Shown here: one piece after another, positions 1 through 63,847 of the stretch
Numbering within the stretch: position 1 is the stretch's first letter
How the letters are laid out: the number at the start of each line of letters is the position of its first letter
DNA from: Candidatus Methanophagales archaeon
GTDB taxonomy: Archaea > Halobacteriota > Syntropharchaeia > Alkanophagales > Methanospirareceae
Length of the DNA stretch: 63,847 nt
Assembly: GCA_003336485.1 (NCBI GenBank)
Contig: QENH01000199.1
Location: forward strand, 1-63,847
Direction of reading: 5' to 3'
Notes under the pieces: generated by a model
The model's database searches: none
The model's input: only the letters and a program-made list of their open reading frames with translations
Told to the model about the DNA's origin: nothing
Translations under genes and position numbers: made by a program

Positions 1-58
1 TAGGCTGACTATGAGCCCTACTTGACTACACTTTGCAGATAAGACAATCCTTAAAGAA

Positions 59-413
59 ATGAAGACAATTAATTTAGGTTATAGAGGGGGATCATATGGG
101 GGGAGTATCCCGATTGTAAAAGGAGTTCGTTTTAGAGTTGGTGCTCATAGGGGCCATATAGCAAAAGAAGACAAATTAGTTGAAACATCTCGAGGGGTTC
201 TTATCGTTACGAACAAGAGGCTTTTTTTTACATCCATTTCCGGGCCATAAACCTGTTAGTATCCCGCTCAACAAAATATTATCTTACCCTTGTTATAAAA
301 ATGGACTTGAAGTGTATAAGGAAGGTAGGGAAAAAGGCTTCTTTTTTGGATTAAATAATAGTAGTTCACCTGAACTCTTTGGTTTATGTCTTGGGTATTT
401 GTTAGGGTCATAA
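59..413 (+). pseudogene. bacterial-PH (bPH/YokE-like) domain protein, frame broken at a T8 run
   Basis: ORFs 59..250 and 180..413 overlap in different frames. Joined at the T8 run (222-229) they read ...SRGVLIVTNKRLFF/HPFPGHKPVSIPLNKILSY...GLEVYKEGREKGFFFGL, matching the GxLxxTNxRLxF ... IPLxxI pattern of bPH domains. Confidence 0.4.
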
Positions 414-467
414 CTGATGCTCTTTGAGAATTATGAAATAAAATTGGAGGTGATAAAAGAAAAACGA

Positions 468-875
468 GAAAGCACCCTTCGGGTGCAAATCAATTATAGC
501 TAAGGCTAAGCATTAGATGGTTCCAATCAGATAATTTACAACCAAAAACTTCGTTTTCTGTTGGAGGTCCCTTCTCATACCTCGCGAGTGTCATTTTTCT
601 TCCACAATTTGGACATTTTGGCGCCCATTTATTCACTTTCGTAATTTCGACATCGCGGAGGTTATCTTTTTCCGCGAGACGAAATCCCGCCCCTTAAAGT
701 TGAGATTGTCCTCGAATATGTGTCTGACCGTGAGAGGGACATCAATAGTAAGACAGAGGAAAACTATGATGAGATATGTTCCGGGTGTGAAGATGTCAGG
801 GTGCATCAGTTAGATATATTTCTGGATGGTTATAATAATTAATGCTGAGCGAACGCAGAGTTATAGTTTATATAT
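468..875. repeat. ~410-bp dispersed repeat, copy 1 (copy 2 at 46491-46905, same orientation)
   Basis: Aligns by eye along its whole length with 46491-46905, with scattered substitutions and small indels. It opens with the hairpin GCACCC-TTCG-GGTGC (472-486). The minus strand carries a decayed Zn-ribbon ORF (...DVEITKVNKWAPKCPNCGRKMTLARYEKGPPTENEVFGCKLSDW...). Confidence 0.85.
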
Positions 876-1226
876 CTCGAGAAACACTTTTCCTCGTCGC
901 TTGGATCTCTGCTACTTCATATCTCTATACCTATCACCAACCCTGCATTGGTATCGTCGTTTACTTCTTAGCCATACCACAGCTACTTGCAGCTGCTGTT
1001 TCTTTTATGCTACAGCGAATTGCACGGTAAAGGGGAAGGAGTGATTTCAATCCCGCCCTTCTATCATACGCAGGAGCCACAATAGGCGTCGTAATCGGTA
1101 CAGATTTGATCTTCAATTGCTATCGTGACGTTTGAGTCAACAAGAACAAAAACAGAAAACCTTTTTATATGTCTGTGTGCTTAGTAATCTCACAGACCGG
1201 TAAAATAGCGGCGAAAGGTGTAATAA

Positions 1227-2306
1227 ATGACGGCTAAAGGCATTTGGGGAAGTTTCTCTGCCATTTTGGCTTTATGTGTTATCTTGCTTGCTGTGTCGCC
1301 TTCTATGGCAGGTGCATGTCCCACGGGAGTTGGCTGTGGGTGCAGTGATGATGCCGCCTTTGGTGCGGCCCTTAGCGCAGGCATGAAGGTCCCTAATGTC
1401 GAAAGCGGAATGCCGGCAAACTTAGATGTTAGCAAGCACGAGATGTTGACATACACAAACGCGGAATACGACTTTACAATTGGATATCTTCGTGATTGGA
1501 CCGTGCAGGGAGACATTTTGGACACTGAGGTGATATTATCCGGGCCGATAGTGGATGGCTACATGATAAACGCGAACGTAATAACAGTAGAACTACCAGC
1601 AGAGATGACGACATACGAATATGCAAAAGCTGGCAGAGAGCAGTTTCCTGAAGTATGGGTAATTGTTGATACATTCAACGGCACAATTTCGAATGGCGAA
1701 CCTGTTTCGGGGCATATAATTACAACCACAACGGGAGAAGGGATTGAGGTTAAACATAGGCAAGCATGTCTCGTTCGTAATACGACGGCTTATGTAATTG
1801 GTTTCACTGCTGCATCGAGTACATTTGACGCGGCAGAATCGGATTACTTTGTGCCTATGTTACAAAGCTTTAAATACATAGAAGACGTGGCTGGGGTAGA
1901 GATTTCGATAACAAACCCTTCTGAGGTCTTGGAAGGTGGAAAATTCACTGCGATTGTAACCCTAGATGATAGTACAGACCTCTCAATATTTCTGTTTAAG
2001 CTGAACTATGATCCTTCGGTCATAGCGTTAACCGAAGTCGAAGAGGGATTTGATAGCGCAACCGCTAGTAGCTATACTTGGCTGAGCTGGGGAGATAAAG
2101 GCACAAGGCAAATTGTCGCTTACTCGGATACATTGGGCACTCTAGTAAACGGATCTGCGGAACTAGTAAGGCTTGAGTTCGATATTGTTGGACGCGCAGG
2201 AGAACAAAGCGTTCTTGATATTCAAGGAATTATTGGTGATTCCGCTATGAAGCAAATAGAAACGATATGGGTGGACTCAGAGGTTACCATCACGCCCGAA
2301 GAATAG
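1227..2306 (+). CDS. secreted protein with C-terminal cohesin-like domain
   Basis: N-terminal signal/anchor (WGSFSAILALCVILLAVSPSMAGA). C-terminal segment FTAIVTLDDSTDLSIFLFKLNYDPSVIALTEVEEG...ELVRLEFDIVGRAGEQSVLDIQG resembles the cohesin fold signature. Confidence 0.65.
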   Translation: MTAKGIWGSFSAILALCVILLAVSPSMAGACPTGVGCGCSDDAAFGAALSAGMKVPNVESGMPANLDVSKHEMLTYTNAEYDFTIGYLRDWTVQGDILDTEVILSGPIVDGYMINANVITVELPAEMTTYEYAKAGREQFPEVWVIVDTFNGTISNGEPVSGHIITTTTGEGIEVKHRQACLVRNTTAYVIGFTAASSTFDAAESDYFVPMLQSFKYIEDVAGVEISITNPSEVLEGGKFTAIVTLDDSTDLSIFLFKLNYDPSVIALTEVEEGFDSATASSYTWLSWGDKGTRQIVAYSDTLGTLVNGSAELVRLEFDIVGRAGEQSVLDIQGIIGDSAMKQIETIWVDSEVTITPEE

Positions 2307-2689
2307 GTCTGAGAAGAGGTTCTTTGTTATGCTGTTGTTTATCGAAAATATAAAAAGATAGATGCCATACTCGTTCTTTGAACAGGTGTTCATCAAATAT
2401 AATGGTTTCAGCAATTTAGCCGGTTTTGGACTCGCGCTGAAATGTGATCTTAATAGGATCTAAGAGGTCTGTAATCACTTTACGCCAGATCATATTCCGC
2501 TCTGTATATATCTCGACCTAAGGCGACCGAAATAGCCAATAGAATGGATGATTTGCCCGTGCCGTTAGGACCAGAAATCAGATTGAGTCCCTGCTTCGGC
2601 GGTATTCACGCGTATTCGTACGACCTGGAATTTTCTAATTTTATCTCCTTCAGCCAGATGTCGGGCTCGGAGTCGGTAGATTGCGGCAT
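2300..2689 (-). pseudogene. remnant of an SMC/RecF-like (AAA_23/AAA_15-type) ATPase
   Basis: Hand translation of the minus strand gives MPQSTDSEPDIWLKEIKLENSRSYEYA*IPPKQGLNLISGPNGTGKSSILLAISVALG (Walker A, in-frame TGA), then stops. A Walker-B-like ...ETIIFDEHLF... piece follows. Not in the ORF track because it is broken. Confidence 0.45.
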
Positions 2690-2779
2690 TTTTGCGGGCT
2701 TTTTGATATAGCATTTTTACTTTGTGGAAGTTAATTGTTTAGATGAGAACATCTATTGTTATCCTAACAATACTATCGC

Positions 2780-3664
<885 letters not shown>

Positions 3665-3699
3665 GCAAATCTTCAGTCATTCTTGCCATTTACGCTCTT

Positions 3700-3957
3700 C
3701 TAACGTTTATCCATTTTGATCGTTTGTATTATATTGCTAGTGCTTTTTAGCCCATCTACGAGCCCATGAGCATAGTTTATACAGCCAAAAGCAGTGAAGA
3801 AGTCACCTTTTTTAAGGTAATACTTCGTATCTTCATAGTATCTCTTTGCGTTATCTACTACCTTTTCCTCATTGCCATCGAGCGATAAGGTCTCTAGCTC
3901 AGCGATGCTATCTTCAAAAAGTGCCACATCCTTCTTTATCCTGTCTGTTTCGTTCAT
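3700..3957 (-). CDS. DUF357-family small archaeal protein
   Basis: AKRYYEDTKYYLKKGDFFTAFGCINYAHGLVDGL matches the conserved DUF357 core (Y..D...yl..GD...A......YAhG.lD.l) as I recall it. Confidence 0.5.
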   Translation of the reverse strand: MNETDRIKKDVALFEDSIAELETLSLDGNEEKVVDNAKRYYEDTKYYLKKGDFFTAFGCINYAHGLVDGLKSTSNIIQTIKMDKR

Positions 3958-4116
3958 CCGCTCTTCTCCTTTTACAACTACAATAATAGATTGATTGATT
4001 GATTGATTGTCACAAGAAAAAATCGTAGAAGAGTTAATAAATTTGTATAACTTTTCTTTCTAACTAAGGAAAGATTTTTGATTATAGGGCGTGTAAGCAT
4101 CTAAAGCAGACCGAAA

Positions 4117-5277
4117 ATGTACCTGACAAAAGAGGAAGAGCGGATATACGAAGGAGAAGAAGGCTGGACGAAGAAGAAAGCGATGGAGATACTGGTAGCG
4201 ATCGGAGATATAAACAACGCTTCTGAGTTGATCCCAATAGCAAGCGCGCATATGTCCGGTGTATCGTACAAGACCATAGGGGATGCATTTGAATTCATAA
4301 ACCGTCTCGAAGGCAGGGTAAACGTAAAAAGCACTTTGAATCCGATGGGCATGGATAGGGAACGGTGGAATGAGATGAACATCACAAAAGAGTTCGCAGA
4401 TAAGCAAACTGCGGTATTCACAGCGTATAAAAATCTGGGCATCGCTCCCGTGTGTACCTGCATTCCCTATCTTCTGGAAGCTGGAGCGCCCCAAAAAGGT
4501 GTGCATATTGCATGGTCAGAATCATCAGCCGTTTTATATGCTAACTCGGTCCTCGGTGCGAGAACGAATATGGAAGGAGCACCTTCAGCTCTTGCTGCAG
4601 CGTTAATAGGAAAAACCCCTTTTTATGGGCTTCACCAAACAGAGAACCGAGCGCCCGAGATACGCATCTGTGCGAATTGTGACCTTGCAGATTCCGACTA
4701 TAGCGCACTCGGATTTTTAATTGGCGAACTCGTAGGCAATAGGATACCGCTAATAGAACTTCCATCTGTTCCAAGCAAAGACGAACTGAAGCATTTATCC
4801 GCAGCAATAGGTGCAACCGGGTCCGTGGGGCTGTATCATATAAGAGGACTAACACCTGAGGCATGGGACATACCCACTGAAAAAATAGTAGTAGAAGAAG
4901 GCGATGTGACTAAATTTTATGCCGTAGCAGAGGAAGCCGATGTAATCGCGATTGGATGTCCTCATTGCTCTTCTCTTGAACTCCAACAGATACATAAGCT
5001 ACTGCAGGTTGAGAGCAAAGGCAGGAAAGTGAAAAGGGATTTCTTTATATTTACCGCGAGAGCGATAAAGCAGCGCATGCAAGATCTGGTGATACAGATA
5101 GAGAGTTATGGCGTTAAGGTAATTTGCGATACATGTTTCGTGGTCTCACCTGCATTTGAGCAGTATAAGTGCGTATTGACAAACTCAGGTAAAATGATGA
5201 GATACGTGCCTCTTCTCTGTGGAGGTGCAAGAGTGAGATTGTGCAAGACAGAAGAGTGTGTTAGAGCGGCATTTTAA
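4117..5277 (+). CDS. aconitase X catalytic (large) subunit-like protein; probable phosphomevalonate dehydratase large subunit
   Basis: 386 aa. N-terminus MYLTKEEERIYEGEEGW...LIPIASAHMSGVSYKTIGDA is typical of the DUF521/AcnX catalytic domain. No small subunit gene is adjacent. Confidence 0.65.
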   Translation: MYLTKEEERIYEGEEGWTKKKAMEILVAIGDINNASELIPIASAHMSGVSYKTIGDAFEFINRLEGRVNVKSTLNPMGMDRERWNEMNITKEFADKQTAVFTAYKNLGIAPVCTCIPYLLEAGAPQKGVHIAWSESSAVLYANSVLGARTNMEGAPSALAAALIGKTPFYGLHQTENRAPEIRICANCDLADSDYSALGFLIGELVGNRIPLIELPSVPSKDELKHLSAAIGATGSVGLYHIRGLTPEAWDIPTEKIVVEEGDVTKFYAVAEEADVIAIGCPHCSSLELQQIHKLLQVESKGRKVKRDFFIFTARAIKQRMQDLVIQIESYGVKVICDTCFVVSPAFEQYKCVLTNSGKMMRYVPLLCGGARVRLCKTEECVRAAF

Positions 5278-5343
5278 AATCAGAGATGGTTTATATAATC
5301 CTATTTTTATTCTAACTTTAACTAACTTCAGTACAGAGATAAG

Positions 5344-6291
5344 ATGGCAAAAAGACACAGACCAAGGAGAGGGTCGCTTGCCTTTACACCAAGGAAGCGA
5401 GCAAGAAGTGAGATTTGTAGGATAAAGAGAGAAACGATAGTTGATGGAGGGAATATACAGGGCTTTGCCGGTTATAAAGCCGGGATGACCCACATTATTC
5501 TGACCGATAACGTCACCCATAGCATAACAAAGGGGATGGAAATATCTATTCCTGTGACAGTAATAGAGACGCCGCCTATGCGGGTAGAGGGATTTCGGCT
5601 TTATAAGACTACGCACTACGGTAAGCAGACGGTAACGGAGGCATATGACGACCTTAGTAAAATCGAAGAACGAATAAAGAGTAATAATACGGGACTTGAG
5701 TTGCGTATGATTTCTTCCACATTGCCCAAAGTTGTGAATGGCGTGCCGAAGAAGAAGCAGGAAGTGATGGAGACGCAGATGGGTGGCGATATAGGTAAAG
5801 ACCTAGAATACGCAAAAGAAATGCTAGGGAAGGAGATAACTGCGAAGGATATATTTAACGAAGGTGATTTTGTGGATGCCACTGCAGTAACCAAGGGTAA
5901 GGGCACACAGGGGCCCGTAAAAAGGTGGGGGATTACCATTCAGAACGCAAAGGCGCGAAGATCGGGAAAAGGCCGCCATGTTGGTGCTATCGGTGGTTGG
6001 ACGCCTCGTAGGGTGAGGTGGCGAGTACCGCAGCTTGGACAGACTGGGTATCAGCAGCGGACAGAATATAATAAGCGGATAGTGAAAATAGGCGAAAATG
6101 GGGAAGAGATAACGCCAAAAGGGGGTTTCCTGAATTATGGTGTCGTGAGAAATGATTATGTTCTACTAAAAGGCAGCGTTCCAGGACCTAAAAAGCGACT
6201 TGTGCGACTTTCTCGAGCTATTAGAGCCCCTCCTAAATTGGATGCGCCAGACATAGTGTATATAAGCAAGGAGTCACAACAGGGGGGATAA
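5344..6291 (+). CDS. rpl3: 50S ribosomal protein uL3
   Basis: MAKRHRPRRGSLAFTPRKRA..., ...TKGKGTQGPVKRWG...; first gene of the conserved archaeal L3-L4-L23-L2 cluster. Confidence 0.97.
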   Translation: MAKRHRPRRGSLAFTPRKRARSEICRIKRETIVDGGNIQGFAGYKAGMTHIILTDNVTHSITKGMEISIPVTVIETPPMRVEGFRLYKTTHYGKQTVTEAYDDLSKIEERIKSNNTGLELRMISSTLPKVVNGVPKKKQEVMETQMGGDIGKDLEYAKEMLGKEITAKDIFNEGDFVDATAVTKGKGTQGPVKRWGITIQNAKARRSGKGRHVGAIGGWTPRRVRWRVPQLGQTGYQQRTEYNKRIVKIGENGEEITPKGGFLNYGVVRNDYVLLKGSVPGPKKRLVRLSRAIRAPPKLDAPDIVYISKESQQGG

Positions 6292-6304
6292 TGAGACGAT
6301 AGAA

Positions 6305-7111
6305 ATGAAAGGAGAACTAAAGGGTAAAGTGGTGGACTTATCAGGTAACTTTGTAAGGGATATCGATCTTCCGCTACTATTCATGGAAGAATACAGGCCT
6401 GACTTGATAAAGAACGCAGTGCTGGCAATGCAATCAAATAGGCTGCAGCCAAAAGGTACAGACCTTTTATCAGGGCGAAAGACATCTGCAGAGAATTGGG
6501 GTCCTGGCAGAGCCGTTGCCAGAGTTCCACGTATAAAGGATGGACGGAGAGCGGCAAAGGTGCCTCAAGCGGTTGGCGGTAGAAGAGCACATCCGCCAAA
6601 AGTTGAGAAGAACCTGAAGCGGAAAATAAATAGGAAAGAACGGCAGAAAGCGATAAAATCGGCTATAGCAGCCGCTATAGATCCGGAACTCGTAAGAGGG
6701 CGTGGTCATAGGTTTAATACAGATGTAGAACTGCCGATTGTTGTAGAGGATTCGTTTGCAAGCCTTGAAAAGACCTCGGAGGTAACGGAATTTTTTAAAT
6801 CTGTGGGCGTGTGGGCAGACTTACTGCGTGCAAAAGGCCGTAAAATACGGGCAGGTAGAGGGAAGATGCGGGGCAGAAGGTATAAGACAAAAAAGAGCAT
6901 TTTGATTGTCATTTCGGGTGATGAGGGAACAGTAGAGTCCGAACATTCATCGAGTGATAAACGGATATTGAAAGGCGCGGAAAATTTACCGGGTGTTGAT
7001 ATATCATACGTGTCAAAGCTAAATGCTGAATTGTTTGCTCCTGGAACGCATCCGGGCAGATTGACCATCTGGACAGAATCTTCCATAAACAAGCTTGCCG
7101 CAATGGAGTGA
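6305..7111 (+). CDS. rpl4: 50S ribosomal protein uL4
   Basis: Position after rpl3. GPGRAVARVPRIKDGRRAAKVPQAVGGRRAHPPK motif region. Confidence 0.95.
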   Translation: MKGELKGKVVDLSGNFVRDIDLPLLFMEEYRPDLIKNAVLAMQSNRLQPKGTDLLSGRKTSAENWGPGRAVARVPRIKDGRRAAKVPQAVGGRRAHPPKVEKNLKRKINRKERQKAIKSAIAAAIDPELVRGRGHRFNTDVELPIVVEDSFASLEKTSEVTEFFKSVGVWADLLRAKGRKIRAGRGKMRGRRYKTKKSILIVISGDEGTVESEHSSSDKRILKGAENLPGVDISYVSKLNAELFAPGTHPGRLTIWTESSINKLAAME

Positions 7112-7117
7112 TAAGAA

Positions 7118-7366
7118 ATGGTGCTAAAACATATACTTCCAAGTGAAAAAGCAACTTTGATGATAGATGCGGAGAATAAGCTCCAGTTTGTTGTGGATTT
7201 ACGAGCTAATAAGATAGAGATAGAGCGAGAAGTGGAAATAGTATTTGAGACACCGGTGAAAAGCGTGAGGACAATGATATCCTCGAAAGGGAAGAAGAAA
7301 GCGATAATAGAATTTGTGGATGAAGGCAAGGCAAAAGAAGTAGGTACTTCACTGGGTATATTATAA
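7118..7366 (+). CDS. rpl23: 50S ribosomal protein uL23
   Basis: 82 aa, located between rpl4 and rpl2. [36 protein letters not shown]. Confidence 0.93.
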
Positions 7367-7383
7367 TAGTAGAAATAAGAAAA

Positions 7384-8115
7384 ATGGGAAAAAGGATAAT
7401 AGCGCAGCGGAGAGGGAAAGGGTCTTCCACGTTTAGGGCACCTTCGCATCGTTATAAAGGTAATCTCGAACACGTGAGGGTGAAGAAGAATGAGACGGTA
7501 TCCTATAGAATCGTGGAAATAGTACATGATCCTGCAAGGAGTGCCCCTATAGCACTTATAAAGCCAAAAGACGAGAACGGGGAGGGTGTTGAGCGTTTTA
7601 TAGTTGTACCTGAGGGTCTTGGCGTAGGTGACGAGGTATGTTACGGTGAATCAGCCGAGATAAAAGCAGGCAATACAATACCAATTCGGAACATTCCAGA
7701 AGGAATCATGATTTGCAATTTAGAGTTAAGATTAAATGACGGTGGTAAGATCGCAAGGTCTTCAGGTGATTGTGCAACGTTGTTAGCACATGAGCATGAG
7801 ACCGGAAGATCACAGATCCTATTACCTAGTGGGCAGAAGAAATGGCTATCATCAGACTGTTTTGCAACTATCGGTGTAGTTGCAGGTGGTGGACGTACAG
7901 AAAAGCCGTTTGTAAAAGCGGGAAAGAAATATCATAAGATGAAGGCACGTGCAGCAAAATATCCGATAGTGCGAGGAGTAGCTATGAATCCCGTTGACCA
8001 TCCTTTTGGTGGTGGCGCGCATCAGCACGTTGGTAAGCCCAAAACACCAAGCCGAGGTGCACCACCGGGAAGGAAAGTTGGGAGCATAGCGGCAAAACGA
8101 ACCGGAAAGAGGTGA
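7384..8115 (+). CDS. rpl2: 50S ribosomal protein uL2
   Basis: [26 protein letters not shown]...[22 protein letters not shown]. Confidence 0.97.
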
Positions 8116-8119
8116 TCTA

Positions 8120-8536
8120 ATGGCGAAGAAGAAATCTAAAACAACATTGAAGAAGAAGGAAGAAGAATTCAAATATAGAGGGTATACGATGGCAAAGCTA
8201 AAGAAGATGAAGCTTGAAGAGTTGGCCAATTTTTTATGTGCAAAACAGCGAAGGAAATTAAAGCGGACTTTGCGACCTGAAGAAGAGAAACTGCTGGAGG
8301 CAGTTAGTTCAGGTCAGGATGACATAAAGACACATCTAAGAGATGCTATCGTTTTGCCAAGTATGATCGGGAAGAATATAGGGATACACAATGGAAAAAG
8401 CTTTGAATACGTTGAGATAAAGCCAGAGATGATAGGACATTATTTGGGTGAGTTTGCATTGACACGAAAGAAAGTATCACATGGAGCTGCGGGAGTAGGG
8501 GCGACAAAGTCTTCAAAGTATGTACCGCTGAAATAA
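8120..8536 (+). CDS. rps19: 30S ribosomal protein uS19
   Basis: FKYRGYTMAKLKKMKLEEL...IGIHNGKSFEYVEIKPEMIGHYLGEFALTRK. Confidence 0.96.
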   Translation: MAKKKSKTTLKKKEEEFKYRGYTMAKLKKMKLEELANFLCAKQRRKLKRTLRPEEEKLLEAVSSGQDDIKTHLRDAIVLPSMIGKNIGIHNGKSFEYVEIKPEMIGHYLGEFALTRKKVSHGAAGVGATKSSKYVPLK

Positions 8537-8541
8537 GTGAA

Positions 8542-9012
8542 ATGGGTCGGGTAAAATATTGCACGGAAAACGTAATTGATCCGGAGACGACAGCTAGGGC
8601 CATGGCTTATGAACTCCATATATCGCCTAAGCATGCGAATGAAGTGTGCAGAGCGATAAAGGGTAAGAATGTAGGGGCTGCAGAGATATATCTGGAGGAT
8701 GTGCTTGGAATGAAGGTGGCAGTCCCATTCAAGCGCTATAAGAGGAAAGTTGGACATCGTAGGGGGCTAAATAAATGGTATGCGGGGAGATATCCCGTAA
8801 GGGCAACCGCGGCGATATTAAAATTGCTACGTGATGCAAAGGGCAGTGCTGAGTACAAAGGGCTTGACCTTGATCTAATGCGTGTGTGGCATGTGGCCAC
8901 GAAGAAGGGACGTACAATTCATGGAATAATGCCTCGTGCTTTTGGTCGTGCTACGCCCAAGAATACGGAGACCGTCACTGTTGAGATAGTGCTAAAGGAA
9001 GTGGGAGGCTAG
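8542..9012 (+). CDS. rpl22: 50S ribosomal protein uL22
   Basis: ARAMAYELHISPKHANEVCRAIKGKNV...PFKRYKRKVGHRRG; conserved position. Confidence 0.95.
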   Translation: MGRVKYCTENVIDPETTARAMAYELHISPKHANEVCRAIKGKNVGAAEIYLEDVLGMKVAVPFKRYKRKVGHRRGLNKWYAGRYPVRATAAILKLLRDAKGSAEYKGLDLDLMRVWHVATKKGRTIHGIMPRAFGRATPKNTETVTVEIVLKEVGG

Positions 9013-9021
9013 TAGAAGAAA

Positions 9022-9918
9022 GTGATAGAGAAGATATTTGTGGAAGAAGGGATAAAGAAAGTTCGGATGGACGAATATTTCCAGAAAGAGTTAGAAAGAG
9101 CGGGTTATGGGGGTATGGATATAAAAAGGACCCCTATGGGCACGCAGATAACGGTCCATGTTGAGAAGCCGGGAATGATAATAGGTAAGAATGGTAAGCG
9201 AATAAAAAAGGTGACCGATGAAATAACAAAGAGACAAGAGCTGGATAATCCACAAATAGATGTTCAACCTATAGCAGCGCCTGAGCTAAGTGCGCAATTG
9301 ATGTCTAATAGACTTGCAAAGCTAATAGAGCGAGGTTGGCATTTCAGAAGGGCTGGGCGGTCAACTCTGCAACGTATAATGGGTGCAGGAGCACTTGGCT
9401 GTGAGATCACCATGTCTGGAAAGCTTAGAGGACCGCGTGGCCGTGTGGAGAAGATGGTAGAGGGCTATATAAAACACTGTGGTTCTGTAGCTGAGGAAAT
9501 AGTGGACAAGGGGTATTCTATAGCGAAGAAAAAGACAGGCGTTATAGGTGTCATGATTTGGATAGTAGCGCCCGATGCGAATATACCCGATTCCTTTCGC
9601 ATGGATGTTGTAAAAGTGGCGGGTTTGGAAGAAGCAAAGGTCGAAGAGGCAAAGGTTAAAGAAGCAAAGGTGGAAGAAGCAAAGGTGGAAGAAGCAAAGG
9701 TGGAAGAAGCAAAGGTCGAGGAGGTAAAGGTGGAAGAAGTAAAGGTGGAAGAAGTAAAGGTTAAAGAAGCAAAGGTGGAAGAAGCAAAGGTGGAAGAAGC
9801 AAAGGTTGAAGAGGTAAAGGCTGAAGAAGTAAAGGTGGAAGAAGCAAAGGTCGAGGAGGTAAAGGTGGAAGAATCGAAATTAAAAGTTGAAGGAGCGAAA
9901 GAGAAAGAGGAAGAATGA
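9022..9918 (+). CDS. rps3: 30S ribosomal protein uS3 with long C-terminal (EEAKV)n extension
   Basis: GTG start. KH-domain core ([33 protein letters not shown]), then 17 pentapeptide [10 protein letters not shown] units. Confidence 0.95.
9626..9872 (+). repeat. 15-bp tandem repeat (about 17 units, consensus gaagaagcaaaggtg) inside rps3
   Basis: Read directly in the sequence. Units differ mainly at the A/V codon and at wobble positions. Confidence 0.95.
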
Positions 9919-10127
9919 GTATATTTAGGATGGAAGAGATAAGAAGGATGGGCGAACAGGAGCGGCAGGATGAATTGGAGAGTTTGGTGAGTGATTTGTT
10001 ACATGAACGAGGGATGATAGCCACAGGTGGAGCGCCTGATAATCCTGGTAGGATCGGAGAGATAAGAAAGGCAATAGCGAGGATAAAAACCGTTCAAGGA
10101 GAAAAGGGAAGAGAAGAAGAGAAATGA
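9915..10127 (+). CDS. rpl29: 50S ribosomal protein uL29
   Basis: 70 aa, 4-nt overlap with rps3. [24 protein letters not shown]... is typical of L29. Confidence 0.93.
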
Positions 10128-10429
10128 ACATGGAGGTTTGTCCTAAATGTGGATTGCCAAAAGACTTATGCATATGCAAGGAGATCGCGAAGGAGCAGCA
10201 AGTAGTAAAAGTATTTACAGTGAGACGGAAATTCGGTAAATTTGCTACGATAATAGAGGGAATGGATGGGAAAGAAGTGGACTTGAAAGCGCTGTCGAAG
10301 GAGTTAAAGTCGATATGTGCGTGTGGTGGCACGGTAAAAACAGGCTGCGTTGAATTGCAGGGAGACCAGAAAGAACTAGTAAAGAAGACGCTGCGCGAAA
10401 TGGGCTATACGTTAGGGAGTAAAAGATAA
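10124..10429 (+). CDS. translation initiation factor aSUI1 (eIF1 homologue)
   Basis: N-terminal [13 protein letters not shown] knuckle plus the SUI1 core ([14 protein letters not shown]...[12 protein letters not shown]...ELQGDQ). Confidence 0.9.
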
Positions 10430-10702
10430 ATGATGAACATAACTCAGCACAATATATTGCAGCACGAACTGATAGGGTTGCAAGCAGAAATTGGGGCGAG
10501 TACGAATAATAGCATGATGGGGCTCTGTGGGGCGGTGGTTGACGAGACGCGGAATATGCTGGTTATAGAGACAGAGCGAAAGAATGAGAAGTGGATAGCA
10601 AAAGCAGGAAACACATTCATTTTTGAGTTGGGCGGTGGAGTACGTGTGCGAGTAAAAGGTGATCGGATCGTTTCAAGACCCGAAGATAGGATAAAGAAGT
10701 GA
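10430..10702 (+). CDS. rnp1: RNase P protein component 1 (Rpp29/Pop4)
   Basis: HELIGLQAEIGASTNNSMMGLCGAVVDETRNMLVIE; canonical archaeal position between SUI1/L29 and S17. Confidence 0.85.
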   Translation: MMNITQHNILQHELIGLQAEIGASTNNSMMGLCGAVVDETRNMLVIETERKNEKWIAKAGNTFIFELGGGVRVRVKGDRIVSRPEDRIKK

Positions 10703-10737
10703 ATATGCAAGGTTACATATTATGAGGTATTATTAAG

Positions 10738-11061
10738 ATGCGAAACATAGGAATAGAAGTCAAGAATCCTGATAAGGACTGTGAAGATGTCAATTGTCCG
10801 TTTCATGGCACGTTGCCGGTAAGAGGACAGGTTTTAGAAGGCATGGTGATAAGTGCTAAAGCGCAGAAGACAGTTGTTGTTTTGAGGACATACCTAAAAA
10901 AGATAAGGAAATATGAGCGGTATGAACCTCGGCGATCGAAGATTTCTGCACATAATCCCTCCTGTATAAATGCAAAAGTGGGGGATGTGGTGAAGATAGC
11001 GGAATGCAGACCACTGAGTAAGACGAAAAGTTTTGTGGTGGTAGAAAAGCGAGCATCATGA
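10738..11061 (+). CDS. rps17: 30S ribosomal protein uS17
   Basis: [34 protein letters not shown]...[20 protein letters not shown]. Confidence 0.95.
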
Positions 11062-11103
11062 TTTTTTTATATTTAACGCTAAAAGACATATCGAGGTAGT
11101 AGT

Positions 11104-11502
11104 ATGAAGGGAATAAAAGCAAAGATAACAAAGGCATTGCCTACTGGTGCACGTTTAGACTGCGTGGATAATACTGGTGCGAAGGTGTTGCAGATAATAG
11201 CGGTAAAAGGATACCGTGGTGTGAAGAACAGATACCCAAAGGCAGGAATTGGGGACGTGGTGATAGTATCAGTGAAAAAGGGGAGACCAGAAATAAAGAA
11301 GCAGATAGTGCGGGCAGTGATAGTGCGGCAGCGTAAGGAGTTCCGGCGACCTTCGGGGCTGCGCGTGAAGTTTGAGGATAATGCTGCGGTTATTGTGGAT
11401 GAGAAAGGTATGCCAACGGGTTCAGAGATAAGGGGGCCTGTTGCACGGGAAGCGGTGGAGCGGTTCGCGAAGATAGCCTCGGCTGCAACGATAATCGTTT
11501 GA
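11104..11502 (+). CDS. rpl14: 50S ribosomal protein uL14
   Basis: [22 protein letters not shown]...[11 protein letters not shown]...[13 protein letters not shown]. Confidence 0.97.
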
Positions 11503-11511
11503 TCTGGCAAG

Positions 11512-11594
11512 GCGGAGGTTACCGAGTGGCCAAAGGAGGCAGACTCAAGATCTGCTCCCGTAGGGGTTCGCAGGTTCGAATCCTGCCCTCCGCA
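11512..11594 (+). tRNA. tRNA-Leu (anticodon CAA)
   Basis: Hand-folded. Acceptor GCGGAGG/CCTCCGC plus discriminator A. Anticodon stem GCAGA/TCTGC with loop CTCAAGA. Long variable arm (CCC-GTA-GGG). T arm GCAGG-TTCGAAT-CCTGC. No encoded CCA. Confidence 0.9.
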
Positions 11595-11611
11595 TGCAGA
11601 AGCAAGCAAAA

Positions 11612-12187
11612 ATGCCAACGGAAGAAGAGGGGGAAGTGGGATTAAAACTCGCAAGAGCTGCGATAGAGGGACAGTTGAGGGAGAACAGCAGAATACAAGC
11701 GCCAGATAACTTACCTGTTAGTTTTGAAGAGAATCGAGGTGTTTTTGTCACCTTGAATAAATATAATAATCTAAGAGGCTGTATAGGCTACCCCTATCCC
11801 GTATTTAAGTTAAAAGATGCGATTATCGATGCTGCGATATCGGCAGCGCTCAACGATCCCCGATTCCCTCCGGTTGCAGTGGACGAGTTTGAGGATGTGA
11901 CGATAGAACTCACGATACTCACTACGCCGCAGGTGTTAAATGCGGAGCCCGAGAAATTGCTAGAACAAATAGAGATAGGAAGACATGGCTTGATTGTAAA
12001 ACGAGGTATATATCAAGGGCTTTTACTGCCTCAAGTAGCTACAGAGAATAACTGGTCTGTGGAGGAGTTTTTATGTCAAACGTGCTGGAAAGCAGGCTTA
12101 GCACAGGATGCGTGGTTACTGAAGGATACGGAGGTCAGCACATTTGAGGGACAGATATTCAAGGAGAAAAATGATAAAGATAGATAG
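11612..12187 (+). CDS. AMMECR1-domain protein
   Basis: GVFVTLNKYNNLRGCIGYPYPVFKLKDAIIDAAISAALNDPRFPPV. The track ORF starts at 11594 inside the tRNA, so the second ATG (11612) is preferred. Confidence 0.85.
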   Translation: MPTEEEGEVGLKLARAAIEGQLRENSRIQAPDNLPVSFEENRGVFVTLNKYNNLRGCIGYPYPVFKLKDAIIDAAISAALNDPRFPPVAVDEFEDVTIELTILTTPQVLNAEPEKLLEQIEIGRHGLIVKRGIYQGLLLPQVATENNWSVEEFLCQTCWKAGLAQDAWLLKDTEVSTFEGQIFKEKNDKDR

Positions 12188-12356
12188 ATACAGATGTGGG
12201 TATTGTGGTGCGTGTGTCACTGTATGTCCCACAGGGGCAATAGATTTGATGGGTTTATGGCTAGAGATAAATGCTGAAGAATGCAACAACTGTAAAGCTT
12301 GTGTTAATCTCTGCCCGGTAGGTGCATTGGAGCTGGAACAGAGGTCAGATATTTAG
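12171..12356 (+). CDS. 2x[4Fe-4S] ferredoxin
   Basis: CGYCGACVTVCP and CNNCKACVNLCP motifs. ATG at 12171 is preceded by AGGAG. It overlaps the AMMECR1 stop. Confidence 0.8.
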   Translation: MIKIDRYRCGYCGACVTVCPTGAIDLMGLWLEINAEECNNCKACVNLCPVGALELEQRSDI

Positions 12357-12402
12357 CGCAGAAATCGCTATCTATAGTGGATGAAGAGGGCACCGATGAA
12401 AC

Positions 12403-12780
12403 ATGAGACCACTAATATTAATTGTGGATGATGAAGAAGACACACGTGACGTTTTGATGCAGATAGTGGAGAAGGAAGGTTATGATAGTTCTTGTGCTCA
12501 TAATGGTACAGCGGCATTAAAGGAATTGGAAGAAGCCAGAAAACACCCTGATTTGATCCTGCTGGACATAATGATGCCGGGCGTAACAGCAAAAGAGGTC
12601 GTTGAATTGATATCAACGACTGAGCGATACTCAAAGATAAAAATAATTTACGTGTCTGCGGTTAATGTTCCAGAAGCGGAAGAAAAAGAGCTTTTGAAGC
12701 AAAAACAGGTCGTTGGACTCATTCCGAAGCCATTTGATCTTCGGGAGCTGGTTAAAGCGATAAAAAAGGCGATTGGCTAG
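12403..12780 (+). CDS. CheY-like response-regulator receiver domain protein
   Basis: ILIVDDEEDTRDVL...DLILLDIMMPG...IPKPF; single-domain, 125 aa. Confidence 0.85.
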   Translation: MRPLILIVDDEEDTRDVLMQIVEKEGYDSSCAHNGTAALKELEEARKHPDLILLDIMMPGVTAKEVVELISTTERYSKIKIIYVSAVNVPEAEEKELLKQKQVVGLIPKPFDLRELVKAIKKAIG

Positions 12781-12853
12781 CTACGCTATGATTTATAAGT
12801 CCAGAAGATATTAAGTATTTACGGTAAATGACTGGGAGAATGTAGAAGCAGGT

Positions 12854-14158
12854 ATGAGCGATAATGATGCTACGGGTGCTATTACAGATGATCTAATCAT
12901 AGTGGGCACAGGACACATATTAGAAAAGAGCGTTAAGGAAGTAGAGGCGGTAATAGATCGAGAAAATCCGGACGTAGTCGCTGTTGAGCTATGTGAGGCA
13001 CGCTACAAATCATTGAAAGGCGAAGTCGAGAATTTTTCTGTTAAGGATACGTTAAGCACAAGCAGTCCGTTTTTAATACTCACTCATTGGCTGCTTGCAT
13101 ATGTGCAGAGGAAAATGGGCGATGAGTTAGGAATTGAGCCCGGTGCAGATATGATGGCGGCAATAGGGAAAGCCGAGGAGAAAGGTTGTAAGATCGCGTT
13201 AATTGACAGACCGATACAGATAACGATGCAGCGATTTTGGAAGAAGATGAAGTTTTTTGAGAAGTTAAAAATGGTTTTTTCTATGCTATTTGCAATCACA
13301 AATATAAGAGGCGGGGGGAAAGGTGGAGATGATAAGGACGGTGTCACAAAGCTACAAATTGGTGGTATGAGTGTGGGTGACGGTATAGATCTGGATAGAA
13401 TAACTGATGAAGACGTGGTAACGCAATTGATGGAAGAACTGAGAGAGTTTTCGCCGGGCGCTGCAACCGCACTATTAGACGAACGGGATGCGTATATCGC
13501 GGGAAGTCTCTTGGAACTCCAACATCATAGCTCGACTGACAATTTAGAGCAGAGGAAAACCGTTGCAGTAGTAGGTGCAGGACATGTAGCAGGAATAAAG
13601 AATCTTCTACGCCATCCTGAGTTAATACCGCCAAAGGAGGAGTTATGCACGCTTCCTAATAAGAAGCGGTTTGGCATAAAGCATTTGTTGGGACTAGGGA
13701 TAGGTGTAGCGCTAGTGGTTGTCTTTATAGCGGCTTTTTACTCCGGTATTTCCTGGGATGTTCTTCTTAGTGCGTTTCTTTATTGGGTAGTGATAAATGG
13801 CGTTTTCTCTGCGATAGGTGTGGTGATAGCAAGAGGACATCCGCTCTCGGTACTCACCGCATTTTCCGTTGCCTGGCTTACTTCTTTGAACCCGTTTTTA
13901 GCTGCTGGTTGGTTTGCCGGATTGGTAGAGGCTTATATAAGGAAGCCGACAGCAGAAGACATAAAAGGTATGATGAATGCGAACTCATTACGAGAATTGG
14001 CGAATAACAAGCTGTTTAAAGTCATTCTTGTAGCGGCACTGGCAAATCTGGGTAGCATAGTAGGCACGTTTGTTGGCGCTTATGTCGTCTGGCGGGAGCT
14101 GGGAATAAGTATGGAGGATGTATGGACAGGCCTGAAAAGCGCTATTTTTGGGCAGTAG
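12854..14158 (+). CDS. TraB/PrgY/GumN-family protein with C-terminal membrane domain
   Basis: IIVGTGHILEKSVKEVEAVIDRENPDVVAVELCEARY...VAVVGAGHVAGI, followed by about 4 hydrophobic helices. Confidence 0.8.
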   Translation: MSDNDATGAITDDLIIVGTGHILEKSVKEVEAVIDRENPDVVAVELCEARYKSLKGEVENFSVKDTLSTSSPFLILTHWLLAYVQRKMGDELGIEPGADMMAAIGKAEEKGCKIALIDRPIQITMQRFWKKMKFFEKLKMVFSMLFAITNIRGGGKGGDDKDGVTKLQIGGMSVGDGIDLDRITDEDVVTQLMEELREFSPGAATALLDERDAYIAGSLLELQHHSSTDNLEQRKTVAVVGAGHVAGIKNLLRHPELIPPKEELCTLPNKKRFGIKHLLGLGIGVALVVVFIAAFYSGISWDVLLSAFLYWVVINGVFSAIGVVIARGHPLSVLTAFSVAWLTSLNPFLAAGWFAGLVEAYIRKPTAEDIKGMMNANSLRELANNKLFKVILVAALANLGSIVGTFVGAYVVWRELGISMEDVWTGLKSAIFGQ

Positions 14159-14176
14159 AGAATAGTAGAGCGAAAA

Positions 14177-14476
14177 ATGACAGAAAAAAGGGTTATCTGG
14201 CCTGCGTATTTAGCTGCGGGTAGGACGAGAAAGGAAGGTCGAAAGGTATCGCGAAAAAATGCGGTCAAATCACCAAAAGTGGAAGAGATAGAAACGGTTG
14301 CGAGATTGCTCAAGTTGGAGCCTGAGGTGGAGACAGAGAAAGCATATCCGAAGACGCAATGGGAGAAGAGTGGCCGCGTATTAGTGTCTAAAGGCGGCCA
14401 AAAAGGTACGATTATGGCGGATATTGCAATTGGCATAAGGGAGATGCGCGAGAAGACAAAGGCCGCAAAGCGCTAA
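14177..14476 (+). CDS. srp19: signal recognition particle protein SRP19
   Basis: VIWPAYLAAGRTRKEGRKVSRKNAVKSPKVEEIE...EKAYPK. Confidence 0.9.
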   Translation: MTEKRVIWPAYLAAGRTRKEGRKVSRKNAVKSPKVEEIETVARLLKLEPEVETEKAYPKTQWEKSGRVLVSKGGQKGTIMADIAIGIREMREKTKAAKR

Positions 14477-14477
14477 A

Positions 14478-15137
14478 ATGTTTGATCTGCATACACATTC
14501 TATATTCAGCGATGGCGAGTTAATACCCAGTGAACTGATAAGAAGGGCGGTATTTAACGGCTACGATGCAATTGCAATAACAGACCACGTGGATTTCACT
14601 AACGTGGAGTACGTGCTGGGCGGATTAAAGAAGCTGGAATATGTGTCGAAGCTAGAAATAGTAATAGGCGTTGAGATAACTCATGTGCCGCCCGCGAAGA
14701 TAGAGAAGCTGGTAAATATCGCAAAAGGTCTGGGCGCGGAACTGATAGTTGTGCATGGTGAGACGTTAGTAGAGCCCGTTGAAAGTGGCACGAACCGGGC
14801 AGCAGTGAGCAATCCTGAAGTGGATATACTTGCGCATCCGGGACTTATCAGTGCAGAGGAAGTGGAAATGGCAAAGGATAAGGGGGTTTATCTTGAGATC
14901 AGCTCAAGGCGGGGGCATTGTCTTGCAAATGGGCATGTTGCAAGCATATCACAAGCGGTAGGCGCGAAACTAGTGCTCAATTCTGATTTGCATTCGCCCG
15001 ATGATTTCCTTACAGAAGATCTGGGTGCTAAAATCCTTGCTGGTGCCGGATTAGATCATGAGGAGGTTAAACGAGTGCTGCATGAGAATCCACGTGAATT
15101 GGTGGGGCGGATAGAACATGTGCATGGCACAGTCTAA
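14478..15137 (+). CDS. PHP-family metal-dependent phosphoesterase
   Basis: MFDLHTHSIFSDGEL...AITDHVDF...VVHGE...LAHP...LNSDLHSP: His/Asp metal ligands of the PHP fold. Confidence 0.75.
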   Translation: MFDLHTHSIFSDGELIPSELIRRAVFNGYDAIAITDHVDFTNVEYVLGGLKKLEYVSKLEIVIGVEITHVPPAKIEKLVNIAKGLGAELIVVHGETLVEPVESGTNRAAVSNPEVDILAHPGLISAEEVEMAKDKGVYLEISSRRGHCLANGHVASISQAVGAKLVLNSDLHSPDDFLTEDLGAKILAGAGLDHEEVKRVLHENPRELVGRIEHVHGTV

Positions 15138-15381
15138 ATGACCAGCCTGCTGTTGACAAGAAGTTGCATCGCAAATTGCCCTCGCTCGCTCGCTCGCTTG
15201 CTTGCGTGGTGAGTTTTAAATTCGTAGATTGTTTATATGTGATTGTGCGTAAAAATGAGCTAAACAAAAAACAGGAGTTTCTGTGGAAGCAAAATAGTTC
15301 TAAGACTGCACAATAGTGATCAAAGATTTAGATGAACTGTTAGAAAACGCGTACACAAACGGCTATGCCACTTCGCAAACA

Positions 15382-15412
15382 TGCAAGACGCTATATATAC
15401 GGCATTGCGAAA
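15382..15412 (+). repeat. left copy of an imperfect ~30-nt direct repeat flanking the HNH segment
   Basis: tgcaagacgctata(tata)cggcattgcgaaa versus tgcaagacgctata----cgtcattgcagaaa at 16764-16791; 14 nt are exact. Confidence 0.6.
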
Positions 15413-15541
15413 ACACACGGGTCTTTTATATACGCCCTCCTATCTAAAAGTCAAGAGGTAAAATAGGAGTGAGAAGTTTCAGTTAAATGAGTATATGCGA
15501 ACTGTGTTTGGATATAACACCAAATCGGAGGGATATGCGAA

Positions 15542-16317
15542 GTGAGTTCGGATATACCGAAGTTATGCGACATTGCTATTGACGTAACGGAGAGAAATGT
15601 AAAATGGCAGGGGAAAAAGCTCGGTCAACTATCCCGGAACCTATCAAAAGATTGGTACGGCAAAAAGCAGGTTTTGGATGATGCAAGTGTGGTAATCCAA
15701 TCATTGAGTATCATCATATTGTGCGTAGCTCGGAAGACCCTCAGGACATAATGATCCTTTGCCCAATTAGTCATCATGAAGCGACCGTTGAAGCTATGAC
15801 TGAAGACGAGCAACGATTTTATAAGTTACATCCTTTTAACATCGAGAGAAAATATGGCCAAGGCAAGCTAAAAATAAACCAGAAACTCAAATTATATGAC
15901 CATAATGACCAATTGCTCGCTCACATTGAAGATAATGAGTGGATTTCGGGAGATCCTATGCCTTGGGATCTTGAATCAAGCTTCCAGTGGCTCAAGATTT
16001 GCCACAGGCTTAGAAATATCGCACTCGAAATAGATGCAAGGACGTCTCCTATAGAAATCCGTGCTGATTTATGGCAAAAGAGTCAAAATTTTCAACTTAA
16101 TCCCCATCGGATTTTATTTAATGGGATAGTGCAAAATGTCGGATTCATAAATTTATGTTTCGTAGCCATACGACTTGTTGCAGACACGCCATCAAAACTG
16201 TTCTATTTAGAGTCTGATCCTCGTTTTGGTAAAGTCGTAATAGTTTCTTTGCCTGATCTTCAAGAAAGAATCAAAAAAGGCTTAAAAGCTTGGCAACAAC
16301 TTAAAGAGGAATCCTAA
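15542..16317 (+). pseudogene. HNH-motif endonuclease-like protein with unknown C-terminal domain, apparently frameshifted
   Basis: The frame of ORF 15721..16317 extends upstream to CKCGNPIIEYHHIVRSSEDPQDIMILCPISHHEAT (HNH-like CxxC...HH...H) and then hits TGA at 15679. The upstream ORF 15542..15751 lies in another frame. No in-frame ATG covers the motif. Confidence 0.45.
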
Positions 16318-16763
16318 TGGCAACGTCACCTAACCGAGCGTATCTGGCTACGGTGCTACGCTATGCTCCGCTTAAATTCCCATTTGGGGAACTTCTGATA
16401 CGCTCATGACGTTATATGATCGCGATAATATCAAATTAAAAAGGATTGTGATAAGGTATGCATTTGGAAGAACTTGTTGTGGTGATCAACGGTCCTTATC
16501 TTATTCCTTTCTCAAACATAGTGATCCAGAGGACTTACGAAACGGGAAAAGCTTGCGAACTTGGAATGGCCTTTGGAGAGGCGAAAATATTACTAATTTC
16601 TTGGACCGGTACAATGAGTTGTCCCAAAAATCAAACCATTACAAACAAGCAATCAAGCTTTTAGTTTATCAAACGTTAATGAAGAAAAGTACCTGCAAGT
16701 ACTTTTGGAATAGAACCCCCTTTTGAAGTTCCTGATATTGTTTTTATGGCTTTGGAACTTATT

Positions 16764-16791
16764 TGCAAGACGCTATACGTCATTGCAGAAA
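16764..16791 (+). repeat. right copy of the direct repeat flanking the HNH segment
   Basis: See 15382-15412. Confidence 0.6.
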
Positions 16792-17161
16792 TCGGTACCA
16801 TCCCAATTTTGGGATCGCGCTAAAAACCGGAAAGTTTTTAAACGCATATGTAGAAGCATATATATATATTTAAGATCTGAAAGGGGAAGGTGAAAACAGT
16901 AAAAAAACAGAAAAGGGGAACTTATACTATGCGCGTGGTTCGGAACTCTGCGTCACTTCGCTCTGTTCCGCCTCGTCTTTAAGTTGGCCATATAACCGGC
17001 GGGTATGCGGTTCGCACTTTCGGAGTTCACCAAAATTGCTTTCAGTACATTCCACCTTCCGCCGAGTTATGAGCGGGAACAAGCAACCCTCGCCAAAGCA
17101 TGCACCTGCATACGGACATGCCTATACATCGGCATAGATTTCTTGGTAAAACTTATAAAAC

Positions 17162-17383
17162 GTGCTAAACTACGTTGTATTGGTGACAGCAATGATCGGA
17201 AAGATACTGAAAATAGTGCTGATAGGAATAGCGGTAGTATTGGGTGTAGCTGTGGTTTTGTTTATGTATGATGACCATATCATGGGTTTCTACCTCATAT
17301 TCGGTGTGGTAGGAGTAGGATTATTTCTGGTAGCGATGCAGATATTGTCGCTAATACAAAAGGAGGGGCGGCAAGATGATTGA
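17162..17383 (+). CDS. small two-helix membrane protein, translationally coupled to the following transporter subunit
   Basis: GTG start, two hydrophobic helices, 8-nt overlap with 17376..19262. Confidence 0.45.
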   Translation: MLNYVVLVTAMIGKILKIVLIGIAVVLGVAVVLFMYDDHIMGFYLIFGVVGVGLFLVAMQILSLIQKEGRQDD

Positions 17384-19262
17384 TATGAGTAGTATTGCAA
17401 ATATACCCCCTTTTATCTTTTATTTCATCGGTGCTGCGTTATTACCTCTGTTCGGTAAGGGCGGTGCGAGGAAGGTTTATCTTATCCTCTTAGCGGTGGT
17501 GGGGTTAATAGGTGTGGCAGTATTAGAACCACACGTAGGTTGGGTATTCCCTGTTCTACCCGGATTAGATCTGACATTCTTATATGTTGACCGATTGAGC
17601 CTGATAATGGGCTATATATTTGCCATAATTGGCGCTGCTGCGATATTATACTCGTTAGACATAGTAAAAGAGAATGGCGAGCTTATGTGTGGCTTATTAT
17701 ATTTAGGAAGTGCGATGGGCGCGGTATTTGCCGGCGATTTCTTCACGCTCTATATCTTCTGGGAGATAATGGCGTTCGCTTCGCTCGGGTTGATCTGGTA
17801 CACTCGGACAGAGCGGGCAACGAACGCAGGGATGCGATATATACTATTTCATTTGTTCGGTGGATGTGCCCTTCTCGCAGGGATAATAATAAATTATATG
17901 GGCACAGGCGCTATCTCGCTAGTACCAGGAGCTTTGGGTATAGGCCATTTCCCTGTAGAAATGGGCATAGGGTATTTCCTCCTTCTTATTGGAATAGGTG
18001 TGAACACGGCATTTATATTTCTGCATACCTGGCTACCGGATTCATATCCTAAAGCGACACTCGCGGGTGCAGTATTCATGTGTGTATTCACGACAAAAAC
18101 AGGCGTATATGTACTTGCAAGGACTTTCCCGGGTGCGGAAATTTCGCTATTCTTCGGTGATGGGATCCCGTTTATAGCATACTTGGGCGGCTTGATGTGT
18201 GTATACGGAGTTGTATTTGCACTGCTGCAGAACGACGTGCGGAAACTTCTCTCTTATCATATCATATCTCAGGTGGGCTACATGGTGGCGGGAGTGGGAA
18301 TAGGTACGTATATAGGAATAAACGGCGGTATTGCCCATGTTTTCAACCATATCTTGTATAAGGCGCTTCTATTTATGTGTATGGGTGCAGTGATATATTC
18401 AACGGGGCGGATGAACCTCACCGAACTAGGTGGACTGGCGAGGAAGATGCCAGTAACGACGATAACGTGCATAATAGCAGCACTCTCTATTTCGGGTGTT
18501 GTAGGGTTTAATGGCTACGTAAGTAAAGGGATGATAATACACGCTGCGGAACTGTCACATATGCATATTCTCGCACTCATCTTGATGTTGGGCTCGATAG
18601 GTACGTTCCTGTCGTTCTTAAAACTCACTTATTTCACCTTTTTCAAGAGAAATGATGAGATAGAAGCAAAGGAAGCGCCAATATTTATGCTTATTCCAAT
18701 GTGCGCTGTAGCGTTCCTTTGTGTTGCCTTTGGTGTGTATCCGAAGATGCTGTATGAGATTCTACCGTATAAAGAAGTGGCATTACACTACGATGCGTTC
18801 GCTCTTGCACATACAGTAGGCACGCTGGAGTTATTGGTGATGACCGCGTTTATGTTCTTTGCATTTAGGGTCCTGATTATGCCACATGAGCGGATAACGT
18901 ACGATATAGATTGCCTCTATAGGCGGGTAGGACGAGGTATTATATGGTTCTGCGAGAAACCGCTGACGGCTTTTGCGAATGCTATGGACAGAGGAGTACA
19001 TAAGCTCACCGATTCCGCTGTTTGGTTCAGTAGGAATCCCACAGCGGCTTCTATTGTGTTGATAACAGCGACATGCACGAAGTTGCGGAACCCGTTTGGT
19101 TCTGAGGATATAGGGCAAGAGCGGGATCAGAAAGAAGAGAAGCCGCAACTTGTGGACGAGCCGATGGAGAAATTAAGCATAGGGTCAGGAGTGATGATAG
19201 TGCTTCTCTTCTTCGCTGTTTATTTGATCGTCATGTTCTTACATGGGTGGCTGGCACCATGA
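17376..19262 (+). CDS. proton-conducting membrane transporter subunit (NuoL/M/N - MrpA/D family), stand-alone
   Basis: 628 aa polytopic protein. FFTLYIFWEIMAFAS...LLLIGIGVNTAFIFLHTWLPDSYPKATLAGAVF...SYHIISQVGYM are hallmark antiporter-like subunit motifs. Confidence 0.75.
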   Translation: MIDMSSIANIPPFIFYFIGAALLPLFGKGGARKVYLILLAVVGLIGVAVLEPHVGWVFPVLPGLDLTFLYVDRLSLIMGYIFAIIGAAAILYSLDIVKENGELMCGLLYLGSAMGAVFAGDFFTLYIFWEIMAFASLGLIWYTRTERATNAGMRYILFHLFGGCALLAGIIINYMGTGAISLVPGALGIGHFPVEMGIGYFLLLIGIGVNTAFIFLHTWLPDSYPKATLAGAVFMCVFTTKTGVYVLARTFPGAEISLFFGDGIPFIAYLGGLMCVYGVVFALLQNDVRKLLSYHIISQVGYMVAGVGIGTYIGINGGIAHVFNHILYKALLFMCMGAVIYSTGRMNLTELGGLARKMPVTTITCIIAALSISGVVGFNGYVSKGMIIHAAELSHMHILALILMLGSIGTFLSFLKLTYFTFFKRNDEIEAKEAPIFMLIPMCAVAFLCVAFGVYPKMLYEILPYKEVALHYDAFALAHTVGTLELLVMTAFMFFAFRVLIMPHERITYDIDCLYRRVGRGIIWFCEKPLTAFANAMDRGVHKLTDSAVWFSRNPTAASIVLITATCTKLRNPFGSEDIGQERDQKEEKPQLVDEPMEKLSIGSGVMIVLLFFAVYLIVMFLHGWLAP

Positions 19263-19595
19263 AACCATAAGATTACACGGATTTTCACGAGAAAACAATA
19301 GAGGGAACCCGGTTGTAAAAAGAAGCATTTGTAGGGCTGTTAGGACGCAAGATGCCGGATGCATGAATGGGACATATATACTATAGGGAAATACCACAGC
19401 GTTAATGCAATTCCAGATTTCTTTTCGCCCTAACGAGATATTTCGTTTTGTATCGGCAGATTCACATACGCCTGAAATAGTATTAACCCACTCATGTATC
19501 TTGCATCTTATATCCTGCATCTTCATTGTAGCTATAAAAAAGCAATAAGAAATTTTATTTTATATGCATGTATGGATTCTTAAATGTGAGATAAA

Positions 19596-20357
19596 ATGCA
19601 ACTCTTCAAGTCAAGATATGGTATTATGCCTGCTTGTGATGTGAAAGATATAGGCGAGTTAGAGCGGATAGTAGAAGAGACAAGCGACATAGATGGTGTA
19701 GTGGGTTATAAAGTAGGGGCTATATTAGCATTGAAGTATGGATTACCCCATATATGTGAAACGATTTCATCATATACTGATCTTCCGATAATCTACGATC
19801 ATCAGAAATTAGGGTCAGACATCCCCGAAATATGTGGTGGTGACATATTAGCGGTTTGTAAGGCGGCGGGGGTAAGTTCGATCATAATATTCCCGCAAGC
19901 GGGACCGGAAACGTTAAAAGCAGCCGTTATTGGTGTAGGGACCGAAAAGCTAAAGGACACGGTCAAGGGCTGCTTTAAGTTCGGCTTAACGCCGATAGTT
20001 GGTGGTGAGATGACACACAGCAAATATCTACGAAGTGAAGGCGGTTATATCGCTGATGATGCACCAAAGCGGATGTATATGGACGCAACAAAGTTGGGGG
20101 TTGAGCATTTCGTAATTCCCGGGACCAAAATAGAAAAGATGAGGGCGTACTGTAGATTATTAGAACAGGAACTAGAAGAGCCGAATTTCCTCTTCCCTGG
20201 AATAGGTAAAGAACATCAAGGTGGCGATATAGTAGCGGCATTTGAGACGGTAAAGCATTTTCCGAGCTATGCGATCGTAGGCAGGGCGATATACGCTGCA
20301 AAAGATATCAAAGAAGCCACAAAGCGGTTATGTGAAGTAACCCAAAATTTTTTGTGA
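19596..20357 (+). CDS. orotidine-5-phosphate-decarboxylase (OMPDC/HUMPS) family protein
   Basis: IIYDHQKLGSDIPE (D-x-K..DIP-like), GGEMTHS, FPGIGKEHQGGD, IVGRAIYAAKD parallel the OMPDC active-site segments. It has an extra insert (GVGTEKLKDTVKGCFKFG). Confidence 0.55.
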   Translation: MQLFKSRYGIMPACDVKDIGELERIVEETSDIDGVVGYKVGAILALKYGLPHICETISSYTDLPIIYDHQKLGSDIPEICGGDILAVCKAAGVSSIIIFPQAGPETLKAAVIGVGTEKLKDTVKGCFKFGLTPIVGGEMTHSKYLRSEGGYIADDAPKRMYMDATKLGVEHFVIPGTKIEKMRAYCRLLEQELEEPNFLFPGIGKEHQGGDIVAAFETVKHFPSYAIVGRAIYAAKDIKEATKRLCEVTQNFL

Positions 20358-20399
20358 ACTATAAAGCTCATAAGGCGACATATTATATGATATACGAAA

Positions 20400-21686
20400 A
20401 TGAGACAGTACATAGCTAAATTAGCGCAGGAAGGAAAGGTAATAGAAATAGGGGCGGCAGTGTCATCAAAATACGAGGTGGCAGCTATATGTGCAGAGCA
20501 TGAACGAAAAGGTCACCCGGTTCTTTTCCACGCTGTTGACGGCTCGTATAAGGTCATAATGAACCTAGTTGGCGGGCGAAAAACACTGGTTGAGTTGCTT
20601 GGTACAAGAACTGCAAATACCGCGCAATTCATGGCTAAAATATCGGAAGGTGGCGATGGCGGCATGGTGAACATAGTGACGGATTCACCGACGAAAGAAG
20701 TGGTTACAGAGCCTGATTTGGGTAAGTTACCGATATTAACATATTTCAATAGAGATGGTGGCGCGTATATCACGGCAGGTGTAGTTGTTGCGGAACTAGA
20801 TGGCGTGAGAAATGCATCGTTTCACCGGATGATGGTATTAGACGATAAACGATTAGCCGCGAGGCTTGTCCCTTCCCGGCACTTGTATATGATGCATCGA
20901 GAAGCAATAGAAAGAGGCGAGGAGTTGAAAGTAGGAATAGCAATCGGAGTTGATCCTCTTATCCTTTTGGCTGCAGCGACGAGAGTGCCTCCGGGCAAGG
21001 AATTTGAATATGCATCTGCAATAAAGAGCGAACCGATAGAGCTTTTCAAATTAGATAACGGCGTGGCAATACCGCATGCTGAATTCGCATTTGAAGGTGT
21101 CATAGGAGACGAACGTGCAAAAGAAGGTCCGTTCTTGGATATTACTGGCACCTATGACACTGTGCGGCAGGAGCCGGTTATCACGCTTACACGGATGTAT
21201 CACCGAAAAGATCCGATCTATCATGCTATCTTGCCTTCAGGTGCGGAGCACAAGCTGCTTATGGGCGTGCCGTACGAACCTTTGATCTTTAGAGCGGTAG
21301 AGCGTATGGCGCGAGTGAAGAATGTCTTCTTGACCGATGGCGGATGCTGCTATTTGCATGCAGTAGTACAGATAAAGAAGGAAAAAGAGGGCGAGGCGAA
21401 AAATGCAGTTATCGCTGCTTTTGCCGCACATCCTAGCCTAAAACGTGTTGTCGTTGTGGATGACGATATAGATATTTTTAACCCTGATGAGGTGGAGTAT
21501 GCAATAGCGACTCGGGTTCGATGGGATGAAGATCTGGTGTTGATACCAAAAGCAAAAGGTTCTTCTCTTGACCCTTCTACTTTGAATGGGCTGACAACGA
21601 AGCTCGGAATAGATGCGACTAAGGTACTGGGAGAAGAGAAGAAGTATGAGCGGGTTGTAACAGTTCAATCTGCTGTGGACACATAA
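20400..21686 (+). CDS. UbiD-family (prenyl-FMN) decarboxylase; likely anhydromevalonate-phosphate decarboxylase type
   Basis: 428 aa. ...YITAGVVVAELDGVRNASFHRMMVL...GVDPLILLAAA...EGPFLDITGTYD... is typical of short archaeal UbiD homologues. Confidence 0.7.
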   Translation: MRQYIAKLAQEGKVIEIGAAVSSKYEVAAICAEHERKGHPVLFHAVDGSYKVIMNLVGGRKTLVELLGTRTANTAQFMAKISEGGDGGMVNIVTDSPTKEVVTEPDLGKLPILTYFNRDGGAYITAGVVVAELDGVRNASFHRMMVLDDKRLAARLVPSRHLYMMHREAIERGEELKVGIAIGVDPLILLAAATRVPPGKEFEYASAIKSEPIELFKLDNGVAIPHAEFAFEGVIGDERAKEGPFLDITGTYDTVRQEPVITLTRMYHRKDPIYHAILPSGAEHKLLMGVPYEPLIFRAVERMARVKNVFLTDGGCCYLHAVVQIKKEKEGEAKNAVIAAFAAHPSLKRVVVVDDDIDIFNPDEVEYAIATRVRWDEDLVLIPKAKGSSLDPSTLNGLTTKLGIDATKVLGEEKKYERVVTVQSAVDT

Positions 21687-21758
21687 CAGACGATTTCGCA
21701 TGCAAAACGGTTTTTTAATGATCACACTTGCTAAGAAAATAGATAGGCGGGAATAATA

Positions 21759-23237
21759 ATGATACGACACATCACATCAGAGGCGATGGCCGCTCTGGAT
21801 GAGAACTGCAAATTCTATGGGCTGATACCGTTACAGCTAATGGAAAACGCAGGCGCTAACGTTGCAAACGAGATAAAGAAGCGGTTTACAAGCGAAGGAA
21901 CGAGCGTAACGATAGTGGCAGGTAAGGGCAATAACGGCGGCGATGCCTTCGTGGCAGCACGGCATTTGGACGGTTTTGATGTGAAAATCGTATTGCTTGG
22001 TCGTTCAAAAGATCTGAGAACAGAAGAGACGAGTAGAAACATGCGCATTTTAAAACAAAACGGCTATGACACTACAGAGATAACCGACTCTTCGGAACTC
22101 AAAACGCTATACCCGTCAGAGGTGATAATAGATGCGATCTTCGGTACAGGAATAAGCGGTAAAATACGAGAGCCGGAAGCAACTGCAATTGATTTGATAA
22201 ATGATGCAAACGCATTTGTTGTCGCCGTGGACGTACCTTCTGGGTTAGATCCCGATACAGGCGAATCGGAAAAGGCTGTTCGAGCTGATCTCACTGTCAC
22301 GTTCCACAGTGCGAAAAGGGGTTTATTAAATGCTAAGGAATGCGTTGGTGAATTGGTGGTTGCAGGCATAGGCATTCCAGACGGGATGGAGCAATTAGCA
22401 GGTCCTGGCGATGTGCGGATAGTAGCGAAGAGAAAAGCAAGCAGCCATAAAGGTGATAACGGCAGGGTGTTGATAGTAGGCGGCGGTCCTTTTTTTGGCG
22501 CACCCACTTTAGCGGCTCTTGCTGCACTCCATGCGGGCGCCGATTGGGTGACAATAGCAGCACCTAAAAGCGTATCTTCCATTATCGCGTCCATATCGCC
22601 TAATTTAATCGTCCAACCGCTTTCTTCTGAGATATTGGTGGAGAAGGACGTGCCTGTGGTATCAAACTTGATAAAGCGGCATGATGTGGTGGTGATAGGG
22701 ATGGGCTTGGGCGCAGAAGCAGCGACAAAAACGGCGGCAGGAATGATAATTGAGGATGCAAAGAACGTGGTAGTGGATGCGGATGGCTTCTACGGGTTGC
22801 AGTTGCCGCTGAAAGATAAGCACGTTATCATAACACCTCATGCAGGCGAATTATCGAAGATTGGTGGTATGGTCGATCACGCAGAAGTGCCTCTGGAAGC
22901 CAATAGCGAAGAACGGATAGAGTTTGTAAAGGCGTTCTCAAAGCGGAACAAGGTTGTCACTTTGATGAAGGGTCCTACGGACATTATATCGGACGGTGTT
23001 AGGGTAAAGCTAACCCGAAAAGGAAATGCGGGGATGACCGTTGGCGGTACAGGCGATGTGCTGGCGGGTATAACAGGCGCTTTCTTCGCTATCGTTTCTG
23101 ACCCGTTCAAAGCGGCAACTGCTGCTGCATTTGTTAATGGCACTGCAGGCGACCTAGCATTTGCAGATAAAGGGTATGGATTGCTTGCTACTGATGTGGT
23201 GGAAAATATCACGCGAGTACTGAAAGATTTTGAGTGA
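21759..23237 (+). CDS. nnr: bifunctional NAD(P)H-hydrate repair enzyme (epimerase / ADP-dependent dehydratase)
   Basis: YjeF-N motif GKGNNGGDAFVAARHL plus C-terminal kinase-like HKGDNGRVLIVGG...GTGDVLAG. Confidence 0.9.
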   Translation: MIRHITSEAMAALDENCKFYGLIPLQLMENAGANVANEIKKRFTSEGTSVTIVAGKGNNGGDAFVAARHLDGFDVKIVLLGRSKDLRTEETSRNMRILKQNGYDTTEITDSSELKTLYPSEVIIDAIFGTGISGKIREPEATAIDLINDANAFVVAVDVPSGLDPDTGESEKAVRADLTVTFHSAKRGLLNAKECVGELVVAGIGIPDGMEQLAGPGDVRIVAKRKASSHKGDNGRVLIVGGGPFFGAPTLAALAALHAGADWVTIAAPKSVSSIIASISPNLIVQPLSSEILVEKDVPVVSNLIKRHDVVVIGMGLGAEAATKTAAGMIIEDAKNVVVDADGFYGLQLPLKDKHVIITPHAGELSKIGGMVDHAEVPLEANSEERIEFVKAFSKRNKVVTLMKGPTDIISDGVRVKLTRKGNAGMTVGGTGDVLAGITGAFFAIVSDPFKAATAAAFVNGTAGDLAFADKGYGLLATDVVENITRVLKDFE

Positions 23238-23266
23238 AAATCTGTGTAATCTCGTGGGCTGCTAAA

Positions 23267-24082
23267 CTAAACTAAAGCCATCCTTTTATTCTCTTCCCGA
23301 TAATCATCTAATGTCCGTCTTTTTAACGTACCATCAGGGAATACAGTTATCCAGCTCCGTTTTACCGCTATCTTCCGTTCTCGCACACAACTCTTACCGA
23401 TCACCGAATTTTTCATATATTTAGCAACAATCGAATATGCACACTCCATCTCCTCGGGATCAGGATTCCGTGAGATCTTCTCGTAACTCAATTCCGCCCG
23501 GAATCTATTTATTCGGTAATCTATCTCATCATTTGTGTCTATTTCCGCTAAAAACTTCGCTATCTGCTCTATTTCGTGGTCATCCACAATTCCCGGTATG
23601 TACACGGTATTCACTACGAGCTTTACCTTTCCATACGCATTCCTTATGTTCTCCAATACACGTTTATTTGAATATCCCGTGTACCATTCATGTAGTTTTT
23701 CACTCCAAGCCTTCAAATCAAAAGTAACTTCAGTTAAACCCGCCGCTATTAGCTCTTCTAAGTACACATCGTCCAAAAGATACCCGTTAGTGTCAAGCAC
23801 GATCCATCCAACAAATTCCTTTAACTGCGATACCAAATCTATGAGGTAATGCCGGTTTAGCGTAGGTTCGCCACCCGTTATCACCGCTTCTTCTAGTGCG
23901 CTATAACATCCGCTTGCTGAGTCCTTCACCAGGCTTATTAACTGTTCAACTGTCATCTGCTCGCCTATGGGATTACGAGCGAGACTAAAGCATCCTTTAC
24001 ATTTGAAGTTGCAGCCCGAAAGAGTAATCCAAACACGCGGTTTTAGCTCTGACAGCGTTATAAAAGGCACATATCTGTTCAT
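23267..24082 (-). CDS. radical SAM protein (activase-like)
   Basis: CNFKCKGC (Cx3Cx2C) near the N-terminus, GGEPTL motif. Confidence 0.8.
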   Translation of the reverse strand: MNRYVPFITLSELKPRVWITLSGCNFKCKGCFSLARNPIGEQMTVEQLISLVKDSASGCYSALEEAVITGGEPTLNRHYLIDLVSQLKEFVGWIVLDTNGYLLDDVYLEELIAAGLTEVTFDLKAWSEKLHEWYTGYSNKRVLENIRNAYGKVKLVVNTVYIPGIVDDHEIEQIAKFLAEIDTNDEIDYRINRFRAELSYEKISRNPDPEEMECAYSIVAKYMKNSVIGKSCVRERKIAVKRSWITVFPDGTLKRRTLDDYREENKRMALV

Positions 24083-24396
24083 ATCACATCCCCTCGTTGA
24101 CTTTTATTTCTGTTATGCTTCTTCTTTGTATATAAAGTATAAGTTCTACTTATTTGGGACGCAGATTTACGCAGAATACTATTTCCTCAAAGTATCAAAT
24201 TTATAAACTCGATAGAAGATTCTAATAATCGCCCCTGTCAATTCCTTATATTTGAAATCCTGATTATCTGCGTTCCTCTGCAGAAGTCCGATTATCTAAA
24301 AATATGCTTTCTTGATTTATTACGCTCCTTAACTATTTATCAAAACAAAACTAATATCGGAATACATGACTTAAATATATATGATGCCGGAACCAA

Positions 24397-26313
24397 ATGA
24401 AAGGACCTAATACCACCCTTTTCCCGTTCCCTTCGATAAGGGACGGGCAGCGGGAATTTATGGAAGATGTAAAGGACGCCGTAGAAGGCGGTAAAATCCT
24501 TGTCGCGCATGCACCTACAGGAATAGGGAAAACAGTCGCCACTCTCGTTCCCGCATTAGAATACGCAGTGGAAAACGGAAAAACGATCTTTTTCCTCACT
24601 TCCAAGCGCAGCCAGCATAAAATCGCTATTGACACGCTCAAGCTGATAAAGGCACATGCAAAACGCGAGTTCACCACAGTTGATATTACCTCAAAGCAAT
24701 CAATGTGCCCACGAACGAGACCAATACACCGGGAATTTTATTTCCTATTCAACGAATTTTGCAGGTCCGAACAGAAGAACAAAAGATGCCGCTATTTCAT
24801 TAAACAGGACGAAGAAGCGCTGAAACGGCTAAAAAGCGAGATAATGCATGTGGAGCAGTTATGCGACTGGTGCACCACGAGGGGGGTATGCCCGTATAAG
24901 ATGGCTTTAGAAGCAGCAGGAAGTGCTGATGTGCTCGTCTGTGACTATAACTATCTCTTTTCCGCAGACATCACAGAACGGGTATTAGAGAAACTAGAAA
25001 AGGGGTTAGAAGATCTCATTGTAATCGTTGATGAAGCTCATAACCTGCCAGAACGGATAAGGAGTAATCTCAGCAGTGAATTACGGATGAACACTGTAAC
25101 TAGTATAGCGCGAGATCTTCGCCGAAGAGACCGAGAGATGCAGGGTAATCTCATGGGTTTGGAAAGTATCTTCAAAAAATTAGCTATGGGTGCAAGTAAA
25201 GACAACAAGGACGAAATGAAGGTGGACCGTGATTTTCTGGTGGACGAGATGGAGAAGGTCTTGAGGCGGGGCCGAATAGAAGCGATGAGTTATGACGATT
25301 TTGTAAACTCGCTCAGGGACATTGCCGAAGACCTTGAAACCTCTGGTAGCAGGACTACGGACGACGTGCGCTATAAAAACGAGATGCTGCAGAGGGACAT
25401 ACTCAGCGTTGCCGATTTCCTAGACGGCTGGAGTACAAGCGAGAAATGTCTCCGGATATTTTCGCTCACGCAGAAAGAATATCCACGACTCTACTTCAAA
25501 CTGCTTGACCCGTCGGTAATAAGCGAGCCGATATTCGCGAAAGCACATTCAACCATATTAATGAGCGGCACGTTATGCCCAACCGAGATGTATGCAGATG
25601 TTTTAGGTGCATCTCCGGCTAGGATAAAAGGTAAGGAGATAGTTTTACATGAATATACGTCGCCTTTTCCATCGGAAAACCGTGTGGTTGTCGTTACAAA
25701 GACGCTTACAACGAAATATACAAAAAGGGGCGAAGAGATGTATAGGCATATGGCGGTAAAGATAGGCGAAGTGGCCAAATATGTAAAAGGTGGCATGGCC
25801 GTCTTCTTCCCTTCATACGCACTTCTCAAAAGCGTTGCTACCTATTTGCCAGACGCAGTAAGGGGTAGGGTAATGATAGAGCGGAGAGAGATGGGAAAGG
25901 AAGAGAAAAATAGATTATATGAAACGCTAAGGGATGATACGGCCGGCATATTGCTTGCCGTGCAGGGCGGCTCGTTTTCCGAAGGTATGGATTACGAATC
26001 AAATACGCTAAAGGCGATTATCGTAGTTGGATTGCCGTTAAGCCCGCCAACGCTGGAGGTAAAGATGATAGAGGGCTATTATGTGCGTAAATACGGGGCT
26101 GAAACCGGTAGGAACTACGGCTATCTCTACCCTGCGATTACAAAGGTGCTGCAAGCGGCGGGAAGAGGCATAAGAAGTGAGCAAGATCGTTGCATCATCG
26201 TTCTTATGGATTACCGATTTGCACAATATCCATATAAAAAATGCCTACCCTCTGATTTCGATGTGACCTATACCGATAGATCAGAAGAGTATTGCAAAAC
26301 TTTCTTCCGTTGA
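24397..26313 (+). CDS. xpd: ATP-dependent DNA helicase XPD/Rad3 (FeS helicase)
   Basis: AHAPTGIGKT, four Cys of the FeS domain (MCPRT...CRSEQKNKRCRYF...GVCPY), DEAHNL, C-terminal QAAGRGIR. Confidence 0.9.
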   Translation: MKGPNTTLFPFPSIRDGQREFMEDVKDAVEGGKILVAHAPTGIGKTVATLVPALEYAVENGKTIFFLTSKRSQHKIAIDTLKLIKAHAKREFTTVDITSKQSMCPRTRPIHREFYFLFNEFCRSEQKNKRCRYFIKQDEEALKRLKSEIMHVEQLCDWCTTRGVCPYKMALEAAGSADVLVCDYNYLFSADITERVLEKLEKGLEDLIVIVDEAHNLPERIRSNLSSELRMNTVTSIARDLRRRDREMQGNLMGLESIFKKLAMGASKDNKDEMKVDRDFLVDEMEKVLRRGRIEAMSYDDFVNSLRDIAEDLETSGSRTTDDVRYKNEMLQRDILSVADFLDGWSTSEKCLRIFSLTQKEYPRLYFKLLDPSVISEPIFAKAHSTILMSGTLCPTEMYADVLGASPARIKGKEIVLHEYTSPFPSENRVVVVTKTLTTKYTKRGEEMYRHMAVKIGEVAKYVKGGMAVFFPSYALLKSVATYLPDAVRGRVMIERREMGKEEKNRLYETLRDDTAGILLAVQGGSFSEGMDYESNTLKAIIVVGLPLSPPTLEVKMIEGYYVRKYGAETGRNYGYLYPAITKVLQAAGRGIRSEQDRCIIVLMDYRFAQYPYKKCLPSDFDVTYTDRSEEYCKTFFR

Positions 26314-26323
26314 GATGCCACAA

Positions 26324-26680
26324 CTACTCATCGAGACCTTCGAGTTCGTCACCAAATTCCTCTTCTACTTCACTCGCCAGGTCATCGCTGGACGTAGCAT
26401 CTAAAGCAGCACCCAATAGCTCTTTTATTGATTTAAACATAGCCAATGACTTTTCCTTCTCATAAGGGAAATTGAAACGCTTTCGTCCAAAGTTACTATC
26501 TACTATCTTATCGCCTTCCATCTTTCGCACCCAATGCTGCTCTATGGAGATAAACTTACCATATTGCCCTTCTTTTACAAAACCCCGCCATACTAACCTT
26601 GGAGTTCCATCTTCATTTTCCAGAATTACTCTATATCCAACATCTTTTAATGTTACTATATTTGGTTTTGTTTCGCTCAT
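26324..26680 (-). CDS. hypothetical protein with acidic C-terminal tail (possibly PC4-like ssDNA-binding fold)
   Basis: 118 aa. GKFISIEQHWVRKMEGDKIVDSNFGRKRFNFP is followed by DDLASEVEEEFGDELEGLDE. The fold assignment is speculative. Confidence 0.4.
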   Translation of the reverse strand: MSETKPNIVTLKDVGYRVILENEDGTPRLVWRGFVKEGQYGKFISIEQHWVRKMEGDKIVDSNFGRKRFNFPYEKEKSLAMFKSIKELLGAALDATSSDDLASEVEEEFGDELEGLDE

Positions 26681-26825
26681 GATTCTTCTTTCACCTATAC
26701 CCTAACAATTTATATACTCTTTATTTTTGTTTATTTAAAGTATAATGAATTTTCTTTGGTGATGTTTTCTTTAGTTTAGTTTAGGTACACTATTTATATT
26801 AGAATGCCTATATATTGTGTGAGCG

Positions 26826-27884
26826 ATGAAAAAGGAAGCGATAGGAACAAAGGGTATTTTCGTCATTCTCGTTTTAGCATTGACGTTTACAATTACTGTT
26901 TTCATAGCTATCGGCAGTGCTGAGGTAACCGAGTTGAAAGTAAACCCTGAAATAGTTATACAGGGCGATAATGTGTCGCTATCCGGTATGGCAGCGCCAA
27001 ATGAGACAGTATGGATAAAATCGTCATTTGATATTTCTTTACCTGTTTCAGACGGTAAATATTCTGCGGAATTCGTTGATATTCTATTCCCTAAGGGCGA
27101 TAAGGAGTTCTCAGTGACCGGGGAGAATATAGAAGATATTCGTGTAGCTTTAGGCCCTTTATTCTTCCTTTCTGAGGTTGAATACCCTCTTGACGGACCT
27201 CTAGAAGCAACAAACGGCATCGCAACTATCGCCATTTCAGTTCCGTTTACTATGATGGGTATGACGGTAAATATTGGAGGCGAAAAAGGTGTCAATGTAT
27301 ATGGAACTGCAGCAGAAGATGCCGGATTTGTGAACCTTAGCGTTGATATGTCTATCAAAGTCATAGCAGATTCTAATGGTGATTTAAAACTGGATGTAAA
27401 TACCGGCGGAGTACCTCTCGGCGAATTCGTAATCTCAGCAGGAGCAATAAATAAGACGGTCAAGGTAGTTTCTACAAAACCCGTATTCGATACAGGCTTG
27501 TCCGAATATCAATATCCCTGTATGTGTGGAATACATAACGGAACATTAACGCCAAATCAGACACTTACTATATCAAAACTATATACCTATTTCTGCCCTG
27601 GTACATGCGGGCACACGGAACGAGTAACAATCCAAAACGATAAGGGCGTTATTGTGGAAGCAAATTGGACGGGTTATCGTGGCGATTGGCGTAATATTAC
27701 CTTTGATGCGGTTACGCTCGTAGCAGGCGAGACTTACAACTACAGCATTTGCACCGGCTCTTACCCTCTAATCATTCATGAACGTACGGCAAATGTGACT
27801 GGGGGGACAATCACATGTTCAGAATTCACAGATGCAAATGGAAAGGTCTATTTTGATTGGATTCCGGCTATTATATTATATTAA
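26826..27884 (+). CDS. secreted/surface protein, paralogue A
   Basis: Signal anchor. The first ~210 aa align with 27938..28924 (VTELKVNPEIVIQGDNVSLSGMAAPNE / VTELNVNPSDVVPGDTLSISGKARPNE). It has a distinct Cys-containing C-terminal domain. Confidence 0.7.
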   Translation: MKKEAIGTKGIFVILVLALTFTITVFIAIGSAEVTELKVNPEIVIQGDNVSLSGMAAPNETVWIKSSFDISLPVSDGKYSAEFVDILFPKGDKEFSVTGENIEDIRVALGPLFFLSEVEYPLDGPLEATNGIATIAISVPFTMMGMTVNIGGEKGVNVYGTAAEDAGFVNLSVDMSIKVIADSNGDLKLDVNTGGVPLGEFVISAGAINKTVKVVSTKPVFDTGLSEYQYPCMCGIHNGTLTPNQTLTISKLYTYFCPGTCGHTERVTIQNDKGVIVEANWTGYRGDWRNITFDAVTLVAGETYNYSICTGSYPLIIHERTANVTGGTITCSEFTDANGKVYFDWIPAIILY

Positions 27885-27937
27885 AATAATTTATACTTTG
27901 CTGACAAATGGAATATACGTGATAGTGCGAGAGGAAC

Positions 27938-28924
27938 ATGAAACTTATTATTGTGGTGCCGTGCATAGGTCTATTTTTGCTCTTTGCGTTCATAGTATCA
28001 GTAACAAATGCAGGTGCAAGCGTAACGGAACTGAATGTAAACCCCTCTGATGTTGTACCGGGTGACACATTATCAATATCCGGGAAGGCAAGACCAAACG
28101 AGGAGATATCACTGAAATCGTCATTTGTGATTTCTTTACCGGTTTCAGGAGGTAAGTATTCAAAAGAGTTCAAAGGCATTCACTTCCCGGCTGGGAAGAA
28201 GACATTCTCGGTAAGAGCAGAGAACATAAAAGATATTCGCGTTTCGTTAGGTCCGCTACTATTTATGACATTTAAATACCCCTTAAGCGGGCCCCAAAAA
28301 GCAACGAATGGTGTTGCCACACTTTCTATTTCTCTGCCCTTTTCCGGGGTTGATGTCAGAGGCGAAAAAAACGTTGAGGTATATGGCGCAGCATTAGATA
28401 ACGCAACTTCTGTAATTCTGACAACAGACATGGCGATCAAATTAACAGCAGACAAAAATGGTGATTTTAAACTTGACCTAGATACCAAAGGAGTCCCGCT
28501 CGGTGAATTCTCGATTGTCGCAGGTGGAAAAGAAGAGACGGTTCAAATTGTTCGTACTAAACCAGAACCAACACCCATGCCAAAATCGTCATATGATCGT
28601 GACGAAGAACCTGACATCTCGCCTACACCAACTATAACACCAACTATAACTCCTACTGTCGCTCCAACAACACCCATATCAAGTCGAAAGTTGTCGATCG
28701 GTCCAACGTCTTCACCAGATCAAAAGCAAACGGCAACACTTGAGTCCACGCCTGGCAAAAAGCGAACGCCCACATCCGTATCCACACCTGACCAAAGGCA
28801 AACGGCGACACAAAAACCATCGCCAAGTCCTTCGCAACGCCGAATACCGGGCTTTGACGCTTTTTGCGCTATTGCAGGATTAATTACCGTTGCATATTTG
28901 GTGCTAGTATTAAGAAGGAAATGA
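27938..28924 (+). CDS. surface protein, paralogue B, with Pro/Thr linker and PGF-CTERM archaeosortase signal
   Basis: PTPTITPTITPTVAPTTP linker and C-terminal IPGFDAFCAIAGLITVAYLVLVLRRK. Confidence 0.8.
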   Translation: MKLIIVVPCIGLFLLFAFIVSVTNAGASVTELNVNPSDVVPGDTLSISGKARPNEEISLKSSFVISLPVSGGKYSKEFKGIHFPAGKKTFSVRAENIKDIRVSLGPLLFMTFKYPLSGPQKATNGVATLSISLPFSGVDVRGEKNVEVYGAALDNATSVILTTDMAIKLTADKNGDFKLDLDTKGVPLGEFSIVAGGKEETVQIVRTKPEPTPMPKSSYDRDEEPDISPTPTITPTITPTVAPTTPISSRKLSIGPTSSPDQKQTATLESTPGKKRTPTSVSTPDQRQTATQKPSPSPSQRRIPGFDAFCAIAGLITVAYLVLVLRRK

Positions 28925-28955
28925 GATCAAATATTTTGTTTTTGTTCAGACATTT

Positions 28956-30458
28956 TCATTTGAATAGCTCTTCGTCCTGCCCATAATTACGATCCAACCG
29001 CAGTGCAAGCTCGGCTTTTGTTAATTCCATGCTCAGATAAGCGGCATGATCAAGTAAGGAAATTAGGCCCAATCGCAGGATAGTATCCATCACAGCCTTT
29101 GCACTGCTGTCTATTATCCGCTTCCTGGTAGGTATATGTTCGGCATATAGCATTGTTCCATTTTCTACTGTGCAAATACCTATTCTAAAACATCCCTTTG
29201 GATCTAGTTTCCACCCCTCATTCGTCATTGCCGGGATATTTAGCTCATCATGAACTCGCATGATCTGCTTCCTTCTCTTCTCCTTTAGCACCAAAAGGTC
29301 AAGTCCAATATCCTTGGGTGCGCTTTTACGTGCCTTTGCGAGCATCATCATCTCGGATGCGATTCGCAGCTCTCTTACACTGCCTCTCGCCTTGTCACTG
29401 TATTCGGGAGTAAAGAGAATATCTGCATTCAAGTCAGATGCTATACCTGCTAAGGTCGCATTTACACCAGTTGAATCTGCGTCCATAAGCTCTGTTACAT
29501 TTCCAACGCCGAAGAAAAGAGGTGTGCCTTTGTCTTCCTCCCGGAACAGGTAATAGTTATATAATGAATTAGCAATTCCATATCCTATTGCATTCAACAC
29601 GGGGTCTGCAATTAGGTGCTTTATGCCATGTTCCGTAGCCATTTTCATGTTTGCAAATAGACTTTCAGGCGAGGAATCGGGAATTACAACCGCAGCGACA
29701 TCATTCTTCGCTATCGCATCACCCACCTTTGGTATATTCTCGTTAGTCAAGCTAAGGACCATATCAACGCCAGTCTCTATGCCGGTAAGAATGAGCTCCC
29801 CGTCCAGGGTATCAACAGAAATAGGGATGTCGTCCGCGACGGCTAAAGCTGCTTTTACTGCTCGTTTTACCTCGTCTGGTTTGGCACCGATATGAACGCC
29901 AAGATCTATTATGTCCGCGCCGTTTTCTAGGAAATACACCATCTTTCTTTCTATCGTATCAGAACTGAGCTGAGTTGCATCCACAATCTCCGCACATACT
30001 TTCAGTCTCGCACCGCCACCTATTTTCACACCTTTTATCGTAAATTCGGGGTCTATATCACATTCCAAAGCATCCAGGTGCGTCTTCGCATCCTCTCTTC
30101 TCTTTACCGCTATAAGTTCATCAGCTGGTATGTGATGCGATAATTGTATCTTCTCTGCGAATGCTAAAATATCTCCGAGATCATAGGCCTGTCTGGGTCC
30201 CAATCGGATTGGCGTACCAATTTCTTTCTCTAAGCCACTGAAATCGGATTTGCAAAGACCGGAAACTAAAATCAAGTCGGGCTTTTCAGACCGGTAATTT
30301 GTTTCTAACGCTCTTTTCAACGATTTGGGTGTGGAGAAAGCAGCAATGTTTAGGTCTTGTGTAAGAACATCGCAGATCACAGCGGTTACACTTCTTATAG
30401 CTTCCGTAACACTACCCGCTGCTTCCTTCCCTGTTGCTAATAATACGCGCATTAGCAC
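28956..30458 (-). CDS. dihydropteroate-synthase-like pterin-binding protein with C-terminal DUF4346-like domain
   Basis: 500 aa. Central LENGADIIDLG...VDTL pterin-binding barrel segments. The architecture resembles the methanogen DHPS-related (MJ0107-type) family. Confidence 0.6.
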   Translation of the reverse strand: MLMRVLLATGKEAAGSVTEAIRSVTAVICDVLTQDLNIAAFSTPKSLKRALETNYRSEKPDLILVSGLCKSDFSGLEKEIGTPIRLGPRQAYDLGDILAFAEKIQLSHHIPADELIAVKRREDAKTHLDALECDIDPEFTIKGVKIGGGARLKVCAEIVDATQLSSDTIERKMVYFLENGADIIDLGVHIGAKPDEVKRAVKAALAVADDIPISVDTLDGELILTGIETGVDMVLSLTNENIPKVGDAIAKNDVAAVVIPDSSPESLFANMKMATEHGIKHLIADPVLNAIGYGIANSLYNYYLFREEDKGTPLFFGVGNVTELMDADSTGVNATLAGIASDLNADILFTPEYSDKARGSVRELRIASEMMMLAKARKSAPKDIGLDLLVLKEKRRKQIMRVHDELNIPAMTNEGWKLDPKGCFRIGICTVENGTMLYAEHIPTRKRIIDSSAKAVMDTILRLGLISLLDHAAYLSMELTKAELALRLDRNYGQDEELFK

Positions 30459-30464
30459 TTCATA

Positions 30465-31436
30465 TTATATGGCGTTTTTGCTTTTCTTCTTCTTCACGTC
30501 CAGCTTTTCAACGCCTTTTTTCCTTTTGAATTTCTTACTCTCCTTCTTCTCCAGATACAGCTTTAATAGCCCTGCGTTCAGCAGCCATGTATTCGCCAGA
30601 TCCATAACGAGCCCAAACAGAAGCACAAGCGATATGTCCACCAATATGGGTATAGGCGCGAAATGAGAGGAGAACAAATGAATAGAAGAAGAAACGATGA
30701 ACATGGCGAATACTGCAGATAGGGTAGTGAAAGTCATAGTTATACCAGTTTTCATAGCATTTCTTATCTTCAGATCTAAATCGCCCTTTTTATGGAGTAG
30801 ATTGGCCGTCAATAGTATGTTAGAGTCCACGGAATAGCCAATGAGCATTAGCAATGCGGCTACCGTGCCGAGCGATAACTCCATCCCTATCATATTCATA
30901 CAGGCAATCGCGACAACGATGTCTGAGAAAGCGGCGAAGATTACTACCAATGGTGGGATGACCATTCGAAACGCGATGAAGACAACAATCGCCATGAATA
31001 TGAATGCGATTATAATGGCCTTTAATGCCTGCGTTTGGTATTGCAACCCGAATTGCGCGCTAATACTCTCTAATTCGTACGTGCCCACTCCGAACTCGTT
31101 ATTGAGCTTTCCTATCAGCCGGTCATACTCTAGCGAATCGCTTGTCAGATCGAATTCTATCCGCTTCTCATTCCCTACGCCTGTTTCACCTATGAGGATG
31201 ACGGGATAGTCGTCAAACTTAGCAGCTAACGCTTCTTTTGTCTCGTCTGTGCTTATCTTCACCCACGTACCGCCTGTGAAATCCATGCCTAAGTGTACCG
31301 GTGAACCAACGCTCATCTGCGTGTACGCGATCGCGACGAAAGCGAGCAGCAAAATGATAAGTGGTATTGCGATCAGTTTCTTCACCGAATATTTCGTTAT
31401 ATCTATTCTGTCCAAGAAGCTTTCTTTATCACTCAT
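30465..31436 (-). CDS. secF: protein-export membrane protein SecF
   Basis: GMDFTGGTWVKIS..., six-TM SecDF core, Lys-rich C-tail. No secD gene is adjacent. Confidence 0.8.
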   Translation of the reverse strand: MSDKESFLDRIDITKYSVKKLIAIPLIILLLAFVAIAYTQMSVGSPVHLGMDFTGGTWVKISTDETKEALAAKFDDYPVILIGETGVGNEKRIEFDLTSDSLEYDRLIGKLNNEFGVGTYELESISAQFGLQYQTQALKAIIIAFIFMAIVVFIAFRMVIPPLVVIFAAFSDIVVAIACMNMIGMELSLGTVAALLMLIGYSVDSNILLTANLLHKKGDLDLKIRNAMKTGITMTFTTLSAVFAMFIVSSSIHLFSSHFAPIPILVDISLVLLFGLVMDLANTWLLNAGLLKLYLEKKESKKFKRKKGVEKLDVKKKKSKNAI

Positions 31437-31569
31437 GTTTCTCTTTTATTTGCATATCCATATTGGATAGATATGTATAAAGATTTATTTATGCTATTGT
31501 AACATTAAAGCATAGGTGTTATGTACTCATATTGATTATCATTTTGACCAAAAACGTTGGTGGCGGCTA

Positions 31570-33888
31570 ATGAAGAAGTTTGAGATACAAGATGCGGAAG
31601 ATGTGGAATTGAAGCGAATAAGTGAACTTATGGGCCTTTCGCTGAATATAGAAGAGATGCGAGCGATAAAGCGATATTTCCAGTTGAAGCGCAGGGCGCC
31701 AACGGAAGTAGAGCTGCAGAGCATTGCACAGGCATGGTCAGAACATTGCTGTTACAAGAGCTCGAAGAAGATATTGCAAAAATATATATTTGGCATTGAT
31801 GCGCCGCAGAGCATATTAGCGATAAAAGAAGATGCCGGTGTGGTGGAATTTGATGCGGAGCACGCATTTGTCTTGGCGTTCGAGAGTCATAACCACCCTT
31901 CGGCGATAGAGCCTTACGGCGGTGCGGCAACAGGTATAGGCGGTATCGTCAGGGATGTGGTCTGCATGGGAGCACAGCCCATTGCATTGATTGACCCTTT
32001 ATTCTTCGGGCCTCCGGATTATAGCTATGATAAGCTGCCCGCGGAGGTGAAGCATCCAAAGTTCCTGTTTGATGGTGTTGTTGCGGGAATAAGCGCCTAC
32101 GGGAATCGGATAGGCATTCCAACGTGTGCGGGCATGGTATATTTCGATGACGGCTACGTGGGCAATTGCGTAGTGAATGTGGGCTGCGTAGGGATAATGA
32201 AGAAGTCCGATCTGAGCAGGAGCATAGCGCGAGAAGGCGAGATGCTTGTTCTGGTCGGAGGTAAAACCGGGAGGGATGGCATACATGGCGTTACCTTTGC
32301 TTCCGTAGAGTTAACAGGAGAGGAGGAATTCAGAAGTGCCGTTCAAGTTGGCGATCCGATAACAAAGGAGCCGCTAATGCATGCGATATTAGAATCGAAT
32401 GAGAAGAAGTTGATAAGCGGGATGAAGGATCTCGGTGGTGGCGGATTATCATGCGCAGTGAGCGAGATGTGCCATGCGGGTGGGTGTGGAGCCGAGATAC
32501 ATTTAGATCGGGTGAAGTTGAAGGAAGAAGGGCTAAGCGCATGGGAGATCTGGGTTTCGGAATCGCAAGAACGGTTTTTAATCGGAACACCGGAAGCGAA
32601 TGTGGACGAGTTGCTAGCGATATTTAATAAATGGGATGTGGATGCGGTGATTCTAGGACAAACATTTACAAACCGCTCTTCTGATGTGAATGCGTCACCA
32701 AAGAAACTGAAGATTAATTACTATGGTGAGAATATATTCGAGCTGGAAACAGATTTCCTTGTCTCTTGCCCTCTTTATGAACGTCCGATGGAGCTAAAGG
32801 CACGTGATGAGTCGGAACCGTTAATGGGTGCGCCTGATGACTATAATGTCACGTTAAAACAGTTGCTTGCAGCACCTAATATCGCATCGCGCGAAGCTGT
32901 TATAAGGCAATATGACCATGAAGTGCGAGCGTCTACGGTGATAAAGCCGATGCAGGGGATAATAGGGAAAGAGACGCATGGCGATGCAGCGGTGATAAAG
33001 CCACTGGAAGACTCGTATAGGGGAATCGCTATTACTTCTGACGTAAACCCTTCATATTGTAAGATTAATCCGTTCTGGGGTGCTGCGAGTGCAATAGACG
33101 AAATCTGTAGGAATTTGACTGCGGTTGGTGCAGTGCCACAGTCATTTGCAGATTGCTTGAATTTCGGTAATCCTGAGAAGCCGGACCGGATGGGTGACTT
33201 CTATGAATGCTGTCGCGGTTTAGGACATATGGCTTCTTCGCTTGGCGTACCGTTTGTGAGTGGTAATGTGAGCTTATATAATGAGTCCGCAGCAATGAAT
33301 GAATCTATCCCGCCAACACCCGCTATTCTGGGCATTGGTGTATGTGAAGATATAAGAGATTGTGTTACTGTGGACCTGAAGGAAGCGGGGAATTTACTGT
33401 ATCTTATTGGCGACACAAAGAAGGAATTGGGTGGCAGTGAGTATTATAAGTTGCGTGGTGTGGGAGGCGGATTAGTGCCGAGGACCGACCCAAAAGTGCT
33501 GAATCGGTCTATGGCTGCGTTACAAGACACGATGAAGGCGGGGTTAGTAGCGAGTTGTCATGACCTTTCGGAAGGTGGGCTCGCAGTTGCAGTATGCGAG
33601 ATGAGTATGGGCGGAGATAGCGGCGTTTACATTGATATTGGTGCGGTGAATCCTGAACTGAGGAGCGATTACAAGTTGTTCTCAGAATCTAACACAAGGT
33701 GGGTGGTGGAGGTGCAGAAAGCGGAAGCAGGAAGGTTTGAAGCGTTGATGGCTACACATGACGTTTGTATAATTGAAATAGGGACTGTGATAAAGGATAA
33801 GCGGGTCGGCATAAGTGACAATGGCACAGAATTGGTGGATATTTCTATAGATGCTGTGAGAGCGGCATGGAGTAATCAACTTACATGA
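31570..33888 (+). CDS. purL: phosphoribosylformylglycinamidine synthase subunit PurL
   Basis: WSEHCCYKSS, ESHNHPSAIEPYGGAATGIGG, VSESQER. Start is taken at MKKFEIQ (31570) rather than the upstream alternative start of the track ORF. Confidence 0.92.
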   Translation: MKKFEIQDAEDVELKRISELMGLSLNIEEMRAIKRYFQLKRRAPTEVELQSIAQAWSEHCCYKSSKKILQKYIFGIDAPQSILAIKEDAGVVEFDAEHAFVLAFESHNHPSAIEPYGGAATGIGGIVRDVVCMGAQPIALIDPLFFGPPDYSYDKLPAEVKHPKFLFDGVVAGISAYGNRIGIPTCAGMVYFDDGYVGNCVVNVGCVGIMKKSDLSRSIAREGEMLVLVGGKTGRDGIHGVTFASVELTGEEEFRSAVQVGDPITKEPLMHAILESNEKKLISGMKDLGGGGLSCAVSEMCHAGGCGAEIHLDRVKLKEEGLSAWEIWVSESQERFLIGTPEANVDELLAIFNKWDVDAVILGQTFTNRSSDVNASPKKLKINYYGENIFELETDFLVSCPLYERPMELKARDESEPLMGAPDDYNVTLKQLLAAPNIASREAVIRQYDHEVRASTVIKPMQGIIGKETHGDAAVIKPLEDSYRGIAITSDVNPSYCKINPFWGAASAIDEICRNLTAVGAVPQSFADCLNFGNPEKPDRMGDFYECCRGLGHMASSLGVPFVSGNVSLYNESAAMNESIPPTPAILGIGVCEDIRDCVTVDLKEAGNLLYLIGDTKKELGGSEYYKLRGVGGGLVPRTDPKVLNRSMAALQDTMKAGLVASCHDLSEGGLAVAVCEMSMGGDSGVYIDIGAVNPELRSDYKLFSESNTRWVVEVQKAEAGRFEALMATHDVCIIEIGTVIKDKRVGISDNGTELVDISIDAVRAAWSNQLT

Positions 33889-35602
33889 CGTAGCGGTAAT
33901 TTTCAAAAGGCTTCATCAACGGATAACTGTCCCTAGCGAAACTTATGTGGTGTGGTTGATTGCCAATACCATCGCCATCAGTATCCCGCTCTATTTCAAC
34001 GTCCCTGATGTAATCACCCCAATAGTTGCCCATGTAGTTTGTATATGTCGTTTTGTTATAGACGTAGGTTATATTAGAAATAGAATTCCAGATGGTGGCG
34101 GAGCTAAGAGTGCAAACCGTATCAAAATTGTTTACGAAGTTGTTGAGACAGACAATGTTGTTGTGCGAATTCACGACTAAAATGCCATTACTTTCGCAGT
34201 TCGATACGTTGTTCATGGTCAAGAAATTGTTGTTCGAGGAAGTCAAGACTACACCGTCAGGGTTGTTCAAGTTTGTATTTAGAGCTAAGAGGTTGAAGTT
34301 GGATGCGGCCAGACTGATGCCCCTTTTGTTATTGATATTTGAGTTGTTGATAATGATATTATTGCACGAAGCGGCCAGGGCAATGCCATTGTAGTTGTTC
34401 GATGTGCTGACATTTTCTATTCTCGAAAGCGTCGAATAGGCAAGCAAAACACCGACGCTATTTTTCGTTAGTGTTAAGTCTCTCACGGTTATATTTAATG
34501 AGTTTACGATAGCTACAAAGCCCGCATCGTTCGGTATCACGCGATTTTGCTGATCTACCCAATAATAAACGTGTTTCTCATCTACAAGGTTAGTAGCATC
34601 TATGCTTTGAATGAGGTCATAAACGTTATCACCAATAACACAGAAGTTGTAATAATTCCCATCCATCCTGTTGTTTTTTAAGGTGCTGTTGCCCGAAGCC
34701 TCGAGAGAGATACCGACCTCGTTATTTGCACTGGCTGTGTTGTTTATCAGGGTATTTTCGTTTGAATGACTTAAGCTGATACCGATCTTGTTGTTCAAGT
34801 TTGCAATGTTATTGATCAAGATATTGTTATTAGAATAATCCAAGGAATAGCCATCGCGATTATTCGAACGAGCTTTGTTTTGCGCTAATAGGTTATCGTG
34901 CGCGTAATCTAAACGGATGCCATATTGGTCGTTCAATGCAATATCATTGTTGTATACAGTATTACCCTGCGAGTGCCACAAACGAATGCCATTGCGGTAA
35001 TTCGATTTTAGTACGTCATTATTGGCTATTGTATTAGAATCAGAATAATTCAAGTAGATGCCCTCGCCATAATTATCTGATGCTGTGTTGTTTCTAATCG
35101 TGTTTTTTGTCGAATCGGACAAGAAGAAGCCATAAGCGTTGCCCACAGCCCGGTTATCTGTAATAGTACAGTGATCTGCGTGAATATGCATTCCTGCGTA
35201 GGTATACCGTCCTGCTTCATTCTTCCCTATTGCGTTTTTCACCGTGAATCCCTTTAGGCTCACATAGCCGGCAGTCACCTCAAATACATGTGCGTTCTCT
35301 TTCTCTGCTACAACAGTTGTATGTGCCGACCCGTTATCTGATCTAATCGTCAAACGCTTGTTTACTTTCACGTTTTCGTTATACGTTCCGGCACCAACGA
35401 TGATCGTGTCACCTGCGCTAGCATTGTCCACAGCCCATTGAATCCTTGCAAAATCGCCCGGCACGTGTATTATCGAGTGCGACGACGCGGTATCCGGATT
35501 TAATGTGTCATTACCTGATGTCGCATCAACTGCAACACCACTTGCGATTAGCGCCACACAAATGGAAACCGCCAATAAATTACTGCACATTTTATTTTTC
35601 AT
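33881..35602 (-). CDS. secreted right-handed parallel beta-helix (PbH1/NosD-like) repeat protein
   Basis: Signal peptide, then many N-rich ~22-aa repeats (NNTASDNYGEGIYL / NNDVLKSNYRNGIRL / NNIANLNNKIGISL...). Confidence 0.75.
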   Translation of the reverse strand: MKNKMCSNLLAVSICVALIASGVAVDATSGNDTLNPDTASSHSIIHVPGDFARIQWAVDNASAGDTIIVGAGTYNENVKVNKRLTIRSDNGSAHTTVVAEKENAHVFEVTAGYVSLKGFTVKNAIGKNEAGRYTYAGMHIHADHCTITDNRAVGNAYGFFLSDSTKNTIRNNTASDNYGEGIYLNYSDSNTIANNDVLKSNYRNGIRLWHSQGNTVYNNDIALNDQYGIRLDYAHDNLLAQNKARSNNRDGYSLDYSNNNILINNIANLNNKIGISLSHSNENTLINNTASANNEVGISLEASGNSTLKNNRMDGNYYNFCVIGDNVYDLIQSIDATNLVDEKHVYYWVDQQNRVIPNDAGFVAIVNSLNITVRDLTLTKNSVGVLLAYSTLSRIENVSTSNNYNGIALAASCNNIIINNSNINNKRGISLAASNFNLLALNTNLNNPDGVVLTSSNNNFLTMNNVSNCESNGILVVNSHNNIVCLNNFVNNFDTVCTLSSATIWNSISNITYVYNKTTYTNYMGNYWGDYIRDVEIERDTDGDGIGNQPHHISFARDSYPLMKPFENYRYVM

Positions 35603-35624
35603 TTGGTTTTGGTACGATCTCGCT

Positions 35625-36836
35625 TTATATTGTCACGCTATTCGGATTGCAGGGTGTCCCACCGTCTACAAGGCTCTCTTCCCATCCTCCGGTAAGATTT
35701 AGTTCAAGCGTTTTACCATTTCCCGATGCACCCCAGGAATTATGGTAGCTCACCTCGTCAATAATGACAGATGAAGCATCTTTCAGTGTTATGGTGTCCC
35801 CTGTGTTACTTAACCAGAATCCACTTTCAATCACTGTGCAATTACACGCTGGATGTTCATTTAAGAACGTAGTTGCATCTGCAGCGACAATTGCATACTC
35901 TCCGGTAGGGATAACCATACTGTCCTGGCCAAGAGTAAATAGATGAGACGAGTCGGTAGAGTATTCAAAGAACTTCCAGCCGGTTATGTTTATGTCTTCC
36001 GGGCCACCATTAAATAGCTCAATCCACTCGCGATTTCGATCTAAGCCGGGTAGATTGTACATTATCTCATTGATTTTTACATGATATGGTGTCAATGTTG
36101 CGTGTACGTGAGAAGTCTCGCCCGCCGATACCCTTACCTTTGTTGTCCAACATTCAAAGCCATCAAGAGCGAGCGTAATTGTACTACTGCCGGGTGAAAT
36201 CTCAGTGAAGGTGTATGGTGTTGTTACCGACGGGCCATCAAACGAACCATCAGGGGTATCTAACCCTATCGTTGCACCAAACGGCGAAGAGTTTACGGAT
36301 ATAGCCCCTTTTGTTGGTGGTGGAGTAGGAATAGGGGTTATTATTGCATGTACGGGCGTGATCTCGCCTGCCGATACATGTACGGTTGTTGACCAGCTCT
36401 CATAACCCTCAAGAGCGAGCTCAAGGGTATGTGTGCCGGTGGCTAAATTAGCAAACGTGTAAGGTGTTGTTACCGACTGGTCAACAAGACCGTCTAAAAC
36501 TAGCGGGACACCTGATGGTGTAGACGAGACCGATATAGACCCTGTTGTGGGAGTCGTAGTCATTATTGCATGTACGTGCGAGGTCTCGCCAGCCAATACG
36601 GGCACATCCGCTGACCAAATCTCATAACCATCAAGAGTGAGGACAAGTGCATGAGTGCCAATGAGTATTTTAGCAAATGTGTAAGGCGTTGTTACCGACG
36701 GCCCAACAAAGCCATCTAAATGTATCGTTGCACCCGATGGCGAAGAAGAGACCGATATAGACCCCTGTATGGGGATCCATGTTGTAGTGGGTAGAGCACT
36801 GAGTGATGCAACAGCGGCGAACAGCAAAATCAGCAC
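35625..36836 (-). CDS. secreted protein with three to four PEGA domains and a C-terminal lamin-tail (LTD) domain
   Basis: Repeats GSISVSSxPSGAxIxLDG...SVTTPYTF...GTHxLxLxLxGYExW, then INEIMYNLPGLDRNREWIELFN...ITGWKF. The N-terminus is uncertain: a better start (ATG at 36933) is out of frame across a T9 run. Confidence 0.75.
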   Translation of the reverse strand: MLILLFAAVASLSALPTTTWIPIQGSISVSSSPSGATIHLDGFVGPSVTTPYTFAKILIGTHALVLTLDGYEIWSADVPVLAGETSHVHAIMTTTPTTGSISVSSTPSGVPLVLDGLVDQSVTTPYTFANLATGTHTLELALEGYESWSTTVHVSAGEITPVHAIITPIPTPPPTKGAISVNSSPFGATIGLDTPDGSFDGPSVTTPYTFTEISPGSSTITLALDGFECWTTKVRVSAGETSHVHATLTPYHVKINEIMYNLPGLDRNREWIELFNGGPEDINITGWKFFEYSTDSSHLFTLGQDSMVIPTGEYAIVAADATTFLNEHPACNCTVIESGFWLSNTGDTITLKDASSVIIDEVSYHNSWGASGNGKTLELNLTGGWEESLVDGGTPCNPNSVTI

Positions 36837-37728
36837 GGCAACCGCAGAAGAACCTCTTATTAGTGACGAGATCGCCGCTGACGAAACGTTCCTTTCACTT
36901 GCTTTTTTTTTCGTACCGTTTCTTCTCTTTCATCCATTATCACCCCCTCTTACTACATCTATTATGTTGATCGGGTATAAAATCACGTCGACACATGTGA
37001 TTAGGTCCAATAATTAGATCAACGGCGTTTAATGCACAAAATAGTTCTTCAATAATATCCACAGTAAAGGATTGATCATGCATTGCATATTATAGTAAAA
37101 TAAATCGATATAAAAAGGTTTTCGCGGTTAGCGTTTTTCACGCGGTTTTTATATACGGGAACGCACAAATATATCTTTGCTCTTGGAGGGGGAAGTAGCC
37201 TAACGGGAGAAGCACCTGGAAACAATTCATATACTTACTGCATCTCAGAAGATGAATGGAACGAGTTCGAGTCGATTCCTTGTAAAATAGGGGAGTATGT
37301 GGGGAACAGATTAGGGTTTGCCGATGGGCATATCTATTATAGTTCCAGTCCACCGCTTGCGGATTTGATAAGGGGCAATGCAGGGCTGCGAACTGCTGTA
37401 GGGGATGGTTTTGTTAGGCCGTTAGTGGATCTTACGCAGAGATTAGTAGAATGAGCGGAAATGGGGTTTAGAGGGTGACAAAAAGAATGGATAAGAAAAA
37501 AGTATGGTTACTCTTTCGTGTAGCCTTTAGGAAGCAAGTATCTCATTTTTAGACGGTGATTGAGTAACGTCCCATGAGACACGCACTTTATCACCGGCTA
37601 TATGGGTATGTAAAGCACAGGGCTTTGAAGAATTTCGTAGATTGGAATAATGCAAAGTTTTTAAAAGCGTGGATGCTCTTAAACTAAATGATACTTATAA
37701 AGGGTAAAAAGTGAAATATATAGGGTAA

Positions 37729-40700
37729 ATGACTTACACAAAAGAACAAGGAAAGCAAAAGATTAAAGAACTCGTTGAGCGATTCAGGTATAATCTTGAT
37801 GTTTACAAAAAGTCAGCGTATAACGAAACACAAGTAAGGCGAGAATTCATTGACCCTTTCTTTGAAGCCTTGGGCTGGGACGTGAGCAATAAACAAGGCT
37901 ATGCAGAGCAATACAAAGATGTAGTTCACGAGGATGCAATAAAAGTAGGGCATTCAACAAGAGCACCTGATTACAGTTTCAGGATTGGGGGACAGCGGAA
38001 GTTCTTTGTCGAAGCGAAGAAACCGGCAGTGGACATAAAAGAGGACGTCGCCCCATCATATCAACTGAGACGGTATGCTTGGAGCGCGAAACTGCAGTTA
38101 TCTATTGTAACGGATTTCGAGGAGTTCTCGGTATTCAACTGTCAGATGAAGCCAAATCCAACGGACAAGCCCGGCTTAGGTCGGTTTGCATACTATACGT
38201 TTGACGAGTATCTCGATAAGTTTGACGAGATCTACGACGTGTTCTCAAAGGAAGCGGTACTCAAGGGCAGTTTCGATCGGTACGCGCAATCTACAAAGGG
38301 CAAGAAGGGCACTGCGACAGTAGATAGCGAATTCTTAAAGGAGATAGAGAGCTGGCGTGAGCAGCTGGCTAAGAATATCGCGCTAAGGGATCCTAATGTG
38401 AGTATATACGAGTTAAACTATTCGGTACAGAAGTTGTTGGATCGCATAATCTTCCTGCGGATTTGTGAAGATCGCGGCATTGAACCTTATGGGCAGTTGC
38501 GGACACAAGCTGAATCCAGTGACGTGTACATGCATTTGCTGAACCATTTTAGATTGGCGGAATCGAAATATGATAGCGGGATATTCGATTTCGATAGCGA
38601 CGGGATAACGCCTGCCTTGACAATAGACGACAAGGTCTTGAAGACGATCATTCAGGATCTGTATTATCCGAAGTCGCCGTATGAGTTTTCTGTGCTCGGG
38701 GTTGAGATCTTGGGCAATGTGTACGAGCAGTTTCTGGGTAAGGTTATCCGGCTGACGGCAGGGCATCAGGCGAAGGTGGAGACGAAGCCGGAAGTGAAAA
38801 AGGCGGGTGGGGTGTATTACACGCCTCAGTATATCGTTGAATATATCGTGGAGAATACGGTAGGTAAGTTGATTGCGGGAAAGACGCCGGAAGAGATTGC
38901 ACATATAAAGATTCTGGATCCGGCATGCGGTTCTGGTAGTTTCCTTATTGGTGCGTATACGTATCTGCTGCGGTATCATCGGGATTGGTACGTTAGTAAC
39001 AAACCGAAGAAGCATAAAGAGGCGGTGTTTCAAGTTAAAGCGGATGAATGGTACTTAACAACGGCTGAAAAGAAGCGGATTCTTTTGGATAATATCTTTG
39101 GCGTTGATATAGACTCACAGGCGGTAGAAGTGACGAAGATGAGTCTGCTACTGAAGGTGCTGGAGCACGAGAGCCGGGAGAGTATAGATCAGCAGATGAA
39201 ATTGGGACTGGAGGGTGTGCTGCCGAATCTGGGTGATAATATCAAGTGCGGGAATTCGCTTATCGGGCCGGAATATTATGATTTGGGGCAGCAGGGGTCT
39301 CTTTTTGACGAGGCGGAGATGAGGCGGGTTAATGTGTTTGATTGGAATGACGATGTGAAAGGGTTTGGGGAAATCTTAAAGAAAGGGGGGTTTGATTGCG
39401 TTGTGGGGAATCCGCCGTATGTGCGGATTCAGACCATGAAAGAGTGGGCTCCAACAGAGGTGAAATTTTACAAGAAGCACTTTGTAGCAGCTAGCAAAGG
39501 CAATTATGACATCTATGTCATCTTTGTAGAACGGGCACTTCAATTACTCAATGTTCGAGGGCTGATGGGTTACATATTGCCTCATAAGTTCTTCCAGGCC
39601 AAGTATGGCCAACCTTTACGCGAGTTGACTGCAAGGGGGGAGTACCTGGGCAAAATCGTTCACTTTGGCGACCAGCAGGTATTTGATGGAGCAAGTACTT
39701 ACACATGTCTACTTTTTTTGGACCGGGCGGGTAACAAGAGCTTCCGCTACGTCAAAGTTCGCGACTTAAACGCTTGGCGGATTAGCGGCGATGCAACCGA
39801 TGGCAAAATCCATGCGGATAAAGTAAAGGGGGGTGAATGGAACTTTGTTGTAGGTCCAGAAGCATCTCTGTTTGAACGAATGAGGGAGATACCAATAAAG
39901 TTGGGAGATGTAGCGATACGTATGTTTCAGGGTTCGATTACAAGCGCTGACACTGTTTATCTGTTCAAAGAATATCAAAACGAAAACGAAGATATTGTTG
40001 ACGTTTGGTCGAAAGAACTAAACGCATGGATCAAAATTGAACGGGCCGTTCTCAAAACAGTCGTTCGGAGCGGGAATATCAGCCGCTACTCAGCCAATCC
40101 TACTGCTCTTGTACTTTTTCCCTATGAAGTCCAAGAGAGCAATGCACGTCTTTATACACCGACGGAGATGCAAGAGCAATATCCTCTAGCTTGGGCGTAT
40201 CTTAAGCAAAATAAAAGGCTGCTTGAAGGGCGAGAGAAAGGAAAGTTCAAGGATCTGCAATGGTACCGCTTCGGGCGCACTCAAAATTTAGGCATGTGGG
40301 AACAGCCTAAGTTAATGATCCCATACATGATAACAAACCTTGCTGCTTACTACGATAAAAACGATAACTTTTACTTCATCAATGTCACAACGGGTGGATA
40401 CGGCATCACAATTGACGAAACGATGTTTAGTTATCTGTATTTGTGTGGATTATTAAATTCTCAATTGTTAAACTTTTACCTTAAGCAAGTGACTACCAAC
40501 TTCCGAGGTGGCTATTTTGCAGCAAATAAGCAGTTCATCGAACAACTGCCAATCCTCACTATCAACTTTGACGATCCTGCTACAAAAGCACAGCACGATA
40601 AACTTGTAGCTTTGGTTGAGAATATGCTTGAACTGCAGAAGAAATACCACGATACGAGAATGGAGCGCGATAAAGAGCTTTATGGACGGCAGATAAAGAT

Positions 40701-40785
40701 TGTTGATACGCAGATTGACAGACGGGTTTATGAGTTGTACGGGCTGACTGAGGAGGAGGTGAAGATTGTGGAAGAGAATCTTTAA
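37729..40785 (+). CDS. Type IIG restriction-modification enzyme (N-terminal PD-(D/E)xK nuclease + Eco57I-like N6-adenine methyltransferase + specificity domain)
   Basis: Nuclease-like APDYSFRIGGQRKFFVEAKKP. MTase motif I ILDPACGSGSFLIGAY and motif IV VVGNPPYVRIQ. C-terminal ...VYELYGLTEEEVKIVEE tail is typical of this family. 1018 aa, intact. Confidence 0.85.
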   Translation: MTYTKEQGKQKIKELVERFRYNLDVYKKSAYNETQVRREFIDPFFEALGWDVSNKQGYAEQYKDVVHEDAIKVGHSTRAPDYSFRIGGQRKFFVEAKKPAVDIKEDVAPSYQLRRYAWSAKLQLSIVTDFEEFSVFNCQMKPNPTDKPGLGRFAYYTFDEYLDKFDEIYDVFSKEAVLKGSFDRYAQSTKGKKGTATVDSEFLKEIESWREQLAKNIALRDPNVSIYELNYSVQKLLDRIIFLRICEDRGIEPYGQLRTQAESSDVYMHLLNHFRLAESKYDSGIFDFDSDGITPALTIDDKVLKTIIQDLYYPKSPYEFSVLGVEILGNVYEQFLGKVIRLTAGHQAKVETKPEVKKAGGVYYTPQYIVEYIVENTVGKLIAGKTPEEIAHIKILDPACGSGSFLIGAYTYLLRYHRDWYVSNKPKKHKEAVFQVKADEWYLTTAEKKRILLDNIFGVDIDSQAVEVTKMSLLLKVLEHESRESIDQQMKLGLEGVLPNLGDNIKCGNSLIGPEYYDLGQQGSLFDEAEMRRVNVFDWNDDVKGFGEILKKGGFDCVVGNPPYVRIQTMKEWAPTEVKFYKKHFVAASKGNYDIYVIFVERALQLLNVRGLMGYILPHKFFQAKYGQPLRELTARGEYLGKIVHFGDQQVFDGASTYTCLLFLDRAGNKSFRYVKVRDLNAWRISGDATDGKIHADKVKGGEWNFVVGPEASLFERMREIPIKLGDVAIRMFQGSITSADTVYLFKEYQNENEDIVDVWSKELNAWIKIERAVLKTVVRSGNISRYSANPTALVLFPYEVQESNARLYTPTEMQEQYPLAWAYLKQNKRLLEGREKGKFKDLQWYRFGRTQNLGMWEQPKLMIPYMITNLAAYYDKNDNFYFINVTTGGYGITIDETMFSYLYLCGLLNSQLLNFYLKQVTTNFRGGYFAANKQFIEQLPILTINFDDPATKAQHDKLVALVENMLELQKKYHDTRMERDKELYGRQIKIVDTQIDRRVYELYGLTEEEVKIVEENL

Positions 40786-40812
40786 ATATAGATACAACAA
40801 TCTAACTAAAAG

Positions 40813-41727
40813 GTGATAACGATGGATTTGAAAGATTTTATATACCTCGATATAGACCGTGTTCGATCTTTTACTTCACAACTTTTCGAAGGCATTCCGG
40901 AGACCAGTAATTCAAAAAATGGAAAGGAACAAGATATTAAAGGAAAATTTAAAGGCGGTGTGCCTCTTTTGGCAAGCGGTGGAGTTGAAGGAGGTTTATT
41001 GTTACGCCAAGAAAAAACTGAAACAAAAAGCCTACAACATTATATTTACGTGTTATTTGAAAATAAACTGAATGATTTGAAAAAACTTAAAGTATTGAAC
41101 GAAAAGTTTGATAAAAAAAATTGGGTTGATGGTATTGTAAGAAAGGGCTTAAAAGAGTCGGAATTTATCAAAATTACAGCAAATGTTAAAATATTTGACT
41201 ATGAATATTTAGACACTGTATTCAAAATGGTTAAAGAACTTCCAGACACGGTTGCTGAATTGACTTCGATGAGTTTAACCAAAGATAAAAAGAAACAGAA
41301 AAAAAGAGAAATGCTAAAAGAGATGGGTGCTCAGGATTGGGATAGTACTATAAGGTCAATATCAAAATTCATAGACACAATGTACAAAGGGATCATTAGC
41401 TTAAAAATATATCCTGTAGGTACGGATTCTGCACCGTATCTTTTAGGCAGACTTAATAAAAACTACCTGCAATATGACCGGGAAACATTATTATTTCAAT
41501 ACGGTACAGAACCAAATCAAAAGTGGACGATAGTTGGGCAAATATCTACGATCCCTGACAAAAAGGAGACTACGGTAGAAGAACCACAACTAAAGGATGA
41601 ATATAATATGCTTGATGTGGAGAATATAATGGAATATATACTAAAAATTATGGTAAGTACGGGACTGAAATTTTCTGTGTCATATCCTTCAATTGGTATT
41701 ATTCCATTGGCAATATATAGAGTTTGA
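40813..41727 (+). CDS. hypothetical protein, no recognisable domain (defence-island cassette 1)
   Basis: Intact 304-aa ORF. The likely start is ATG 40822, after AAAGGTG. Visibly more A/T-rich than the RM gene. MDLKDFIYLDIDRVRSFTSQLFEG... shows no motif I can assign. Confidence 0.6.
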   Translation: MITMDLKDFIYLDIDRVRSFTSQLFEGIPETSNSKNGKEQDIKGKFKGGVPLLASGGVEGGLLLRQEKTETKSLQHYIYVLFENKLNDLKKLKVLNEKFDKKNWVDGIVRKGLKESEFIKITANVKIFDYEYLDTVFKMVKELPDTVAELTSMSLTKDKKKQKKREMLKEMGAQDWDSTIRSISKFIDTMYKGIISLKIYPVGTDSAPYLLGRLNKNYLQYDRETLLFQYGTEPNQKWTIVGQISTIPDKKETTVEEPQLKDEYNMLDVENIMEYILKIMVSTGLKFSVSYPSIGIIPLAIYRV

Positions 41728-41916
41728 AGGTTGTTGAAGACGTTATGCATACGAATGCTCGAACTACGGAAGAAATACCACGATGCGAGAAGGGAACGCG
41801 ATAAAGAGCTTTATGAACGACGGATACGAATTGTTGATGTGCAGATTGACCGGTTGGTGTATGATTTGTATGGGCTGACGGAGGAAGAGATTGGGATTGT
41901 GGAAGGGTATGAGTGA
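41728..41916 (+). other. start-less duplicate of the Type IIG gene 3-prime tail (copy B)
   Basis: MLELRKKYHDARRERDKELYERRIRIVDVQIDRLVYDLYGLTEEEIGIVEGYE versus the RM C-terminus MLELQKKYHDTRMERDKELYGRQIKIVDTQIDRRVYELYGLTEEEVKIVEENL. It begins directly after the TGA of cassette 1, in the same frame. Confidence 0.8.
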
Positions 41917-42067
41917 AGTAGTTATGCAATTCGCACAGTTATTGGGTGCATCCTCTTTGTCGCGGTGGAAACTTGAGACGAGAAAAGCTTATATGTAAAG
42001 AAAGCTAAAAACAGTTGGTGATTGAGAATAGAAAATGGGGGCGAGGGTGATGGAGGTTGGAAGTGCT

Positions 42068-43825
42068 ATGCCAGTAAATATTAATCCAATATTTCCGCTT
42101 TCTTACAATCTCGCTGATGGGAAAAAAAAGTATGTTCTATTTTGCGGAGCAGGAGTATCAAAAGATGCTGGTATTCCTACCGGCTGGGAAATCCTCTTAG
42201 AGACAGTAAGACATATTAGAACTCAAAAAGAGGGAGAGAACAAAGAATAAACTGACAAGGAAATGGAAACGTACTATGAAGAAAATTTTGAAGACTCTAC
42301 TTATTCAGATATCATTGAAAGTTTATTTCCTTCAACAGAGGAACAAAGAGCGTTTTTAGAGAACTTCTTTGAGAACAAAGCACCCGGAAAGGCTCATAAA
42401 TTGATTGCAGAGTGGGTAAAAGCAGAATTAATCCGATTTATCATCACAACGAATTTTGATTCTTCAATCGAACATTCGCTAGATGATGTAGGATTAAGAG
42501 GGAAATATTCGGTTATTACAGATGGAGCGCAAGTCTTGACAAGCAAACCCTGGCATCTTGTAGAGAATTGCCGCATTTATAAAGTCCACGGCACCATCGA
42601 ACAAGGAGAAATAAAGAATACCCAAAAAAATTTAGAGAAATTCGATAACGATCTTGAAAATGAGTTCTTGGACATTATCGAAAGACACGGCGTAATTGTG
42701 TTAGGTTATGCGGGTAATAAAGAGGATAAGGCCGTGATGGACTGTTTCAACAAAAGGAGATTTAAAGGATACACTCTTTATTGGACTGTTCACGACAATC
42801 AAATTAAAGACAATGTAAAAGAGTTAGTAGAAGAAAGGCAAGATGGCAGGTTTATTCATATAGAAAGCGCTTCTGATTTTTTGGAAGATGTTTTGAATAG
42901 AGTCGAAATTGCAAGAAAAGGAACGGAACAGACATCGGAGGCGGTTGCACAAGTCCGGTTTAAGAATCTAATTACCTCCGGCTCAGATGTTGAGATAAGA
43001 CAGACCATTGATGAAGAAAGAAGAAAACTCAAAAAATATTTTGAAACTATTTTAGATGAAGTAGATGAAGAAGATTATAAATCTCTGTGGGATGGCTACT
43101 TAAAGCTATTCAATTATTCGTTTAACTTTTTGAGTTTGGTCGATCAGATAATTAAATACCAAAATAAATATTGGGAAAACATATTGCCGGTATTTGAAGA
43201 AATCCAGTCTTTGAATAAAAATCGAAGTCAACATGGCAAAGAGGGGTTGGTGAACTACTATTTCTTTACTTTATTGGAAATGATAGGTGGGATTTTATTA
43301 GAAAATAAGGCTTTCCAGCTACTTCATTCATTATTAGCGGTAAAAAAATTGAATTACACAAAGGATGGAATGGAACCTATTTTAGATTGGGATACTTATG
43401 CGCATTTCATCGAAGTAAAAAATGATGAGGAGGCGAAAGAGACAGGGCAGAACTGGATTGTTCCTCGCATGCATTACCTATGTCAATTAATAGAAAGTCA
43501 AGAGATTCCGTTTGAATATGATTTGAGGGGACGAATAGTTGATGTTGATTTACTATACTTTGTGTATCCTGTTATACATCCTATGGGTCGTTATTCTTAT
43601 TATTGGTCTCCAGAATCAAGCATTTATTCAAGGGGGGATTCTTCGGAGTTATTTAAAAAGATAAAATATGACGGAACGTTTGGAACCGCAGTAGCCAATG
43701 AGTTATTCAATATAAGTTATGAGGAACTTGTTGAAAAATTAGGAGAGGCAAAAGAGAGTTTTAACACGAACGTAATAGGTAGCTTTCATACACCCTGGGT
43801 AGGTAATCCGTTTGAGGATTTTTGA
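42068..43825 (+). pseudogene. SIR2-like (SIR2_2-type) NADase-domain protein with uncharacterised C-terminal domain, interrupted by an in-frame TAA
   Basis: FCGAGVSKDAGIPTGW lies in ORF 42035..42250. TAA at 42248-42250. The same frame continues with ...FIITTNFDSSIEH...IYKVHGT...VLGYAG (ORF 42263..43825). ATG 42068 follows GGAGGT. Confidence 0.7.
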
Positions 43826-43828
43826 TGA

Positions 43829-44062
43829 ACCGATGAAAATATACCTCCAACTGAAAAAGCAAAGCACGATAAACTTGTGGCTCTGGTTGAGAACATGCTC
43901 GAACTGCAGAAGAAACACCACTATGCCAGAATGGACCGCGATAAAGAGCTTTATGAGCGGCAGATAAAGATGGTTGATGCGCAGATTGACAGGTTGGTTT
44001 ATGAGTTGTATGGGCTGACGGAGGAAGAGGTGAAGGTGGTGAAAGAGAGTGTGATTAGATGA
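43829..44062 (+). other. start-less duplicate of the Type IIG gene 3-prime tail (copy C)
   Basis: PPTEKAKHDKLVALVENMLELQKKHHYARMDRDKELYERQIKMVDAQIDRLVYELYGLTEEEVKVVKE versus the RM C-terminus DDPATKAQHDKLVALVENMLELQKKYHDTRMERDKELYGRQIKIVDTQIDRRVYELYGLTEEEVKIVEE. It follows TGA-TGA of the SIR2 ORF, in frame. Confidence 0.85.
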
Positions 44063-44238
44063 ATTGTAAGCAGAATAAAGTATATATAAATGAACAGGAG
44101 ATATATAAAGTGTGGCAGATCATGGTGGAAGTGTACATAGGCTTCGTGCTTACGCGCGGTGTAGGGTGACTTTGGAGCGAATGAAGAATATAACGGCGGC
44201 AGTACGACTATAGAGTCGCTTAGGTAGATGACGTAATT

Positions 44239-44902
44239 ATGAAAATTCGAAAATTCGAAATAAGGAATTTTCGCAATCTTCGTAATATCGAGGTATATCC
44301 TGCACATACTACGATATTTATTGGAGAAAATAATGCAGGTAAATCAAATCTGTTATATGCGCTACGATTATTGCTTGATCCCGAGGCAAAAAGGCTTGAA
44401 TCTGGAATTTCCGAAGAGGATATTAACGATTTGGCAAAAGATGTCACAAATCTTTTATCGCCCCTCATTCCAAGTGGTCAAGGTGAAGTTTCAATAGCAG
44501 TTGCCACTGAAGACCCTTCACAATTAGTCAAGGGACTTCGTCTTAATCTTAAACGTCAATCAGACTACAGAGCATATGATATGTCTCGGCATGGAACAGG
44601 CTTACAAAACCTCGTTCTAATAGCAATGTTTAGACATAGAATATCTACCGCAGGAGTAAGTAATTCAACCAATTCTCGCCATAGAGGAGCCTGAGGCTCA
44701 TTTGCACCCGCAGGCTCAGCGTTGCTTACTCAAGGATTTAGAGAAAATTGGCGGACCGGTACTTTTGACAACACACTCGCCAGGTATAGTAGAGTGCTCA
44801 GATCCTTTAGGACTTATCCGTCTGACTTCAACGGATCAAAATCAATTTTCAGGATTCATGGGAAACCGCACTTGGACTTGCTATTATAGAACTTGCACAT
44901 AA
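44239..44902 (+). pseudogene. decayed OLD-family / AAA_15-type ABC ATPase
   Basis: MKIRKFEIRNFRNLRNIEVYP...FIGENNAGKSNLLYAL (Walker A). After a frameshift, ILAIEEPEAHLHPQAQ (Walker B-like) and LLTTHSP. Only ~220 codons in total, and no TOPRIM region is recognisable. Confidence 0.6.
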
Positions 44903-44930
44903 TCCCAGTTCAAGCCTATTTTTACATAGG

Positions 44931-45521
44931 GTGTTAGCGGCAGTTGAAGAAGGTGGTCTGGCATTTCGGCTTGGAGACGAAGATGCTCTTGATGAAGCCT
45001 TAAGAATTCGTGATAAACTTAAAATATCTGAAAACTTAGAATTTAATCCAAAGAAAGTACACAAAATTTTAGATGCAGCGGGCATGGAAGAGATTATACA
45101 AAAAGTATCAGCGGGTATTAGTGATGCTCGACAAAGGATAACGAATCTAAGAAAGATGATAGAAGATATATCTTCGGAGGCTGGAAAACATGGTATTGAT
45201 CTTCTTCAGGTAATAGATCGATTCTTAGGTCACGGAGCAATTCAAATTATATCTGGTCATCAGTCAAAAGGTGGTGAATTCGATATTGTATTTTTTATTG
45301 GTTTAGAAGATGATGTACTTCCCGATTATCGAGCTCACAACAATGATGAGAAACTTGCTGAGGAGCGGCGAATCTTTTATGTTGGACTAACAAGGGCTCG
45401 CAAAGCAGCATATTTGACAAGCGTAACTCATAGACCCGTGCAGGACTGGGTGAAAAATGCTGTTCCATCAAGATTTATAGGGCATATTCCTTATGAATGT
45501 TTCAGTGAGGTTACTCTATGA
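44931..45521 (+). pseudogene. C-terminal fragment of a UvrD/PcrA-type helicase
   Basis: ISGHQSKGGEFDIVFFIGLEDDVLPDYRA...EERRIFYVGLTRARKAAYL = helicase motifs V/VI region. The N-terminal ATPase core is absent. Confidence 0.6.
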
Positions 45522-45601
45522 ACCCATTTCAAAGCTATAAAAACCCCTGAGAAAACGTGGAAAATGGAAAACTTTTTATATAGATTTTTTTTGGTATATA
45601 T

Positions 45602-46213
45602 ATGATGTATGATCATTCACAGACAATAGGTTTCTTTGATTTGGAAACACAGTATTTGTTTGAAGATATTGAACCACGATGGAAACAGATGAGGTGGCGG
45701 GAAAAATCAACAATTCGAGACACGTTGACAAAAAAGCTGCGATTAGCTGTCGCTGGTTTAATGGATCATGAAGGGGATGTAAAATTTTTTACTGAGGACA
45801 ATATTGAAGAACTATTTAATGCATTAGAATCTGTTGATCTGATTATTGGACATAATCTATTGATGTTTGATTACATAGTCTTGAGTTCATATTATTCCAG
45901 CATGGATGTAGTAGAAAAATTTCAAGAAAAGACCTTCGATACCCTGAAAGAATTAGAAAAGGTAACAGGCATATGGACTGGACTAGAGGACCTGGGACAG
46001 CTAAATTTGCGTAGCCACAAGTCTGAAGATACGTTAAAAATTCCTGAGATGTGGCGTGACGGGAAGCATGACGAGGTTAAGGCGTATCTTCGAACAGATT
46101 TGGAAATCACAAAAGGAATCTACGATTATGGTAAAACAAGAGGAGAACTCAAGTATACCTATAAAGAATATGGAGAAATAAAAGGTGTAAGAACTGTAAA
46201 GGTGCATTGGTAA
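45602..46213 (+). CDS. DEDDh-type 3-5 exonuclease (RNase H-like fold)
   Basis: Exo I FFDLET, Exo II IIGHNLLMFDYIVL, Exo III HDEVKAYLRTDLEITKGIYDY. Confidence 0.65.
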   Translation: MMYDHSQTIGFFDLETQYLFEDIEPRWKQMRWREKSTIRDTLTKKLRLAVAGLMDHEGDVKFFTEDNIEELFNALESVDLIIGHNLLMFDYIVLSSYYSSMDVVEKFQEKTFDTLKELEKVTGIWTGLEDLGQLNLRSHKSEDTLKIPEMWRDGKHDEVKAYLRTDLEITKGIYDYGKTRGELKYTYKEYGEIKGVRTVKVHW

Positions 46214-46490
46214 AGAAAAATGTCAAGCAGAAAGGCGTATGGTTCGTGGAAGAGTCGGAATTTAGAGGCGGCACCGCAATTCAAAATTTCCACAAAAAGA
46301 AGCCACCTTAATATGCACGAAAAAGATTTTTACCCGCAGTGCAAAACTTCTTGAAGCACCAAAAGAAGTGTCTTTCAGAATACGTTGGAACTGAACAATC
46401 CAGGAATCGAGAAAAAACCGCCTACGAGCAGATGTGTTTGGAGTATCAAATGATGGAGAAAATCCTCACAAAAATCGCCCTTAGGGTCAA

Positions 46491-46905
46491 GAAAGCACCC
46501 TTCGGGTGCAAATCAATTGTTTGTAGCTAGGGCTAAGCAGTGGATGTTTCCAATCCGATATTTTACAACAAAAAACTTCGTTTTCTGTCGGGGGACCCTA
46601 CTCATAGAAGACGAGTGTCATTTTTCGCCCACAATTTGGACATTTTGGCGTCCAGTTATTCACTTTTGTAATTTCGACATCACGGAGGTTATCTTTTTCC
46701 GCAAGGTGAAATCCCGCCCCTTAAAGTTGAGATTGTCTTCGAATATGTGTGTTTGGCCGTGAGATGGGCATTGGTAGTAAGACCGAGGAGAACGATGAAA
46801 AGGCTTGTTCCGGGTGTGAAGATGTCTGGATGCATCAGTTAGATGTATTGTTGGATGGTTATGATATTTGATGCGGTGCGAACGCAAAGTTATAGTTTAT
46901 ATACC
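46491..46905. repeat. ~410-bp dispersed repeat, copy 2
   Basis: Aligns with 468-875 and has the same GCACCC-TTCG-GGTGC hairpin at its left end. The minus-strand Zn-ribbon ORF is further decayed: a frameshift, and TAG where copy 1 has AAG. Confidence 0.85.
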
Positions 46906-47140
46906 CGTACAAATTCTCTATCGAGTTTCATAATGCTTCTAGGTCTAAGCCAAATATTTAAAAACTGTCGGTACACTGATTGGATATTAACTAAATATGC
47001 TAACGGTCCAAATCGGTTATATTCGGCTGGTCTTGCTAGTTCAGGGGGAATTTAAACAAAACTTCATATCATGAGAATAATATCAGTACAACTTGAAAAG
47101 GAAAAGTTTAAATATATCCCGGTTCAAGTATATAACAATC

Positions 47141-47299
47141 ATGCCCGAAGTAATCGAATGCGTATATGAGGACGGGGTGCTTAAACCATTCGGGAAGATA
47201 AATCTGAAAGAAAATACGAGAGTCCGGGTTATTCTTAAGGAATCCGTAGTTGAGAAAACCTTTGGCTTTCTTAAAGTAAGCAAGGACGAAATAGCGTAA
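47141..47299 (+). CDS. DUF104 (AF2212-like) antitoxin-family protein, no cognate PIN toxin adjacent
   Basis: MPEVIECVYEDGVLKPFGKINLKENTRVRVILKE is the family signature. Confidence 0.7.
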   Translation: MPEVIECVYEDGVLKPFGKINLKENTRVRVILKESVVEKTFGFLKVSKDEIA

Positions 47300-47826
47300 G
47301 CATTCAAGGAGTTGAAAGATGAATGGCCATGTTACTTTTACCACTACTCACAAGATTGTAGCGGCTGTACTGATTTTTGATATATATATGATAGTGCCCG
47401 AAAAACGGCTTTCATACGTGACGATAGCGCGAATAAAAAGTGGTGAGCAATAGCAAACATCCCACAACCCGTAAATATTACGTGATTCTGTTCACTTCAT
47501 CTACCGTTACAGGGTAAGAGCTTGTAAGGATTCTACTTTTTACCGAAAGTGCGTATATTCTGTATATTCTCAATTTCCCGAATGCATTTTCAATGCAGAA
47601 ATCAAGAATTCAGAACACACCCAGCCAAAAAGGTTACCTTTTTAACACTTGACCAGTAAGCGCCGAAAATGGTGCCCTGAGAACGTCTCGATCACCACTT
47701 TTTTTATACAATAAGATAATCAGGTGTTACGATAGAAAGGGTACACTTAATAACACCCCGAATATACACTAATTTCAAACGGCTAAATACGCGAAAAATA
47801 AGTTTATTTATGCGTATGGCATCTAC

Positions 47827-48312
47827 ATGATATTCATGCCGATAAGGATCAAACACATAAGAGTTTTCAGTTGTCTCATTTTAGTTGCGCTCTTGTTGTG
47901 CCTGTGCACCTACCATTACACCAACTTTGAAGAGCACTTAGAATATCCAGCTACGAAAATGATACAACAGGATCCCGAATCTTACGATGGCTGGACCATC
48001 GCCAAAGGCGGTACAGTTACAGAGGTAGGCGAGTCATCCTTTGTGATTATGTCTATGGATAGAGATATTCGATTCGATTTTGTGATTGACACAAAGGAGG
48101 ATGTATGCCAGGGAGACGAGGTAGAAGTTTTAGGTATATTCAGATCACCAAACATGATCGTGCCAGATAAGATGATTGTTACCCCTGCTCAAAGTCTGAA
48201 GATGGTATATGTCAGGTCGCTAATAGGATTGCTCATATTGGTAATAGCAGTCTTCAGAAGCTGGAAGTTCGATTGCAAGCGCATGGCATTCTTTCCAAGG
48301 AGGAATAACTAA
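47827..48312 (+). CDS. membrane-anchored hypothetical protein
   Basis: N- and C-terminal hydrophobic helices flank a small beta-rich domain. No motif assigned. Confidence 0.45.
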   Translation: MIFMPIRIKHIRVFSCLILVALLLCLCTYHYTNFEEHLEYPATKMIQQDPESYDGWTIAKGGTVTEVGESSFVIMSMDRDIRFDFVIDTKEDVCQGDEVEVLGIFRSPNMIVPDKMIVTPAQSLKMVYVRSLIGLLILVIAVFRSWKFDCKRMAFFPRRNN

Positions 48313-48320
48313 ATAAGTAA

Positions 48321-48803
48321 ATGGTCGATTGGCTCTCTCATGTCCTACTCGCGTGGATCATCTGTCAGATACTGTCGGTGAAGTACAAATTCTTTGGTGG
48401 TAGGCATACCGCGATAGTCATGGTAGGTGCACTCATCCCGGACATAATAAAAGTGGGTCTGCTATTTCGATGGCTAGATATAGACATCTGGGACTTTATT
48501 GTACCGCTACATACGCCAGTAGGTGCAGTCATATCTGCTGCGGTAATCGCACTGTTCTTTGAAGAGCAGATGAACGCATTTAAGCTCCTCGTGTTCGGGA
48601 TGGCAACACATTTCTTATTTGATCTACCGCTCGCCCATGTAAGTGGCGGAATGCTGATGCTATTCCCATTCCATTGGGGACGATATCAAGTATATTTAAT
48701 CCCTACTGACGATTGCATAGTGCCAATTCTGGCTTCTGTAGTGGCCATTGTGATCTATATAGTTAAGTCCCGTGTAACAGCCAAAAATCAGGTGGGCTCA
48801 TAA
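48321..48803 (+). CDS. membrane-bound metal-dependent hydrolase-like protein (DUF457/YdjM-like)
   Basis: MVDWLSHVLLAW... N-terminal His, polytopic, ATHFLFDLPLAHVSGG. Confidence 0.5.
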   Translation: MVDWLSHVLLAWIICQILSVKYKFFGGRHTAIVMVGALIPDIIKVGLLFRWLDIDIWDFIVPLHTPVGAVISAAVIALFFEEQMNAFKLLVFGMATHFLFDLPLAHVSGGMLMLFPFHWGRYQVYLIPTDDCIVPILASVVAIVIYIVKSRVTAKNQVGS

Positions 48804-48876
48804 AACAATCACGTCAATCCGAGATTTAATAATAGATTTATATAAATAACCTTCTGATTATTCAACTGTTTAGCAG

Positions 48877-49887
48877 GTGCATGAAATGAGCAGGAAACAA
48901 GAGACGGTAAGAGTAACGATAATAGGATTTGGCTATGTAGGACGCGGCGTGGCAGAGGTGATAAAACGGAAACATGATGCGATAGCATTAAAACACGGCA
49001 TAGACCTAAAAATTGTCGGCATAGCGGACTTGTATGGCAGTATTGTGAATGAGAACGGACTGACTGAGGAAGAGCTATTGGACCTCGGAACAGGAAAAAA
49101 TCTAAAAGACATCTCAAGTTTGGATCTAATAAAAGAGGTAGAGCATGATGTTATGGTGGAAACGACACCAACAAATGTCGATAATGGCGAGCCGGGATTA
49201 ACTCATGTACTTACTGCATTAGAATCAGATAGGCATGTAGTAACCTCGAATAAAGGGCCAATAGCATTAGAGTATAAGAAGGTTACGGAACTCGCAGCGA
49301 AGCGTGGTAAAGAGCTAAGATTTGAAGCTTCAGTAGGCGGCGCAATGCCATTAATCTCACTGGTGAGTGATAATCTCGCAGGTAATGGGGTCATATCAAT
49401 AGAGGGTATTTTGAATGGCACTTGCAACTATATTCTAACGCGGATGGCAGAGGAGAAGCTGCCTTACGAGCATGTGTTAAAGGAGGCGCAGGGGATAGGA
49501 ATAGCAGAGGCGGATCCATCCAAGGATATAGAAGGGGTAGATACGGCAGTGAAACTAGTAATATTAGCTAATTCCATCTTTGATATGGACGCAGCCTATA
49601 GTGATGTTGAAGTGGCCGGGATTACCGAGATAACCCAGGAGGCGTTGAAACTGGCAGATGACGAGGGCTATGTGATAAAATTAATAGGCGAAGTAGACAG
49701 CGATGGCAGCCTGAAAGTTGCGCCCCGGTTAGTACCGAAAGCAAACCCGCTTAATGTCAGTGGTACACTAAACGTTGCAACTATAAAAACAGACTTAGCC
49801 GGTGACATTACGGTCATTGGTAAAGGTGCGGGACCTATAGAAGCAGCAAGTGCTATTCTCTCTGATATAATAGGTATTTACACCTGA
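48877..49887 (+). CDS. hom: homoserine dehydrogenase
   Basis: VTIIGFGYVGRGV (NAD site), VVTSNKGP, EASVGGAMP, LNGTCNYILTRM, ADPSKDIEGVD. Confidence 0.9.
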   Translation: MHEMSRKQETVRVTIIGFGYVGRGVAEVIKRKHDAIALKHGIDLKIVGIADLYGSIVNENGLTEEELLDLGTGKNLKDISSLDLIKEVEHDVMVETTPTNVDNGEPGLTHVLTALESDRHVVTSNKGPIALEYKKVTELAAKRGKELRFEASVGGAMPLISLVSDNLAGNGVISIEGILNGTCNYILTRMAEEKLPYEHVLKEAQGIGIAEADPSKDIEGVDTAVKLVILANSIFDMDAAYSDVEVAGITEITQEALKLADDEGYVIKLIGEVDSDGSLKVAPRLVPKANPLNVSGTLNVATIKTDLAGDITVIGKGAGPIEAASAILSDIIGIYT

Positions 49888-49927
49888 GTTGAGATATAGG
49901 CCATGATTAAATGGCTCTTTTTTTATT

Positions 49928-50600
49928 TCACTGCCGTGATTTTTTCCCCCTTTCCAACAAGACCAGAAACGCAGGTACAATCGTTAACGCTGCAACCATA
50001 CAACACACCACACCCAGTCAGAGCTGTCACTTCTACATCGGCTAAAAAAAGCACCCCCTATGTCCATATACTACCGAAAATAATGGTTGTTATCGGTATG
50101 AGCCCATATTTTACCGATGCAAATATGATTATGAGGACGATTATAATCAGAACAAGACTGAGCGAAGATGTAGATTGCATCGTGGTTCCTGCGAGTTTTA
50201 CCATCGTTGCCGTCACAATCGAGTCGCCGGTAATGCCCACTTTCACGCCCGGCGGCTTGTCCAGTCTTATTGCTTCTTGTAAATCCTTGACCACTATAGC
50301 CTCATCCAAATTAGCCAACATGTCCATGCTCACCACGCTCATTCTGTATTCATCGTTTATGTAATGGCTCATCTGCTGCTCTGCCACTTCATTCTGCTCC
50401 AAAAGCAACTTCACACTGTCCAACGAACTCGGTATTTTGCCGCCGTTACCATGTTCGTTTGTTTTTTCCCGCCAAAACAGATCCATATACCTAACACCCC
50501 GCTTTACGTGGCCATCCTGAGCGTGGGACTTCTCATCATAGCGATTATTCCACAGATCATATATCAGTTCAAGAAACCGGACTGGGTACCATAAGAATTG
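49928..50600 (-). pseudogene. fragments of an MMPL/RND-type exporter
   Basis: The open frame from 50600 (includes ORF 50058..50486) ends in TM segment LSLVLIIIVLIIIFASVKYGLIPITTIIFGSIWT. In another frame there is a C-terminal-like VCCMVAALTIVPAFLVLLERGKKSRQ*. Most of the protein is missing. Confidence 0.45.
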
Positions 50601-50691
50601 CTAATCTTAAAAACCACGAGATTACACAAGATTAACACAAGAAATTAGGGTTAATATGGGTGGGCTAGCCAATAGTTTAGTAAAACCCGAT

Positions 50692-50883
50692 TCATAAAAT
50701 TTGTTTTACTCTGCCGATTTCACCACTTTCAAGACGTACTTTTATGCCATGTGGATGAGTCCGCGAATTCGTTAGTATGCGCTGAACAACGCCTGTTGTA
50801 AGTGTACCTGTTTTTTGGTCATTTTTTAATACTATTGCAACATGTAACCCCAGAGTAATATTAGCTCGAATAGTTCCATCCAT
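50692..50883 (-). CDS. YwbE-family protein (DUF2196)
   Basis: GLHVAIVLKNDQKTGTLTTGVVQRILTNSRTHPHGIKVRLESGEIGRV is close to the YwbE consensus. Confidence 0.85.
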   Translation of the reverse strand: MDGTIRANITLGLHVAIVLKNDQKTGTLTTGVVQRILTNSRTHPHGIKVRLESGEIGRVKQIL

Positions 50884-51274
50884 GTTTATTTACGTTCTCC
50901 TATCGATTAGATCTTGTTCACTCATTTTTCGCATACCCGTTTTTATTTTATTGTACCTAAAGTATGACTTCCACATATTTAATTTAATTTAGTTTAGGAC
51001 GCAGATTTATACGGATTTACACGGATTTGTTTTTTTTCTGTGTGGTATGGTGGTAAGGTAATGGTTATGTTTGATATGGAAGTGGGGCATTTTTTTGTGT
51101 GTGACGCAAGTATCTGAAATGGGGCAAGAAGTATTAATTCGAGAAAGCATAAAATTCAACTAAAACTAAGTATAGACACAGATTAACGCAGATTAACACC
51201 GATTCTAAAGATCAACTGCCAGCCAGGATAAGAACGCAGAGGCATTAGAAAACCTAAGCATGAATTGGAACACT

Positions 51275-51643
51275 CTAAAACTCGGCGCCCTCTCTCGATC
51301 TCCGCGTTAAATATGCAGGAATCGTGACACCAACTACTTTTCCGGACCATATTTGTCTCAAGCTAAGAGGAGTACACAGCAATGTTTCTATATTACCTTC
51401 CCGCTTCTCATTGAAAAAAACCTTTCCCGAGAATAGGTATGCCATGAATATGCCCAACATCAACACAAAATAGAAGATCAGGTTGTTGAATTGACCAGCC
51501 AATGCAGATTCCTCTACCGTTTTGACAACAGGTGCGGTCATTACACTGAACCATACTGCAAAAAATATGCCTATGAGCATCTGGCTTCTGGTCCTTATAA
51601 TCCCTTTCAGCTCCTTCTTTGCGACAACCAATATTTTATTCAT
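51275..51643 (-). pseudogene. ABC-2-type permease, N-terminal 122 codons only
   Basis: MNKILVVAKKELKGIIRTRSQMLIGIFF... is a typical ABC-2 start with an ATGA overlap to the upstream ATPase. It ends prematurely. Confidence 0.55.
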
Positions 51644-52185
51644 TCTGCTTGCTCCCTCCCTTTCTGTACAATATCCAGATACACGTCCTCCAGGGACTTC
51701 GAGGTCTTCTTTATTTCTTCCACTTTTAGTCCCGCACCCATCAATGTGCTCAAGAGTGTTGAGGTATCTTTCCCCATTAAAGTGACCGTTACTTTTGTAT
51801 TTTCTGCTCTTCTATCGGAAAGTCCCCCGAAGTCCTGAAGTTCTCCTATCCTTCTTTTTCGCGCTACTTCATCTGCGATTCCGTAAAGCTGTGCCTAGTA
51901 ATCCAGATTTTCATGTGCCGATAGCCCATCATATAAGCCGTCATTTTCTAAAAGAACGCCGACTTTAGTTCTCAGTTCTTCGTTCTCTCCCAGATTCTGT
52001 TCCTGAACCAATACGTTACCGGATGTTGGCTTCAGAAGTCCCAGGCTAATCCGCATTGTTGTTGTCTTCCCCGCTCCATTAGGACCGAGATACCCGAATA
52101 TCTCGCCTTCTTTCACTTCAAAACTGATGCCGTTAAGCACTGTTTTGCCGTTAAACGTTTTTGTCAGGTTTTGTACTTCTATCAT
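51640..52185 (-). pseudogene. ABC transporter ATP-binding protein, copy 1 (nonsense codon plus internal deletion)
   Basis: Walker A GPNGAGKTT. TAG at 51895-51897 where copy 2 has TAT. The frame continues ...LSDRRAENTKVTVTLMGKD...SLEDVYLDIV. The LSGGQ signature and Walker B region are missing. Confidence 0.7.
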
Positions 52186-53427
52186 TTTTTTTCATCTCCT
52201 TTCGTTTTAATATGTCTATAGTTTTAAGCAGCACCGCTCCACGTCTGATTGTATCTTTGATCGCGCAACTCAGGTACATATAAAATCCCTTTCCCACGAC
52301 CTCTTTCGAGAGAAGCTGCACTGGCTGTGTTGTCTGATTCTTGGTGCCCGTATCGAACCCTACCGTGATAACACCGAGGTTGAGTACTGGTTGCGGCAAC
52401 GCACCCATACCCGCGACTGCGGTAACGGAAAAAATAGTTATGATACACGCCCCGCACAACCAACACTTTTGCTTTTATTTCTCCTTTCTTATTCATCTTC
52501 TCTTTATCTCCTTTTCAGCTTTCAGGTCCGCTTTTTTCTGCAAACCTTATTATTAATAATGAAACATCACTATTTAAACCTTTCCACCATTCGCAGTATT
52601 TGGAAAACAAAAATCAAACTAGTTAGAATATCGAAAAGTTGGATATTTATTATAACCTGTATAGTGAAGAAAATCACACAATCAAACATTTTCATTATTT
52701 ACTAATAGTCCCTATGTTCCGCAATTAAGCGGGAACAAAAATAAAAAATGGGGGCGTTCCTTTCTTCGGACATATAGTCTTTTGCTTCGCAAAAGCGATT
52801 GATTTGGCTTGGATTAGATGTTCATCTCCACTTTCTATACTGCCACAATCATAGCTGCTTCACGCCATCCGGCAAGGAGAATCAATGCAATTGCAAGCCC
52901 TATTCCGACCCCACTGTTCTAACGATAATCGTGGAACCGGACTGATACGGTAGGAGTTGTTAGTAAGTGCAAAGCGAGACTGATTATAAGTTGCAACTGC
53001 CACAAGTATGTAGGCGGTCATCTCGTATGGTCCGCCACGCCCCAATACTGCTAATGTTGGTGCCATTCGCTCTGCCATAGGAATGGAAAATGAGTTCGTT
53101 CCCAAAAAGACGGCATATAGAGTAATCAAGCCGAGGGGCGTTATGTAGCCAAGCGGAATGCGGTCTAAATACAGAATAAGGTTGACCAGGACGATTAAGA
53201 ATAAAGCTCCTAGGTTATACAACACAATCGTGCCCCATTCCTCGAGCATGGAGGGTGCTACATCCGAACCCACAATAATAGCTGAGCCTGTTTTACCTTG
53301 CAGAATACCCTCAGGTAAAAAGTGGTAACTTAAATACCATACCAGCGTGAAGAGAATGGCGCCAATCACGAAAAGGCTGATAAACCTGACGATTATGCTA
53401 TCGTTGAACAAAAATTTGTTTTCCATC
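51683..53427. repeat. segmental duplication, copy 1
   Basis: Offset of 5150 nt to copy 2. Four track ORFs spanning 52151-52705 have the same translations as the ORFs at +5150, and by-eye comparison shows no difference over about 52022-52937. 51683-52021 is diverged. Copy 2 lacks 52938-53387. Confidence 0.9.
52151..52459 (-). CDS. putative ribbon-helix-helix (CopG-like) regulator with hydrophobic N-terminal segment
   Basis: FYMYLSCAIKDTIRRGAVLLK resembles YYGCRSDAICDIIRRGAVQL of the RHH protein at 60986..61177. TTG start. An upstream ATG (52496) with a good SD is out of frame. Confidence 0.35.
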   Translation of the reverse strand: MCGACIITIFSVTAVAGMGALPQPVLNLGVITVGFDTGTKNQTTQPVQLLSKEVVGKGFYMYLSCAIKDTIRRGAVLLKTIDILKRKEMKKNDRSTKPDKNV

Positions 53428-53435
53428 TTTTTCAT
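52860..53435 (-). CDS. integral membrane protein (SpoIIM/DUF95-like)
   Basis: About 5 TM helices. The 3-prime end may be frameshifted: an alternative frame gives the helix VGIGLAIALILLAGWREAAMIVAV. Confidence 0.35.
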   Translation of the reverse strand: MKKMENKFLFNDSIIVRFISLFVIGAILFTLVWYLSYHFLPEGILQGKTGSAIIVGSDVAPSMLEEWGTIVLYNLGALFLIVLVNLILYLDRIPLGYITPLGLITLYAVFLGTNSFSIPMAERMAPTLAVLGRGGPYEMTAYILVAVATYNQSRFALTNNSYRISPVPRLSLEQWGRNRACNCIDSPCRMA

Positions 53436-53639
53436 TACTGCAAGCTTCTTCTATTGGGGTGGCTTAATCTTTTTTGGGGCTATGTTTTGGGCCTGTTAAT
53501 TAAACCTTCCTTTTTCGACATTCATCTCGTCGCACCTCTGTGGGTACATGGTTACGCGTCGTTAGTATTTGGCGGCCTCCACTCATTTTGGCGATCCTCT
53601 AGGGGATCATGAAAAATACGAGGCTCTTATTGCCTTCTT

Positions 53640-54146
53640 TCATTCTTTGTAAGATTCCCTCTTTGTTAGTACCCAATAGACCGACTCTGCCATGTGACGA
53701 GCTGTTGCAACAATTGCCACCTTCTCTCCCCTTCTTGCTTTTAGCCGATTGTAGATCCTCTGGAAGCGATTTGGTGTTGCTGAATGAACTGCCGCGCTTG
53801 TACTCTGTATTAACGCCCATCTTAGAAATCCGTTGCTATGCTTGTTTATGTGCCCGTACCTTGTATAGTCTCCAGATTGTTCGACCTTTTGTGCCAATCC
53901 TGCGTAACTAACGAAACTTTTCGGTTTGCGGAATCTCGCTATTTCTCCTATCTCACTCAGGGCAAGTAATGCATTGTGGAATCCTATACCGACTATACTC
54001 ATCAACCACATTGCCTCTTCTGTTACTTCAGCCTTCTCTCGTAGGATTCCTTCTACTTCATTGATCTTCTTACCTAGAATCCCCAGCACTTCCAGGTAAT
54101 CATCTAAAGCGGCCCTCCGTGATTCTTGCAGTTCCACTTCTTTCAT
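53640..54146 (-). mobile_element. IS110-family transposase, C-terminal domain fragment only
   Basis: LMSIVGIGFHNALLALSEIGEIARFRKPKSFVSYAGLAQKVEQSGD...RWALIQSTSAAV...ATARHMAESVYWVL = Transposase_20-type region. The DEDD N-terminal domain is absent. Confidence 0.75.
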
Positions 54147-54437
54147 TTTATGCTCACCACCACATCATTTGTTGCTTTTTTTCAAGATTCCAATACAGGA
54201 TAGTATGCCAACTGCTATAACTGCAGAAACCAGGGGATCAATCATTGCTGAAAACAACACGAAGAATGCCGCTAAGATAGCAATTATGCCTTTTTTCCAT
54301 ATCTATATATCTTTTCATCTTTTTTATCTCTTGTTTTCCAAATTTTATCCGCATGTATTCGTTTTTTTTTATGCATAAGCTCTCCTAATTCTGATGTTTG
54401 TCGAGCATATATCTTTCATATTTTTATCTCTCCGTCA

Positions 54438-56405
54438 TCAAAACCGGAACCCAAGCAAATTCCAATAGTTCAGGAACCATATGAAGCCCAGCGCCGCCAC
54501 CGTCACTACTGTGTAATGCACACGTCCGACCACGCCCCAGTAGCGGTTCTTCCATGCCAGCATGGTGAAGCATAGTGCCCCTATCGTCAGGACAGCAGCC
54601 AGCAGTGGTAGCACCAACACAAAAGGCAAGAGTGGTGGAACGCCATACATCGGGCTTGTGGTGTCGCTCAATACAATCACCATGCCGATCAGGAACAGCA
54701 CGTATAGCGCACTCATCCCCCCAGCTACCCAGCGTGCCTGACGGGAGCGGAGTATACCCGCTTTTTTCTTGCCCTTCAGGCGGTTGCGCAAAGCTCCAAT
54801 TGGCCAAGCAAGAACTGACAAGAAAAGGACCATAGAGACACTCAGCAAGATGTAGTGGAACATGGATGCTTCATACCACGCCAGCTTTACGAATGCCATG
54901 ACCGGCCATCCACTTACGAACATGTGGGTGATGCATCCCTGGCTGTCTTCACGGAAGACCAAGGTTTGCTGACCGCCCACTTCATGGAAGACCATCGGCT
55001 CCACCTCCACCCACTGTTTAGAGAGAAAAATGAGGCCATCCTCTGTTGCACTGACATCAAACTTCATCATGATACCCATTAGCTTTTCATACGTGGTGTA
55101 TACGGTTCTGGTGATCCCATAACTGCCTGTGAGCTGTCCGGCGCGCTGCTGGAAGTCTGCAGGGGGTTGCAGCGAAGAGGAATCGGGTATCGGGTAGTAG
55201 CGGTCGAGAAACGCCTGCAGCAGTTCGACCCTAGCCCCACCCAAGGGATTCTCTGGCTCCGTGTCTATACTGTTGAAGGAAACAAACAGCCCAACGTTCT
55301 CTTCGGGCAGCAACACGAGTAAGGAGTGGAAATAGATCGTATCTCCTCCGTGCTCGATAATCTTCTGGTTGTTAAGGTGCCCTTCGTAAAAGCCGTAGCA
55401 CATCCCATTAATCCGGGGATCGTGGGTAAAGTGCCAGCGGTGCATCTCCTGAGCTGTGGCTTCTTGCAGTATGCGCACCCCACCATAACGCCCGTCTTCG
55501 AGGTGTGCAATCATGAAATTAGCAATATCCGTGGAAGTCGCGCTCATTGAGCCTGCCGGCATGAGACCGTTTAAATATTCAAACTCCTCCGCCTTGTACG
55601 CGCCGTTTTTATAGGTGTAGCCCATGGCCATATTGGGTGCTAATTCAGGTGGTATCGGCTGGCGGAAAGTACTGTGCTGCATGTCAAGCGGCTTGTAAAT
55701 ATTTTCCTCGATGTAATCATCAAAAGGCATACCGGAAACCTCTTCTACGATGTAACCGGCAAGAGCTGTACCGTGGTTGGAATAGGCAGTAAATTCGCCG
55801 GGCGAGCGCACCCGGGCTGGCATGTTGTCCGCCAGATACTCCCCCAGAGGTTTAACATCGTCGGCGCTGCGCGCAAAGATGCGACCGTGATCTTCAAACC
55901 CTGCAGTGTGAGTCATCAGGTGCGCAAGCGTGATAGGCTCCGGGTAGGTATCCGGAATTTTGAAATCAGTGAGGTATATGTTTAAGTCGGCGTTGAGATC
56001 CAGTTTGCCCTGTTCGGCGAGTTGCATCACCGCAGTCCATGTAAACAGTTTGCTGACCGAACCGACACGGAAGAGCGACTCATTGGCAATCACTGGTTTT
56101 CTGCTTTCTAGGTCTGCATATCCATAACCTTTTGCAAAGAAAAGTTTACCGTCTTTAACAACTGAAATAGTTGCCCCGGGAATATGATAAGCCTCCATCT
56201 GTGCAGCCATTACGCCATCTATAAAGGCTTCCAGTTCCCGCGGATCGGTTGGTCCCTGCTGGTTGGTGACTAAGGGCACATCACTGTTTGGTTTGGTCGG
56301 TATACCTTGAGCCATGGTGAATGGTGCTGCCAGCAACAAAACTAAGATAGCCAGAAATACTGAATACATCAGCTTTGTGGGAGGCAACGGTTGTCTTTTC
56401 ATCAT
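54438..56405 (-). CDS. beta-lactamase-family serine hydrolase with C-terminal four-helix membrane domain
   Basis: Signal peptide, SxxK motif FRVGSVSKLFT, YSN (AYSNHG), then hydrophobic helices in the last ~150 aa. Confidence 0.8.
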   Translation of the reverse strand: MMKRQPLPPTKLMYSVFLAILVLLLAAPFTMAQGIPTKPNSDVPLVTNQQGPTDPRELEAFIDGVMAAQMEAYHIPGATISVVKDGKLFFAKGYGYADLESRKPVIANESLFRVGSVSKLFTWTAVMQLAEQGKLDLNADLNIYLTDFKIPDTYPEPITLAHLMTHTAGFEDHGRIFARSADDVKPLGEYLADNMPARVRSPGEFTAYSNHGTALAGYIVEEVSGMPFDDYIEENIYKPLDMQHSTFRQPIPPELAPNMAMGYTYKNGAYKAEEFEYLNGLMPAGSMSATSTDIANFMIAHLEDGRYGGVRILQEATAQEMHRWHFTHDPRINGMCYGFYEGHLNNQKIIEHGGDTIYFHSLLVLLPEENVGLFVSFNSIDTEPENPLGGARVELLQAFLDRYYPIPDSSSLQPPADFQQRAGQLTGSYGITRTVYTTYEKLMGIMMKFDVSATEDGLIFLSKQWVEVEPMVFHEVGGQQTLVFREDSQGCITHMFVSGWPVMAFVKLAWYEASMFHYILLSVSMVLFLSVLAWPIGALRNRLKGKKKAGILRSRQARWVAGGMSALYVLFLIGMVIVLSDTTSPMYGVPPLLPFVLVLPLLAAVLTIGALCFTMLAWKNRYWGVVGRVHYTVVTVAALGFIWFLNYWNLLGFRF

Positions 56406-56415
56406 TTTCCTCGCC

Positions 56416-56616
56416 TAAATTGAAGTTTTTGATGATCTAATCTTACTTTTTTTCCTTCTTTGCCTTATCTTCCATAACTGAATAACCTACTGCAACACCA
56501 AGAACTAGTCCTGTTCCCATTCCGGCACCAATATTGCCCGCTACAACACCTAAACCAGCTCCAATAGCTATCCCAATCCCAATACTTAATCCCATAACAT
56601 TTCTATATCTTTTCAT
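56416..56616 (-). CDS. small glycine-zipper membrane protein
   Basis: Hand-translated; not in the supplied track. MKRYRNVMGLSIGIGIAIGAGLGVVAGNIGAGMGTGLVLGVAVGYSVMEDKARRKK... is homologous to the C-terminus of 59916..60986. GGAGA lies upstream. Confidence 0.45.
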
Positions 56617-56813
56617 ATTTTTATCTCCTTTTGTTCCAATACGTTAATGTATCTTGTTGTATATAATGTATAACTTCAAGGCGGAGCCCCTACATGGAGC
56701 AGAGCCAATACATTATGGAATACTCGTAACTATCCTCTCCTTACTCAGATATTTGGACAGGTAGCTTATGAGTGCCAGTAAAAGCACCGCTGCGATCAGC
56801 AAAAATCCAACCT

Positions 56814-57335
56814 CTATCCACGAAACTGCAAATCCTCCTCCAGAGACTTCGAGGTCTTCGTGATTTCTTCTACTTTTATACCTTCTCCCGTCAAAGTGCT
56901 CAGGAGTGTTGAGGTATCTTTCCCCATTAAAGTAACCGTTACTTTTGTATTTTCTGCTCTTCTATCGGAAAGCCCCACGAAGTCCAGAAGTTCTCCTATC
57001 CTTCTTTTTCGCGCTACTCCGTCTGAGATTCCGTAAAGCTGTGCATAGTAATCCTGATTTTCATGTGCCGATAGCCCCTTATATAAGCCGTCATTTTCTA
57101 AAAGAACGCCGACCGTATTTCTTATTTCTTCGTTCTCTCCCAGATTCTGTCCCTGAACCAATACGTTCCCGGATGTTGGCTTCAGAAGTCCCAGGCTAAT
57201 CCGCATTGTTGTTGTCTTCCCCGCTCCATTAGGACCGAGATACCCGAATATCTCGCCTTCTTTCACTTCAAAACTGATGCCGTTAAGCACTGTTTTGCCG
57301 TTAAACGTTTTTGTCAGGTTTTGTACTTCTATCAT
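56814..57335 (-). pseudogene. ABC transporter ATP-binding protein, copy 2 (internal deletion; permease almost entirely deleted)
   Basis: Has the same Walker A and the same jump ...GLSDRRAE/NTKVTVTLMGKD... lacking LSGGQ and Walker B. A remnant permease C-terminus (WIEVGFLLIAAVLLLALISYLSKYL) follows in another frame at about 56700-56815. Confidence 0.7.
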
Positions 57336-58129
57336 TTTTTTTCATCTCCTTTCGTTTTAATATGTCTATAGTTTTAAGCAGCACCGCTCCACGTCTGATT
57401 GTATCTTTGATCGCGCAACTCAGGTACATATAAAATCCCTTTCCCACGACCTCTTTCGAGAGAAGCTGCACTGGCTGTGTTGTCTGATTCTTGGTGCCCG
57501 TATCGAACCCTACCGTGATAACACCGAGGTTGAGTACTGGTTGCGGCAACGCACCCATACCCGCGACTGCGGTAACGGAAAAAATAGTTATGATACACGC
57601 CCCGCACAACCAACACTTTTGCTTTTATTTCTCCTTTCTTATTCATCTTCTCTTTATCTCCTTTTCAGCTTTCAGGTCCGCTTTTTTCTGCAAACCTTAT
57701 TATTAATAATGAAACATCACTATTTAAACCTTTCCACCATTCGCAGTATTTGGAAAACAAAAATCAAACTAGTTAGAATATCGAAAAGTTGGATATTTAT
57801 TATAACCTGTATAGTGAAGAAAATCACACAATCAAACATTTTCATTATTTACTAATAGTCCCTATGTTCCGCAATTAAGCGGGAACAAAAATAAAAAATG
57901 GGGGCGTTCCTTTCTTCGGACATATAGTCTTTTGCTTCGCAAAAGCGATTGATTTGGCTTGGATTAGATGTTCATCTCCACTTTCTATACTGCCACAATC
58001 ATAGCTGCTTCACGCCATCCGGCAAGGAGAATCAATGCAATTGCAAGCCCTATTCCGACCCCACTGTTCTAACGATAATCGTGGAACCTGACGATTATGC
58101 TATCATTGAACAAAAATTTGTTTCCCATC
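56833..58129. repeat. segmental duplication, copy 2 (with ~450-bp internal deletion)
   Basis: See 51683-53427. The junction ...aatcgtggaacc|tgacgattatgc... joins the 3-prime and 5-prime ends of the 52860..53435 gene. Confidence 0.9.
57301..57609 (-). CDS. putative RHH-like regulator, duplicate of 52151..52459
   Basis: The translation in the track is identical to that of 52151..52459. Confidence 0.35.
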   Translation of the reverse strand: MCGACIITIFSVTAVAGMGALPQPVLNLGVITVGFDTGTKNQTTQPVQLLSKEVVGKGFYMYLSCAIKDTIRRGAVLLKTIDILKRKEMKKNDRSTKPDKNV

Positions 58130-58151
58130 TTATATCTCCTTCTTTTTATCC

Positions 58152-59495
58152 CTATTGGTGATTAACTATCCATTGTGTTATATCATCGATGACTTCTTCT
58201 TCTATATGACCCATGACAAGATATTCAGCTCCGGTTGAAGGGCCACTTCCCGAGATAAATAAATGGTTGAGCATTTCATATGCTTTTAACGTAACATTAT
58301 CGTCCCCGTAAAAGGTCTCATTCCATACACTGAAATCGCCATCTAAAGTTACTTGATAGTCCCGTCCTCCCTGGAGAATTAACAATGGGATACTTAGGTT
58401 TTTAGCGGTTTCTACAGGGTTATAGCCAGCAAGGTATTGCCAATATGTCTTTGGAACGCCTAGGATAAGTTCACCTTCGCTGATATTTAGTTCCTTTACT
58501 TTTTCCACCTGTTCTTGGATATATGCGATTTGTATTGCTTCATTCTCATCGATTTCTCCATCAAGATTCGCCAGGTAGGTGGTTTGTTCTAAAAATAGAT
58601 CTTCAAGACCACGTGTAGGTCCAGCAAGTATGATAAGACCTGCAAGTCGATCATCTTGTTCAGCAATCCGTGGACCAATCATTCCACCGAGACTGTGGCC
58701 TAGAACAAACATCCGTTCTTGATCAATTCTTCCAGTGGCGTTAAGTATGTCAATAGCTCCTATTGTGTCGTCAATTACTTCGTCCTGTAATGTGAAATTG
58801 GTTTGCGCAGCGGATTGCACAGGATATTCCTTAGTCCTTTTTTCATAGCGAAGTACCGCAATTCCTTTTGAGGCCAAACCCCATGCGAGATCTTTAAATG
58901 GTTTGTTTGGACCAATACTTTCATCTTTATCATTGGGTCCTGAACCATGTACTAACACAACAGCGGGAAACGGGCCTTCTCCTTTTGGAATAGTCAATGT
59001 ACCCGGTAACTCCCATTCTCCGGTACCAACCGTCACATTTACTTCTTCAAATACATCCTGATCTGCGTACTCTGGAGTTTCATATTCATATTCGATTTCA
59101 GTTGGTACAAAGTGAAATCCTGAAATATTCTTCTCACCATCAAAAACCATCTTTATATCTAGAAATCCCTTTGTTGTAAAATTACATGTAACATAAACAA
59201 CGTCATAACCGCCCTCCTTGTCTATTCGTGTACTCATAACCGTATCAAACTCGCCGTATTGAGCAAGCAAACTATCCCATATATCTTCGAGTTGCTGAAC
59301 AGCCATTTGATCGGTAACAGTTTCATTAAAAAAATCATACGCTTGGTTAAATTCACCTGTACTAAGAAATTCAACTGTTTGAGTAGCAATCTCTTTCACA
59401 TTCTCTTCTTCGGATTCTTCATTGTAGATAGAACCTGTTAATGATATCCATATGACAAGTATTATACAACATGAAAGATATACCTTTTTTATCAT
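58152..59495 (-). CDS. secreted alpha/beta hydrolase with N-terminal DUF3887-like domain
   Basis: Signal anchor. FNQAYDFFNETVTDQMAVQQLEDIWDSLLAQYGEF, then LVHGSGPNDKDE and the nucleophile elbow GHSLGG. Confidence 0.8.
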   Translation of the reverse strand: MIKKVYLSCCIILVIWISLTGSIYNEESEEENVKEIATQTVEFLSTGEFNQAYDFFNETVTDQMAVQQLEDIWDSLLAQYGEFDTVMSTRIDKEGGYDVVYVTCNFTTKGFLDIKMVFDGEKNISGFHFVPTEIEYEYETPEYADQDVFEEVNVTVGTGEWELPGTLTIPKGEGPFPAVVLVHGSGPNDKDESIGPNKPFKDLAWGLASKGIAVLRYEKRTKEYPVQSAAQTNFTLQDEVIDDTIGAIDILNATGRIDQERMFVLGHSLGGMIGPRIAEQDDRLAGLIILAGPTRGLEDLFLEQTTYLANLDGEIDENEAIQIAYIQEQVEKVKELNISEGELILGVPKTYWQYLAGYNPVETAKNLSIPLLILQGGRDYQVTLDGDFSVWNETFYGDDNVTLKAYEMLNHLFISGSGPSTGAEYLVMGHIEEEVIDDITQWIVNHQ

Positions 59496-59594
59496 TTTAT
59501 TTCACCCATATTACCCAGTCTATCATTGCTCTTTGTCCTTTAAATATATTTTTTCTTCATTCAATAGACGATACTCGCTTCTATTCTCTCCCAC

Positions 59595-59810
59595 CTATGA
59601 ATATCTCCAAAACGCAAAGGCAATCCCTGTGTCCTTATGAACGATTTGTTTAGTGCCGCCGTTGACTGCGCCCTCCATCCAGTAGGAGAAGTTCACCGTG
59701 TCCTGACCGAACGTCATGTACGATTCATACATCGGATAGCCCATGCATACCGTGGCCATCGATGAAACGATCAAGACCGCAAAGATGGCAAACAAGACCT
59801 TTTTAATCAT
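59595..59810 (-). CDS. small secreted hypothetical protein
   Basis: MIKKVLFAIFAVLIVSSMATVCMG signal peptide. 71 aa. Confidence 0.4.
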   Translation of the reverse strand: MIKKVLFAIFAVLIVSSMATVCMGYPMYESYMTFGQDTVNFSYWMEGAVNGGTKQIVHKDTGIAFAFWRYS

Positions 59811-59915
59811 ATTGTCTCATTTTTCATTCCTCATATTTATTATTTCGTCTTCTTTATCTCCAGTTTTCCAAATTTTATTCACCTGTATTTGTTTTTTTAT
59901 TGTTTTAATCTTACC

Positions 59916-60986
59916 TCACCTTACTTTCTTTGCCTTTGCTTCCATAATAGCAACGCCAAGAACTATTCCTACTCCCATTCCGGCACCAATATTGTCCATT
60001 GCAACACCTATGCCAGCTCCAAGAGCTAATCCAATTCCCATACTTAATCCCACAAAATCATTTTTATGATTTTTTCCGTCAGATTTCTTATGATTCTCTC
60101 TTGCACTTACACCCGGCTTACCCGTCATAATAATTGCGTAAATCAACCCTGCAATCACGCTTATCGCTAACATTGACAGGGGGAATAAACTGATACCGAA
60201 ACCTGCCTCTGAGCTATGAAATTCAAAAATCGTGTAAATGCTATTCGCAGGTCCGATTGTAAAAGAAGCCACACCTAATATATCCAGAGCTATTGGCGCT
60301 ATACACATTAGAATCCCTACCGCAAAAAAACAGAGTATGAATACTTTAGAAAATCGTGTGCCAAATCCGGCTGTAGTGATATTCATGGTTTTATCAGTTT
60401 CTTTGCCATAAATTATCAGCCCGGTTTTTCGATCTTCCAGCAATACATGTTTCGGATATCTCAGTACGTTTCGTGTCACCCACAAATCGCCCACTGCGCC
60501 GGAAGCATTTAGTACTAACGGTATGAAGATCAAGTGCGCAATTGACGGTAAAGCAGCCATTAAACCGATTCCAACCAGGGAGATCACTACCAACGGCGCA
60601 ATAGCGATTGCTATGAACTGGTTGCGTAGAAAACGCGTTTTTGTTGTGGTGTATAAATAGGGCAGGATGTAATGCGCAATGCCAGCACCATAACGCGGCT
60701 TGCCACCATATATAGACATGAATAGGCCATGTATGAGTTCATGCAGTACGAATGTACCAATGATGAGCGCAACGGAAATAAGAATTGTGCTGCCGCTTGT
60801 GAAGTCAAAGTTAAAGCCAACTTCCCCGGTAAATAATGTATATAGTGCGGCGAAAAAAAACCCAAATGCAAAAAGGGCTAATGTCCCCATGCCCATTAGT
60901 GTAACTACAACTTCTTTTGTCATTTCCAATTTGCCCAGTTCTTTTCGGCCATCAAGGTTGAAAGGTTGTTGTTTTATCAATGCCAT
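59916..60986 (-). CDS. DUF3267-like membrane zincin (HExxH) fused to a C-terminal glycine-zipper segment
   Basis: HELIHG in a TM context with multiple TM helices. The C-terminal GLSMGIGLALGAGIGVAMDNIGAGMGVGIVLGVAIMEAKAKK is homologous to ORF 56416..56616. Confidence 0.65.
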   Translation of the reverse strand: MALIKQQPFNLDGRKELGKLEMTKEVVVTLMGMGTLALFAFGFFFAALYTLFTGEVGFNFDFTSGSTILISVALIIGTFVLHELIHGLFMSIYGGKPRYGAGIAHYILPYLYTTTKTRFLRNQFIAIAIAPLVVISLVGIGLMAALPSIAHLIFIPLVLNASGAVGDLWVTRNVLRYPKHVLLEDRKTGLIIYGKETDKTMNITTAGFGTRFSKVFILCFFAVGILMCIAPIALDILGVASFTIGPANSIYTIFEFHSSEAGFGISLFPLSMLAISVIAGLIYAIIMTGKPGVSARENHKKSDGKNHKNDFVGLSMGIGLALGAGIGVAMDNIGAGMGVGIVLGVAIMEAKAKKVR

Positions 60987-61177
60987 TATATTTTACTCCT
61001 TTTTGCTTTTACACAACAATATCTCGATCTGAGCTGCACCGCACCACGCCTGATTATATCGCAGATTGCGTCACTTCTGCAGCCATAATATCCCTCGCGA
61101 ACGAGCTCATCGATATTTTCTATCTCTTCTATCGGTATTTTCATTTCTACCAATTTTTCACCATTCTTTTTTTTCAT
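60986..61177 (-). CDS. ribbon-helix-helix (CopG-family) DNA-binding protein
   Basis: MKKKNGEKLVEMKIPIEEIENIDELVREGYYGCRSDAICDIIRRGAV. ATG 61177 follows GGAGAAG. The track ORF starts 18 nt upstream at a GTG. Confidence 0.65.
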   Translation of the reverse strand: MKKKNGEKLVEMKIPIEEIENIDELVREGYYGCRSDAICDIIRRGAVQLRSRYCCVKAKRSKI

Positions 61178-61595
61178 CTTTTCTTCTCCTTTCACCGCTT
61201 TTTATATTAGAACTCTCGCTTTTTTATGCGAGCTTAATTATTAATAGTTAGATGCCCTATTTAAGCTTTTCTATTTTTGACGAAACCGAAAAGAATAAAA
61301 GGGGGTAGTTCGAAATAATGGTGCGTGTAACTATCCATCGCTGAATTACACTAAGAAAATTTGGGCTATTGTATAGCGAATCGTAAATATTACATGATGT
61401 GAAGGACCTTGGTCATTCTTTGTGCCCATTTATAAAGGATCTTCCAAAACTACGAAAAGAACATCGCAAATCTAGAACTGGTCCCGAAATACCTATTGCT
61501 GATGAAAAAATCCAAGTATATCTTGACGGCATGGACGCTTTTTAACTTGTGCATTAAGGCCCTCTTAAAATAAAAATGTATGTAAACCTTTTGTT

Positions 61596-62030
61596 TTATT
61601 TTGTACCCATTAATTCTAAATAGCGATCAACTTGTTTCTCAAAATCATAGAAATCATTCAAACAGATTGTAAGTATACGATAAACAATTTCATCATCCAC
61701 ATGTCCATACCGATGAACAAGAATATTTCTAAATCCCTTCATATCTTTGATCTTTTCACCTAAGTTCTTGTCTATGACGTTGTGTTCAACAATTAAATCA
61801 ATGATATTACCCTCATCTGTTGGCAAGCCAAATCTTTCAGAAGCAACGATCATTGATGCAATATCAATTAAAGAATCAATTGCGATCTCTATCGTTTTCT
61901 CACATGCTCGCCTTCTCACCAGATTTGTATAGTATTCCTCATCAGATGGCATCATCTCTTGCAGCTCATTAATATACTTCACCATCTCTTCCAATTTCAG
62001 CTCAATTCTCTGCTTAGTCTCTTTATTCAA
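61596..62030 (-). CDS. hepT: HepT-like (DUF86) RNase toxin
   Basis: Rx4HxY motif RNILVHRYGHVD. The start is uncertain: TTG 62030 follows GGAGGGG, while the track uses ATG 62090, which overlaps MNT by 68 nt. Confidence 0.8.
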   Translation of the reverse strand: MNKETKQRIELKLEEMVKYINELQEMMPSDEEYYTNLVRRRACEKTIEIAIDSLIDIASMIVASERFGLPTDEGNIIDLIVEHNVIDKNLGEKIKDMKGFRNILVHRYGHVDDEIVYRILTICLNDFYDFEKQVDRYLELMGTK

Positions 62031-62445
62031 CGATACTATCCCCTCCCGAATATGAATAATACAATTTAAGATGCTGTGTAAAATCATCAAAGTTTTTTAT
62101 TACGTTTATATAAATGTTGAATACAACATCGTACTCTCTGTAATAAAGCAATTCGCCATGAGTGATAACTTCTTTTTGTATGTATAAAGGGAGATCTTGA
62201 AATGTTTGTATATCGAATTTATCACCAATTCGCCCTAAAACGCTCATCCTGAATTTAAACCGCTCTTCTTTATTCCCTGCATAAAAAACTGCCAGGTCTA
62301 TATCTGACAATGGTGTATCCCTATCATCGCTTACAGAGCCATATAACGCAATAAACACAATTCTAGCCCTACCTATTTCCTTAATTCTTTCTATTACTTG
62401 CCTCATACCCTCTTCGGCTAGTTCAATCATGCTGGCCATCTTCAA
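62023..62445 (-). CDS. mntA: MNT-type nucleotidyltransferase antitoxin
   Basis: ALYGSVSDDRDTPLSDIDLAVF (GS...DxD) motif, immediately upstream of HepT. Confidence 0.8.
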   Translation of the reverse strand: MKMASMIELAEEGMRQVIERIKEIGRARIVFIALYGSVSDDRDTPLSDIDLAVFYAGNKEERFKFRMSVLGRIGDKFDIQTFQDLPLYIQKEVITHGELLYYREYDVVFNIYINVIKNFDDFTQHLKLYYSYSGGDSIVE

Positions 62446-62582
62446 TTCTTGCTTGTATAGGTCTTATAAAAAAAGTCCCCGTTGGACATCGCCAACATAG
62501 ACTAATACATGCATATATTGTAATGCGGTGTATAAAAGCATTTCGATTTTTTTGTGATTGGCGGACTGGAGATTTTGGTTAG

Positions 62583-63250
62583 CCATACCTACATAAACCG
62601 CTCCATGCCGCCGGATGGGCAGTACAGGACAAGGCCAAAATAGACTGGACCGAGAGCTGCTGTGTTGCCGTCCGCGAATATCAGACAGATGCGGGGCTTG
62701 CGGACTACGTATTATTTGTAGACAGGAAACCAGTAGGTATTTTAGAGGCGAAACGAGAAGATGAGGGGTACCGACTCACAATTCATGAACCCCAAGCGGA
62801 AGAGTATGCAAAAAGCAAACTCAAATATTCGCCGATGCGAAACGGATTTTATTCCTGGTTGACACAAGAAACCTCGGTGAACAGGCAGAGCAGGAGTTTA
62901 TGAACTATCTGCCTTCTGACGATAACCGTAAATTCACGGAACTGTACAATGTGCAACGGTTGCGCTCTCACTATATTGCTTCGGACAGCCAGGTATGCAT
63001 CAGTACGATCCAGCGGCTCTATTCTATATTGAAAGGCGAAGTCATGGCAGAATAGATAGAGGAGCGAAATCCGAACGAGAACGAATGGCAACCAAAAGAG
63101 CCGATGCCGGTTGTTTATAATGCTCAGATTCCGATAGAATAGTTTGATTTTATTGTTATCGATGAATGTCATCGTTCCATATACAAGCTGTGGCAGCAAG
63201 TGCGAGATTATTTCGATGCGTTTCTTATCGGGTTAACTGCCACAAAGCTT
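62583..63250 (+). pseudogene. decayed Type I restriction enzyme R subunit (HsdR, EcoEI-like)
   Basis: Hand-translated. LHAAGWAVQDKAKIDW...VREYQTDAGLADYVLFVDRKPVGILEAKRE (HsdR N-terminal nuclease domain). After a deletion and frame change: ILFLVDTRNLGEQAEQEF...MAE*IEE...[17 protein letters not shown]...FLIGLTATK, then truncated. Confidence 0.65.
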
Positions 63251-63355
63251 GTCCCATAATTAGATATTTTGCGAAAAGGATTGTTTTTTTGGTATAGCGC
63301 CCCCTTTGGGCTCCTTTTTGTTGAGTTTTATTGGAATTTTAAATTGTGGGACAAA
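63248..63355. repeat. ~108-bp segment bounded by 13-nt inverted repeats (MITE-like) at the HsdR truncation point
   Basis: cttgtcccataatt (63248-63261) versus the reverse complement of aaattgtgggacaaa (63341-63355); 12 of 13 core positions match. Confidence 0.35.
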
Positions 63356-63399
63356 CTCTTTAATACAGGGTGGCGAGTTCGGGGCTATCTTCCCTTTCT

Positions 63400-63847
63400 T
63401 TATGCGTCTTCACCCCTCACCTTAAAGATGTAGAAATTCCTCTCGCCCATTGCCTTAAGCTGCACAGGCACAGTAACCTGAACAGTATCCCCCGGGTGCA
63501 CCGTCATATTCTCCAAGGTCGCAACAGTTTTACCATCGAAGTCAGAATCACGTACCAAACAGCCAATAACGTCCCAATTATATCGTGTCCCTTATAAATA
63601 GATTGTTTTACGTATATCCTCCTCGTTCGGGTTTGTAAGACTAATAATGTATTCGTTCCATCCACTTGCGTTCACAATGTTTTTCTGATGTTCGAGATAG
63701 AACTCAACTGCACTATTGCTAGTCTAGCTACTTTCGCTCTCGCCTCTCTCGCCGATTACAACTGAACTCAAGTTCGTCCGATTTGTGCTAAGAACCGGTG
63801 GCGCTTCATGGTCTGTTGACACGCTATCTACAGGTTGTACTTCCGAA
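63400..63847 (-). pseudogene. partial, stop-interrupted ORF of unknown function running off the window
   Basis: The minus frame reads ...ESESS*TSNSAVEFYLEHQKNIVNASGWNEYIISLTNPNEEDIRKTIYL*GTRYNWDVIGCLVRDSDFDGKTVATLENMTVHPGDTVQVTVPVQLKAMGERNFYIFKVRGEDA*. It looks protein-like but has in-frame TAG and TAA. Confidence 0.25.

Follow-up and report, generated by a model that had tools for sequence, protein, structure and literature searches.

Investigating a 63,847-nt stretch of a Candidatus Methanophagales genome (contig QENH01000199.1; hereafter the window), we observed that the last ~160-215 nt of a Type IIG restriction-modification (RM) gene are repeated directly, without a start, at 41755-41916 and 43846-44062, and that these start-less tails bracket a DUF6414 gene and a SIR2 gene of the PDC-S65 type. 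Arrays of this kind recur in many other genomes, mostly of methane-oxidising ANME-1 archaea, and their layout suggests that defence genes are swapped at a conserved RM gene end, used as a docking site. No published description of such tail-separated arrays was found in the literature. The array of the window reads, in order, RM gene, DUF6414 gene, tail, SIR2 gene (a nonsense mutant), tail and a remnant of a Gabija-plus-exonuclease unit, and comprises the features listed here, in which HMM columns refer to a profile built from the 3'-terminal 360 nt of 19 full-length RM genes:

37729..40785, + strand: Type IIG RM gene, head of the array; intact, 1018 aa, with HSDR_N nuclease, N6 MTase/Eco57I, TaqI_C specificity domain and C-terminal helical tail
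40546..40785, + strand: tail 1, the nucleotide-conserved RM 3' block (HMM columns ~121-360) within the functional ORF
40813..41727, + strand: cassette 1, DUF6414 gene (Pfam PF19952, E 2.7e-28; G+C ~0.31-0.34)
41755..41916, + strand: tail 2, orphan and start-less, HMM columns 199-353 plus its own stop, 82% identical to tail 1
42035..43828, + strand: cassette 2, SIR2-like gene (PDC-S65 type) with an in-frame TAA at 42248-42250, ending in TGATGA
43846..44062, + strand: tail 3, orphan, covering HMM columns 150-351, with a divergent end and stop; identity to tail 1 of 87-88%
44239..46213, + strand: cassette 3, terminal Gabija-like unit, deletion-riddled and with no tail after it
44239-44694 and 44702-44902, + strand: GajA fragments of cassette 3 (PADLOC GajA match)
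44832-45521, + strand: C-terminal GajB fragment of cassette 3 (PADLOC GajB match)
45602-46213, + strand: DEDD-exonuclease-like gene (p203) of cassette 3, intact, 203 aa

The head gene matches the Pfam families HSDR_N, N6_Mtase, Eco57I, MmeI_Mtase and TaqI_C and, over its full length, the PADLOC model REase_MTase_IIG (PDLC03604, E 8e-272); one polypeptide thus unites a nuclease, a gamma-class N6-adenine methyltransferase of the Eco57I/MmeI type and a TaqI_C-like specificity domain, the combination by which Type IIG enzymes are recognised. Its nearest homologues stem from ANME-1 (89-90% identity), and orphan tails lie downstream of all three of the nearest ones. Among RM genes of this lineage the information content climbs from 0.3-0.5 to 1.2-1.8 bits at HMM column ~121, and the conserved ~240-nt block encodes the C-terminal helices that come after the variable specificity domain.

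The initial annotation had noticed that the RM tail recurs twice downstream as start-less fragments, and three approaches agree on this point: the direct-repeat search returned a single three-copy family (40575-40777 as reference, 41706-41908, and 43846-44048 at 87%), the HMM placed the homology at 40429-40783 (the full RM 3' end), 41755-41909 (columns 199-353) and 43846-44047 (columns 150-351), and a 50-nt degenerate tail pattern matched exactly three times in the window versus 0 expected in shuffles. Formal alignment bears out the similarity at both levels, as the three tails, compared pairwise over their common 153 nt, share 82-88% of their nucleotides and 71-80% of their amino acids, with a dN/dS of 0.26-0.49. 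The A/T-richness ascribed to the cassettes is likewise real (G+C 0.30-0.37 versus 0.43-0.50 in the RM gene; tails 0.42-0.44). The tails do not, however, begin within one or two codons of the preceding stop as had been claimed, since RM homology is recognisable only from 27 nt past it in tail 2 and from 20 nt past it in tail 3.

In cassette 1, the true start likely is the ATG at 40822, which has AGGTGA upstream. DUF6414 is the DolA-type domain of the Dodola system, which is composed of a DUF6414 protein (DolA) and a ClpB-like partner (DolB) (bioRxiv 10.1101/2024.10.26.620412); cassette 1 contains no ClpB-like gene and has no PADLOC match, and therefore is not assigned to Dodola. The same cassette was also found in loci L002, L004 and L042 with 93-100% nucleotide identity and at differing array positions, and all DUF6414 cassettes recovered join their tail in the same way, with a gap of 27 nt and a boundary at column 199. 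The last codons of tail 1 (..ENL*) co-vary with the DUF6414 cassette downstream; a '..KNL*' type of ending and the intergenic region are common to all four DUF6414 loci. The SIR2 gene of cassette 2, previously thought to start at 42263, actually starts at 42035. PADLOC PDLC05061 matches both pieces of the gene, and an intact 595-aa homologue in locus L011 reads ..KKYTDKEM.. at the position of the in-frame TAA, with Tyr in its place, so that the cassette is either a pseudogene or a split gene. Locus L011 also shares the SIR2 cassette-to-tail junction of the window (gap ~20 nt, HMM column 150). As to cassette 3, a full-length Gabija system would consist of GajA (OLD ATPase-TOPRIM) and GajB (UvrD helicase), of which the window holds fragments only. 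The cassette is collinear, at 80-87% nucleotide identity, with an intact tail-GajA (581 aa)-GajB (593 aa)-p203 unit in locus L015, and in comparison to this copy GajA residues 68-191 and 346-581 as well as GajB residues 1-364 are missing; in locus L035, an orphan tail comes after p203. The SIR2 nonsense codon and this third (Gabija) unit had been overlooked before, as had the strict polarity of the arrays.

Scanning genomes and metagenomes with the 50-nt tail pattern, we found that cassette-plus-tail units, whose recurrence the initial annotation had proposed to check, do recur in relatives: 141 non-redundant loci, mostly from ANME-1/Methanophagales MAGs, hold 130 orphan tails versus 88 full RM 3' ends, although these frequencies are biased towards this RM lineage by the ascertainment of the data set through a tail DNA pattern. 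Near-identical units occur in ANME-1, ANME-2, Desulfobacteria, Stahlbacteria and Thermotogae bins. Sixty of the 141 loci are arrays, all with direct tails and reaching up to five of them; counted over all multi-tail loci, the tails are in direct orientation throughout (72/72; median spacing 1367 nt). Of the 43 RM ends whose downstream sequence extends over at least 2.5 kb, 25 have an orphan tail behind them. In all of the 38 non-redundant arrays with a full RM 3' end, this end comes first (38/38), and none of the 141 loci contains two full RM 3' ends, so that the tandem full-length RM genes which would have made the tails simple deletion remnants were not encountered.

This polarity also bears on the idea that the arrays are tandem modules of an RM gene and a partner gene in passive decay, which lost all RM genes but one and whose tails were kept for translation or transcription signals and play no role in mobility. 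Decay of RM genes is indeed common, with 20 of 40 assessable RM 3' ends lying in ORFs of only 116-631 aa and, in locus L017, RM residues 5-113 fused directly to the tail. Many cassettes, moreover, start ~20 nt or less from the tail stop, or overlap it, behind a purine-rich GGAGGTGA-like tail end, and the distal units of the array in the window are themselves decaying (SIR2 nonsense codon, Gabija deletions). If survival were random, however, a surviving RM gene in first place in all 38 arrays would have a p of about 1e-13, and the absence of any locus with two full RM ends points the same way. The gaps around cassettes measure only 0-100 nt and hold no 5' or internal RM fragments, and the junctions shared before different genes, together with the unlinked upstream tails described below, require recombination inside tails anyway. 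Passive decay therefore seems to us an unlikely explanation.

Orphan tails are 73-245 nt long and run to the RM stop codon in every case. On the right they share one boundary, the end of the tail, and on the left their boundaries are scattered over HMM columns 100-310, never reaching left of column ~100-120, where the nucleotide conservation of the RM genes begins; they contain no TaqI_C-domain sequence, and the tails match no Rfam family. The core is disrupted by stops or frameshifts in 27 of 119 orphan tails (23%) versus 2 of 88 RM ends (2%), and orphan tails are non-coding. These data dispose of the suggestion that the tails reflect stop-codon readthrough or former fusions of cassette proteins with RM tails. 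It had been put forward because both window orphans are in frame with the preceding gene, with only TGA or TGA-TGA in between, which is arithmetically true; across the data set, however, frames are shared at the rate expected by chance (17 of 48 cases). The 20-27 nt from the stop codon to the tail are not RM-like either, and nearly a quarter of the orphan cores carry stops or frameshifts, as stated. A mis-assembly of allelic RM genes, also considered earlier, is contradicted by copies that differ by 12-18% and by an architecture that recurs in >100 independent assemblies, a single-cell genome among them. Comparative sequence thus refutes these explanations, to which we grant next to no probability.

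The identity of orphan tails to the RM tail of their own locus (86.5%) equals that to foreign RM tails (86.2%; median rank 0.5), and the own RM tail is found within the top 5% for only 2 of 58 orphan tails. Together with the dN/dS values given above, this indicates that the orphans recently were parts of other functional RM genes and not local duplications. Independent in-situ insertions at the RM stop codon, each with a long target duplication of 75-245 bp that diverged later on, would match a published class of events (PMC2853133) and may be how each cassette-to-tail junction first arose. As an account of the arrays as a whole, such insertions appear improbable: not only are orphans no closer to their own RM tail, but the divergence between tails carries a signature of purifying selection, and identical junctions recur across many genomes and array positions. 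Most tails must accordingly have been inherited or imported, and not made on the spot.

The cassettes belong to PycTM-like, DUF6414, SIR2, Gabija, Schlafen, TIR-like and other families, which assort independently among arrays, each keeping its own cassette-to-tail junction. DUF6414, SIR2, PycTM-like and further families are seen with many neighbours and at many array positions; DUF6414, SIR2 and PycTM cassettes are shared between different arrays at 90-100% identity, and RM heads that are 89-90% identical bear different arrays. A PycTM-like cassette directly follows RM gene and tail in loci L009 and L043, and a DUF2441 gene with a tail intervenes in L003, the RM heads of these loci not being close alleles. 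No empty/occupied pair of otherwise identical strains occurs among the recovered loci. The same cassette-to-tail junction is seen before different downstream genes. In pairs of cassettes with at least 90% identity, upstream tails diverge at background level as far as column ~330, only their last ~30 nt being linked to the cassette, and downstream tails are linked at the left end only; the linked sequence begins at much the same place in the tail (column ~330) whatever the family. The core of the tail is unlinked from the cassette, and individual tails are visibly mosaic. Since linked and unlinked states differ little in this well-conserved core, crossover positions are not mappable there, and the tails may contain one fixed crossover site.

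A trans-acting site-specific recombinase of the integron or tycheposon kind, which would excise and integrate cassettes at the RM 3' end by means of an att-like site in the tail, would suit the regularity and single direction of the arrays, their make-up of mostly single genes without promoters, the RM end that always comes first, the constant right boundary and the cassette-linked sequence starting from about the same column in all families. A 14-nt near-palindromic core, GATAAAGAGCTTTA, was furthermore invariant in the first ten tails, an invariance partly imposed by the search pattern itself; this core is absent from at least six orphan tails. Left boundaries are variable, and the conservation of the tail shows the codon-position pattern typical of coding sequence. 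DNA folding of the three window tails gave no significant structure and no hairpin on either strand (z -0.36 to +0.76), and the repeat search returned no inverted-repeat family in them. No recombinase domain was found in loci L001-L003, no integrase or transposase in any array or among the recurrent neighbouring families, and no recombinase in the window ORFs of at least 180 aa at 12.8-36.8 kb and 47.8-61 kb, in line with the earlier statement that the island has no integrase; these searches cover short contigs, and a gene encoded elsewhere in the genome would escape them. Taken together, we doubt that a recombinase of this type is at work. As for the initial annotation, its core idea of the RM 3' end as a handle is supported, the association of cassettes with this end having been met with many times over, and the analogy to site-specific integration at tRNA genes is not supported, there being no integrase found, no constant left boundary and no folded or palindromic site. 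Its two alternatives, namely integration with a replacement tail and a handle for swapping, are two faces of one process. A cassette brings along the final ~30 nt of the tail before it and the left portion of the tail behind it.

The best reading of these sequence comparisons, which we favour with modest confidence, would be an integrase-free exchange of cassettes by homologous recombination within the conserved RM 3' block. The last ~240 nt of this RM lineage would provide a portable homology, and the unit exchanged would start with the final ~30 nt of one tail, in which the stop codon and a purine-rich ribosome-binding stretch lie, continue with a single defence-type gene or, now and then, with a few genes, and end in the left portion of the tail that follows. 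Homologous or homology-anchored recombination between tail copies could move such units either from linear donor DNA, with the left crossover in the RM body or tail and the right crossover in the tail, or from an excised circle re-entering via a single crossover. Either route would insert, delete and reshuffle cassettes downstream of the RM gene and could replace the RM head, and every exchange event would leave behind an orphan tail that is hybrid and has no start. In each family, the initial junction of cassette and tail probably goes back to one illegitimate join; cassettes presumably are co-transcribed from the RM promoter, and most of them seem to have a defence function. It should also be noted that tails of only ~85% identity are a poor substrate for canonical homologous recombination, which counts against this reading. 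Considerably more tentative is the possibility that ANME-1 and the bacteria sharing their sediment run an integrase-free counterpart of integrons, in which the ~240-nt block docks, stacks, shuffles and passes single-gene effectors between genomes, and even domains, via host recombination; orphan tails would then be both the scars and the handles of cassette traffic.

The turnover of defence islands is known to be fast, and outside integrons and integrase-bearing islands its route usually stays vague ("hotspots"). The arrays offer a sequence-defined handle, the tail of a coding gene, by which gain, loss and exchange of cassettes become traceable in uncultured, globally important archaea. As anything between two tails is a cassette, they also mark out dozens of candidate immune effectors, compact and for the most part uncharacterised, including transmembrane, SIR2, TIR-like, Schlafen, OLD-TOPRIM, PIN and metallophosphatase proteins. 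If recombination is confirmed, a conserved gene end alone can give integron-like modularity, and the near-identical units in the archaeal and bacterial bins named above would point to a cross-domain sharing of immunity genes in one community.

Integrons possess an IntI tyrosine recombinase encoded beside the array and attC sites, which are imperfect inverted repeats forming hairpins when single-stranded. Like integrons (including those with defence cassettes in Vibrio and those reported in Archaea), the RM-tail arrays are unidirectional and consist of mostly single promoter-less genes with a repeat after each and a fixed head; in both, repeats vary in length and have a conserved end, cassettes assort independently and many of them resemble anti-phage effectors. 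Unlike in integrons, no IntI-type gene was found, the repeats are pieces of a protein-coding gene and not folded imperfect palindromes, and the array is headed by an RM gene, with the 3' end of this gene as the first repeat. Islands at tRNA/tmRNA genes and the tycheposon arrays of Prochlorococcus are built of integrative elements which insert at the 3' ends of genes and bring along a replacement for that end. With these the RM-tail arrays have in common tandem units split by partial direct copies of the target 3' end, an intact target and cargo-only units without integrase; they differ in that no integrase was found in or beside them, repeat length and left boundary vary by cassette, and the target is a protein-coding defence gene.

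Shufflons and domain movement in RM systems (phase-variable hsdS, PglX shufflons, DoMo in H. pylori) rely on inverted repeats and usually a dedicated recombinase, and swap RM specificity domains (PMC3077401, PMC3467074, PMC6265443). There, too, conserved RM segments, which flank the specificity domain, recombine, and silent start-less fragments adjoin an expressed gene; the repeats of the arrays, in contrast, are all direct, lack the specificity domain and bracket unrelated genes, with no recombinase found. Among known classes, 'insertion with long target duplication' comes closest; in it, defence genes were inserted without mobility genes (Nobusato et al. 2000; Furuta, Abe & Kobayashi 2010, PMC2853133), with long (>30 bp) direct repeats of variable length, often across the stop codon, and an intact target gene, one target in H. 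pylori being a Type IIG gene (PMC2853133). The arrays share with it direct repeats of >30 bp over the stop codon of an intact RM gene and the lack of detectable mobility genes. They depart from it in that their repeats are not local copies, the RM target is used iteratively, cassette-plus-junction units recur across many genomes, and the arrays are found in archaea and their community partners. In the minimal mobile elements of Neisseria (Saunders & Snyder 2002), alternative cassettes are swapped between strains purely by homologous recombination in conserved flanks, the elements encoding no machinery of their own, as outlined in PMC3787668; like them, the arrays show the same cassette in distant genomes, different cassettes in close relatives, conserved flanks and no mobility genes. 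The Neisseria elements, however, sit between two different conserved genes, with one cassette per site, whereas in the RM-tail arrays the same ~75-245-nt gene fragment lies on both sides, which makes the stacking of cassettes into arrays possible.

The intact Type IIG restriction-modification (RM) gene heads an array in which its conserved 3' end, the tail, recurs twice downstream in direct orientation, as seen both in a repeat search of the window and with a profile HMM built from 19 full-length RM homologues, using their last 360 nt (columns below are positions in this HMM). A 50-nt degenerate tail pattern matched the window three times, against no match in 100 shuffles, and at the onset of RM homology both orphan copies (tails detached from an RM gene) lack a start codon, which bears out their initial annotation as start-less fragments of the RM end. 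The tail copies share 82-88% identity over their common 153 nt, with a dN/dS, a comparison suggested by the initial annotation, of 0.26-0.49. The genes between them are indeed A/T-rich, with a G+C content of 0.30-0.37 as against 0.42-0.44 for the tails; that of the RM gene is 0.43-0.50. Exact-sequence lookup of the window RM protein returned no record.

Elements of the window array
37729-40785: Type IIG RM gene, 1018 aa, intact
40429-40783: full RM 3' end (tail 1), matched by the HMM over the whole 3' end
40813-41727: DUF6414 protein gene (Pfam E 2.7e-28)
41755-41909: orphan tail 2, columns 199-353
From 42035: SIR2 protein gene, PADLOC PDC-S65 type, in-frame TAA at 42248-42250
43846-44047: orphan tail 3, columns 150-351
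After tail 3: GajA and GajB fragments, then an intact 203-aa DEDD-exonuclease-like gene

The extent first assigned to the SIR2 gene has to be corrected, the true ORF starting at 42035 and containing the in-frame TAA, in place of which an intact 595-aa homologue at another locus (L011) has a Tyr (..KKYTDKEM..). Since the GAGVS NAD-binding motif sits on the separated N-terminal 71-aa piece (42035-42247), the 520-aa remainder is probably inactive. The third unit is collinear with the intact tail-GajA-GajB-p203 unit of locus L015 (80-87% nt identity), but deletions have removed most of both Gabija genes (44239-45521): by comparison with the L015 copy, GajA lacks residues 68-191 and 346-581, and GajB lacks residues 1-364. 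Of the three cassettes, the one nearest the RM gene is intact and the other two are in decay, which would fit newer units being placed closest to the RM head, although a single array is not a test of this. In Dodola, DUF6414 forms the DolA-type component, but the ClpB partner is absent here. At 36976-37153 on the minus strand, some 575 nt before the start of the RM gene, lies an inverted and degenerate copy of 45536-45856, a stretch in the 5' region of the gene for the 203-aa exonuclease-like protein; the copy is internally deleted, covers protein residues about 40-91 at 71-84% nt identity, and means that the whole island is flanked by an imperfect inverted repeat, perhaps left behind by an inversion or by a second array in inverted orientation.

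The nearest RM homologues (89-90% aa identity) belong to ANME-1/Methanophagales, including the single-cell genome AG-394-G06. Relatives had been proposed as the place to look for other genes between tails, and in each of the three nearest loci the RM gene is followed by one or more orphan tails, with differing intervening genes: RM, a 337-aa gene, tail, a 334-aa TIR-like gene with a 134-aa gene, tail, PycTM-like and DUF2441 in L001; RM, DUF6414, tail and McrBC/Mrr in L002; RM, DUF2441, tail and PycTM-like in L003. Scanning GTDB (one genome per species) with the tail pattern gave 47 stretches, mostly from Methanophagales MAGs and a few from ANME-2/Methanosarcinales, Stahlbacteria, Desulfobacteria and Thermotogae bins, and JGI metagenomes added 111. 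The non-redundant total is 141 loci, ascertained with a lineage-specific DNA pattern and many of them short contigs, with 130 orphan tails versus 88 full RM 3' ends. Among them are 60 non-redundant arrays of two to five tails each, so that the anticipated recurrence of cassette-plus-tail units is confirmed. Where 2.5 kb or more of sequence is available beyond the RM end, an orphan tail follows in 25 of 43 cases, and the median tail-to-tail spacing of 1367 nt implies that cassettes are mostly single-gene. The same scan found no match in viral contigs, and hence no evidence for viruses carrying the units; among plasmids, tblastn with the consensus tail gave a single weak match, in Methanothermobacter, uninformative as to generality. 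For four distant RM homologues (57-66% identity), located on long bacterial contigs (L162-L168), the 10 kb that follow contain no orphan tail, which rules out that tail arrays are a general property of the enzyme family and points to an architecture specific to this RM lineage and community. Tail arrays and cassettes 80-90% nt identical to those of ANME-1 were seen in bins assigned to Stahlbacteria (L015), Desulfobacteria (L030), Thermotogae (L047, L103) and Methanosarcinales (L020, L040), attributable either to recent transfer between domains in the seep community or to mis-binning, from which the bacterial labels may stem.

Tails are co-oriented in all 72 multi-tail loci. Of the 38 non-redundant arrays that contain a full RM 3' end, all 38 have it in first place and have no other full element. 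The right boundary of orphan tails is fixed at the RM stop codon (columns about 350-358), and the left one varies between columns of about 100 and 310 but is constant inside a cassette family (column 199 for DUF6414, 150 for SIR2, about 280 for a 443-aa family). Full-length RM genes show little nucleotide conservation in columns 46-120, where the specificity domain ends, and strong conservation from about column 121 to the stop; this conserved block is the outer limit of the orphan tails and is never exceeded. Cassettes start a few nucleotides past the tail stop, often 3-9 nt or overlapping it, and end 0-100 nt ahead of the next tail. In a 192-aa ORF on the minus strand of locus L017 (1595-2173), the nuclease N-terminus of RM (residues 5-113, 87% identity to the window RM) runs straight into the tail from column 130; the internal deletion comprises about 840 codons and has its right breakpoint at the start of the conserved block.

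For the shared reading frames, the initial annotation weighed chance against former fusions or stop-codon readthrough, and chance accounts for them: a tail shares the frame of its preceding gene in 17 of 48 cases, the chance rate, and a frameshift or stop disrupts 27 of 119 orphan tails versus 2 of 88 RM ends, counted within the conserved 135-nt core because alignment indels in the variable region make a 360-nt count unreliable. Readthrough and fusion proteins are thereby rejected, as are RNA-element and attC-like readings, given that the tails match no Rfam family and fold as single strands, in either orientation, no better than shuffles. A 14-nt near-palindrome, GATAAAGAGCTTTA (encoding DKELY), lies in the window tails at 40669-40682, 41800-41813 and 43940-43953; it was invariant, synonymous positions included, in the ten tails first examined and was afterwards built into the search pattern, and is missing from at least six short orphan tails.

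The cassettes include recurrent families.

Recurrent cassette families
153-aa PycTM-like membrane protein: 16 copies
526-aa unknown protein: 14 copies
DUF2254-like membrane proteins: 12 copies
OLD-TOPRIM protein: 12 copies; no other recurrent family lies on the opposite strand
PIN/DUF3368 protein: 11 copies
173-aa membrane protein: 11 copies
DUF2441: 9 copies
DUF6414: 8 copies
Further recurrent families: Schlafen/AlbA_2, TIR-like, SIR2, Gabija, GmrSD, McrBC, NucS-like, metallophosphatase

No integrase, transposase or resolvase occurs among these families, in the Pfam tables of L001-L003 or among the island-flanking window ORFs of at least 180 aa, which are housekeeping genes (for example PurL, SecF, UbiD, XPD and homoserine dehydrogenase); the absence of a recombinase first noted for the island therefore extends to all three sets. 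A baeRF/acVLRF1-type release-factor-like gene, absent from the window, lies upstream of RM on the same strand in five loci (L001 1037-2011, L033 655-1695 and three more) and may be an additional conserved island member. An opposite-strand ParE-type toxin-antitoxin pair ends the arrays of L001 (12567-13024) and L002 (10953-11410), whose cassettes otherwise differ, which suggests a conserved distal island border in some genomes.

That the tail serves as a recombination handle, as the initial annotation proposed, gains support from the assortment of cassettes and from mosaic, unlinked tails, whereas movement itself we infer from sequence comparison. The DUF6414 cassette is 93-100% identical across four loci, in one of which it stands behind an orphan tail rather than the RM gene; the identity begins after the '..KNL*' ending of the upstream tail and spans the gene and the first 70 nt or so of the downstream tail, the flanking tails being just about 80% identical and visibly mosaic. 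Among 97 tails adjoining cassette pairs at least 90% identical, upstream tails show background divergence up to column 330 or thereabouts, with cassette linkage confined to the last 30 nt or so, and downstream tails are partially linked at their left end only. Mismatch profiles thus place linkage at the tail ends only, and the core is too conserved for the crossover site within the tail to be resolved. PycTM-like genes have the RM end or one of seven other families ahead of them, and the SIR2 neighbours differ in all four loci. Orphan tails match the RM tail at the head of their array (86.5% identity) no better than foreign RM tails (86.2%; median rank 0.5), so that local gene conversion and in-situ duplication are rejected, and the changes that separate the tails show purifying selection; both findings indicate that orphan tails were until recently parts of other functional RM genes.

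With neither a recombinase gene nor a structured site present, and with left boundaries that vary, we lean towards host homologous recombination, or homology-anchored illegitimate recombination, as the route; the same three observations speak against a site-specific enzyme acting in trans, which we consider unlikely. Reciprocal recombination would take place between tail copies of different units. A linear donor consisting of an RM 3' part, tail, cassette and partial tail could recombine with the resident RM gene, so that a cassette would be gained, the RM head possibly replaced and the former tail stranded; alternatively, a circle excised between two tails might re-enter through one crossover in any tail. 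Both routes would yield array polarity, direct and hybrid tails, cassette-specific junctions and dissimilar adjacent tails. Passive decay of tandem RM-partner modules would account for the frequent truncation of RM genes and for the purine-rich ribosome-binding stretch kept at tail ends, but it fails on the polarity of 38 of 38 arrays, on the absence of other RM fragments and on the unlinked tails, and seems improbable to us; nor were the tandem full-length Type IIG genes, of which the tails might have been deletion remnants, encountered, no locus having two full RM ends.

The analogy with integration at tRNA 3' ends, drawn initially, is not sustained, there being no integrase, no att-type site and variable left boundaries. 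The arrays work in the manner of integron or tycheposon arrays, but the defining features of both, an integrase and an attC- or att-type site, are missing here. With the minimal mobile elements of Neisseria the arrays share the reliance on flanking homology; here, however, one short gene fragment provides both flanks, which makes stacking possible. The first joining of a new gene's end to a tail probably resembles 'insertion with long target duplication' (PMC2853133), with which the outward form is common, although the repeats here are not local duplications. We found no description of tail-separated cassette arrays in the literature, in agreement with the initial annotation, which knew of no such mechanism, and a 2026 paper on variable hotspots in ANME-1 reports structural variation affecting adenine methyltransferase and toxin-antitoxin genes and does not mention this architecture (PMC13385816). 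We rate the arrays as an unreported variant among recombination-driven defence hotspots and repeat-flanked defence insertions.

Follow-up and report, generated by a model that had tools for sequence, protein, structure and literature searches.

Between a Type IIG RM gene and a SIR2-like gene, a stretch of 63,847 nt from a Candidatus Methanophagales archaeon (contig QENH01000199.1; hereafter the window) carries an intact gene of around 300 codons. The original prediction, made from the letters alone, described its product as an orphan protein and, given its position within a defence hotspot, as a candidate antiviral component that might act together with the SIR2-like protein downstream. The locus thus raises the question to which family the protein belongs, and whether it functions by itself, with one of its neighbours, or outside defence altogether.

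Gene, start codon and protein family

An uninterrupted ORF extends over positions 40813..41727 of the + strand and comprises 304 codons when counted from a GTG. This GTG (40813) is located inside a Shine-Dalgarno-like GGTGA motif (40812-40816), 5 nt before an ATG at 40822. Most full-length close homologues measure 301 aa, and the aligned full-length ones start with MDLKDF, MNVKDF or MNLKDF. Given the overlap of the GTG with the Shine-Dalgarno-like motif and the agreement with both the length and the N-termini of the homologues, the true start is the ATG at 40822. The gene (40822..41727, + strand) is therefore intact, as had been predicted, but encodes 301 instead of 304 aa; at its composition, the chance of encountering 301 stop-free codons is around 2e-12. 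The GC content is 0.329, as compared to 0.452 for the RM gene, 0.362 for the SIR2 gene and 0.43 for the whole window, which means that the A/T-richness claimed relative to the flanks holds against the RM gene but not against the SIR2 gene. The observations that the protein is lysine-rich (38 K in 301 aa; pI 8.8), that it lacks hydrophobic helices (maximal Kyte-Doolittle mean over 19 residues of 1.23) and that it contains a Gly-rich stretch were all borne out, the latter being located in a loop (residues 25-63) that is predicted to be disordered.

Upstream of the start codon we recognized a cassette leader (40781..40821, + strand), which was read from the sequence and which combines an archaeal TATA-like element, TTTAAATA (40781-40788), with the GGTGA motif. 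The TATA-like element overlaps the stop codon of the RM gene. The combined tail and leader sequence, AATCTTTAAATATAGATACAACAA, accompanies the gene at other loci, in identical form in L001 and L005 and in similar form in L008 (locus numbers are explained below), and the leader probably acts as the promoter of the cassette.

The orphan status of the protein could be ruled out. The profile-HMM search that the original prediction had proposed revealed a match to the Pfam family DUF6414 (PF19952; E 2.7e-28, 100 bits with a cut-off of 25) over the full length of the profile (residues 6-302 on positions 1-283 of 283), and the protein also matches phrog_9699 (E 2e-17). Furthermore, 30 close homologues with an identity of 64-98% were recovered from ANME-1/Methanophagales data, all of which had been assigned to PF19952 in precomputed annotations. 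The family as a whole is large, with around 1,630 clusters at 50% identity. The invariant or near-invariant residues of the family are kept in the window protein (F6, Y8, D10, S16, Q20, G24, E67, L71, E80, D126, G239, P295, A297 and Y299), and the ANME-1 clade carries four substitutions relative to the family (D73 to H, N138 to K, E281 to G, E290 to S) at sites that are otherwise nearly invariant. Judged by its sequence, the window gene is a diverged archaeal (ANME-1/Methanophagales) member of DUF6414. It is also real, intact and under purifying selection: the dN/dS ranges between 0.22 and 0.49, and in five diverged, independent loci the 301 codons are intact, free of indels and stops. A search of species genomes with the single window protein yielded matches in three only; a tblastn search with a Firmicutes homologue yielded no match among plasmids and one Vibrio prophage in the phage collection.

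The AlphaFold model of the protein is confident (pLDDT 85.3). The comparison of predicted structures, likewise proposed in the original prediction, did not disclose a relative: Foldseek returned no match with E < 0.3 against the PDB for either of two models, nor against BFVD for the better one. Faint matches to the OB-fold, FemA and LysRS had TM scores of at most 0.2 and were rejected. Sequence-profile searches against the PDB, with alignments of 15 and 146 sequences, gave either no matches or spurious ones to designed proteins, and an NCBIfam scan of the window protein gave nothing meaningful. In line with the earlier failure to assign a motif by eye, the PDB profile and Foldseek searches thus identified neither a catalytic motif nor a known fold or domain fusion for DUF6414.

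The gene constitutes a cassette between copies of an RM 3' end

The RM gene directly upstream (37729..40785, + strand) is intact and encodes 1018 aa. It contains the Pfam domains Eco57I, N6_Mtase, MmeI_Mtase, HSDR_N and TaqI_C, and is recognized by PADLOC as REase_MTase_IIG (E 8.4e-272, profile positions 6-1004 of 1011). A direct-repeat search combined with tblastn/blastn mapping made clear that the 3' end of this gene, around 60-70 codons, recurs further downstream, and that the RM gene forms the anchor of an array of cassettes separated by these repeats, all on the + strand. The first and reference copy (40575..40785) is the true 3' end of the RM gene; upstream it is preceded in frame by 958 open codons. 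The second (41728..41916) consists of a junction, GGTTGTTGAAGACGTTATGCATACGA, followed by a free-standing RM remnant of 183 nt (41734-41916), which keeps an open ORF of 61 codons (41731-41916); the junction peptide LKTLCIRMLEL is shared by this copy and the one 3' of the DUF6414 gene in L001. The third (43846..44062) is 87-88% identical to the first and also keeps an open ORF of 61 codons (43877-44062). The RM and SIR2-like genes do flank the DUF6414 gene, as originally described, but the second repeat copy separates the latter two.

As to the claim that the gene is one of the few intact ones at this location, the SIR2 and Gabija genes of the neighbouring cassettes are indeed broken. The second cassette contains the SIR2-like gene (42035..43825, + strand; PF13289, PADLOC candidate PDC-S65) in the form of two ORFs in the same frame, which match positions 6-68 and 75-586 of the 592 positions of the PDC-S65 profile and are split by an in-frame TAA (42248-42250) after residue 71, which inactivates the gene. 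An intact homologue of 584 aa in L059, 82% identical over 585 aa, has a Tyr at the position of the stop. The third cassette (44239..46213, + strand) comprises a degraded Gabija system, with PADLOC fragments of GajA (44239-44694) and GajB (44931-45521), and an intact gene for a DnaQ-like exonuclease of 203 aa (45602-46213; phrog_403, DNA polymerase exonuclease subunit, E 3.5e-11). In L134, an intact version of this cassette is found between two repeats, with a GajA of 579 aa, a GajB of 595 aa and a protein of 202 aa. Rfam and tRNA scans of the island yielded nothing.

To place the gene in a wider context we compared the window with ten ANME-1 loci fetched via the protein (L001-L010) and with loci found via the repeat; most of these derive from metagenomes assembled from short reads, where repeats may give rise to chimeric joins. 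In all ten, and in L124, RM-tail copies border the DUF6414 gene on either side. Five distinct ANME-1 arrangements could be discerned, and in each the gene constitutes a single-gene cassette between copies of the last ~60 RM codons. The cassette spans 951-1002 nt, which leaves space for the DUF6414 gene alone. The outer neighbours vary from locus to locus, and the aligned DNA junctions move together with the gene; the cassette is thus mobile. In the window and in L008-L010 it immediately follows an intact Type IIG RM gene; in L005/L006 it is one cassette further away, and in L001/L002 it takes the fifth place in the array, with the preceding 10 kb containing no RM gene.

These data bear directly on the proposed cooperation with the SIR2-like protein. 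SIR2 effectors are often paired with a sensor protein, and the two genes in the window are adjacent, share a strand and are both AT-rich, as might be expected for a two-gene defence system. Nevertheless, the RM-tail repeat puts them in separate cassettes, and the SIR2 gene is broken while the DUF6414 gene is intact, the split recurring in an independent Logan contig (L142). Moreover, at other loci four different neighbours follow the DUF6414 cassette, none of them SIR2; they include a TA pair, an unknown of 287 aa and a pair of unknowns of 155 and 317 aa, and the SIR2/PDC-S65 cassette is present in L059 in the absence of DUF6414. The partnership is therefore largely refuted by the context data, and we regard a joint system of the two as very improbable.

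A second connection suggested by the context is that with the RM enzyme, to which the DUF6414 protein could be accessory, either as a guard that fires upon viral inhibition of the RM system, like PrrC with EcoprrI, or as a regulator of restriction. RM-embedded back-up defence genes represent an established pattern, of which PrrC is an example. The immediate 3' position in the window and in L008-L010, the distance of only one cassette in L005/L006 and the overlap of the promoter-like leader with the RM stop codon would all fit. However, the RM linkage is common to all types of cassette (61 protein clusters), which points to an insertion site and not to a specific partnership. The L001/L002 cassette, moreover, has no RM gene in the 10 kb before it, and in the seven DUF6414 loci from bacteria and phages the operon never includes an RM neighbour. 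On balance, we consider an accessory role improbable.

Bacterial relatives and the connection with Dodola

According to a review (bioRxiv 10.1101/2024.10.26.620412), DUF6414 corresponds to DolA, one component of the anti-phage system Dodola. This system (Millman et al. 2022) consists of DolA and DolB and has been validated against phages (as described in PMC11514479, PMC12322248 and bioRxiv 10.1101/2024.10.26.620412); the link between DolA and DUF6414 is taken from the review. The text of the Millman preprint does not name Dodola. The window protein is a full-length DUF6414 protein and as such resembles the reported component, both are encoded in defence-gene neighbourhoods, and a mechanism has not been established for Dodola either. 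In contrast to Dodola, the window gene is archaeal, stands alone in a repeat-flanked cassette and has no ClpB-like neighbour: a ClpB-like/AAA+ gene (DolB) was found neither in 37729-46213 nor adjoining DUF6414 in L001-L010. In a PADLOC v2.0.0 run that did not include a bona fide DolA as positive control, the window protein gave no match at E <= 0.1, and the Dodola models likewise recognized none of the other DUF6414 proteins, 145 and ten more (two of them scanned twice). Since neither the window protein nor the other family members scanned are recognized, the protein is, by the measure of these profiles, not a DolA in the strict sense; with no ClpB-like neighbour either, the locus is not a canonical Dodola.

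The bacterial and phage loci show a different organization. In six of the seven examined, the DUF6414 gene is preceded by a gene for a protein of 111-147 aa with four transmembrane segments (4-TM), and in five of these six (L011, L013, L014, L136 and L141) a peptide of 42-62 aa with one such segment (1-TM) is encoded in between; in L015 the 4-TM protein is present and no 1-TM peptide was called. The proteins of this three-gene operon align with the ANME-1 proteins over the full length at 20-29% identity, share the invariant residues and also occur in mobile or defence contexts. In P2/186-like prophages of Vibrio the DUF6414 gene is part of the cI operon, in one case with genes for HNH, AAA_15 and GmrSD proteins adjoining, and in Neobacillus it adjoins HicAB; no defence neighbours are seen in three of the seven loci. 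The ANME-1 cassette differs in that both membrane proteins are missing. Upstream of the ATG at 40822 there is room only for the 36-nt leader and the RM stop codon, the cassette in the window measuring 951 nt. The clade also carries substitutions at sites where the partnered proteins hardly vary. The three-gene operon is unnamed and has no Pfam or PADLOC entry, and scans of the recurrent neighbours with Pfam and PADLOC (the membrane partners and the unknowns of 287, 317 and 348 aa) gave nothing.

As an analogy limited to architecture and to the bacterial relatives, the operon is reminiscent of lambda RexA/RexB, in which a soluble protein of around 300 aa and a small 4-TM protein are co-transcribed with the prophage repressor; the window gene differs by lacking the membrane partner. 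Homology to Rex was rejected on basis of hhalign probabilities of 0.15% (RexA) and 0.06% (RexB) and the lack of a significant match in the PDB by Foldseek or profile search.

The comparison with the bacterial operons brings up a further reading, namely that the ANME-1 gene is a decaying or non-defence passenger, either the remnant of a membrane-linked three-gene system that has lost its partners or a gene of mobile elements with a different task, for instance anti-defence or virus-virus exclusion. Membrane partners in six of seven loci and neither of them in ANME-1, the four clade-specific substitutions, the pseudogenes in the neighbouring cassettes of the window and the occurrence of the family in prophages, including a PHROG of its own, are all in keeping with such a reading. 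On the other hand, the dN/dS values and the five diverged copies with intact codons do not resemble decay, most full-length ANME-1 homologues have kept the length of 301 aa, and the core invariant residues are retained. Furthermore, the position within prophage lysogeny operons is typical of exclusion or defence genes, and exclusion is itself a defence-type role. We therefore consider a passenger status rather unlikely.

Arrays delimited by RM tails

We found 43 non-redundant arrays, in each of which the repeat copies lie on one strand. Among their 70 cassettes, which represent 61 protein clusters and whose median length is 1160 nt, 66 are co-oriented with the repeats. The copy that is attached to an RM gene comes first in 15 of the 43 arrays and in none does it occupy a later position. 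The cargo is rich in defence genes and includes GajA/OLD (Gabija), SIR2/PDC-S65, PDC-S11, PDC-S70, HEPN, SLFN_AlbA_2 (Schlafen) and Pycsar-type TIR, together with many unknown genes. These cargo genes are AT-rich (GC 0.33-0.40), and the repeat tails have a host-like GC content (0.45-0.47) and evolve as coding sequence (dN/dS 0.21-0.23).

The arrays resemble integrons, in particular sedentary chromosomal ones with defence cassettes, in that co-oriented cassettes of mostly one or two genes are separated by a repeated element, that the array is polar from a single anchor, that the cargo is diverse and defence-rich and that the same cassette can be found at varying positions. They differ from integrons in their archaeal host and in the nature of the repeat, which is not a structured attC but protein-coding sequence from the 3' end of a Type IIG RM gene. 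An adjacent integrase is also lacking: recombinase families were not found among the flanking genes of the window, L001, L005 and L008 (~10 kb on each side). An attC-like structure of the repeat was rejected, as RNAalifold on 18 copies gave -5.3 kcal/mol with no compensatory pairs and no conserved hairpin. An origin of the repeated 3' ends by a DGR-type process was dropped as well, considering the many copies with cargo in between and a divergence that fits coding sequence (dN/dS ~0.2).

With no recognizable recombinase near the arrays, the DUF6414 protein could itself be involved in moving the cassettes, as a recombination or DNA-binding protein that has gone unrecognized. It is basic, it showed the faint OB-fold-like matches, and it makes up the largest cassette cluster in the sample (12 members). 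The size of this cluster is a sampling artefact, however, as 10 of the 12 members come from loci that were fetched via DUF6414 itself. Among the loci found via the repeat only two contain the gene (L124, and a partial copy in L064), and most arrays do without. Bacterial homologues, moreover, reside outside arrays, and the OB-like matches are insignificant (E > 0.6). A role in cassette movement is hardly credible on these grounds.

Instead, as neither a recombinase gene nor a structured site was found, we infer that the cassettes move by homologous recombination. Recombination within the RM-tail repeat would shift a cassette between positions and between genomes, and the final ~60 RM codons would act as the site at which a polar, integron-like array recombines. 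Each cassette would then supply a cargo gene together with a replacement RM tail, so that defence genes accumulate at the 3' side of an RM gene that remains intact. The expected outcome is the polar array, in which the RM gene is followed by repeated units of cargo gene and RM tail, the cargo being mostly defence genes.

Proposed function of the DUF6414 cassette

A defence role is the best-supported reading of the DUF6414 gene, and antiviral function is what we infer from it. The original suggestion of a defence-hotspot candidate was upheld by the report of DUF6414 as DolA and by the fact that every ANME-1 copy resides in an array with Gabija/OLD, SIR2, PDC-S11, PDC-S70, HEPN, Schlafen/AlbA_2 and TIR cassettes. 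The more specific proposition, that of a functional, stand-alone and mobile antiviral cassette gene that is moved by recombination in the RM-tail repeat, has in our estimate an even chance of being correct.

According to this proposition, DUF6414 would be the core that stays constant across a family of antiviral modules, whereas the partners vary: Dodola has a ClpB-like ATPase, and most of the examined bacteria and prophages have two small membrane proteins. In ANME-1 any adjacent partner would have been lost, and the protein most likely works alone. It may act as a switch that is triggered by infection and halts the growth of the cell or the virus, similar to abortive infection. Of likely importance are the family-invariant residues F6, Y8, D10, S16, Q20 and G24 in the N-terminal strand and helix, E67 and E80 in helix 2, D126, and P295, A297 and Y299 in the C-terminal strand; the flexible Gly-rich loop of 40 residues may take part. 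The DUF6414 family is large, no fold, motif or mechanism is known for it, and its Dodola branch has been validated experimentally as anti-phage. The role of the DUF6414 core can be addressed most simply in a member that lacks partners and is under purifying selection.

The context of the array may matter more than the DUF6414 gene itself. The RM-tail array appears to be undescribed so far and to be more novel than the gene, and the arrays have the appearance of a homology-based counterpart to integrons. The combined proposition, that of an undescribed ANME-1 platform for gene capture (an RM tail as recombination site in a polar array lacking an integrase) with DUF6414 as a stand-alone antiviral of relative-less fold and as the minimal form of a family that otherwise depends on membrane or ClpB-like partners, is put forward tentatively, at somewhat less than even chance. 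As the arrays gather known defence genes together with dozens of unknowns, they provide a ready list of candidate archaeal immune genes. Highly variable genomic hotspots have been reported in ANME-1 (PMC13385816), and the RM-tail arrays offer a possible explanation for these.

DUF6414 gene: limits, family and conservation

The gene lies in a single unbroken ORF on the + strand (40813..41727; 304 codons counted from a GTG), for which the chance of 301 stop-free codons is ~2e-12 at local composition. GTG 40813 is located inside a GGTGA Shine-Dalgarno-like motif (upstream sequence ...CTTTAAATATAGATACAACAATCTAACTAAAAGGTGATAACGATG), which precedes an ATG at 40822 by 5 nt, and the full-length close homologues are mostly 301 aa long, those aligned starting with MDLKDF, MNVKDF or MNLKDF. 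On this basis, the gene was assigned to 40822-41727 (+ strand; 301 aa). Its GC content (0.329) is lower than that of the Type IIG restriction-modification (RM) gene on its 5' side (37729-40785; 0.452) and of the window (0.43), but the claim that it is more AT-rich than its flanks holds less well on the 3' side, as the SIR2 gene itself has a GC content of 0.362. The protein is rich in Lys (38 residues; pI 8.8) and lacks any hydrophobic segment.

The original prediction described the gene accurately, save for the term 'orphan'. Profile searches matched the protein end to end to Pfam family DUF6414 (PF19952; E 2.7e-28, profile positions 1-283 of 283) and to phrog_9699 (E 2e-17). A database search recovered 30 close homologues (64-98% identity), all of ANME-1/Methanophagales where a source was named, and a few distant bacterial ones (23-29% identity), and an exhaustive profile search (E <= 1e-3, clustering at 50% identity) yielded 1,630 clusters. 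Nearly all clusters among the 150 matches listed represent single-domain proteins of 280-390 aa. In 146 representatives S16, Q20, G24 and P295 are invariant and F6, Y8, D10, E67, L71, D73, E80, D126, G239, A297 and Y299 nearly so; of these, the window protein has lost only D73, which is replaced by His, and it carries substitutions at further sites of high conservation (N138 to K, E281 to G, E290 to S).

Five diverged copies with 82-92% amino acid identity to the window protein gave dN/dS values of 0.22-0.49 and contained no indels or stops. This gene persists intact, whereas the neighbouring SIR2 and Gabija genes of the window are decaying. A rival view takes it for a remnant in decay, against which the selection argues, or for a gene that plays some other part in a mobile element.

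An AlphaFold2 model built from the 146-sequence alignment was confident (pLDDT 85.3, pTM 0.80). It predicts an N-terminal strand and helix, a disordered loop (residues 25-63) that holds the Gly-rich stretch noted earlier, and an alpha/beta body with a long helical hairpin, closed by a C-terminal strand. Foldseek searches with the model returned nothing significant (best E 2.0 in the PDB and 0.38 in BFVD) and profile searches of PDB sequences were empty, so that no relative of the predicted fold is detectable among solved or viral structures and, as had been judged by eye, no catalytic motif is assignable.

Relation to Dodola and to bacterial DUF6414 loci

According to a review, the anti-phage system Dodola pairs a DUF6414 protein with a ClpB-related one (bioRxiv 10.1101/2024.10.26.620412); it confers phage resistance on B. 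subtilis and S. thermophilus (PMC11514479, PMC12322248, bioRxiv 10.1101/2024.10.26.620412). The canonical system requires the adjoining ClpB-like gene, whereas such a gene is absent from 37729-46213 and from the flanks of every ANME-1 homologue. PADLOC, a set of defence-system models, matched neither the window protein nor any other DUF6414 protein scanned. The family is already known but mechanistically blank, and the window protein, of moderate interest in itself, is a solo, archaeal, cassette-borne form of it.

Seven bacterial/phage DUF6414 loci were compared. In six (L011, L013, L014, L015, L136 and L141, from Psychrobacter, Vibrio, a 3.85-Mb contig, Chryseobacterium, a Vibrio phage and Neobacillus), a conserved protein of 111-147 aa with four transmembrane segments is encoded 5' of DUF6414. 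It is followed in five of the six by a single-pass membrane peptide of 42-62 aa, which overlaps or abuts the start of DUF6414; in Chryseobacterium (L015) no such peptide was called. No library contained an annotation for this unit. In Vibrio P2/186-like prophages it is placed after the CI repressor gene, in the cI lysogeny operon, a placement like that of lambda rexAB; homology to RexA/RexB was rejected, as hhalign detected none. Unlike the bacterial unit, the ANME-1 cassette lacks both membrane proteins and has no room for any.

Since DUF6414 stays the same across the family and what accompanies it changes, from membrane proteins to a ClpB-like ATPase, it is proposed to be the infection-responsive core. 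The ANME-1 protein would then need an effector activity of its own, or a host factor supplied in trans. We consider a defence role reasonably probable and infer an antiviral protein acting alone; that it is specifically a solo abortive-infection switch is rather doubtful. Of the proposal of an uncharacterised defence component retained in the island, a real and selected gene within a defence-rich array stands, its antiviral role is inferred, and the novelty of the family does not hold.

RM-tail repeats and cassettes

Three copies of the RM gene's final ~200 nt are present in the window, all on the + strand: the genuine RM 3' end (40575-40785) and free-standing RM-tail remnants at 41734-41916 (ORF 41731-41916) and 43846-44062 (ORF 43877-44062). 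In every ANME-1 locus DUF6414 is located between two such copies. On the 5' side it travels with the end of the upstream copy and a leader, AATCTTTAAATATAGATACAACAA, which includes the TATA-like TTTAAATA, and on the 3' side with the post-stop junction GGTTGTTGAAGACGTT...ATGCTCGAAC; both were seen across loci with differing outer neighbours. Since the junction sequences travel with the gene, the crossover falls within the conserved core of the repeat. The DUF6414 gene, real, selected and partner-less, is mobile as a cassette of one gene within RM-anchored, defence-rich arrays. That it assists or guards the RM enzyme is a less probable rival reading of this arrangement.

The repeat evolves like a coding sequence (dN/dS 0.21-0.23, dS ~0.41), contains no conserved secondary structure and has a host-like GC content (0.45-0.47), against AT-rich cargo. 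The free-standing remnants (window and the ANME-1 loci L001, L005 and L008) are mostly still open frames (dN/dS ~0.21); either they served until recently as the functional C-terminus of an RM gene, or they continue to be translated. The L001 copy at 10913-11086 has one stop and a 2-codon gap. In several cassettes (e.g. ...GAAGAAAAATGACTGAC...) the cargo gene's ATG start and the stop of the RM-tail ORF before it overlap as ATGA, which points to translational coupling or to expression of the cassettes, as in an operon, from the RM transcript.

When metagenomes were scanned with the repeat core and the results followed up by tblastn, 131 loci were found to contain repeat copies; 50 of them carry 2-6 copies, always on the same strand. 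Polar arrays, with very diverse cargo set off by direct copies of the final ~60 RM codons, were seen in the window (40575-44062), L001 (620-11086), L005 (8791-11091), L091, L027, L134 and ~40 more loci. Within 43 non-redundant arrays, the copy that is part of a complete RM ORF came first in 15 and later in none. The 70 cassettes (median 1,160 nt; 66 co-oriented with the repeats) encode 61 protein clusters. Among the cargo are GajA/OLD, SIR2 (PADLOC candidate PDC-S65), PDC-S11, PDC-S70, three HEPN proteins, Schlafen/AlbA_2, a Pycsar-type TIR, DUF4268 and DUF2441, and many cargo proteins had no match at all. No recombinase gene was found near the arrays examined, and no attC-like structure in the repeat. 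A further rival, that DUF6414 is part of the machinery that mobilizes the cassettes, is very unlikely.

The same arrangements recurred in independent assemblies (L001 and L002; L005 and L006; L008, L009 and L010; the window and Logan contig L142, identical over 3,020 nt), which argues against assembly chimeras. A 2026 paper reported variable hotspots in ANME-1 in which RM and TA genes abound (PMC13385816) and does not describe this architecture, nor did the literature searched contain a description of RM-tail-delimited arrays. The carrier array is the more novel feature, compared to the DUF6414 protein.

Neighbouring cassettes and flanks

Joint action with the downstream SIR2 protein had also been suggested. 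The SIR2 gene constitutes a separate cassette, in which an in-frame TAA (42248-42250) leaves two ORFs, one of 71 and one of 520 aa. Its homologue in L059 (82% identity) is intact, with 584 aa, and has a Tyr at this position; the TAA is also present in the independent L142 assembly. At other loci, what comes after the DUF6414 cassette is a UPF0175/DUF3368 pair, an unknown of 287 aa or two paired unknowns of 155 and 317 aa. Given the separate cassette, the stop and the differing 3' neighbours, a DUF6414-SIR2 system is not supported.

The third cassette (44239-46213, + strand) contains a degraded Gabija system (GajA and GajB fragments of 151 and 196 aa), followed by an intact gene for a 203-aa DnaQ-like exonuclease (phrog_403). 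In L134 (176-4689) intact GajA, GajB and the same gene (202 aa) share one cassette, a gene content pointing to a Gabija variant of three genes, one of them for an exonuclease. Just 5' of the RM gene, at 36990-37160 (- strand), lies a diverged copy, in inverted orientation and 71-75% complementary, of 45536-45856, which covers the upstream region and 5' part of the DnaQ-like gene, so that partial inverted repeats bracket the entire island; this copy may be left over from an inversion or from a cassette of earlier date. Just 3' of the array, an AF2212-like small protein (PF01954) is encoded at 47093-47299, a family commonly annotated as antitoxin.
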